Source: Promethearchaeota archaeon (lineage in GTDB: Archaea > Asgardarchaeota > Lokiarchaeia > Sigyniarchaeales > SOKP01). Taken from it: a stretch of DNA of 33,209 nucleotides. The stretch spans positions 1 to 33,209 of the forward strand of contig JAGXNO010000039.1 of the NCBI GenBank assembly GCA_019894975.1, given 5' to 3'. The notes beneath the pieces were generated by a model. It was not told where the DNA came from and made no database searches. It saw only the letters and a program-made list of their open reading frames with translations. This document shows, piece after piece, positions 1 to 33,209 of this stretch; the stretch's first letter is position 1; every line of letters starts with the position of its first letter. The position numbers were made by a program, and so were the translations under genes.

Positions 1-285
1 CTCTATAAGAATTTGGATTTCTTTGTCTAAAGGAGGATTTTTAGATATAATCCAAGCAGATTTATGCAATCTTTCATTGTTCCCTCTTAAGAAATCTAAA
101 ATTATTTCAAACGATTGGATATTGAGTAAAATAAAATCCATCCCATCTACAATTACAGATAACAGTTTTGATTTTTTGGTGTTTTTATTAAAATCTTTGA
201 TAAAACGCTTTGCTACTGATGGTGGAAATGTACCTAATGCTTTAATATAAAACTGATTTTCCCCAATTTTCTCGATTCGATACAT
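1..285 (-). CDS. Hypothetical protein, possibly STAS/SEC14-like alpha/beta domain (5' part; runs off the window edge)
   Basis: Open frame from ATG at 285 (MYRIEKIGENQFYIKALGTFPPSVAKRF...VIVDGMDFILL...KSAWII) with no stop before position 1. SD-like GAGGT at 291-295. Absent from the ORF track because it is truncated. Confidence 0.7.
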   Translation of the reverse strand, partial: MYRIEKIGENQFYIKALGTFPPSVAKRFIKDFNKNTKKSKLLSVIVDGMDFILLNIQSFEIILDFLRGNNERLHKSAWIISKNPPLDKEIQILIE

Positions 286-492
286 GATTAACCTCTTCAT
301 TTCTTTAATTTCAAATTAAATAATTGTTAGTCGTTCATATTAACTTTATCATAAAATGTGTAAACTCAATAAATCACTTAATTACTGCTGAGATTCTTTT
401 AAAAAATAGTGTTGAATTTTAAAATTTGTATCTACTTATTTTTTAAATTATAATAATTGAAAATAGTATCAAAAAATATAAGGGAAAGTCCT

Positions 493-951
493 ATGACGTA
501 TAATTGTGAAAAATTAGAACGGGATGCTCAACTAGTTCTATCCATACGCACGAAAACCTCAGTACAACAACTACCTCAGCTAATAGGAGAAACTTACATG
601 AAAATCATGCAATATTTAGGTGAACAAGGAAAAAATCCATCAAATGCTCCTTTTGTGGGGTATTTTAATTTAGATATGCAAAATCTGGATGTAGAAATCG
701 GTTTTCCTGTCTCTAAAAAACTTCCTGAAAGAGATGACATAAAAGCGAGTGAAATTCCTGCGGGGAATTATACGAGTTGTATTTATACCGGCCCCTATGA
801 TAAAATTCAACCAGCATATAATGCTCTTACTGAATGGTCTGAAAAGAATGGTTACGAGACATCCGGGATTGCTTATGAATTATATATAGATGATCCAGGG
901 GTAAGCCCTCCTGAAGAACTGAAAACTCAGATTCTTTTCTTGCTTAAATAA
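493..951 (+). CDS. GyrI-like small-molecule-binding domain protein (AraC effector-binding family)
   Basis: Motifs LDVEIGFPV, EIPAGNY...YTGPYDKIQPAYNAL, YELYIDDP...PEELKTQI. ATG at 493 preferred to TTG at 457. Confidence 0.85.
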   Translation: MTYNCEKLERDAQLVLSIRTKTSVQQLPQLIGETYMKIMQYLGEQGKNPSNAPFVGYFNLDMQNLDVEIGFPVSKKLPERDDIKASEIPAGNYTSCIYTGPYDKIQPAYNALTEWSEKNGYETSGIAYELYIDDPGVSPPEELKTQILFLLK

Positions 952-1078
952 TAATTTTATAACCTCCTCATTTTTTTCAAAATTATTTGACTAGATCCAT
1001 TAATTAGTAGTTAGTTATTTATATAATATTGAGAAATCAAATTCTTTTAAATGATATAAAATAATTAGGGCTGATATT

Positions 1079-3004
1079 ATGGGAATGGAAAGAATAGAGG
1101 AGCGAGAATTGGAAGAGAAAAGGCTTGAAAGGGAAAGTTTGGAGAAGGAAAGATTAGAAATAGGGCGACTTGAAAAAGAACGACTTGAGAGAGAAAGAAT
1201 TGAGAATAAACTATTTCCCAGCAACGCACTATTTATGATACCTAGTTGGGGTGATTTGTTAGGTTATCCTACTTTAGGAATGTATGTTCATCATGAAGTA
1301 TCAAGGATAGTATCAGATACTGTAATCTTCTTCACGGGTTACGACTATTCCATTGAGATTGAACGAGGAACTCTTCATTACCTTTTTGGTTTAGGGTACT
1401 ATTTCTTAAAATTTGAATTAGAATCTGGTAAATACATTACAGACAACAGGACCTTAACCGGATTAATACTATCTGATTTTTCTTATGATCATATGGCTAC
1501 GTCTGCAAATGTTACTTTAGAAGATGACCAAGATGTTATAATCGCAGAAAAAGTGATTAAAGTTCCCATCGATTTATCTTATAAATCAGAGAACCATAAA
1601 ACTTTCATAAAGGGCGCGTTAATGAGAAATATATTCATACCTCATAAAGATATATTTTTAGAGATGATGGAAACAATCCGTAATCCTGATTCATATCAAA
1701 TAGCTAAAAATGGTCATATGCTATTAAGTACACATTGGGATTTCTATAATCAAATATTAGTTTCTGAGAAAATGAGAGGAAAATCAGATGATTCCTATCT
1801 GAATTCCGCAGCAGGATTAAATGGGATAATCTATGCTGCTGATCAACATTTACAAGGAACAATTTCTCAGGTAAATCTTAGTATAATTGAAGGTAATATT
1901 AATTCATTGAAGAGTATTTATTCTAATCTGGAGTTTGACCCGATGTATCTATTCTCAATATTAGAAAATACATCAACCATAATAAGCTCTGATATTGCCC
2001 AAATATCTCCCAAAAAAAGAGAGTCAACTGCAAAAAAGTCAACTAAACATTCAATTTTTGATTCTGCTGAAGATCGTTTGTATGCATTCGCTAGTTGGCC
2101 AATGCAATTTAAGAGAAAAGCTAAGAAAGAACCTTTAGTTATTCCTAAAATGGTAAAACAGCCCATATATCTCAAAGAGAATGACATAAGAAGTGGCGAA
2201 ATTAAAATTACCGAAACACCTGAATACAAACAAGAAAAATTTGAGTTGGAATCATTAAAATCTGAAGAAGTTGAATTTAAACCACTACCAAATCCGCCCA
2301 TAGCTGATGTTAAACCAATTCTTACGTATTTAAAAAAAGTTATTGTAGAAAATTATGAGATGCGGTCTATTGGGAAAGCTTTTGAAATCGCTAGGGAGAG
2401 TATGAGAGAAATAGGGGTTAGTGCAACCACAATTCATCAGACAAAAATATGGGAAATGAGTAAATTTGCTAATATATACGTGAAAAAAGAATCTAACCTT
2501 GGATTATCTTTAAAGGAAAAACAGGAATTAAGTAAAAAAATTGATTCATGGTATTTTGAAATCGAAGAGGAAGAAAGGAAGGAACGAGAAAGGTTAGAGG
2601 GTATTCGCAAGGAAGAAGAGAGGAGAGAGACGGAAGAAAAGGATAGAAAAGAAAGAGAAAGGCAAGAAAGGGAGAATCAAAAAAGAGATCGTTTAGAAAG
2701 AGAAAGAAAAGAAAAAGAAAGGCTAGAGCAAGAAAGGATAGAAACAGAGCGTTTAGAACAGATTGAAAGGGAAAAACAAGAGGAGATCAGAATAGAAATG
2801 GAACGTATAGAAAGGGAGAAGGCAGAAATAGTAGCTATTGAAAAAGAAAAATTAGAACTTGAACGGTTAAAACAAGAAAGAAAACTTAAAGAAAAAGAAG
2901 CGAAACAAGAAGTAAAAAGACAAAAAAAGCTAGAAAAACAAAAGAAAAAAATAGAAAAAAAGAAGCAAAAAGAACAGGAGAAATTGGAAAATCTCCAATC
3001 TTAA
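1079..3004 (+). CDS. Hypothetical protein with a globular core and E/R/K-rich charged helical ends
   Basis: 641-aa ORF. ERLER-type repeats in the N-terminal ~40 aa and the C-terminal ~145 aa. Confidence 0.8.
   Translation: MGMERIEERELEEKRLERESLEKERLEIGRLEKERLERERIENKLFPSNALFMIPSWGDLLGYPTLGMYVHHEVSRIVSDTVIFFTGYDYSIEIERGTLHYLFGLGYYFLKFELESGKYITDNRTLTGLILSDFSYDHMATSANVTLEDDQDVIIAEKVIKVPIDLSYKSENHKTFIKGALMRNIFIPHKDIFLEMMETIRNPDSYQIAKNGHMLLSTHWDFYNQILVSEKMRGKSDDSYLNSAAGLNGIIYAADQHLQGTISQVNLSIIEGNINSLKSIYSNLEFDPMYLFSILENTSTIISSDIAQISPKKRESTAKKSTKHSIFDSAEDRLYAFASWPMQFKRKAKKEPLVIPKMVKQPIYLKENDIRSGEIKITETPEYKQEKFELESLKSEEVEFKPLPNPPIADVKPILTYLKKVIVENYEMRSIGKAFEIARESMREIGVSATTIHQTKIWEMSKFANIYVKKESNLGLSLKEKQELSKKIDSWYFEIEEEERKERERLEGIRKEEERRETEEKDRKERERQERENQKRDRLERERKEKERLEQERIETERLEQIEREKQEEIRIEMERIEREKAEIVAIEKEKLELERLKQERKLKEKEAKQEVKRQKKLEKQKKKIEKKKQKEQEKLENLQS
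2563..2995 (+). repeat. Low-complexity purine-rich coding repeat (ERLER/EKERLEQ; charged single alpha-helix or coiled coil)
   Basis: Degenerate GAAAGA/GAAAAA repeats encoding almost only E, R, K and Q. Confidence 0.7.
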
Positions 3005-3091
3005 ATTATTTCAACGTCAAATTATTAGATTCTTTATAAAATTAGCTTATAGCTTATTTGAAATAGAATAATTTTTAATGATGAGTATGTA

Positions 3092-3442
3092 TTGAAGGTG
3101 GATCACCTGAAGTTAAAAAAATTAAAATCAGTTGCTTATAATGCTCTAAGAGATTCATTGGTTTGGAAAGGTGAGTATTTGCTTGATCCTTTTGGACATT
3201 ATACCCCTGAAGAAGAAATTATAATAGATTTAGTTACGGGGAGAATTTATCCAGAAAGAGATGGAGATAGTGTCGAGGAATACTATAGTAAGATTCATGA
3301 ATGGTTTCTAGAGGTTTTGCCAAAGGAAAATATTTCTATAGATATAATAGATAGTGCTATTATTAAAATTAGCCCCGCAGGCAAAAAATGTATTATTTTG
3401 GCGCAAGACAGGGAATTTAGAGCAAATTTAAAGTATAAATAA
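3092..3442 (+). CDS. Hypothetical protein
   Basis: 116-aa ORF with typical codon usage, ending just before the tRNA. Confidence 0.6.
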   Translation: MKVDHLKLKKLKSVAYNALRDSLVWKGEYLLDPFGHYTPEEEIIIDLVTGRIYPERDGDSVEEYYSKIHEWFLEVLPKENISIDIIDSAIIKISPAGKKCIILAQDREFRANLKYK

Positions 3443-3443
3443 A

Positions 3444-3576
3444 TGGGGACTGAGGGAATTCCAAGATGTTTGGAAATCAATTATCTATTTGAACCCTCGA
3501 CCGACAGGTGTCCGCAGAACAGCTTTTGCTTGTAGGATCTGGAGCCTGCTGTGCCACCGGGCTACACCAAGTCCCC
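3444..3576 (-). tRNA. trnW: tRNA-Trp(CCA) with two introns (37/38: 3510-3538; 59/60: 3458-3487)
   Basis: Acceptor stem GGGGACU/AGUCCCC plus A73. Anticodon stem GCAGG/CCUGU with loop CU-CCA-G^A. T stem GAGGG/CCCUC with loop UUCAAA^U. Removing 29 + 30 nt leaves a 74-nt cloverleaf. Confidence 0.93.
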
Positions 3577-3691
3577 GTTGGTTATTTAAATTTATAAAGA
3601 TTTTATGAAATTTATATCTTTTTTAAATTAATCATGATATTTGAGGTTAATTGACGAGTAAAATGAAAAATAATTCTAAATAAAAAAAAAG

Positions 3692-4312
3692 TTAAAACTC
3701 TGGAAAGTCTTTCATTCCGTCTTCAAGTTGAATACCAAGAGAATTCAGTGCCATTGCGGTTAAAGTGTATTGCCCAACTGTAAAAACTACATCCATTAGC
3801 TGTTGAGGGCTATAAGTCTTACTAAGCTCTTCCCATGTTGCATTACTGATGATGGAATCAATATATAACTCATCTGCGGCGCGAAGTAACGTTGATTCTA
3901 AAGAATTCCAACCTTCAGCATCTGGACCTTCCTTAATCTGTAATATTTCCTCCTCGCTTAATCCGAATCTTTTTGCGATAAGGCTATGTTGAGCCCATTC
4001 ATATTTGGAATTACAAAGCCATCCTGTACGTAGTATAAGGATCTCTTTTTCTCTAATAGGAAGTGAGGATTTATATAGAACGTGATTCCCAAATACACGC
4101 CATCGATTATATAATTTCGAATAGTTTGCCATTGTGGCCAAAATATTTATCACTCCTTTAGTTTTATTCAATTTTCGCCACCCTTCTATCAGATTTCGAG
4201 CATCATCATCCCATTTTGATTCTTCTAAGGGAGGAATTCTTGGTTTGGAAAGGTAATTAGACTTCCTTTGACCTTTATTTTTATTAAAAATTTTTTTTTC
4301 TTTCTCTGAAAT
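3692..4312 (-). CDS. Carboxymuconolactone decarboxylase (CMD/AhpD-like) family protein; probable AUU start
   Basis: Motifs LPIREKEILILRTGWLCNSKYEWAQH and LLRAADEL. The frame stays open upstream of the track start and includes the family-like PRIPPL..W segment. The only plausible start is ATT at 4312, behind a GGTG SD. Confidence 0.8.
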   Translation of the reverse strand: MSEKEKKIFNKNKGQRKSNYLSKPRIPPLEESKWDDDARNLIEGWRKLNKTKGVINILATMANYSKLYNRWRVFGNHVLYKSSLPIREKEILILRTGWLCNSKYEWAQHSLIAKRFGLSEEEILQIKEGPDAEGWNSLESTLLRAADELYIDSIISNATWEELSKTYSPQQLMDVVFTVGQYTLTAMALNSLGIQLEDGMKDFPEF

Positions 4313-4402
4313 TGTTTATCACACCATTTTCTATGTATAAGGATAAAAAAAATTCAATAATTATAGAATTTATTATTTAACATAAAAATAAACTCTAAAT
4401 GT

Positions 4403-4978
4403 ATGAAAGAATTCAAATTTAGTTTGTCTAACTTAAACCTAATTAGCATCAGTTGTATTCAATTAGCTATAGCGCTTGTAATATCATTAATCTTTCAATT
4501 ATTAATTCCATTTTCTTGGCAACCATTAGATACTTTCCAATATGGTGTCAAACAACACGGGGATCCTGGAACAAATATAATTATTTTTACTATTAGTCAA
4601 TGGTATTTTTCGCTTTCAATCGCCTGGCTTTTTTATCGTGAAAATCCTTATATAAATAATTTCCTAATTTATTCGATTGTTCCTTTAGGTATGATTGTCT
4701 TCTATGAATTTAGTGTTTTATATCTATACTATGATTATATTCATATTACTCCATTGATCGTTGACGCATATTTGATTTGGAAATGTAGGCAAACTCTTCT
4801 GAAAAGATTTACTCCATTTATAATAACCTTGAATAGCATCTGGTTGTTTTCAGTTTACTATTTTAATTTGGCTTATTATTATGAGGAGCTGCTAATTTTT
4901 ATAAGAAATGTTATTATTTACGTTGTGTTGTGGACTACTTTAGCATTTTTATTTAAATCTAAGAAAATATTGGATTAA
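4403..4978 (+). CDS. Multi-pass membrane protein
   Basis: 191 aa with about 5-6 hydrophobic segments. Confidence 0.75.
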   Translation: MKEFKFSLSNLNLISISCIQLAIALVISLIFQLLIPFSWQPLDTFQYGVKQHGDPGTNIIIFTISQWYFSLSIAWLFYRENPYINNFLIYSIVPLGMIVFYEFSVLYLYYDYIHITPLIVDAYLIWKCRQTLLKRFTPFIITLNSIWLFSVYYFNLAYYYEELLIFIRNVIIYVVLWTTLAFLFKSKKILD

Positions 4979-4993
4979 AAAGTGTGATGTCTT

Positions 4994-5488
4994 CTAAATC
5001 TTTTCCCCACATTCTTCACAGAATTTTAGACTCTCTATGTTATTCAACTTAGCGCCACAATTAGCACAAAAGTTTGGGTTTTTAGGTAAGGAAGATCCTT
5101 TTTCCAATATTTCATACTCAAAAGTTTCTTTTTCTTGCACTGTGTGTTTAAGCTCAATATTACAATTGTCGCAAAATTTAGTGTCGGCAGGTATATATCT
5201 TCCACATGAAAGGCACCTAAACCAGAGTTTTTTACCACAGTTTCTGCAGAATTCGCCATATTTACTAACAGGAGCATTACACCGAAGACACGTCTTATCT
5301 TCTAACCAGAAGTAGTGAGACATTAACTTTATTATAATCAATAAGAAAAATGAAATAGGAAGTAAAATCAACCATAATGGATTTAGTAATAAAGAGAACA
5401 AAATTGAAATGACTGTAATTAGAACAAAAATTAAAAGCCCTATTACCAAATTGCTTCTATTCTTTACACTTTTAGGATTGAAGCTCAC
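4994..5488 (-). CDS. Membrane-anchored zinc-ribbon (DZR-like) protein
   Basis: Two N-terminal TM helices followed by six CxxC pairs (CLRC, CRNC, CLSC, CDNC, CANC, CEEC). Confidence 0.85.
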   Translation of the reverse strand: MSFNPKSVKNRSNLVIGLLIFVLITVISILFSLLLNPLWLILLPISFFLLIIIKLMSHYFWLEDKTCLRCNAPVSKYGEFCRNCGKKLWFRCLSCGRYIPADTKFCDNCNIELKHTVQEKETFEYEILEKGSSLPKNPNFCANCGAKLNNIESLKFCEECGEKI

Positions 5489-5565
5489 AAAAATAACTTT
5501 GTTTTATAATTTTATTTATAGGAATTATAATTATACATTAACTTTAAGATATTTGGGTACGATAA

Positions 5566-5715
5566 TTAGCGGATATTAGTTTTGCAATAGGGACAAATTT
5601 CAGTATCCTTTTCAATTTGCTCCCCACACGCAAAACATACTATAGTATTAATCCCGAATAATATTTTTTCTTCATCCTTTTCAATAAGGCTATTCTCAGA
5701 TCCTTTCTCAGACAT
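5566..5715 (-). CDS. Small zinc-ribbon protein (49 aa), missing from the ORF track
   Basis: ATG at 5715 to TAA at 5566: MSEKGSENSLIEKDEEKILFGINTIVCFACGEQIEKDTEICPYCKTNIR, with CxxC-x10-CxxC. Same strand as the adjacent DZR gene. Confidence 0.8.
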   Translation of the reverse strand: MSEKGSENSLIEKDEEKILFGINTIVCFACGEQIEKDTEICPYCKTNIR

Positions 5716-5881
5716 AATTCCACTTCAAAATTAGATTGTATATGTTTAAAAATATCAATAATAAATTTAATAAAAAATTGGAGTCCGATCTTTAATCGTC
5801 GCATTTAACAACAAAATTTAAGAGTTTAGAATTATTTCTTTCTTCATATAATAAATATAAAATTGAGATGATAAAAAATAA

Positions 5882-6119
5882 ATGCCTGGTTCACATGGGT
5901 CTCTAACTAAAGCTGGAAACTAATACAAAATTATTGTATTTAGCTAGAAAAGTTAAAATGCAGACCCCTAAAATTGAAAGGTCAGGAGTAAATTCTAAAA
6001 AGAAGAAACCTCCGAGGATGCGATTTCGAGAGTTATATAAAGCTCGGGTTGTCGGTGGTCGGTTTGGCGGTCAACAGGATAGTTTAGGAGCTAAACGAGC
6101 CCAGTTTTCAAGAAAATAA
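5882..6119 (+). CDS. rps30e: 30S ribosomal protein eS30 (S30e), split: join(5882..5918,5950..6119), 68 aa
   Basis: Exon 1 encodes MPGSHGSLTKAG and exon 2 encodes KVKMQTPKIERSGVNSKKKKPPRMRFRELYKAR. Joined, they give the eS30 signature HGSLxxAGKVxxQTPK...PR..R..Y. The two halves lie in different frames, separated by 31 nt. Confidence 0.92.
5919..5949 (+). other. Putative BHB/BHL-type mRNA intron (31 nt) in rps30e
   Basis: Central helix CUGG(5913-16)/CUAG(5944-47). AAA segments at 5917-19 and 5948-50. Intron hairpin CUAA-UACAA/UUGUA-U-UUAG. Exon-exon helix UAACU/AGUUA. Cutting after the 2nd nt of each AAA restores the frame. Confidence 0.85.
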
Positions 6120-6132
6120 ATAATTTTTCTCA

Positions 6133-8019
6133 TTATTCATTTACTCTTATTTTTTGAAGTTGATTTTTTAGTTTTTGACTTTCTTTCATATAAAATTGTG
6201 ATTTTTGGTTATTTCGTAAAATTAACTTGCAATAATCACTCATTAAAAAATTCCAACGAATAGCTTTTTCTATTCTATTTATTTCTTTAGGAGAAAGCCG
6301 GTTTTCAAGACTATTTAGATAATATATTGCCTTTTTGGAATCTCTTCTATGGTGAATATAGAATTCAGCTAATTCTAGGATATAGTCAATCAAAACATTC
6401 TGATGATCGTTATTCTCGAAATTAATATCAGCATTAGTAAATCCTGCTTTGAGAAATCTCTGAGTTTGTGAGATATTTCCTTGATTTTTAAATCTTATTG
6501 CACGATTTAAAAAGTATTTTAATTTAACTTTAGGAGATTTATTTCCAATTTCGATAACTTTCTTAAAATAATCTTTTGAATCAGGAATCTTATTTTGTTC
6601 TAAATTAATTAATCCTAGATACAAGTATGCCATCCCAATATAATCTGCCTTAATATTAGGAATATTTTCATTTTCCAAGAAATTGATATTTATTTTGAAG
6701 TGATTTAATGCATTTTCAAACTCCTTTTTCTTGAAATAACTAATTCCTAGTTTATGATGAATTTTAATGATATAATCTATTGGCACTTCTCCCGATTTTG
6801 CAACGCCTAAAGCACTTTGTAAGTAATTATGAGCCATTTCTTCATTACCCATTAGATAAGCAATTTTTCTTAATTTCAGCAGTATTGAAACAACCACTTT
6901 CTTTTGTTGATTTTTATTAAAGATTTTCAAAGATTCATTTAATAAGGAAGTCGCTTTATCAAAATTATACTTCTTAATAAGTTCTTCTGCTTCTGTGTAC
7001 AAATTCATAGTTTCAATTACTTCAAAATTTGTTGGAGGTTTGTTAAACAGGACAATATGAAAAGGAAATAACTCCTTTGCTATTGAACCTTCATAACACA
7101 GTGCTGAAAATGGAAAGTTATTTTGTTCTGATACAAATTTACTTCTGTATATTAATTCTTTTGAAGGTCTGAAGTTTAAAAGTTCACTTTGTAAGATTTT
7201 TTCACTTTCGACTAGTTCTATAATAGAATTTAAAATCATTCTGGAAAATTTAATCCAATTATCTACTAATTCCTCCAATTTAAATTCAGGTACCTGATCA
7301 AATAAACTATTTAATATATAGGATGAATAGCTATCAAACGAGCCCCTGATGTAAAATTTTTTGTATTCGATATCTTTAAAATATGAAAAGTAGCCCTTTT
7401 CAAGTATAAAAAATTCATTAAACTCATCCTCATTTGAGAAGAATAAGGTTTCAGATGTTCTGAGTTTAGGAACTCCATCTTTTAGTTCCCAAGGTAATTT
7501 AAAAGTTGGTTCTAATCCGACGTTACGAAGTGAGGATACTATACTATTGTGCTGTTCATTTGTATAATCTTGTAATTGATCTCTTTTATTCAAGAGTGAA
7601 GTTCTGATTCGATTTAGCCATGTATTCTCGTTTTCACCCTTTATTAGTTCTGGCATTATCAAATTTAATAAAGAAATAAGCTTTTGTTCTCTCTGATTAA
7701 TAGGAAAATTATGTTCCAAAGTAAGAGATATTGCCAGGCTTCTAAGAGCTTTTATTAGATAAAGGATGGTAGTAAAGGAATTTTGATTTAAATTCCATAT
7801 TTGAAAAGCTATGGAGACTCGAAAACTTACCACTTCAAATGGGACATTAAGTCTTAATGGGAGAGTTATAGGAAATTTTATTGTAAAAATGATAATCTTC
7901 TCTTTTTTTAGGCTGTATCGGAAATAGTTTTCTACATCTCCATTCAATTTCCATCCGTTCTTTTCAATTACTTCTCGTAGATTTTTAATTTCGTTTGAAG
8001 AAAATGGTTTTAGTGACAT
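6133..8019 (-). CDS. Tetratricopeptide-repeat protein with an uncharacterised N-terminal region
   Basis: C-terminal TPR-like repeats (HHKLGISYFKKKEFENALNHFK; AYLYLGLINLEQNKIPDSKDYFKKVIEI). Confidence 0.75.
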   Translation of the reverse strand: MSLKPFSSNEIKNLREVIEKNGWKLNGDVENYFRYSLKKEKIIIFTIKFPITLPLRLNVPFEVVSFRVSIAFQIWNLNQNSFTTILYLIKALRSLAISLTLEHNFPINQREQKLISLLNLIMPELIKGENENTWLNRIRTSLLNKRDQLQDYTNEQHNSIVSSLRNVGLEPTFKLPWELKDGVPKLRTSETLFFSNEDEFNEFFILEKGYFSYFKDIEYKKFYIRGSFDSYSSYILNSLFDQVPEFKLEELVDNWIKFSRMILNSIIELVESEKILQSELLNFRPSKELIYRSKFVSEQNNFPFSALCYEGSIAKELFPFHIVLFNKPPTNFEVIETMNLYTEAEELIKKYNFDKATSLLNESLKIFNKNQQKKVVVSILLKLRKIAYLMGNEEMAHNYLQSALGVAKSGEVPIDYIIKIHHKLGISYFKKKEFENALNHFKININFLENENIPNIKADYIGMAYLYLGLINLEQNKIPDSKDYFKKVIEIGNKSPKVKLKYFLNRAIRFKNQGNISQTQRFLKAGFTNADINFENNDHQNVLIDYILELAEFYIHHRRDSKKAIYYLNSLENRLSPKEINRIEKAIRWNFLMSDYCKLILRNNQKSQFYMKESQKLKNQLQKIRVNE

Positions 8020-8189
8020 TGTAGTTATTTTAAGTACTCATTATTAGGGAGAAATATTTTATTATTTACTCTTTAAAAAAATAGTAGTGTTCGGAAATTT
8101 TAATTTAAGGGAAATGATCAAATAAATATTTAATAATTTGAATTTACATGTAAAACTTGATCTCTAAAGAAGTATGTGAATAATTATGT

Positions 8190-8816
8190 ATGGATGTTGA
8201 AAAATTTAACATTGAGCTGAAAAATAAGGTTGCATTGGCTAAAAGCTACGAAAAGATAAATGAAATAGCTGTTGCTATAAAAATTTGGTTAGAAGTTTCC
8301 GAAATGACGCTGAAATTTTCAAAATCTCGTAATATAGATCCCTCATTCAAAAATATGCTAATTAACAGAACAAAAGGTATTTTTGCTCATGTAAAAGACT
8401 TAAAAGCAGGACAAATAAAATCATTGTCTGAAGAAGAAATATATATCCAAGAGGAATATATTCAAGAAGATCCTGACACTGAAATGGAAGAAACGAAATC
8501 AACCCAATCTGTAATTAATGACGATAACGAAATTGTGGAAGAATCTGATTTTAAAACTATACCAACAGGATTTAAAGAAATTCAACCAAAAGAGTTCAAA
8601 ATTATCACTCCTCACGATGATGATTACGTTAAAAAGCATATAAATCAAGTTCAAGACTCAGATGTATACAAACAACAAAATGCACCTCCACCCAAGGATG
8701 AAAGGTTTGATCTTGAAGATGAAGAGAGTAAAGGATTGATATGCTTTGCTTGCGGTTATGATAAAAACTCGAAGAATGCTAAAACTTGCAAGAGCTGTGG
8801 CACAGAATTAAAATAA
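8190..8816 (+). CDS. MIT-like three-helix domain, acidic linker and C-terminal zinc ribbon
   Basis: The first ~72 aa follow an MIT-like pattern (ALAKSYEK...AIKIWLEVSE...KNMLINRTKGIFAHVKDLK). C-terminus has CFACG...CKSCG. Confidence 0.65.
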   Translation: MDVEKFNIELKNKVALAKSYEKINEIAVAIKIWLEVSEMTLKFSKSRNIDPSFKNMLINRTKGIFAHVKDLKAGQIKSLSEEEIYIQEEYIQEDPDTEMEETKSTQSVINDDNEIVEESDFKTIPTGFKEIQPKEFKIITPHDDDYVKKHINQVQDSDVYKQQNAPPPKDERFDLEDEESKGLICFACGYDKNSKNAKTCKSCGTELK

Positions 8817-8976
8817 AATTTTCTAAGTTTATCTTTTCTTGATAATAATATCAAAATAAGCATTATTCATTGTTTCGGAAAGATGAATTTCTTCAACTCC
8901 ACATGAAACAGTGGTTTTTAATTCTCTTTCAATAATTCCCTCAGTAATTCCCGCAATTATATAAATATGGTTTAAT

Positions 8977-9537
8977 TTATATTTTTTTTTTCTCCTTTCT
9001 TTCTCGCTTGATTTTATTATATTTTTCAATTCCTCTTTCGCGCCAAACCGAATTCCATTTTTTGAAACCAGATTTTACAAATCTTTCTCTCCTAAAGAAG
9101 TCATAACAGACCCAATTAAATAATACAAAAAACCTCTTAGCTCCACTTTTAACCGTCAAATTCCTTGAACGTACGTTTAAATCCTCTCGTAGATGTTTAA
9201 TTAATCTACCTTCAACAGCATCCTGAAGTTGTCCCTCAACTATTGCATCTTCATAATTGATTCCTTCTTCGAGGAAATAATTCCTTACTTGGTCAAAAAT
9301 GTTTCCACGGCAGAGGTGAACAATATCAACATCCTTCTGGAATTTTAGCTCATTCAATCCTTCTTTAACAAGGTTTACAACCTCTTCGAAAGGTTTCTTG
9401 TTTTTCCAGTTTTCTCCTTTAAACAAGTCAACAGATAAAGTTTTAAAGATAAATTCCCCTGTTTGCTTTCTTAGAAATCCTATAAAAGCATCTCCTACAA
9501 GATCTCCTGTACCCGCATCATCGATTTCTATTGTCAT
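8977..9537 (-). CDS. RNase H-like fold protein (RNase HII-like N-terminal motif)
   Basis: IEIDDAGTGDLVG resembles the RNase HII motif GIDEAGRGxxxG; the rest is divergent. Confidence 0.55.
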   Translation of the reverse strand: MTIEIDDAGTGDLVGDAFIGFLRKQTGEFIFKTLSVDLFKGENWKNKKPFEEVVNLVKEGLNELKFQKDVDIVHLCRGNIFDQVRNYFLEEGINYEDAIVEGQLQDAVEGRLIKHLREDLNVRSRNLTVKSGAKRFFVLFNWVCYDFFRRERFVKSGFKKWNSVWRERGIEKYNKIKRERKEKKKI

Positions 9538-9643
9538 TGATTTTCAATAATATCCTATTATCTAAAGCTAATTCGATAAATTAATTAGTAAATATCAAGT
9601 TTTATAAAATTAAATTGTTAAGAAGAATATTAATGACCTAAAG

Positions 9644-10438
9644 ATGAATATAGAATTATTAATAATTGGGAATGAGATTTTAATTGGAAAAACTCTGGAT
9701 AGTAATTCCAATTGGATGGCTAAAAGGATTGCTCGATATGGTCATCACCTTAAAAGGATAACAACGATAAATGATGAACTGAATGTGATCTCTAGTGCCG
9801 TTCAAGAAATTTTAGAAAGGAATCCCGATATTATTATCACTTCTGGTGGACTTGGCCCCACATTTGATGACATGACTTTGGAAGGGATAGCTAGAGGTTT
9901 AAATAGATTACTAAACCTTAATCAGCATGCCTTAAACGCTATAAAGAAAGCGTACGATAATGCCCATGAAAGAGGAATTTTAAAACTTAAGGGAATGACA
10001 AAAGAAAGAAAAAAGATGGCGTATCTCCCAGAAGGTTCCACACCATTACCAAATACTGTGGGTACTGCTCCAGGAGTTAAAATTATAGAAAGGGAAACAA
10101 CTATTTTTATCCTTCCAGGAGTACCTACGGAGCTGAAATCAATGTTTAGAAATATTATTACCCCGATTTTAAAAGAAAAAAAAGGTAAATTCCTTGAAAA
10201 AGGATTTCTTTTCTCGGGCATTGGAGAAAGTCAAATTGCATCTTATACATCAGAATTGGCAAAAAAATATCCTCAACTTTGGATTAAGACGCACCCAAAA
10301 ATAGGTTTATCTGTTTTAGTTGAGGTCTCTATTACTGCTTTTAATGTAGAAAATGGGCAAGAAATGATTGATAAAGCCTTGGATGAATTAAGAGAAATAA
10401 TTATTACCCTTAAAGGTGAAATTAAAGAAAGAGAATAA
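9644..10438 (+). CDS. cinA: CinA-like molybdopterin-binding-domain protein (competence/damage-inducible protein A family)
   Basis: IIGNEILIGKTLDSNS, SGGLGPTFDDMT, NTVGTAPG, LPGVPTE, GIGES. Confidence 0.88.
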   Translation: MNIELLIIGNEILIGKTLDSNSNWMAKRIARYGHHLKRITTINDELNVISSAVQEILERNPDIIITSGGLGPTFDDMTLEGIARGLNRLLNLNQHALNAIKKAYDNAHERGILKLKGMTKERKKMAYLPEGSTPLPNTVGTAPGVKIIERETTIFILPGVPTELKSMFRNIITPILKEKKGKFLEKGFLFSGIGESQIASYTSELAKKYPQLWIKTHPKIGLSVLVEVSITAFNVENGQEMIDKALDELREIIITLKGEIKERE

Positions 10439-10452
10439 TTAAATATTTGAAG

Positions 10453-10523
10453 CCACCTCACAGGTGGAAATTTCAATAAGCACCCACAATCACGTGTTTC
10501 TGCTTATATCATCAACATCAATA
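10453..10523 (-). promoter_or_regulatory. Eukaryote-type (form 2) SECIS element of the downstream selD copy, with an accessory hairpin
   Basis: AUGA(10512-09), then AUAAGCA/UGCUUAU stem, AAA, CACG/UGUG mini-helix, and UGAA(10475-72). It starts 11 nt after the stop. Extra hairpin CCACCU/AGGUGG at 10453-67. Confidence 0.88.
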
Positions 10524-11549
10524 TTATTTTGAAATTTCTATTTTTTTAACGTTCTTTGAAATTCTCACGAGTTCTGGGGATACAGTATCAATCGTGCCTA
10601 CAATCCAATTTGGAATTCCTTTCTCTGAGAGAACTTCGGAAAATTCTTCTGTTTTCGATGAATCAGTAGCCATTAGCATACCTCCAGCAGTCTCAGCGCA
10701 TTCACATTCATCAAAAGCATATCCTAAATCCTTAGAAAGGCTTTCAGAGAGTTTAATGGAGGGTAATGTTTCAATAACGGCGGATAAATTAGAGTTTTGA
10801 AGCATTTCTAATAGGTGCCCTGCCAGACCAAACCCTGTAACATCAGTCATAGCATGGATAAATGAAAAGTCATCCAATGAATGAATAGTTTTAACAACAT
10901 TCTGATTTGAAGTCGTCATTAGCTTTACCGCAAGTTTTATTGATTTTCTAAGTTGCTTTTCGGAATATGTCTCAAGCATCTCTGGCATATCTTTCAGTAT
11001 CCTGTAGGAAGCCATCACGGGTTGTAGCCCTATAGGTTTGGTTAATAAGAGTTTGTCTCCGTTCTTGACTCCATGCTTATGAATAATAGCATTTTTGTTG
11101 ATAAATCCCGAGGCTTCACCACCGATTAAAGGCCATTCAGAGTAAATAGTATGACCCCCAACCACTTTTGAATCAATCTTTTTTTCCATAAAGAATTTGA
11201 TACCTTCCAGAATTCCTTCGGCAATTTTCATTGGAGTATTTTTATTAATTCCAAGGAAGACTAACATACCCGATATCTCAGGAACATTCATTGCGAATAT
11301 ATCGTTAGTCACATTACACGCAGCAATTTGTCCCATAATGTCTGGTTCATCCACAATTGGGGTAAAGATATCTAAACTCTTCACTTGAACAATATCAGAA
11401 TTTGGAACAGGAATAATAGCTGCATCTTCTATAGTTCCAGCAAGACCAGTTCTCTCAAGCAGTTCATTCAGTTCATTAGCGCCTAATTTACATGATCATC
11501 CGAAAATTTTTACTGCCAAAGTCAATCTATATTCTTGTTCTTTTTTCAT
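10524..11549 (-). CDS. selD: Selenophosphate synthetase, selenoprotein (Sec18 encoded by UGA at 11496-11498), 341 aa
   Basis: The true start is ATG 11549 after SD GAGGTG: MKKEQEYRLTLAVKIFG-U-SCKLG...EDAA...LDIFTP...NDIFAM...GGHT...LTKPIG...TDVTGFGLAGHL...ETAGG. Confidence 0.95.
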
Positions 11550-11690
11550 ACACCTCAACTTTTTATTTTTTTTTAAAATTAGGATAATTCTATAATATCT
11601 GAACTTCCTAAATAATTTTAAGATGTGATTTATCGAAAAAATTAATAGATTAAAGATAAAAATTATACTAAAAAAACAAGTGGTTGTAAT

Positions 11691-11762
11691 AGATGCCGTT
11701 TCGCAACGGTTTTCTCATAAAGCGGCCACAATAACGTGTTTCTGCTTATTTCATCGACATCT
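11691..11762 (-). promoter_or_regulatory. Eukaryote-type SECIS element of the upstream selD copy, with an accessory GNRA hairpin
   Basis: AUGA(11754-51)-AAUAAGCAG-AAA-CACG/UGUG-GCUUUA-UGAG(11717-14). Identical to the other SECIS at 33 of 36 nt. Closing helix AGAUG/CAUCU; hairpin CCGUU-GCGA-AACGG. Confidence 0.86.
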
Positions 11763-12794
11763 TTAAAATTTTGTTATTTCAATATGTTCAACATCCTTAG
11801 AGATTTGAACAAATTTAGCCTTGTGAATATTATCGATTGACCCTATTATCCAATTAGGAACTCCAAATTTTGATAGTCGTTCAGTAAATTCTTCAACCTG
11901 CTTTTGATCAACGGAAATTAGCATTCCACCCGCAGTTTCTGGCATTTCACATTCATCAAATTTGTAACCAAAGTCATAAGCCAATTCTTTGGTTAATTCA
12001 ATGATAGGTACTTTGTCAATAGTTGCTGAGAGCTTAGAATTTTGAAGCATCTCTTTTAAGTGTCCTGCTAAGCCGAATCCAGAGACGTCTGTCATTGAAT
12101 GAATGAATTTATTTTCAGGATAAGAATGTATTACCTCTACTATATCCTGAAGTGGTGTTGTCATTAGTTTTATTGCTATATCAATAGAAGCATCTATCTT
12201 CGATTTAGAGTAATTCTCTATAAGAGCGGGATTGTTTTTTTGTAAGCGATATGCTGCCATTATTGCTTGATTTCCCACCGGTTTGGTGAGTATTAGTTTA
12301 TCTCCCTTTTCAACGTAGTTCTTTTTGATAATCCTATTTTTATTTACAAATCCCGAAGCTTCTCCGCCAATCAACGGCCACTCAGAATATATGGTGTGAC
12401 CACCTAAGATTTTAGAGTTTATCTTGTTTTCCATGAAGTTTTTGATTCCACTCAGGATTCCTTCAGCAATGTACAATGGCATATTTTTTTTCATTCCTAA
12501 AAACACCAGCATACCAGAAATGTCTAATACATTCAGAGCAAACACGTCATTAGTAACATTTGCTGCAGCAATCTCACCCATAATTTCTGGTTCGTCTAAG
12601 ATGGGTGTGAAAATGTCAATGTTTTTTACCATGACAAGATCAGTATTAGGTACCGGAATTATTGCAGAATCCTCGATATCCCCTTTTAAACCTACATTAG
12701 ATAATATTTCGTCGAGTTTATCAGCCGATAATTTACAGTTTCAACCAAATAATTTTGTTTGGAGCGTTAATCTATAGCTCTCTATTTCTTGCAT
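11763..12794 (-). CDS. selD: Selenophosphate synthetase paralogue, selenoprotein (Sec18 encoded by UGA at 12741-12743), 343 aa
   Basis: ATG 12794 after SD GAGGTG: MQEIESYRLTLQTKLFG-U-NCKLS...EDSA...IDIFTP...NDVFAL...GGHT...TDVSGFGLAGHL...ETAGG. Confidence 0.95.
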
Positions 12795-13018
12795 CCTTCA
12801 CCTCAATTTTTATGTTCTTTTAATATCAGTATTTTAATGTAGAGTGATGAAATATATTAATCTTTTTCATATAATTTATTGAAAAAATAAATAATTCAAG
12901 TTAATTATTGAGACAATTTAAGTAAATTTCTTATAAAAAGTTATATGGAGTAAAGGTACGATATTCTAAAATTAAGAAATTATTTTGGATCGAGAAAAAG
13001 CTAACTTATTAGGTAAAT

Positions 13019-15943
13019 TTATGGAATAAATAAATCGATATGCTTAGTTGTTTTCTTTGTATTGTCGAATTGATCTTTATAGAATAAATCTAGTTTTATC
13101 TCATCTGCGGACGCATCAAAGAGGTTCTTCTTAAGCTCTTTTTGTTTATCTATTTTCAAGATATAATTAAACTTGAACGCATTTCCGGGTTTCAATTCAT
13201 TTAATTGGAGATATTTTGGAAAACTCTCCTTTTTCTGGATATCAACATAATTTGGAACTTTTAAAGAAATTTGAAGATCTTTAAAATCTAGATTTGTGGG
13301 ATTAGTAAGCTTAAGATTCAGATAAATTTCTCTCCCGATCGTTCTAATATTTTTGAAAAAGAGCAAATCTTTAGAATCTGTGATGGTTGAATCAATCTTT
13401 TCAAATGACAGTTCATCATTAACAATTTTAGCATTTAACTTATTCCTATTGATATAGTTTAAAGTAATTTCTTTGAGTTGTTCTGTATTTAGTTCTAGAA
13501 ATTTAGAAAGTAGATCTAACTTTATTGGGTTACTTATCCGAGAATAGTATTTTATTTGATTTAGGTAGAGTTTATCTTCTCCTTTTTGAACGAAATTTTT
13601 GAGTTCATTTATAAGAATATCTTTTGAGTTATTAATTTTGTTAATATAGGGCCTTACATATAGGTTAAAAGTATTATTATCTTCCAGTAATTTTTCTTTA
13701 CCAAGAATATTTTCAATCTGTTTATCTGTTTCTTCGATATAGTTCTGGATTTGTCGTGTATTCAATTCAATTAACTTTTTTCCATCAGTAAACTCATTGG
13801 TTTTAATTAGAAAATCTAGTTTTGAAAAGAGAGTTCCGAAATTGTCATTTAGTTTTTTAGTTCCTTCAATTCTCTCTGTAATAATAGATTGAATATGTCC
13901 TTGAAGGAGTTGGAATCTTAGCTCATTATCAATTCCATTTATTTCTTCATTATCAGAAAACTCTCCTGTAATTCTACTTTGTTGCATATAATCAACTAAA
14001 TCATCTTTTATCGTCTTAAATTGCCGATCGAGATCAATCAAATATTCTTGAATTTCAATTTTTAACGATACCCATTTTCTTAACAAATCTTTGAAGAAAT
14101 CATCAAACTCTACGTTATTAATTAATAATTCTCTTATATCGCCATCTAGTTTGAAAAGTTTTCTTCTTACTTGAGTAATGTAGGCAAAGGCTTCATTTTC
14201 TCCATTGCTAACATTCATTTCTAGTTCATTTTCTTTTATATAATCAAACTCAGCCTTCAGAATATCGATACGATTATCTAATAGTTTAATTTCTTCAAAC
14301 AAGCCAGAAATGAATTCTTGCTTTTTTTCTTCGCAGATTTCAGAGATAAATCCTTTTATAATGCTTAATTCTTCAATAATTTGAACCTTAGTGTCTTCCC
14401 ATTCTTCAATTAGTTCAAAAGCTAACCTTTTATAATCAAATTTATTAATTACATTATCAAATTTCCGAATTTTCTTTAAAATCTTACTGTATTTCCTGTT
14501 TAATTGGACTTCTGTATCATTAAATTTAAAATTCTCAATGTAGGAGTTTAATTTTTCTCTAAATTGAGCGGGTGTCTTTTGAAATTTTAAAATTTTTTTT
14601 TGAAACAAACCTAATTCGTAGTTAATTCTTTCTATTGCTATATCGATTTTATTAAAGTTTTTTTTAATGTTATCAAGGGTATAGAGAATTTCCTCTTTTA
14701 CTTCTGGATCTTTTTCAATTTGTAATGACTTGTCCAACTCAATCGTGATCCAAACAGCCATTTTCTGGTTTTTTAAAATAAAGCATATATGGTTCAGGAG
14801 ATTTATCGTCTGTTTTCTTTCTCTCCAATACTTAGACTCTAATTGATATAATATCCTAGTGATTTCGTTTTCAATTTCAATTTGATATTCTTCAAATAAA
14901 CGCTTAATAACTAGAGCAATTCCTTCTCTAATATTTTCAGAAGGATTCTCTAATTCTTCAAACAAATAAGAAAAAATTTCAGTTATGTTTTTTTGGCATA
15001 ATTGGTAAGTTGCATTAATTAATGAATTTCTATAATAGGAATCTACCGTTTCTGACATAGAATTCAATAAATTAGCCCATATCTGATCGAAATTATTTTC
15101 CGATATATTAACGAGAGCTTCAATTACTTTTGATTGAATTCGATAGTCATTTTCTTTTAAGAGATTTAATAATTTTGGTATAATTGATATAATTTCCGAA
15201 GACTTTTCCTTACCAATTTCCCCAAATAACCAAATTATTAATTCTTTAACCCTATCTTGTTCATTGTAAAGGAGATTAAGGAGAATATAAAATAATTTTT
15301 CTTTAGATAAGAAGTACGTTCCATGAATTTTTAACAATTCAGCAGCAGCCTTAGCAACATCATCGTCCTCGTCTCTAAGATTAACTATTACCATTGATAA
15401 CAATGGTTCTAAGTTTCTGATTTTGGTGAAATCTTGATTTAATATTTTTTGAATGATTTTAATTACATTAAGTTTTACTTTCCAGTCATTATCCATTAAT
15501 TTTTCTGTATATTCTTCAATAATTACTTGAATTTCTTCTAAATCGATATGAAGCGTTAAAATTAAGTTCCCAATAATTTTTACTGTTAATCTTCTCACAG
15601 TTGGGTCTTGATCGTATAAGCGTCCTCTTATTTTTTCTATTAAATCTATTAAAAGATTTGGTCTGGACATACTAATTTGATATAATATCTCCAAAGATAC
15701 TAATCTAATCCAAGAATCAGAATCATTAACAAAATTTTTTACTGTTTTTACTGTCCTTTCTGCTATTGAAGGAGATTTATCACAGATTAGGTTTAACAAA
15801 CTGAGGCATCTATAAATAAGTTCTTTATCATGATGATTGTGATATTCTTCAATAACTCTAAAAATTTCGTCGGCGGCTTGCTCATTATATCCATTTAGGA
15901 TTAATTTCTCAATTTTTTCAGTATCTAGAGTCAAGGATGTCAA
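13019..15943 (-). CDS. HEAT-repeat protein with coiled coil, PCI/winged-helix-like segment and C-terminal Ig-like domain
   Basis: HEAT repeats (LYDQDPTVRRLTVKIIGNL, LRDEDDDVAKAAAELL) in the first ~430 aa. PIKLDLLSKFLEL...INRNKLNAKIVNDEL is PCI-like. LKLTNPT..FKDLQISL...ELKPG is a beta-sandwich pattern. Confidence 0.75.
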   Translation of the reverse strand: MTSLTLDTEKIEKLILNGYNEQAADEIFRVIEEYHNHHDKELIYRCLSLLNLICDKSPSIAERTVKTVKNFVNDSDSWIRLVSLEILYQISMSRPNLLIDLIEKIRGRLYDQDPTVRRLTVKIIGNLILTLHIDLEEIQVIIEEYTEKLMDNDWKVKLNVIKIIQKILNQDFTKIRNLEPLLSMVIVNLRDEDDDVAKAAAELLKIHGTYFLSKEKLFYILLNLLYNEQDRVKELIIWLFGEIGKEKSSEIISIIPKLLNLLKENDYRIQSKVIEALVNISENNFDQIWANLLNSMSETVDSYYRNSLINATYQLCQKNITEIFSYLFEELENPSENIREGIALVIKRLFEEYQIEIENEITRILYQLESKYWRERKQTINLLNHICFILKNQKMAVWITIELDKSLQIEKDPEVKEEILYTLDNIKKNFNKIDIAIERINYELGLFQKKILKFQKTPAQFREKLNSYIENFKFNDTEVQLNRKYSKILKKIRKFDNVINKFDYKRLAFELIEEWEDTKVQIIEELSIIKGFISEICEEKKQEFISGLFEEIKLLDNRIDILKAEFDYIKENELEMNVSNGENEAFAYITQVRRKLFKLDGDIRELLINNVEFDDFFKDLLRKWVSLKIEIQEYLIDLDRQFKTIKDDLVDYMQQSRITGEFSDNEEINGIDNELRFQLLQGHIQSIITERIEGTKKLNDNFGTLFSKLDFLIKTNEFTDGKKLIELNTRQIQNYIEETDKQIENILGKEKLLEDNNTFNLYVRPYINKINNSKDILINELKNFVQKGEDKLYLNQIKYYSRISNPIKLDLLSKFLELNTEQLKEITLNYINRNKLNAKIVNDELSFEKIDSTITDSKDLLFFKNIRTIGREIYLNLKLTNPTNLDFKDLQISLKVPNYVDIQKKESFPKYLQLNELKPGNAFKFNYILKIDKQKELKKNLFDASADEIKLDLFYKDQFDNTKKTTKHIDLFIP

Positions 15944-16100
15944 AGTGGGTTTTTAAAATATATTTTACAAAATTTTATCTCAAAAACTTCTATTAAAAAT
16001 ATCTTGCATCTAGTATAAATATCTTTCAAACCCTCAAAAAAAAGTAATTATTTGAAAAAATTAATAATAAAAATTGAGAGTAATAATTTAGTTCGTTTAA

Positions 16101-16649
16101 TTATTCATAAAGTGCGATAATAGCACTTCCAGGTGTAGCAATTCTTTCTCGATAGGTTAAGGTTCCTTCCTTAACCTCTTTTGTTTTTACGAATCCACGT
16201 TCAATGTCTTTTTCAGAGACATATCCTCTTTCGCCAGCTTCAAATTGTTTTACTATCGTTCCATTCTTATCTTTTATATCAACATTTGTAAAACTGGTTT
16301 GCTTTACATTAAAGAATGCTCTTTTTCCCTCAATTTTATTTACTGTAGCTTCTGTAATCAAAAGGTCATGAACCCTCACCATCCCTCTCATCTCTACCTC
16401 AAATTCAATTATCTTACCATACTTCCCATGTTCAAGAAAATCTTCAAAAAGCTTAGAAATAAAACCAAATGAGAATAATCCATGCGCAATAACTCCTTTT
16501 AGTCCTGCTGCTTCCGCTACGGCATCGTTTACATGTATGGGATTAGTATCTCCTGAAGCCTTGGCATAATGCTTTAGTAAATCTCTTGTGATATTATCAA
16601 ATTCGTTCTTGAGAACTTGTCCGACCTTTAAATCTGCTATTTTAACCAT
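16101..16649 (-). CDS. MaoC-family (R)-specific enoyl-CoA hydratase/dehydratase, catalytic subunit
   Basis: Hydratase-2 motif YAKASGDTNPIHVN...GVIAHG. Confidence 0.88.
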   Translation of the reverse strand: MVKIADLKVGQVLKNEFDNITRDLLKHYAKASGDTNPIHVNDAVAEAAGLKGVIAHGLFSFGFISKLFEDFLEHGKYGKIIEFEVEMRGMVRVHDLLITEATVNKIEGKRAFFNVKQTSFTNVDIKDKNGTIVKQFEAGERGYVSEKDIERGFVKTKEVKEGTLTYRERIATPGSAIIALYE

Positions 16650-16652
16650 TTT

Positions 16653-17171
16653 TTAATAGCCTCCTTTTCTTATCCCCGCTGTTACCACTACATTACAGAC
16701 AAGTTCATTATTTTGATTTTTAATTGTAGTTATTAATTCTGCAAATAACATCATATTTGCTTCTACTAACCACAATTTTCCCCATTTTGCAGTGACTGTT
16801 AACTTGTCGCCAGGTTTTACATCAACACAACCCTCCCAGTTATATATATTTCCTGTGTGAAGAAATAGTCTAGGATTTTTCACAAGCATACGTTCTTCTC
16901 CATCTTTAACTATTTTTGCTCCTGGAACTAATGAATAAAGACCTTTTATAGTATACGCGTTAGCATATGCATGACAAGCAATTATTCCTTCTTCTTCAGG
17001 TCCAATATATTTTGGATCGGTTATACCGAAACATTTAGCAAAGTTTACTAAATTTTTATATCGCACATTGATTCTGACACTACCGGGTACTTCTTTTCCG
17101 GGAAGAGTCTCAATTAAGAACTTAGCATTGTTTTTCATTTCCTCTATACTTGACATCTTGATTTCACTCAT
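16653..17171 (-). CDS. MaoC-like hot-dog fold partner subunit (FAS1-type dehydratase N-terminal family)
   Basis: NFAKCFGITDPKY, LHTGNIY, VKPGDKLTV, NQNNELVC; adjacent to the MaoC gene. Confidence 0.75.
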   Translation of the reverse strand: MSEIKMSSIEEMKNNAKFLIETLPGKEVPGSVRINVRYKNLVNFAKCFGITDPKYIGPEEEGIIACHAYANAYTIKGLYSLVPGAKIVKDGEERMLVKNPRLFLHTGNIYNWEGCVDVKPGDKLTVTAKWGKLWLVEANMMLFAELITTIKNQNNELVCNVVVTAGIRKGGY

Positions 17172-17278
17172 TTTTATTAGGTATTAATATATTTTAGAAT
17201 CGCCTTCATTAAAACTTTAATTACTTAAAACTAATTTGCACTTCTTGATATAGCTTTTAAGAAAATTAAGTAAAAGTA

Positions 17279-18556
17279 TTATTTAAAATCTAGAAATCTC
17301 CCTGATTCCATCATATCACAAGGTTTCAAGTAAGATTTGCCTGACTTCTCGGCAAAGTCATATAATTTTTCTGCCCATTCTTTATATTTTGTTTTACCTA
17401 TAACAAAAGGACCAGGCATAAAAGTACCTTTCAAGAGTACTTTATTTATTAATTCATAACTCTTTACAACACCTTCATCTAACAACCTACATGCTTCATT
17501 TAATTGTATCGCAGAAATTATTTCTAGATCTAAAAGTTTTGTTATAAAATCGGTAGTACTCTTTTCTACAGGGGGTAGATTTTTTATTGGCCCATCTTCA
17601 TTCCACTTATAAAATCCTTCCCCTACTTTTCTACCGAATTTCCCCTCATTAAATAAATCTGTGAGTCTTTCGCTAGGAGCAAAATCGGGAGAAATCTTTT
17701 TTTCAAGATATTTAGAGCAATAGTATATAGTATCTATTCCAATAACATCAGCTACTTCAGATGAAAAGTCTGCAGCATCTAACTTTTCCCGGGATATTCC
17801 GTTTTCTATTGCTTGATTCATCAACCAGTTAAAGTAGAGTGTTCCTGTTATGGCAAGTCGGTTTGCAATGAGACCCGGAGTCTCTTTTTCAAGTTGAACT
17901 GTAAACCTTTCACCCATTAAACTAGGAAATCTTTGAGCAACTTCTCGGCCTATATCAAGGGATTCTGCTGAAGATTTTTCCCCAGGGGTGATTTCAATTA
18001 ACATTCCTGTTATTGGGAAATAAGTGTGAAAATGCATCCCTATAACCTTTTCAGGGCGTTTAGAGTCTTGAGCAATATCAGTAATACTCATTGATGAAGT
18101 ATTCGATGCTAAAACTGCTTGAGGCGGAGAATATTCTCCCAATTGTTCAAAAATTTTTTGCTTAAGTTCCATTTTCTCAGAAACAGCTTCAATTACAAAA
18201 TCTGTATCCCTTACTCCTTTTGAAATATCTGTTTCTGTACACAGTCGGCTCAGAATAGTTTTAATATCAACCTTATTAGCTACTATACCAACTGATTCGA
18301 AACTCCCCAGCTTATTTTTAAAATCTAAATTTTTTAACAGATCGTGATAAGCAAAAAATTCTTTACATTTCTCCTCGGATTCAAGAGCCTCAATTCGCTG
18401 TTGAATAAGTATTCTTGATTTTTCGAGTATTTCAGAGTTAAGATCAATAACTGTAACTTTCTCATATCCGGTAAGCAGGGCAACCTGAGCGATTCCTGAT
18501 CCCATAATTCCCCCGCCAATTACTGCAAAATTTTTTATTTTATCTAATTCAACCAC
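17279..18556 (-). CDS. 3-hydroxyacyl-CoA dehydrogenase family protein
   Basis: VIGGGIMGSGIAQ, DFVIEAVSE, LASNTSS, GMHF, GLIANR, GRKVGEGFY. Confidence 0.9.
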   Translation of the reverse strand: MVELDKIKNFAVIGGGIMGSGIAQVALLTGYEKVTVIDLNSEILEKSRILIQQRIEALESEEKCKEFFAYHDLLKNLDFKNKLGSFESVGIVANKVDIKTILSRLCTETDISKGVRDTDFVIEAVSEKMELKQKIFEQLGEYSPPQAVLASNTSSMSITDIAQDSKRPEKVIGMHFHTYFPITGMLIEITPGEKSSAESLDIGREVAQRFPSLMGERFTVQLEKETPGLIANRLAITGTLYFNWLMNQAIENGISREKLDAADFSSEVADVIGIDTIYYCSKYLEKKISPDFAPSERLTDLFNEGKFGRKVGEGFYKWNEDGPIKNLPPVEKSTTDFITKLLDLEIISAIQLNEACRLLDEGVVKSYELINKVLLKGTFMPGPFVIGKTKYKEWAEKLYDFAEKSGKSYLKPCDMMESGRFLDFK

Positions 18557-18596
18557 TTAAAAGCACCAGTTTTATGAGGTAAAAATAATCAAAACT

Positions 18597-19328
18597 TTAA
18601 ATAATTCTGGTAAAAATTTTCTCTTGAAGTGATTTTGAAGCATCAAAAAAGTCTATAATTCTGTGACTACCAGAGGTACCGTTTAAAATTACGCAAGAAA
18701 AATCCCATTTTTCAATCAGAGTTAATAAATATGGATCTATTGGCCTTGATTGGTTTTTTAATTCATCATCTGAATTTTTAAGCCTAAGTAATTTCCCAAA
18801 TTCTTTCAATTTTCTGAATTCTCTCGTAGAAATTTCTTTAATAACTTGAGTCTTTTCATCCATAATGCCATCAACATCTTTTACTAAAAAACATTCATTT
18901 ACACCAAAACTTCTTGCCAGAAAAAGGGTTATTGAATCAGAAGTGACCTGCCAATTATGTGGTAATTTATCATTATTTTTTAAGAATTGATAAGGTAAAA
19001 ATATAGAAAATGTTTTATCGGTATCTTTTAATCTTCTATAATCTTCAAAAGCTTCTATTTTGGGAAATCTTTTACCTAATTCTATTCCATTATAATTCAT
19101 TGAAATAATGCTCATCCAATGAGCCAGTTCATCAGTGAATTTTAAATCATCATAAATTTTTCTGATAAAATTTGCGAAGGAACCACCACCAGGAATTATT
19201 ATTATTTTCTGGATTATATCCTTCTCATATAAATAGGATAATTGAGATATTGTGGAACTTACATTCTCAAAATCCTCTAAAATTGAACCCCCAATCTTAA
19301 ATATTGTAGTCTTGTGATTCATGATCAT
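18597..19328 (-). CDS. mfnE: Amino-acid-kinase family protein, MfnE-like (methanofuran biosynthesis kinase)
   Basis: KIGGS, IPGGGSFANFIR, AHWMSI, LPHNWQVTSDSI, KDVDG; lies next to an mfnF-like gene. Confidence 0.75.
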   Translation of the reverse strand: MIMNHKTTIFKIGGSILEDFENVSSTISQLSYLYEKDIIQKIIIIPGGGSFANFIRKIYDDLKFTDELAHWMSIISMNYNGIELGKRFPKIEAFEDYRRLKDTDKTFSIFLPYQFLKNNDKLPHNWQVTSDSITLFLARSFGVNECFLVKDVDGIMDEKTQVIKEISTREFRKLKEFGKLLRLKNSDDELKNQSRPIDPYLLTLIEKWDFSCVILNGTSGSHRIIDFFDASKSLQEKIFTRII

Positions 19329-19334
19329 TCATTT

Positions 19335-20408
19335 CTATTCTAATTGATAATGTAATGCTCCTGCTACAGCGAATGCAGATGAACTAAGTTTATTAGGTAG
19401 GTTCGTTATTTCCTCAAACCTACTAATATTTGGGTACCCTAAAATTAGAAGAGATTTTCTAATCAAGAAATCAGCTGATAAGCCCGTTATAACGAATTGT
19501 GGATTTTTTTCAAACTGGTTAATTCTAGTTACCAGGTTAGTCATGAATACTCTAATTTCTTTTGAAATAATATCTAATTGTTTGTTATAAATAAATTGTG
19601 CAATTTTGTTTAAATCATCTGTTGAAATTGTGTCTATATCCATACATATTACTCTAGAAAGTCTAGCATAACAGTCATGTAGTGATTTTGAACGATTATC
19701 GGCTGCATCATTAGTATAAGCTTCTTCTGAGATATTATTTAAAATTCTATGGACATCAGCTATTAAGGCAAATTTTTCAAATGAAACACGCACCATATGG
19801 TCTTCATAAGGAACATGATGTGTTATAGATGGAATAGTCGCTCGCAACCCCCCTGTATAAATTAATTCGTGATTAATTAAGCGTGAAATGTCATCTTTTC
19901 CTATTGAAGCAGGTTTTGAATCAAAAATGGGAATTATATCGATTGTGGTAGAGCCTGCATCAATTAAAATACATTCAGGTTCGAAATGACCTAAAAATAG
20001 AGCGGTAGATACCCAATTAGCTGCTGCGATTGAATAAGGATTGGATTTAACATCCACATAATCTAGAAAGCTTGATTTGTTTGATATAAATTTTAATTTA
20101 TCCTTGTCAAATACATTCCCTAATGCTTCGAGAATTGTTAAAATACCCTCTTTCTTGGTTTGAAAAGCGTCGGAAAGTTCTGCTGTTATTGTAATGGCAC
20201 AATAATCTATATCTTTAAGTTGATAATTCTCTTTTTCAAATAGTTTGTTTATAATATTTATTAACATTTCAGGAATTTCTATAATAGATTTCTCCCAGAA
20301 TGGAAAATATTCTATAAAAGACAAAGATTTTATAATTTCACTTGCTTTATAATGAATTAACGCTGCTTTTGTATTAGCTCCACCTATATCTAACCCTATA
20401 ATGATTAT
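19335..20408 (-). CDS. mfnF: Hydantoinase A/oxoprolinase-family protein, MfnF-like; probable AUA start
   Basis: In-frame upstream of the track start is the family motif IIGLDIGGANTKAA. Also ITAELSDAF..K.EG, AAANW, LIDAGSTTIDIIP, ELIYTGGLR. Confidence 0.8.
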   Translation of the reverse strand: MIIIGLDIGGANTKAALIHYKASEIIKSLSFIEYFPFWEKSIIEIPEMLINIINKLFEKENYQLKDIDYCAITITAELSDAFQTKKEGILTILEALGNVFDKDKLKFISNKSSFLDYVDVKSNPYSIAAANWVSTALFLGHFEPECILIDAGSTTIDIIPIFDSKPASIGKDDISRLINHELIYTGGLRATIPSITHHVPYEDHMVRVSFEKFALIADVHRILNNISEEAYTNDAADNRSKSLHDCYARLSRVICMDIDTISTDDLNKIAQFIYNKQLDIISKEIRVFMTNLVTRINQFEKNPQFVITGLSADFLIRKSLLILGYPNISRFEEITNLPNKLSSSAFAVAGALHYQLE

Positions 20409-20410
20409 GT

Positions 20411-21448
20411 TTAACTACCCCGATATCTATCTATTATATCAGTAATTAATAGATCAAGGTTTTCTCCGCTTATTGCATTTGTTAAATAGAGTTTCTCATT
20501 ATTAATATTTAATTTTTCCTTGAGATATTCAATTTCTGTGTCTTTTGCAAGGTCAATTTTATTAAATATGATAATGATCTCGATTTCTCCTTCTTTAGAA
20601 AAGTTTTGTTTAATTTCATGAAATAATTCAATTTGAGATTCTATATCATAACCACATGCGGGAGTTGGATCAAACACAAATAAAATTAAATCAGATATTA
20701 ACCTTAAAGCAAGAATTGCTTGTAATTCAATGCTATTTCTTTTTGACATAGGACGATCCAGTATACCCGGAGTATCTAAACATTGTATTTTTACTTTATC
20801 AAATCTTCCTTCTACTTCAAGGTGTCCCATATTTAATTGTCTAGTTGTAAAGGGGTACTCTTTAATTTCGATTTTTTTATTGGTGGAGATATTTTTAACA
20901 ATACTACTTTTACCTACATTAGGATAACCTGCAACCACAATACATGGTATAGTATAGTCAATAGTAGGAATTCTTCTTAAATCGCCTCTAATAGAATTCA
21001 AATGTTTTAGATTTTTATTTTGCTTGTTAATAACGGAGGATATTCTACCAAAAGCTGATCTTCTTAATTGATCTCCTTCTTTAGGAGCCTCAATTTTATT
21101 CAATCGTCGTATATGCTCTCTTTGTATTTTCCTGAGGACAGGTAAAATCCCATTTAGTTTACCTAACGTAAGTTTTAATTTGTCTATATCTACCAAAATA
21201 GATGCTAATTCTTGATAAAAATCGGGAAGATCATCAATAATAGGCACCGACTTAATTATTTTAAAAATTCTGTTAATTAATTCTTCTGTTGCGACTTTAA
21301 TACGTTTAGATTCCTTTTTTTTTGCCTTTATTAAAATAGGAGCGTTTAGTGAGACTTGAGCTGAGCTTTTCATCCCTCTTTTAAAAGCTATATCTAACAA
21401 TTCCTGTGAATTGGGAACATGATAGAATTCATTAAATGGATTGTTCAT
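20411..21448 (-). CDS. nog1: NOG1-family GTPase (nucleolar GTP-binding protein 1 homologue)
   Basis: AGYPNVGKSS, YPFTT, DTPGILDRPMSKRNSIE, NKID. Confidence 0.92.
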   Translation of the reverse strand: MNNPFNEFYHVPNSQELLDIAFKRGMKSSAQVSLNAPILIKAKKKESKRIKVATEELINRIFKIIKSVPIIDDLPDFYQELASILVDIDKLKLTLGKLNGILPVLRKIQREHIRRLNKIEAPKEGDQLRRSAFGRISSVINKQNKNLKHLNSIRGDLRRIPTIDYTIPCIVVAGYPNVGKSSIVKNISTNKKIEIKEYPFTTRQLNMGHLEVEGRFDKVKIQCLDTPGILDRPMSKRNSIELQAILALRLISDLILFVFDPTPACGYDIESQIELFHEIKQNFSKEGEIEIIIIFNKIDLAKDTEIEYLKEKLNINNEKLYLTNAISGENLDLLITDIIDRYRGS

Positions 21449-21495
21449 TTGGCATCTGACCTATTTTTAATTTGAAATTAGAGAGGGATTTATAC

Positions 21496-22035
21496 TTATT
21501 CCTTTGAACTTAGTGTTGTTAATTTCTTCTCAATTTCATAGATTTCATTAGAAAAGTTAATTAAGTCTTTAGGAATAGCCTTATATATTTCTAAAATATG
21601 TTCGTATCTCCCTTTTACTCTTGAATATTTACCTAGTTTTTCTTCTTTTTCTGCTTTTTCTAACATCATCACAACTTGTTCAAGTTTCTTTTTCATTTCG
21701 GGAGGTACTACCTTTTGTTCTGATAATTTTTTTTCACTAAAGGCTTCTTTTTCCTTTAACGCTTTATCCATACGCTTCTGAAACTCCGTCTCACCTTTAG
21801 TTATTACATCGGAATCTTTTGTTTCATACTTAACCAAATTTTTTACCTGAGCAATTCTCTGATTAATCATTCTAATCTTACCTTGGAATCCTAATTTTTC
21901 ATATAATTCTTGTGCTTCTTCTAAGAAAGATATCGCGGCAACAAAATTCCTCTTTGCGAATTCTTCTTTAGATTGCTTCTCTAGGCGTTCTGCTTCTTTT
22001 TCTAGCTCATCAAAAGGTCCTGGCATCTGGCTCAT
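21496..22035 (-). CDS. Hypothetical alpha-helical protein with two MIT/TPR-like helical modules
   Basis: Repeated pattern: A..F.AAI..LEEA..LY and AEKEEKLGKY...YEHILEIY. Confidence 0.65.
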   Translation of the reverse strand: MSQMPGPFDELEKEAERLEKQSKEEFAKRNFVAAISFLEEAQELYEKLGFQGKIRMINQRIAQVKNLVKYETKDSDVITKGETEFQKRMDKALKEKEAFSEKKLSEQKVVPPEMKKKLEQVVMMLEKAEKEEKLGKYSRVKGRYEHILEIYKAIPKDLINFSNEIYEIEKKLTTLSSKE

Positions 22036-22198
22036 TTAAAAATTTTAAATTTACTAAGAATTTTTTATTTCTAAAACATAAAAATGTATCAAAAATCATA
22101 AAGTTATGGTAAAAATCAGCAAATTTAATTAGATCCAAATCTAAAAATAAATAACGTGTATATTTGTGAATACATTAAAAATATCTGACAAGATCACA

Positions 22199-23287
22199 AT
22201 GAAAAAATATAATGTAGGAATATTAGGAGCCACAGGTATTGTAGGGCAAAATTATATTAATCTACTACAAGATCATCCATGGTTTCAGATAGTGGACGTA
22301 GCTGCATCACCGAGATCAGCAAGTAAGACATATAAGGAAGCAGTGAAGACAAAATGGCAAATGCCCAATTTAATACCAGATAATATTAAAGATTTGGTTG
22401 TAAGAGATGTGCAAGATTTTGAAGGAATGACAAAAGATTTAAGTTTCGTCTTCTCTGCTATTAATATGCCAACTAAAGAGCAAATTAGGGAGCTTGAAAT
22501 CGAATATGCTAGAAGGGGGATACCTGTTTTAAGTAATAATTCTGCTCATCGTTGGTCTCCGGATGTACCCATGATGATTGGTGAAATTAATCATGAACAT
22601 GTAAAAGTTATCCCGATCCAACAAAAAAATAGAGGTTTCACAAAGGGATTTATTGTTGTGAAACCAAATTGCTCACTACAAAGCTATTTAACTCCAATAT
22701 TTGCTTTAGAGCAAGCAGGTTATAAAGTTGATAAATTAATCATAACAACTCTACAGGCAATATCGGGAGCAGGTTATCCTGGTGTTCCATCTTTGGATGT
22801 TATTGATAACATTATTCCATATATTAATGGAGAAGAAGAAAAGACAGAGAAAGAACCACACAAAATTTTAGGTAAAATAGCAGAAAAAGGAATTGAAAAT
22901 GATGATTCAATAGAGATAAGCAGTACATGTACACGAGTCGCCGTATCTGACGGTCATACTGCATCAGTAAATGTAAAATTCAAGGAAAGGGTTCCCTCAA
23001 AAGAAGAAATCATTAAAATTTGGAATGACTTTAAATCCCTACCTCAAGAATTAAATTTACCGTTTGCTCCAAAACAACCAATTATATACTTACATAATAT
23101 TGATAGACCGCAACCAAAGAAAGATAGAGATAATGATAAGGGAATGGCTTTAACCGTTGGACGTTTAAGAGAGGATAATGTATTTGACTTTAAGTTTGTC
23201 GCATTAAGTCATAATACGATAAGAGGTGCTGCGGGAGGTAGTATTTTAAGTGCAGAGTTATTAGTGTCTAAAGAATATATATCCTAA
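22199..23287 (+). CDS. asd: Aspartate-semialdehyde dehydrogenase (archaeal/eukaryotic type)
   Basis: VGILGATGIVGQ, PNCS, QAISGAGYPGV, CTRVAVSDGH, HNTIRGAAGGSIL. ATG at 22199. Confidence 0.95.
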   Translation: MKKYNVGILGATGIVGQNYINLLQDHPWFQIVDVAASPRSASKTYKEAVKTKWQMPNLIPDNIKDLVVRDVQDFEGMTKDLSFVFSAINMPTKEQIRELEIEYARRGIPVLSNNSAHRWSPDVPMMIGEINHEHVKVIPIQQKNRGFTKGFIVVKPNCSLQSYLTPIFALEQAGYKVDKLIITTLQAISGAGYPGVPSLDVIDNIIPYINGEEEKTEKEPHKILGKIAEKGIENDDSIEISSTCTRVAVSDGHTASVNVKFKERVPSKEEIIKIWNDFKSLPQELNLPFAPKQPIIYLHNIDRPQPKKDRDNDKGMALTVGRLREDNVFDFKFVALSHNTIRGAAGGSILSAELLVSKEYIS

Positions 23288-23335
23288 TTTCATACTTCCG
23301 AAATACTGAAAGGGTTCAATAATTATATGTAAAAG

Positions 23336-24919
23336 TTAAAATTCATGTTTATCAATTAGAATCGGGAGAACAAGTTTTAAAAAGGAAATTGTTCCTTTCT
23401 CTTTCAGTAATGTATAAGGTGGTATTTCAGGAAAGAGAGAGAAGAATTTTTGCTTTTTTAACATTTTTAGAGTTTTGATTTTTGAGAGAGGAGAATATTT
23501 TGATTGCTCAAAAATAAAATGTTTAATGAAGTCTTGTACCAATTGCCTATCAATTATAATTATAGAGGTTAGAAACCCGAATTTTTCTGATAAGTTGTGC
23601 CGAATTGACTCTAAACTCTCGATTTCTGTAGTACTATTAAATAGATCTTCTTTATTAATTGAATTAATTTTTGTTAGAGTTTTATCTTCAATTTCAATAA
23701 GGAGGCTATATTCAGAAACTTCCCTTAAATAGTTAAAATTCTTCAAATTAAGATTTTTAGATTGTTGGATATCAGTAAGGATAACTAAAATCTGTGAATT
23801 TAACCCAAACCAGCTATCAAATAAATTAGAAATTAAGTCTGGTATAGCCCAATGAGATAATTTACGAAGGTTAACATTAAACCCAAATAATCTAGTTAAA
23901 AATCGTAATAAATTATTATATATAACTGGTTTGGGCTTTAAAAACCAAAATTTCTCAAAACTTCGATAGCCAAACAACAATTTTTGGAATATCAAGAATA
24001 AGTTTTCCTTTTTAACGTTAGCGGATAGATTAGATATTTCAGTTAACAATGAAATTACATTATTTTGATGAATAAAATAGGATTGATCTGTTTGTAAACG
24101 TTCGTTAACAAGTTCTAAGATTTCATTTTCGCTTAACCCTTCAAACTCGATTCCTAAATCCTCTGGAATTAAAAATTTTAATCTTAAATAGGGTTGTTCA
24201 GATTTTGAAATAAATATTTTCTGTATGTGTAAAATAAAAGTTAATGTTTTAGCACCGAAGATAAATGATACATTGAATATGGGTAAGTATGAATAAACCA
24301 TCTTAAAAAGGTTATTCAAACGGTATCCGTTTAAGAAATTGACAATATCTTTTAAGAAATTAAATATTTTTGGCTCAGGATGTATTATAAATAATTTTTT
24401 GTTTATTAATTCCTGAATTAAATCCAAGAATCTTATCAATAATAGATCGAGAGGTAAATCTTCTATATCTAAACAGTATTGATTAATATAGGATATTGCT
24501 TGTTCCTTAAATATTCGTATTGATGAGATTCTTCCTCTTTTTTTTTTAATTAATCCTTCAAGAATTCTATTATAAAATCTATCAACATCCTCAAAATCTT
24601 TTTTATGAAGTTTAATATCATCATTGGGTAAGATTTCTAATGACTCATGAATCCCCGCTTTCTTGGTTTTATATAGATACAATTTAAGAATATTTCGACC
24701 ATCATCAGATATTATTATATCGAGTACATTTTGCTGAGAATTGATGAACTTTGGGTAAAGGATCTCAAATAAATAGTATAGAAGATAAGGATTAATCTCT
24801 ATGGGGGTAAGGGGTATTCTTATCTTTTTATCAGTTAATTTGGTTTTATCTCCAGGAACAAAATTAGAATTAAAATCAAGAATTTTGACCCAATTTTCTC
24901 GGAACTTCTTATTAATCAT
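23336..24919 (-). CDS. Hypothetical protein
   Basis: 527-aa ORF, 3 nt downstream of the DUF362 gene; no motif recognised. Confidence 0.7.
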   Translation of the reverse strand: MINKKFRENWVKILDFNSNFVPGDKTKLTDKKIRIPLTPIEINPYLLYYLFEILYPKFINSQQNVLDIIISDDGRNILKLYLYKTKKAGIHESLEILPNDDIKLHKKDFEDVDRFYNRILEGLIKKKRGRISSIRIFKEQAISYINQYCLDIEDLPLDLLLIRFLDLIQELINKKLFIIHPEPKIFNFLKDIVNFLNGYRLNNLFKMVYSYLPIFNVSFIFGAKTLTFILHIQKIFISKSEQPYLRLKFLIPEDLGIEFEGLSENEILELVNERLQTDQSYFIHQNNVISLLTEISNLSANVKKENLFLIFQKLLFGYRSFEKFWFLKPKPVIYNNLLRFLTRLFGFNVNLRKLSHWAIPDLISNLFDSWFGLNSQILVILTDIQQSKNLNLKNFNYLREVSEYSLLIEIEDKTLTKINSINKEDLFNSTTEIESLESIRHNLSEKFGFLTSIIIIDRQLVQDFIKHFIFEQSKYSPLSKIKTLKMLKKQKFFSLFPEIPPYTLLKEKGTISFLKLVLPILIDKHEF

Positions 24920-24922
24920 TTC

Positions 24923-26395
24923 TTAAATTACCCCCATTATCCTAAGTTTCTCTTCAGTTTTTGGATCAACTAAAATCTTTAAGAAATTACTTAATAATGA
25001 TAAATTAGGTAAATTACCTTTTCCGTAGTATTTAAATATTAGTTTTAAGCAATCAGCAATATCAGGAGGACATCCAGGTAACTCCAATATATTTTTATTT
25101 GTTTTAAATTTAATTTTTTCTTTATTTTGTTGATCTTTTTCTCTCGATTTCTTAGAACTCTTCTTTTTTGAAGAAGACTTTTTGTAAATTATTTGTGTTC
25201 TTCTAAAATTGCTATTATTCGTGCTTCTCATAGCGCAATCCCCAAATAATATAACATTATCAAATCGTTCCGGTTCTCCCGGATTAAGCCCGACTAGGAA
25301 TGCATTTCGGGGGTTATATTTTAAATCTTTTATCATATGAGTTTTCATTAAATTCAATAGGTGGTAAGCCTGCTTAAAACAACCAGAACAGGTTTGTCCA
25401 GAATTTACTATAAAATTTTTCAAATTGATTTTAGCTAGTTTTGATACACATAGCTCAACAAAGATACTATTTTGTTCGATATCCTCTCCTACAAGGGTTA
25501 TTAGCTTAGGATCTATAATCCCTAATCCTCTTTGATGTGCTTCTAAAATTAGTTCATAATCTTGAGTTTCAATATTTAACAACTTTAAAGTTATAAGATC
25601 GGTGGATACAGCATTATTCCCTAACACCATTATACCGGTTTTTTGTAGGTTTGAATCCCTATAAATGCAAGGGCCAGAACGTTCCAGTATATAAAAAAGA
25701 TCATTTATTATTAAATCTGGTTGCTTAATTGAATAGACATCTAGTATATTTGAAATTAAATCTTTTTTATATTTATCTAGTGAGACATAGTCATTGTCTT
25801 GACTGTCATTAGTCTCGATTTCTTGATATTTGGGAGGTACCATGGAATAAGAATTCAAAAGAGAGAGATTTAATTTGAATAAGGGATTAACATTGACCTG
25901 ATTAACAACAATAAATTTATCCGAATCAATAATAACTTTTGGAACTAAAAATTCTTTTTCATTAATAGTTATTTTTGAAAAAGATTCCCCACTCAATTTT
26001 TCAAGTTGATCTTTCTTAATATTTTTCTTATTAAACAAATTACTATTATCTAAATAGGCAAATTCAGCTCCTAGGTTTCTGAAATATTCCTCTAAGTTCA
26101 GCACATTTGAAATTGAATTAATTGATATTGATTTAAAGGGAAAGCTACCCAAAAATATTTTACCTGCTCCTGCTTTTTTACAGGTAGTTATCAATGATTC
26201 AAGCACATCGAAATTAGTATTTGTAGGAAAGCCAGTAGGTTGACTTAAATTAAATTTAATGAAAATTTGGTCTCCTTCCTTAATGAATTTAGAGATACCC
26301 CCAAGAGTTTCAATTCCCTTTAAGAGAGTACTTTTTGGTATATCACCTTTTACAATAGCTACTTCTGCGTTCTTGAAATCTGATTCTTCATTCAT
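24923..26395 (-). CDS. DUF362-domain protein with C-terminal Cys motifs (probable Fe-S protein)
   Basis: GGISKFIKEGDQIFIKFNL, PDLIIND, CSGC, FGDCA, LPGCPP. Confidence 0.78.
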   Translation of the reverse strand: MNEESDFKNAEVAIVKGDIPKSTLLKGIETLGGISKFIKEGDQIFIKFNLSQPTGFPTNTNFDVLESLITTCKKAGAGKIFLGSFPFKSISINSISNVLNLEEYFRNLGAEFAYLDNSNLFNKKNIKKDQLEKLSGESFSKITINEKEFLVPKVIIDSDKFIVVNQVNVNPLFKLNLSLLNSYSMVPPKYQEIETNDSQDNDYVSLDKYKKDLISNILDVYSIKQPDLIINDLFYILERSGPCIYRDSNLQKTGIMVLGNNAVSTDLITLKLLNIETQDYELILEAHQRGLGIIDPKLITLVGEDIEQNSIFVELCVSKLAKINLKNFIVNSGQTCSGCFKQAYHLLNLMKTHMIKDLKYNPRNAFLVGLNPGEPERFDNVILFGDCAMRSTNNSNFRRTQIIYKKSSSKKKSSKKSREKDQQNKEKIKFKTNKNILELPGCPPDIADCLKLIFKYYGKGNLPNLSLLSNFLKILVDPKTEEKLRIMGVI

Positions 26396-26469
26396 AAAAA
26401 TAAAATAAATAACTCATTAATTAAAATAATAATATTAAATAATGAATGAATTGAATTTTAAGTTAAGTG

Positions 26470-27348
26470 ATGAGGAAGATGTTTAATATCAATGCTACTG
26501 ATTTAAAAGTAAAAATTCCCTCAGAGATTATTGGAGTGGATATGGGACAAAGTCTTTCAAAAATAGCATTTATACAAGACAATGTGCTAATCTGTTCTTC
26601 TTATTCGACCCAGAATGATTTAAGTTTAATAGAAGAAAACTTAGAATCAAAGATAAATCATTATAAATCTATGAATTTCACAGGTGGTAAATGTTTTAAA
26701 CTCTTTCAATCGTATAGTACAAAGTATAAGGCAGAAATCTTAAATGAATTTGATGCTAACGTTAAAGGGGTTGAGATCCTTTATCAATTAGAGAAAAAGA
26801 AGGAGTTACCACCATCTTTGATTGTGACCATTGGAACGGGAACTTCTATGGTTTCCAAAAAAAATTCAATTGACCATTTAGGGGGAACCGCTATTGGGGG
26901 GGGCTTCTTTATGGGATTGATTAAAGCTTTATTCAACATATCTGATTATAATGAGGGGTTAAACCTTGGTAAAAAAGGTAATAGATATAATGTTGATTTA
27001 AAAGTATCTGATATCTACGATCTTAATGATAATAGGATCAATGCGATTTTTAGGGAGTTCACAGCAGCATCGCTTGGAAAAATCGATATTAATTATGATA
27101 ATAAGAACATGAAGAAAGAGGATTTCATTAACTCACTAATATGTATGATTGGGGAAAATATTGGCACCATTGCAAACCTAATGGCTGATACAAATAATCT
27201 TACCAATATCGTGTTCTGTGGAGGTTTTTTAAAAGAAAATAAGATACTTAGGAAAATTTTATCCCTTTTATGTGTTGTGAATAAAAAAAAGGCAATTTTT
27301 CTAAAAAATTCAGAATTTTCTGCTGCTACTGGAGCTCTATTCTTATAA
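26470..27348 (+). CDS. Type II pantothenate kinase (fumble/CoaW-like)
   Basis: GVDMGQSLSK, FTGGK, EFDA, TIGTGTS, LGGTAIGGGFFMGL, GNRYNVDLKVSDIY, ASLGK, VFCGGF. Confidence 0.85.
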   Translation: MRKMFNINATDLKVKIPSEIIGVDMGQSLSKIAFIQDNVLICSSYSTQNDLSLIEENLESKINHYKSMNFTGGKCFKLFQSYSTKYKAEILNEFDANVKGVEILYQLEKKKELPPSLIVTIGTGTSMVSKKNSIDHLGGTAIGGGFFMGLIKALFNISDYNEGLNLGKKGNRYNVDLKVSDIYDLNDNRINAIFREFTAASLGKIDINYDNKNMKKEDFINSLICMIGENIGTIANLMADTNNLTNIVFCGGFLKENKILRKILSLLCVVNKKKAIFLKNSEFSAATGALFL

Positions 27349-27351
27349 AGT

Positions 27352-27420
27352 GTGCGCCGATTTGGAGATTATTAATCATTGAAATGGATTTTCTCATAAA
27401 AACACTATAAATCGGCGCAT
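27352..27420. other. GC-rich stem-loop between convergent genes (terminator or structured RNA)
   Basis: Perfect 11-bp inverted repeat TGCGCCGATTT(27353-63)/AAATCGGCGCA(27409-19). Confidence 0.55.
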
Positions 27421-27460
27421 TTTATAAAAAAATGAGCTAAAATCAAATTTGTTGATTGGT

Positions 27461-28090
27461 TTATGTACCTTGAGAATGTTTTTTTAGCATTTCTTCATTC
27501 GTCTTCCCCATCTTAATAGCTAATTCTGCTATAACTGCATCCAGATATATAAAAGCGGCAATTTCAAATTGGGTTCCCTCTGGTGTAAGTACGGCAGTAT
27601 CTCCTTCTGCTTTATCCCGTTTAGTTCTTCCTTTAAGTTTAATAGTTACATCACCAAGTCTGCCAATTACTGTTTCTGGATGTGACGTTATAGTCACAAT
27701 TCCATAGGGTTTCACTGTATTCACATAATTATTTAGTAAACTTACCACAATACCAGTTGTCCCAGAACCAGAGAGTACGATTAAAATATCCTTCTTTCTA
27801 AGAGCGGGCATACTCGCAAGGTTAGTTACAATATGGACTTCAGCACCTAAATGTACTAATCTTGTGGCAAAACATTGTAATATGAAAGCACTTCTACCTG
27901 AGGCTAATAAGAAAAATCTACGTTTATTTGTTAATCCATCATGCACTAAATCTATAAATTTCTGGGTATGCTTAAAATTGGTATCGAGATGGTCAATATT
28001 AGCCTTAATATTGTTCATAATCAATTCCATTGACTGAAAGAGAACTCTCTTTGCTTCACCATTTACTACCATATCATTAGTTTTAGTCAT
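27461..28090 (-). CDS. hxlB: 6-phospho-3-hexuloisomerase (SIS domain)
   Basis: ASGRS...FATRLVHLG, LSGSGTT, ITSHPET, LTPEGTQFE, LDAVIAEL. Confidence 0.85.
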   Translation of the reverse strand: MTKTNDMVVNGEAKRVLFQSMELIMNNIKANIDHLDTNFKHTQKFIDLVHDGLTNKRRFFLLASGRSAFILQCFATRLVHLGAEVHIVTNLASMPALRKKDILIVLSGSGTTGIVVSLLNNYVNTVKPYGIVTITSHPETVIGRLGDVTIKLKGRTKRDKAEGDTAVLTPEGTQFEIAAFIYLDAVIAELAIKMGKTNEEMLKKHSQGT

Positions 28091-28230
28091 TTTTAATATG
28101 TTTTCAAATTGTTAGGGTATACTTTATATAATCATAGAAGTAAAATATACATTACGGTTTATTATTATTTCCTTACTAATATTTATAAACACCAATCCTA
28201 AAGTATTTTCTAAATTATAGATTAAAGGGA

Positions 28231-30267
28231 TTATAAATTCATTTCAGTAATGAGAAGATCTTCTTTTTTAGATGAGGATCCCATTAATATCGTATACTTT
28301 GTTTCTTTAATTTCCCAAGTTTTCGATTCTGGATTATACCATGCTAAATCCTTAACATTAACCTTAATTTCTACATTTTTTGTCTCATTAGGGTTCAAGG
28401 CAACTCTCTTAAAACCTCGCAATAATTTCTTTGGTCTTTCAACAAGTGAGTTTTCAAAACCAATATATAACTGCACGATTTCTTCTCCAGAAACATCTCC
28501 AATGTTTGTAATATCTGCTCTAGCAATTATCTCCTCGTTTTCCAACGACACCTTTAGATTTTTATATTCATATTCTGTATAGCTTAATCCAAATCCAAAA
28601 TTGAATGCGGGAATTAGATTTTCTTTCTCAAAAAGCGAATATCCATGATAATAACCGTATTCAATCTCCTCAATATCCCTCTTAAAGAATGGTAGATGAT
28701 TAGGATCTTTTGGTATTGTAAATGGCAATTTCCCGCTTGGATTAACATATCCAAAAATTATATTCGCTAGAGCATTCCCGCCTTCCATTCCGGAATACCA
28801 TGCCATTAAAATAGCAGGAATGTCATCTTTCCATTCTTCCATAACAATAGCACTTCCTCCAACCAAAGTTACAATACAATTAGGGATTAATTTTGACATT
28901 CTTTTAATTAATTCGATTTCCTGCTTGTGTAGATGAAGACTTACACGATCTCCTCCTGACTTAAAAAATGGAATATTTTCTCCCTCATCTTTATAAGTAT
29001 ATCCAACAACTACTATGACGGCATCAGCTGAAATAGCTAGATTCTCAGCAGCAGTGATGTCTGAACCATTATTATAAAGAATATTTACTTTTTCACCTAC
29101 TAGGTTTTTTAATCCTTGTAAGGGAGTAATAATATTATTTTGGCGTACATTACTACTACCATGATCCCCAGTATTTTTCATATCAGCAAGTGGACCAATA
29201 ACAGCTACAGTTTCTAATTTTTCTTCGTCAAGGGGTAGCAACTCATTCTCATTTTTTAATAGAACCATGCTCTTTTCAGCAACCTCACGAGCAAGTTGGA
29301 TATGATCTTCACAAGCAACTAAAGATTTATCATATAGCTGAGGATCTTCTTTTGTAGTATACTGAAGAACTGTATTTATAATACGTCTAACGGCCTCATC
29401 AATTAATCCCATGGGAACTTGTCCTTTTTCAACTGCTCTTTTTAATTTTTTTCCATAATACTTAGCTCGAGGCATTTCGACATCTAATCCTCCAGTAATA
29501 CCCCCTATAGTATCCTTTACTCCATACATCCAATCAGAATGAACAAATCCGGTAAAACCCCATTCTTCTTTAAGGATTTTTCTTAATAAATATGGATTTT
29601 GCCCACAAAATTGTCCTCGAAATTTATTATAAGCAGACATTACAGTTGCACACCCTTCTTCAATGCACTTTTTGTATTGTGGTAGGTAGACTTCTCTTAG
29701 AGTTCGCTCATCCATCTTTACATTAACTTTAAAACGCGAATCTTCTATACTATTTGCGATATAATGTTTGATAGTCGCCATTACATTATGCTTTTGAACA
29801 CCACGCACAAGTGCTGCACCGAATTCTCCAATATGAAAAGGGTCTTCCCCATAAGTTTCTTGAGCTCTCCCCCACGCAGGATGACGTAATAAGTTTATGC
29901 ACACTCCTCCGTATAAATTTCCTCCATGAGCCCGAACTTCTTTTCCTATGACTTCACCTACTCGTTCTTCAAGATTAATATCCCATGACGCTCCTCGAGC
30001 CATTGAAACAGGAAAACATGTTGAACCAATTATAATTACCCCTCGCGGACCATCAGTAAATAAAAATGGAGGAATTCCAAGACGTTTGACTCCTCCAGTT
30101 GGATATGCTCTATCAGCAAATTTGCGATCGGCGATTAGGAATTTAAAAAATCCTCCTCCTGCCATTTGATCTAATTTTTCTTTGAGCGTCATCTCATTTA
30201 AAGCATAATTAACAAATTCATCAATTTCCTTATCTGACATTCCTTTTTTGATTTTAATTCCATCCAT
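28231..30267 (-). CDS. Glycoside hydrolase family 3 beta-glucosidase with Fn3-like C-terminus
   Basis: FTDGPRG, WGRAQETYGEDP, IKHY, VMSAYN, GFVHSDW (nucleophile), NPSGKLPFT, FGFGLSYT. Confidence 0.93.
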   Translation of the reverse strand: MDGIKIKKGMSDKEIDEFVNYALNEMTLKEKLDQMAGGGFFKFLIADRKFADRAYPTGGVKRLGIPPFLFTDGPRGVIIIGSTCFPVSMARGASWDINLEERVGEVIGKEVRAHGGNLYGGVCINLLRHPAWGRAQETYGEDPFHIGEFGAALVRGVQKHNVMATIKHYIANSIEDSRFKVNVKMDERTLREVYLPQYKKCIEEGCATVMSAYNKFRGQFCGQNPYLLRKILKEEWGFTGFVHSDWMYGVKDTIGGITGGLDVEMPRAKYYGKKLKRAVEKGQVPMGLIDEAVRRIINTVLQYTTKEDPQLYDKSLVACEDHIQLAREVAEKSMVLLKNENELLPLDEEKLETVAVIGPLADMKNTGDHGSSNVRQNNIITPLQGLKNLVGEKVNILYNNGSDITAAENLAISADAVIVVVGYTYKDEGENIPFFKSGGDRVSLHLHKQEIELIKRMSKLIPNCIVTLVGGSAIVMEEWKDDIPAILMAWYSGMEGGNALANIIFGYVNPSGKLPFTIPKDPNHLPFFKRDIEEIEYGYYHGYSLFEKENLIPAFNFGFGLSYTEYEYKNLKVSLENEEIIARADITNIGDVSGEEIVQLYIGFENSLVERPKKLLRGFKRVALNPNETKNVEIKVNVKDLAWYNPESKTWEIKETKYTILMGSSSKKEDLLITEMNL

Positions 30268-30529
30268 TTTTAGAAATTTCTCTCAGTTTTATAAAAATAT
30301 CCCTAGTTTTGAAAATATTTAGTCATTTATTTTTATTTTGAATTAAAAGTATGCTAAAATAAGACCTACCTTTCTCAGGTTTTATAATAATAACAAATTA
30401 TACCTAATAAAAAATCAATTTACTAAACCGTTATTCTATATGTAATTTAGCGCATTTTTTTATAATCCATGATCAGTAGTCTTTTCTATTCCAACTCTTT
30501 GTAGAAAATTAAAACTAAGATGATATAAA

Positions 30530-31033
30530 ATGACAACAATAGCTGAAAATCAAGTAAAAGAATTAACTACGCGCTTTGAAACTGTACCATATGGCACTTT
30601 TTTCAAGCTTTGGTATGCTCTCCAAAAAGCACTTCCTCCAGATAAAAAGGGTGAAATCCTCACAAAAATTGGTAGAACTATTGGAAAGGAATTCGATGAA
30701 ACTGGAATTGAAACAATTGAGGATTTTATGAATGGCTTACAAAAGTTTTTAGAACAGGAATGGGCAATTACAGATAATGCTAAAATTGAAGTTGTGAAGA
30801 ATGAAAATGGTGAAGTTGAAAAATTAATAGCCAAACAAGATAGCTGTAAAATGTGCTTTGCTAACACATATTACAGATTTCATGACAATGGAAGCCCTTC
30901 ATGTATGTTTCCCCAAGTAATCATGGGTGTATTGTCAAAAGTAAAAAATAAGTTTGGTTTCAGAAATTTAAGTTATGAAGGTGTTCAGAAAGGCGACGTT
31001 GGTGTATGCGCGATGACGTGGAATGTTAAGTAG
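30530..31033 (+). CDS. Hypothetical protein, V4R-like small-ligand-binding fold
   Basis: IGRTIGKEF, CKMC, CMFPQVIMGVL and a terminal C-x-M-x-W resemble the V4R layout. Confidence 0.55.
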   Translation: MTTIAENQVKELTTRFETVPYGTFFKLWYALQKALPPDKKGEILTKIGRTIGKEFDETGIETIEDFMNGLQKFLEQEWAITDNAKIEVVKNENGEVEKLIAKQDSCKMCFANTYYRFHDNGSPSCMFPQVIMGVLSKVKNKFGFRNLSYEGVQKGDVGVCAMTWNVK

Positions 31034-31034
31034 T

Positions 31035-32558
31035 TCACTTCGACACTACTACTTTTTTATTATTTCTCTTGATCAAGTTTCTTCTTTCTAAATATTGACC
31101 ATATTCCCATAGGCGGTAACAACATTTAGCAGCAGCCTCAGTTGAATCGTAAGCTACAAAACCATGGGATAAGGATCTTGAGCGGAATTGACTATTTAAT
31201 TTTATTCCTGCACTAGACATGGTCATACTACTGGTAACACACATTAATAATTTATCTGAGTCTGGAGGTAGAGCATTAGAAAGGTCTTTCAGATAATCAT
31301 CTAAACTGTTTCCTCTTCGATAAACAATAAATTCTGGAGAAGCTCCCAAAATAATAAAGGAAAATTGTTTTTCCTCAGCTAATAGTTCTATTGTTTTTAA
31401 AGTAGCCTTCATGCTATTATTTCCTCCATATTCTAATGGATTTTTTAGGTTACTATTCACTTCAGGAATAAATTCATTGATTTTTTTATATGTGTTCTCT
31501 GAGATTCGAGGCATAATTAAACCATTCAATTCAACTTTATCTGTACTGTCTACAGCAGTACCCCCACTCATAGATAATACAGCAGTTCCCAATGTTTTTG
31601 GGATTGGATAGGTCAGGCAGGTTTGTACCATTTCTGTCAATTCTTTAAGATCATCCACAAGGATTGTCCCTGTTTGATGTGCCATTGTTTGCCAGAGTTT
31701 ATATTCTCCAGCCATTCCCCCCGTATGACTCATAACAGCTTGATGACCAGTTTGAAGCTTACCACCTTTCCAAAGTATTACGGGTTTCGTTGGAGTAATT
31801 TCTTTTAGTAAAGGTATTAATTTATTTCCATCACGTTTTAGATTCTCTACATATAACCCTATTATCTTTGTATCCGGATCATCTTTAAAATATCGAAGGA
31901 AATCAATTAAGTCTAAGTCTATTTGATTACCTAATGATATATTTTTGGAAAAATAATATCCTAAAGAAGGAGAACGCATACCATGAGCAACTGCAATACC
32001 TCCACTTTGTGAAATGAAACCAACTGAACCCTCTTCCATAAAAGGTGCCATTAAAAAAGTCATTTTACCTTTTGGATTATGAATTCCCATACAATTAGGA
32101 CCTAAGATGCGTATCCCGTATTTTGAAGCAATTTTTATTAATTCTTCTTCAAGTTTTTTTCCTGTTTTATCAAATTCAGAGTCTAATTCAGAAAAACCAC
32201 TTGAAAAAATATGAACAAAAGATACTCCTTTTTTCCCTAATTCTTCCAATATTATTGGGGTAATTTTCGCAGGTACCGCTACCATTGCTAGATCTATGGG
32301 TGAATCGTCCGGTATTGAAGATATGGACTCGTAAAACTTATATCCTGCAAGTTCTTGATCTTTATATTTTGGATTCACGGGGTAGACTGGATTAGGATAT
32401 TTACAAACTTTTAAATTTGCAACATATCGACTAATACCATCAATATTTTTTGTGGAAGCTCCAACTACAATTATAGCACGTGGATTAAAAAGACGTTCAA
32501 AAGGGATATCCTCTCTATCATAAGGAAAACATCCTTTTTTTTTTTCAGATTTAGAAAT
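31035..32558 (-). CDS. Acyl-CoA synthetase (NDP-forming) alpha-subunit-like protein; probable AUU start
   Basis: Upstream in-frame LFNPRAIIVVGAS...VYPVNPK. Also ILGPNCMG, ISQSGG, SLGNQID, phospho-His motif SHTGGMAG, NPLE. Confidence 0.88.
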   Translation of the reverse strand: MSKSEKKKGCFPYDREDIPFERLFNPRAIIVVGASTKNIDGISRYVANLKVCKYPNPVYPVNPKYKDQELAGYKFYESISSIPDDSPIDLAMVAVPAKITPIILEELGKKGVSFVHIFSSGFSELDSEFDKTGKKLEEELIKIASKYGIRILGPNCMGIHNPKGKMTFLMAPFMEEGSVGFISQSGGIAVAHGMRSPSLGYYFSKNISLGNQIDLDLIDFLRYFKDDPDTKIIGLYVENLKRDGNKLIPLLKEITPTKPVILWKGGKLQTGHQAVMSHTGGMAGEYKLWQTMAHQTGTILVDDLKELTEMVQTCLTYPIPKTLGTAVLSMSGGTAVDSTDKVELNGLIMPRISENTYKKINEFIPEVNSNLKNPLEYGGNNSMKATLKTIELLAEEKQFSFIILGASPEFIVYRRGNSLDDYLKDLSNALPPDSDKLLMCVTSSMTMSSAGIKLNSQFRSRSLSHGFVAYDSTEAAAKCCYRLWEYGQYLERRNLIKRNNKKVVVSK

Positions 32559-32771
32559 ATCAATTCACCAATTATTAACAAAAATATTATAAATTCTAAC
32601 AGTCGTTATAATAATTATAAAAATATCCCTAATTTCTGAAATATTTTGTGATTTAATACTATTTTGAATTAAGGAGAATCTTAAACTAGTTATTACATAT
32701 CAGTAATTTAGAAAAAAAGAGAAAAAAAAGGAAAAAAATATTAATATTTATCTTACCCATCAATTTACGGT

Positions 32772-32990
32772 TTACTTATATTTGATAGATAAGAGCAAGT
32801 CGTTCTTTGTAATTTTCTTTCTATTCGCATGCATGGTAAAGGTACGTGCTTGTTCAGTTAATGCGGTTGCAGTCTTTTCTAAATGATCAATTAATAAATC
32901 TACTGCGTTTCGAGCTACGATTGATGCACCCTGTTGTTTCATTAATCTCCTGATAGGAGACCATGCAAAGGAATGTTTCTTTTTAGCCAT
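32772..32990 (-). CDS. Archaeal histone (HMf-like histone fold)
   Basis: PIRRLMKQQGASIVARNAV...A...TMHANRKKITKNDL. SD GGAGG at 33000-33004. Confidence 0.93.
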   Translation of the reverse strand: MAKKKHSFAWSPIRRLMKQQGASIVARNAVDLLIDHLEKTATALTEQARTFTMHANRKKITKNDLLLSIKYK

Positions 32991-33209
32991 TTTTTTATTC
33001 CTCCAACAATTTTAGATTTAAATCTTAAAATTTAAGTTTTTTACTTTTTATTTGTTTATTTTTAAAGTGTCTTAGATAGTATAATGTCCGAAGAGTTATT
33101 TAAATGTTTTGACTAAATCAGCAGAATAGTAACAGTTAAATGAAAAAAAAATCACGACAAAAAATTATGGTTTTAATTAAAGAGTCATCACCCATGATCA
33201 TGCACTGGT

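What the first reader, a model, noticed from the sequence alone, without database searches (positions are those of the whole stretch)
5882..6119. Candidate tRNA-endonuclease-type (BHB/BHL) intron in the mRNA of ribosomal protein eS30
Seen in the sequence: ATG at 5882 reads MPGSHGSLTKAG-N-stop (TAA 5921-23). The rest of eS30 (KVKMQTPK...PPRMRFRELYKAR) resumes 31 nt later in another frame. The insert folds as a 4-bp helix CUGG/CUAG flanked by two AAA segments (5917-19 and 5948-50). An intron hairpin CUAA-UACAA-[AAUUA]-UUGUA-U-UUAG closes one side. An exon-exon helix UAACU(5904-08)/AGUUA(5951-55) closes the other, across an AAAG loop, which makes this a bulge-helix-loop. Established knowledge: archaeal EndA cuts after the 2nd nt of each 3-nt bulge. 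Applying that rule removes 5919-5949 and gives GCU GGA A|AA GUU, which is the conserved AGKV and a full 68-aa eS30. The well-characterised archaeal mRNA intron of this kind is the crenarchaeal cbf5 intron; I know of none reported in an Asgard ribosomal protein gene. Inference: producing this ribosomal protein depends on EndA/RtcB splicing. That could couple ribosome biogenesis to tRNA-splicing capacity or allow autoregulation. Automated annotation would call a truncated 61-aa ORF.
Basis: partly seen in the sequence, partly recalled or inferred. Interest (0 to 1): 0.95.

Follow-up and report, generated by a model that had tools for sequence, protein, structure and literature searches.

The report
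tRNA-type mini-intron in Asgard eS30 gene
The only gene for ribosomal protein eS30 in this Asgard (Promethearchaeia) genome is split by a 31-base insert shaped like an archaeal tRNA intron. Relatives keep the shape through compensating mutations, so the mRNA almost certainly has to be cut and rejoined by the tRNA-splicing enzymes. The papers I searched report such an intron inside a coding sequence for only one other archaeal gene, cbf5.

Summary
Exon 1 (5882-5918) encodes MPGSHGSLTKAG. A 31-nt insert (5919-5949) brings a stop and a frame change. Exon 2 (5950-6119) continues KVKMQTPK.

The insert has a 4-bp helix CUGG/CUAG, two AAA bulges, an intron hairpin and an exon-exon helix. Cutting after the second base of each bulge gives an intact 68-aa eS30.

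- It is the only eS30 gene in the genome.
- Six other assemblies carry a 30-32-nt insert at exactly this site: four same-genus genomes and two metagenome contigs. All have compensatory changes in every variable helix.
- All five genus copies splice to intact proteins under purifying selection (pN/pS 0.13-0.23).
- New here: intron-bearing alleles use unusual codons that build a further 6-9-bp exon1-exon2 helix, absent from intronless sisters.
- A second, unrelated 30-nt insert lies 10 nt upstream in two genomes of another Asgard family.
- The genome encodes a two-paralog EndA and RtcB.
- Frameshifting and ribosomal bypassing fail in 4 of 7 copies.
- No RNA data were available, so splicing itself is inferred.
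- This scan has already noted eS30 inserts in two other genomes, and other such inserts in this genome.

Verdict: a new member of a known kind.

The parts
5882..5918 (+). Exon 1 of rps30e (eS30): 12 codons MPGSHGSLTKAG plus the first two bases (AA) of the Lys-13 codon
   Evidence: The peptide is identical to the N-terminus of more than 90 uninterrupted relatives. The five intron-bearing copies differ only synonymously here.
5919..5949 (+). 31-nt intron: the last base of bulge 1, the hairpin h', the 3' strand of helix H, and the first two bases of bulge 2
   Evidence: Removing it gives GCU GGA AAA GUU and an intact 68-aa protein. Inserts of 30-32 nt lie at the same site in six other assemblies.
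5950..6119 (+). Exon 2 of rps30e: the last base of the Lys-13 codon, then VKMQTPK...AQFSRK and stop TAA 6117-6119
   Evidence: Pfam Ribosomal_S30, profile positions 11-47, E 2.2e-5 for exon 2 alone. It is the only match in the genome.
5913..5916 (+). Helix H, 5' strand CUGG (exon 1); pairs with 5944-5947
   Evidence: All four pairs form in 5 of 5 sequences, with G-U changed to G-C in one.
5944..5947 (+). Helix H, 3' strand CUAG (intron)
5917..5919 (+). Bulge 1 (AAA), a true 3-nt bulge between H and h'. Predicted 5' cut between 5918 and 5919.
   Evidence: The relative L140 has AAU here, and only a cut after the second base restores Lys.
5920..5943 (+). Intron hairpin h': CU / AAUACAA, loop AAUUA, UUGUAUU / bulged U / AG
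   Evidence: Six of its nine aligned pairs change on both sides among relatives.
5948..5950 (+). Bulge 2 (AAA). It faces AAAG 5909-5912, so it is an internal loop and not a bulge. Predicted 3' cut between 5949 and 5950.
   Evidence: Relatives have AGA or AUA here, and only a cut after the second base restores the AAA Lys codon.
5904..5908 (+). Exon-exon helix h, 5' strand UAACU; pairs with AGUUA 5951-5955
   Evidence: 96% of cells paired, with an A-U / G-C / G-U change at synonymous sites of the Leu and Val codons.
5951..5955 (+). Exon-exon helix h, 3' strand AGUUA
5897..5903 (+). Outer exon-exon helix P0, 5' strand GGGUCU(C), in the Gly6-Ser7 codons. It pairs with AGACCC 5962-5967, and C5903 pairs with G5960.
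   Evidence: Minimum-energy fold of the 99-nt context. Equivalent helices in the other intron-bearing alleles are absent from intronless sisters.
5960..5967 (+). Outer exon-exon helix P0, 3' strand, in the Gln-Thr-Pro codons of exon 2

Best explanation
rps30e is interrupted by a 31-nt splicing-endonuclease intron of the relaxed bulge-helix-loop (HBh') form. The steps below are inferred, not observed.

1. The pre-mRNA folds so that two exon-exon helices bring the splice sites together: P0 (5897-5903 with 5960-5967) and h (5904-5908 with 5951-5955).
2. The 4-bp helix H and the intron hairpin h' present the 5' site in a true 3-nt bulge. The 3' site sits in a 3x4 internal loop.
3. The genome's two-paralog EndA resembles the crenarchaeal (alpha-beta)2 type, the type known to accept relaxed motifs. 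It would cut after the second base of each bulge (5918|5919 and 5949|5950).
4. RtcB would join the exons to GGA-AAA-GUU, and probably circularise the 31-nt intron.
5. The spliced mRNA encodes the full 68-aa eS30. Unspliced mRNA yields only a 13-aa peptide.

Shown here: the anatomy, its conservation and covariation, the uniqueness of the cut rule, selection on both exons, and the presence of the enzymes. Inferred: the cleavage and ligation themselves.

The intron is polymorphic among close relatives. It seems to move or disappear by replacement of a roughly 100-nt tract through recombination.
For: - **Product.** Removal gives an intact 68-aa eS30. The four other same-genus copies give 67-69 aa, within the 66-72 range of uninterrupted relatives.
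- **Single copy.** There is one S30 match in a 95%-complete genome.
- **Same site elsewhere.** Inserts of 30-32 nt lie at the same site in G018, G013, G050 and G052 and in metagenome contigs L140 and L165.
- **Covariation.** 93% of cells pair against 46% or less for slid partners; 7 pairs change on both sides; 0 of 500 shuffles reach this.
- **Cut rule.** Bulge 2 is AAA, AGA or AUA and bulge 1 is AAA or AAU. Only a cut after the second base restores the invariant Lys in all seven.
- **Selection.** pN/pS is 0.13-0.23 at pS 0.44-0.67, with exon 1 included.
- **Exon-exon pairing.** Duplex energy averages -16.4 kcal/mol in the 5 intron-bearers against -7.3 +/- 2.1 in 73 intronless alleles. It is stronger in all 5 comparisons with the nearest intronless relatives. 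One copy carries a compensatory CUG-to-UUG with CAG-to-CAA change.
- **Folds.** Minimum-energy folds of the longer context give the full motif in 4 of the 5 genus copies and in L140.
- **Enzymes.** EndA alpha-like and beta-like paralogs and RtcB are present.
- **Parallel cases.** An independent 30-nt insert lies 10 nt upstream in another Asgard family. In my hand reading of its RNA, the cut rule restores SLTKAG. rnhB of this genome carries a similar 30-nt insert.
Against: - There is no RNA evidence. The single run found held only a relative's uninterrupted form, which is uninformative.
- Folding energy of the local 65-nt motif is not significant on its own (z = -1.2).
- The 3' site is not in a canonical bulge, because AAAG lies opposite it. 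Cleavage therefore needs a relaxed-specificity enzyme, and no Asgard EndA has been characterised biochemically, according to the 2026 preprint.
- Two of seven copies do not give the motif as their minimum-energy fold: L073 and L165, which has a weak CUGG/CUGG helix H.
- The five genus sequences are related, so the shuffle statistics overstate independence.
- All the data come from metagenome-assembled genomes; G000 has 8.6% estimated contamination.
Confidence: 0.87

Rival explanations
1. The two frames are joined during translation, with no RNA cut. This would be either a programmed +1 ribosomal frameshift near GGA-AAC-UAA, or ribosomal bypassing of the hairpin as in phage T4 gene 60.
For: In the window, L063 and L073 the exon-2 frame stays open back across the whole insert, so a single +1 shift before the stop is geometrically possible. 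A stop codon followed by a hairpin, and GCU both before and after the insert, recall a bypass site. An earlier scan note, e1-5590504, raised an alternative mechanism on these grounds.
Against: In 4 of 7 copies no single shift can join the frames. In L032, L033 and L140 stops in both frames leave no overlap, and L165 is a 30-nt in-frame insert ending in UAA. L033 has UAA in the exon-2 frame directly before GUU. Landing on the second GCU would give non-conserved ARK or ARE in place of the invariant AGK. Neither model explains the covarying helix H, the fixed 2-nt offset of the junctions from H, or the exon-exon helices.
Confidence: 0.03
2. The gene is a decaying pseudogene. eS30 would then be dispensable, or supplied from an unassembled copy.
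For: The genome is 95% complete, not closed, with 8.6% contamination. G013 holds a second, divergent and uninterrupted S30 gene.
Against: There is one match only in the genome. Both exons are under purifying selection across five species whose synonymous sites are nearly saturated. No further stops or indels occur. The insert keeps its length to within 1 nt, its position and its structure. Of the 400 Asgard genomes sampled, 354 have an S30 match, including 85 of the 90 high-quality ones.
Confidence: 0.04
3. The insert is removed from the RNA, but not by EndA and RtcB. Another nuclease and ligase, or an unknown ribonucleoprotein, would recognise the hairpin.
For: The 3' site is not in a canonical bulge. 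No Asgard EndA has been tested, according to the 2026 preprint. The local fold is weak.
Against: The junctions sit exactly two bases 3' of each strand of a 4-bp helix in all seven copies. I read the same geometry in the independent Hermod-type insert and in rnhB. This is the defining EndA geometry. The genome has the two-paralog EndA, whose alpha-like member best matches catalytic subunits of heterotetrameric crenarchaeal enzymes. That type cleaves relaxed motifs outside a tRNA context (PMC2738675).
Confidence: 0.05
4. The insert is an assembly or sequencing artefact.
For: The window comes from a metagenome-assembled genome.
Against: Seven assemblies, from differently named isolates and samples, carry an insert at the same base. 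Their insert sequences are 19-52% different among the five genus copies, yet structurally equivalent.
Confidence: 0.01

Closest known systems
BHB/relaxed-BHB intron in the cbf5 (pseudouridine synthase) pre-mRNA of Crenarchaeota (Desulfurococcales, Sulfolobales; Watanabe 2002; Yokobori 2009, PMC2738675)
   Same: Both are short protein-free introns inside a coding sequence. Both often carry a relaxed cleavage motif, occur in hosts with hetero-oligomeric EndA, and show a patchy lineage distribution with secondary losses.
   Different: The gene differs (a ribosomal protein), as does the phylum (Asgard/Promethearchaeota). There is no sequence relationship. Here an additional long exon-exon helix is written into synonymous codon positions. 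Presence or absence also differs between genomes that are 97-100% identical in the flanks, with a recombination-like tract around the intron.
Non-canonical tRNA introns of Thermoproteales and Asgard archaea (Marck and Grosjean 2003; preprint 10.64898/2026.10.13.758758)
   Same: The hBHBh' / HBh' geometry and the size range are the same. The presumed enzymes are the same too: the preprint reports two EndA paralogs in 44 of 60 Asgard genomes.
   Different: The host RNA is an mRNA. The exon parts of the motif must therefore also encode a conserved peptide, and splicing changes the reading frame.
BHB intron in the 5' UTR of HVO_1309, Haloferax volcanii (PMC7714728)
   Same: An mRNA is processed by the splicing endonuclease. 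This was shown by circRNA-seq and in vitro cleavage.
   Different: That intron lies in the untranslated leader and does not interrupt the coding sequence. It is euryarchaeal and 46 nt long.
Unconventional HAC1/XBP1 mRNA splicing in eukaryotes (named as tRNA-type splicing in PMC4090602; details from my own knowledge)
   Same: It works alike. A small structured intron is cut by an endonuclease at stem-loop sites and the exons are rejoined by a tRNA ligase, which changes the reading frame. From memory, the XBP1 intron is 26 nt and its ligase is RtcB.
   Different: The endonuclease is IRE1, not the tRNA-splicing endonuclease. That splicing is a regulated stress response; no regulation is shown here.

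Membership tests
Archaeal splicing-endonuclease (BHB / relaxed BHL) intron | A 4-bp central helix H, with one strand in the 5' exon and the other at the 3' end of the intron | tested here: met
   CUGG 5913-5916 pairs with CUAG 5944-5947. All four pairs form in 5 of 5 aligned copies and by inspection in L140 and L165.
Archaeal splicing-endonuclease (BHB / relaxed BHL) intron | Two 3-nt bulges on opposite strands, each directly 3' of its strand of H | tested here: inconclusive
   Bulge 1 (5917-5919) is a true 3-nt bulge between H and h'. Bulge 2 (5948-5950) has 3 nt but faces AAAG 5909-5912, making a 3x4 internal loop. This meets the relaxed HBh'/BHL definition, not the strict hBHBh' one.
Archaeal splicing-endonuclease (BHB / relaxed BHL) intron | Cuts after the second base of each bulge give a functional product | tested here: met
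   The rule restores the GGA-AAA-GUU junction, and an intact protein was computed for all seven same-site copies. With bulges AGA, AUA or AAU no other symmetric cut restores Lys. The rule itself is taken from established knowledge of the canonical 37/38 tRNA intron.
Archaeal splicing-endonuclease (BHB / relaxed BHL) intron | Flanking helices h (exon-exon) and h' (intron), supported by covariation | tested here: met
   In h' six of nine pairs change on both sides. In h one pair changes on both sides. Overall, 0 of 500 shuffles are as good. A further exon-exon helix P0 is present.
Archaeal splicing-endonuclease (BHB / relaxed BHL) intron | The host encodes EndA of a type that accepts relaxed motifs, and an RtcB-type ligase | tested here: met
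   There are two EndA-domain ORFs of 202 and 200 aa. The first best matches PDB chains 3p1z_B, 3ajv_B and 2zyz_B. I recall these as catalytic subunits of heterotetrameric crenarchaeal EndA. RtcB is present at E 6e-169. Substrate range is inferred from the type and was not measured.
Archaeal splicing-endonuclease (BHB / relaxed BHL) intron | A spliced RNA and an excised (circular) intron are observed | not testable with these tools
   No RNA run holding this organism was listed. The one run laid gave only a relative's uninterrupted sequence.
Translational bypass (T4 gene 60 type) or +1 programmed frameshift | Matched take-off and landing codons, or an open overlap of the two frames, conserved among copies | tested here: not met
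   No overlap window exists in 4 of 7 copies. L033 has UAA in the landing frame. A GCU landing would give non-conserved residues.
Self-splicing group I / group II intron | A ribozyme core of hundreds of nucleotides | tested here: not met
   The insert is 31 nt. No Rfam family matches 5600-6300 at E up to 1.

The most novel reading that the evidence does not exclude
The eS30 intron is one visible member of a lineage-wide population of roughly 30-nt tRNA-type mini-introns in essential protein genes of Promethearchaeia and other Asgard archaea. These would be gained and lost by exchange of short recombination tracts between close relatives, and stabilised by helices written into synonymous codon positions. 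The closest archaeal relatives of eukaryotes would then routinely splice mRNAs with the tRNA-splicing machinery. Producing ribosomal proteins would depend on EndA and RtcB capacity.
Probability: 0.55. Interest if true: 0.9.

Novelty: new member of a known kind. Interest (0 to 1): 0.74.

Why it matters
In the papers I could search, splicing-endonuclease introns inside archaeal coding sequences are reported only for crenarchaeal cbf5, plus one 5'-UTR case in Haloferax.

Finding one in the single copy of a ribosomal protein gene of an Asgard archaeon has three consequences:

- **Biology.** mRNA splicing by the tRNA machinery would be obligatory for ribosome production in the archaeal group closest to eukaryotes.
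- **Annotation.** Gene callers truncate such genes (here 61 aa in place of 68) or call them split.
- **Evolution.** The allele comparisons add two testable ideas. First, exons adapt their synonymous codons to clamp the splice sites. Second, intron presence or absence is exchanged between near-identical genomes as a short recombination tract. Both bear on how introns are gained, fixed and lost.

A second, independent insertion 10 nt away in another Asgard family, and a similar insert in rnhB of this genome, suggest a wider phenomenon.

Tried and rejected
- **RNA evidence.** One public run was listed (X1), holding 5% of the words, kept as contigs and probably DNA; no RNA holder was listed. Laid on 5600-6400 it gave a 244-nt contig from a relative about 93% identical. 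That contig reads GSHGSLTKAG-KVKM without the insert. It could be an intronless relative's DNA or a spliced RNA, so it is uninformative.
- **Exact pattern search.** A pattern for intron-bearing alleles found 0 hits in metagenome contigs. The protein-guided search that followed found two.
- **Screens without homology.** I screened the genome for bulge-helix-bulge motifs that join open frames. Real and decoy counts were equal (11,629 against 11,948, and still equal at 120-codon flanks), because adjacent genes pass the filter. The same screen on the window alone was equally noisy. Both were abandoned, so I made no genome-wide count.
- **Rfam.** No family matched 5600-6300.
- **Mobile repeat.** The intron has no other copy in the genome, so it is not a repeat family.
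- **Target-site duplication.** It follows largely from the near-palindromic helix H and the two A-rich bulges. It is weaker in L033 (CCAG, AUA), and I see none in the Hermod-type insert (H = GCUU/GAGU), so I do not read it as a duplication.
- **Ser codon AGU as a marker.** Rejected as a marker of intron-bearing alleles, because intronless alleles also use AGU.
- **Failed call.** A first attempt to search with the Hermod-type exon 2 failed because the query was one codon too short; it was corrected.
- **Broader S30 loci.** Among the loci fetched (other Asgard lineages, Bathyarchaeia and Nitrososphaeria-type archaea), 16 of 80 passed my contiguity pattern. Those I read by eye also looked contiguous, and I saw no interruption.

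Full report
**The observation**

The window reads ATG 5882, MPGSHGSLTKAGN, stop at 5921-5923. The rest of eS30 (KVKMQTPK...) continues 31 nt later in the +1 frame. It matches Pfam Ribosomal_S30 only from profile position 9-11 onward. A mechanical ORF list gives just a 61-aa TTG ORF at 5934-6119.

- CUGG 5913-5916 pairs with CUAG 5944-5947.
- AAA lies at 5917-5919 and at 5948-5950.
- UAACU 5904-5908 pairs with AGUUA 5951-5955 across AAAG.

The minimum-energy fold of 5898-5962 reproduces them, with a slightly different register inside the hairpin. On energy alone the fold is no better than shuffles (z = -1.2). The case therefore has to be made comparatively.

**Gene copy and organism**

The genome (G000, 3.9 Mb, 95% complete, 8.6% contamination) has one S30 match, this one. 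Titles of related records name Promethearchaeota/Promethearchaeia, formerly Lokiarchaeia, which are Asgard archaea.

**Relatives**

Of the 54 genomes of the genus, 46 have an S30 match. In five of these the match starts only at profile position 8-10: G000, G013, G018, G050 and G052. Nearly all other matches begin at position 3. G013 also has a short match starting at position 3, described under "Seen in passing".

Reading the DNA shows a 31-nt insert at exactly the same base in the other four. More than 90 related loci read MPGSHGSLTKAGKV without interruption. A protein-guided scan of metagenome contigs added two more same-site inserts, of 32 nt (L140) and 30 nt (L165); 60 of the 64 loci there were uninterrupted.

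**Structure and covariation**

On the alignment of the five genus copies (A1) I named the structure h / loop / H / bulge / h' / H / bulge / h. It has 93% of cells paired, against 20-46% when the 3' partners are slid. Seven pairs change on both sides, and no shuffle in 500 reaches the observed values.

- Helix H never breaks; G-U becomes G-C once.
- The first pairs of h' run C-G/U-A, U-A/C-G/U-G and A-U/C-G/U-A.
- In h, the third base of the Leu codon and the third base of the Val codon covary (A-U, G-C, G-U).
- L165 has an unrelated hairpin (UUUUAAAAG/CUUUUAAAA) at the same site.

**The cut rule**

Bulge 2 is AAA, AGA or AUA. Bulge 1 is AAA or, in L140, AAU. Cutting after the second base of each bulge is the geometry that places canonical tRNA introns at 37/38 (established knowledge). 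It gives GGA-AAA-GUN, that is AGKV, in all seven. Cutting after the first or third base would give Glu, a stop or a frame error in several of them. All five genus copies then encode intact proteins of 67-69 aa.

**Selection**

Among the five, pS is 0.44-0.67 and pN/pS is 0.13-0.23. Exon 1 is identical as a peptide but differs at synonymous sites. These are working genes whose two halves are linked only if the insert is removed.

**New here: an outer exon-exon helix**

Intron-bearing alleles use GGG-AGU-CUG (or GGG-AGU-UUG, or GGG-UCU in the window) for Gly6-Ser7-Leu8, and GCU for Ala11. The nearest intronless relatives mostly use GGU-UCN-YUA and GCA. These odd codons pair with the Gln-Thr-Pro codons of exon 2:
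- GGAGUCUG/CAGACUCC in L033, L063, L073 and L140.
- GGGAGUUUG/CAAACUCCU in L032, which is a double compensatory change.
- GGGUCU/AGACCC in the window (5897-5902 with 5962-5967).

Exon1-exon2 duplex energy averages -16.4 kcal/mol in the five, against -7.3 +/- 2.1 in 73 distinct intronless alleles. It is stronger in each of five comparisons with the nearest intronless relatives. Folds of the 99-nt context give the whole motif (P0, h, loop, H, bulge, h', bulge) as the minimum-energy structure in four of the five genus copies and in L140.

**Rivals**

- **Frameshift.** A single +1 frameshift is geometrically possible in three copies but impossible in four.
- **Bypass.** Bypassing to the second GCU would give non-conserved residues and meets UAA in L033.
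- **Pseudogene.** The single copy and the selection pattern argue against it.
- **Artefact.** Seven assemblies carry the insert.
- **Ribozyme.** No Rfam family matches, and 31 nt cannot hold a ribozyme.

**Machinery**

The genome encodes two EndA-domain proteins. One retains the Tyr/His/Lys-type catalytic motif by eye. Its best matches are PDB chains 3p1z_B, 3ajv_B and 2zyz_B, which I recall as catalytic subunits of heterotetrameric crenarchaeal EndA. The other lacks the His and looks structural. RtcB is present.

A 2026 preprint reports two EndA paralogs in 44 of 60 Asgard genomes, together with heavily interrupted tRNA genes. Consistent with that, ARAGORN finds only 16 tRNAs in this genome, six of them with introns of 9-30 nt. 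Hetero-oligomeric EndA is the type known to cleave relaxed motifs outside tRNA (PMC2738675). That matters because the 3' site here is a loop, not a bulge.

**Distribution and history**

I built a tree from the conserved 628-aa neighbour gene, which is syntenic in more than 80 loci. On it the five intron-bearers are scattered. Each groups with intronless genomes, and five changes are needed. The S30 exon tree agrees.

The closest pair is telling. L063 (intron) and L062 (none) are 97-100% identical over 2 kb, except for a tract of about 100 nt around the intron. There the exons differ at 12 of 60 sites, against 5 of 132 in the rest of the gene. Within the tract L063 resembles the distant intron-bearer L033, while L062 resembles its intronless cousin L015.

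I infer that the intron is gained or lost by recombinational replacement of a short tract. Selection for the exon-exon helices may add to the pattern. The direction cannot be fixed; parsimony on this subclade favours gain in L063. The intron has no other copy in the genome.

**A second site**

In another Asgard family, two genomes (G162, G164) carry a 30-nt insert 10 nt upstream. Their nearest named relatives are Hermodarchaeota. The insert is in-frame in length but contains two TAG codons.

I read it as H = GCUU/GAGU, a true bulge AC|G, a 9-bp hairpin, and AA|A. The product is CUU-ACA-AAA-GCU, which is SLTKAG, as in intronless relatives. The local fold has z about -3 and also shows exon-exon helices. 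However, its minimum-energy form uses an alternative register of H.

**Context in this genome**

The only RNase HII gene has a 30-nt in-frame insert with TAA that splits GIDEAGR|GPVIG. I read H = UGGG/CCUA and bulges AG|A and AA|A.

Earlier notes of this scan list eS30 inserts in two other genomes, and further candidates in this genome: cdhC, dnaG, cdhD, a histone and others. I used them as leads only. Of these I checked rnhB, and I rejected the alternative mechanism that one of them raised.

**Literature and verdict**

In the library searched, coding-sequence introns of this kind are reported only for crenarchaeal cbf5, plus a 5'-UTR intron in Haloferax. I found nothing on Asgard mRNAs.

I judge this a real, relaxed bulge-helix-bulge intron in an essential Asgard ribosomal protein gene: a new member of a known kind. 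Splicing itself is still unobserved. Any regulatory role (coupling ribosome output to splicing capacity, or autoregulation) is untested speculation.

Noticed in passing
L102:384-413 (G162) and the matching place of L103 on the minus strand (G164): A second, unrelated 30-nt bulge-helix-bulge-type insert lies in rps30e of another Asgard family (nearest named relatives are Hermodarchaeota), 10 nt upstream of the window's site. I read H = GCUU/GAGU, bulges AC|G and AA|A, and a 9-bp hairpin. Its length is in-frame but it holds two TAG codons. The splice product SLTKAG equals that of intronless relatives.
   Followed up: partly
L117:2067-2103, minus strand (G000 contig C94, rnhB): The only RNase HII gene of this genome has a 30-nt in-frame insert (I*FISNYILK) that splits the catalytic motif GIDEAGR|GPVIG. 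I read H = UGGG/CCUA, bulges AG|A and AA|A, and an intron hairpin. This is another candidate mRNA intron in the same genome.
   Followed up: partly
L063:300-480 compared with L062: Two genomes 97-100% identical over 2 kb differ by presence of the eS30 intron and by a tract of about 100 nt of diverged exon sequence around it. In that tract the intron-bearer resembles a distant intron-bearer (L033). It looks like a gene-conversion or lateral allele replacement tract.
   Followed up: partly
L049:1455-1475 (isolate DZ1S.179): The rps30e of this relative has two extra bases (GGG-GA-AGC where relatives have GGG-AGC), which shift the frame of the first 12 codons. This is either an assembly error or a real frameshift. 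It is not an intron-like insert.
   Followed up: no
L034 (G013 contig C172, about 97756-97848, minus strand): G013 has a second, uninterrupted but divergent S30 gene (KVRQQTPILESTG...) on a 101-kb contig, beside its intron-bearing copy on C120. It is either a paralog or contamination from another lineage (the genome has 6% contamination).
   Followed up: no
G000, whole genome: ARAGORN finds only 16 tRNA genes in a 95%-complete genome, six of them with introns of 9-30 nt. Most tRNA genes probably escape detection because they carry several or non-canonical introns, as a 2026 preprint describes for Asgard archaea.
   Followed up: no
window 4994-5715 (-) and 6133-8019 (-): rps30e sits in a neighbourhood conserved in more than 80 related loci. 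On one side are two small zinc-ribbon-like proteins (164 aa and 49 aa, with CxxC pairs). On the other is a 628-aa repeat protein, which I used here as a phylogenetic marker.
   Followed up: partly
window 32790-32960 (-): An uninterrupted histone-fold gene (Pfam CBFD_NFYB_HMF, E 1e-7) lies near the end of the window. It is one of five histone-fold matches in the genome.
   Followed up: no
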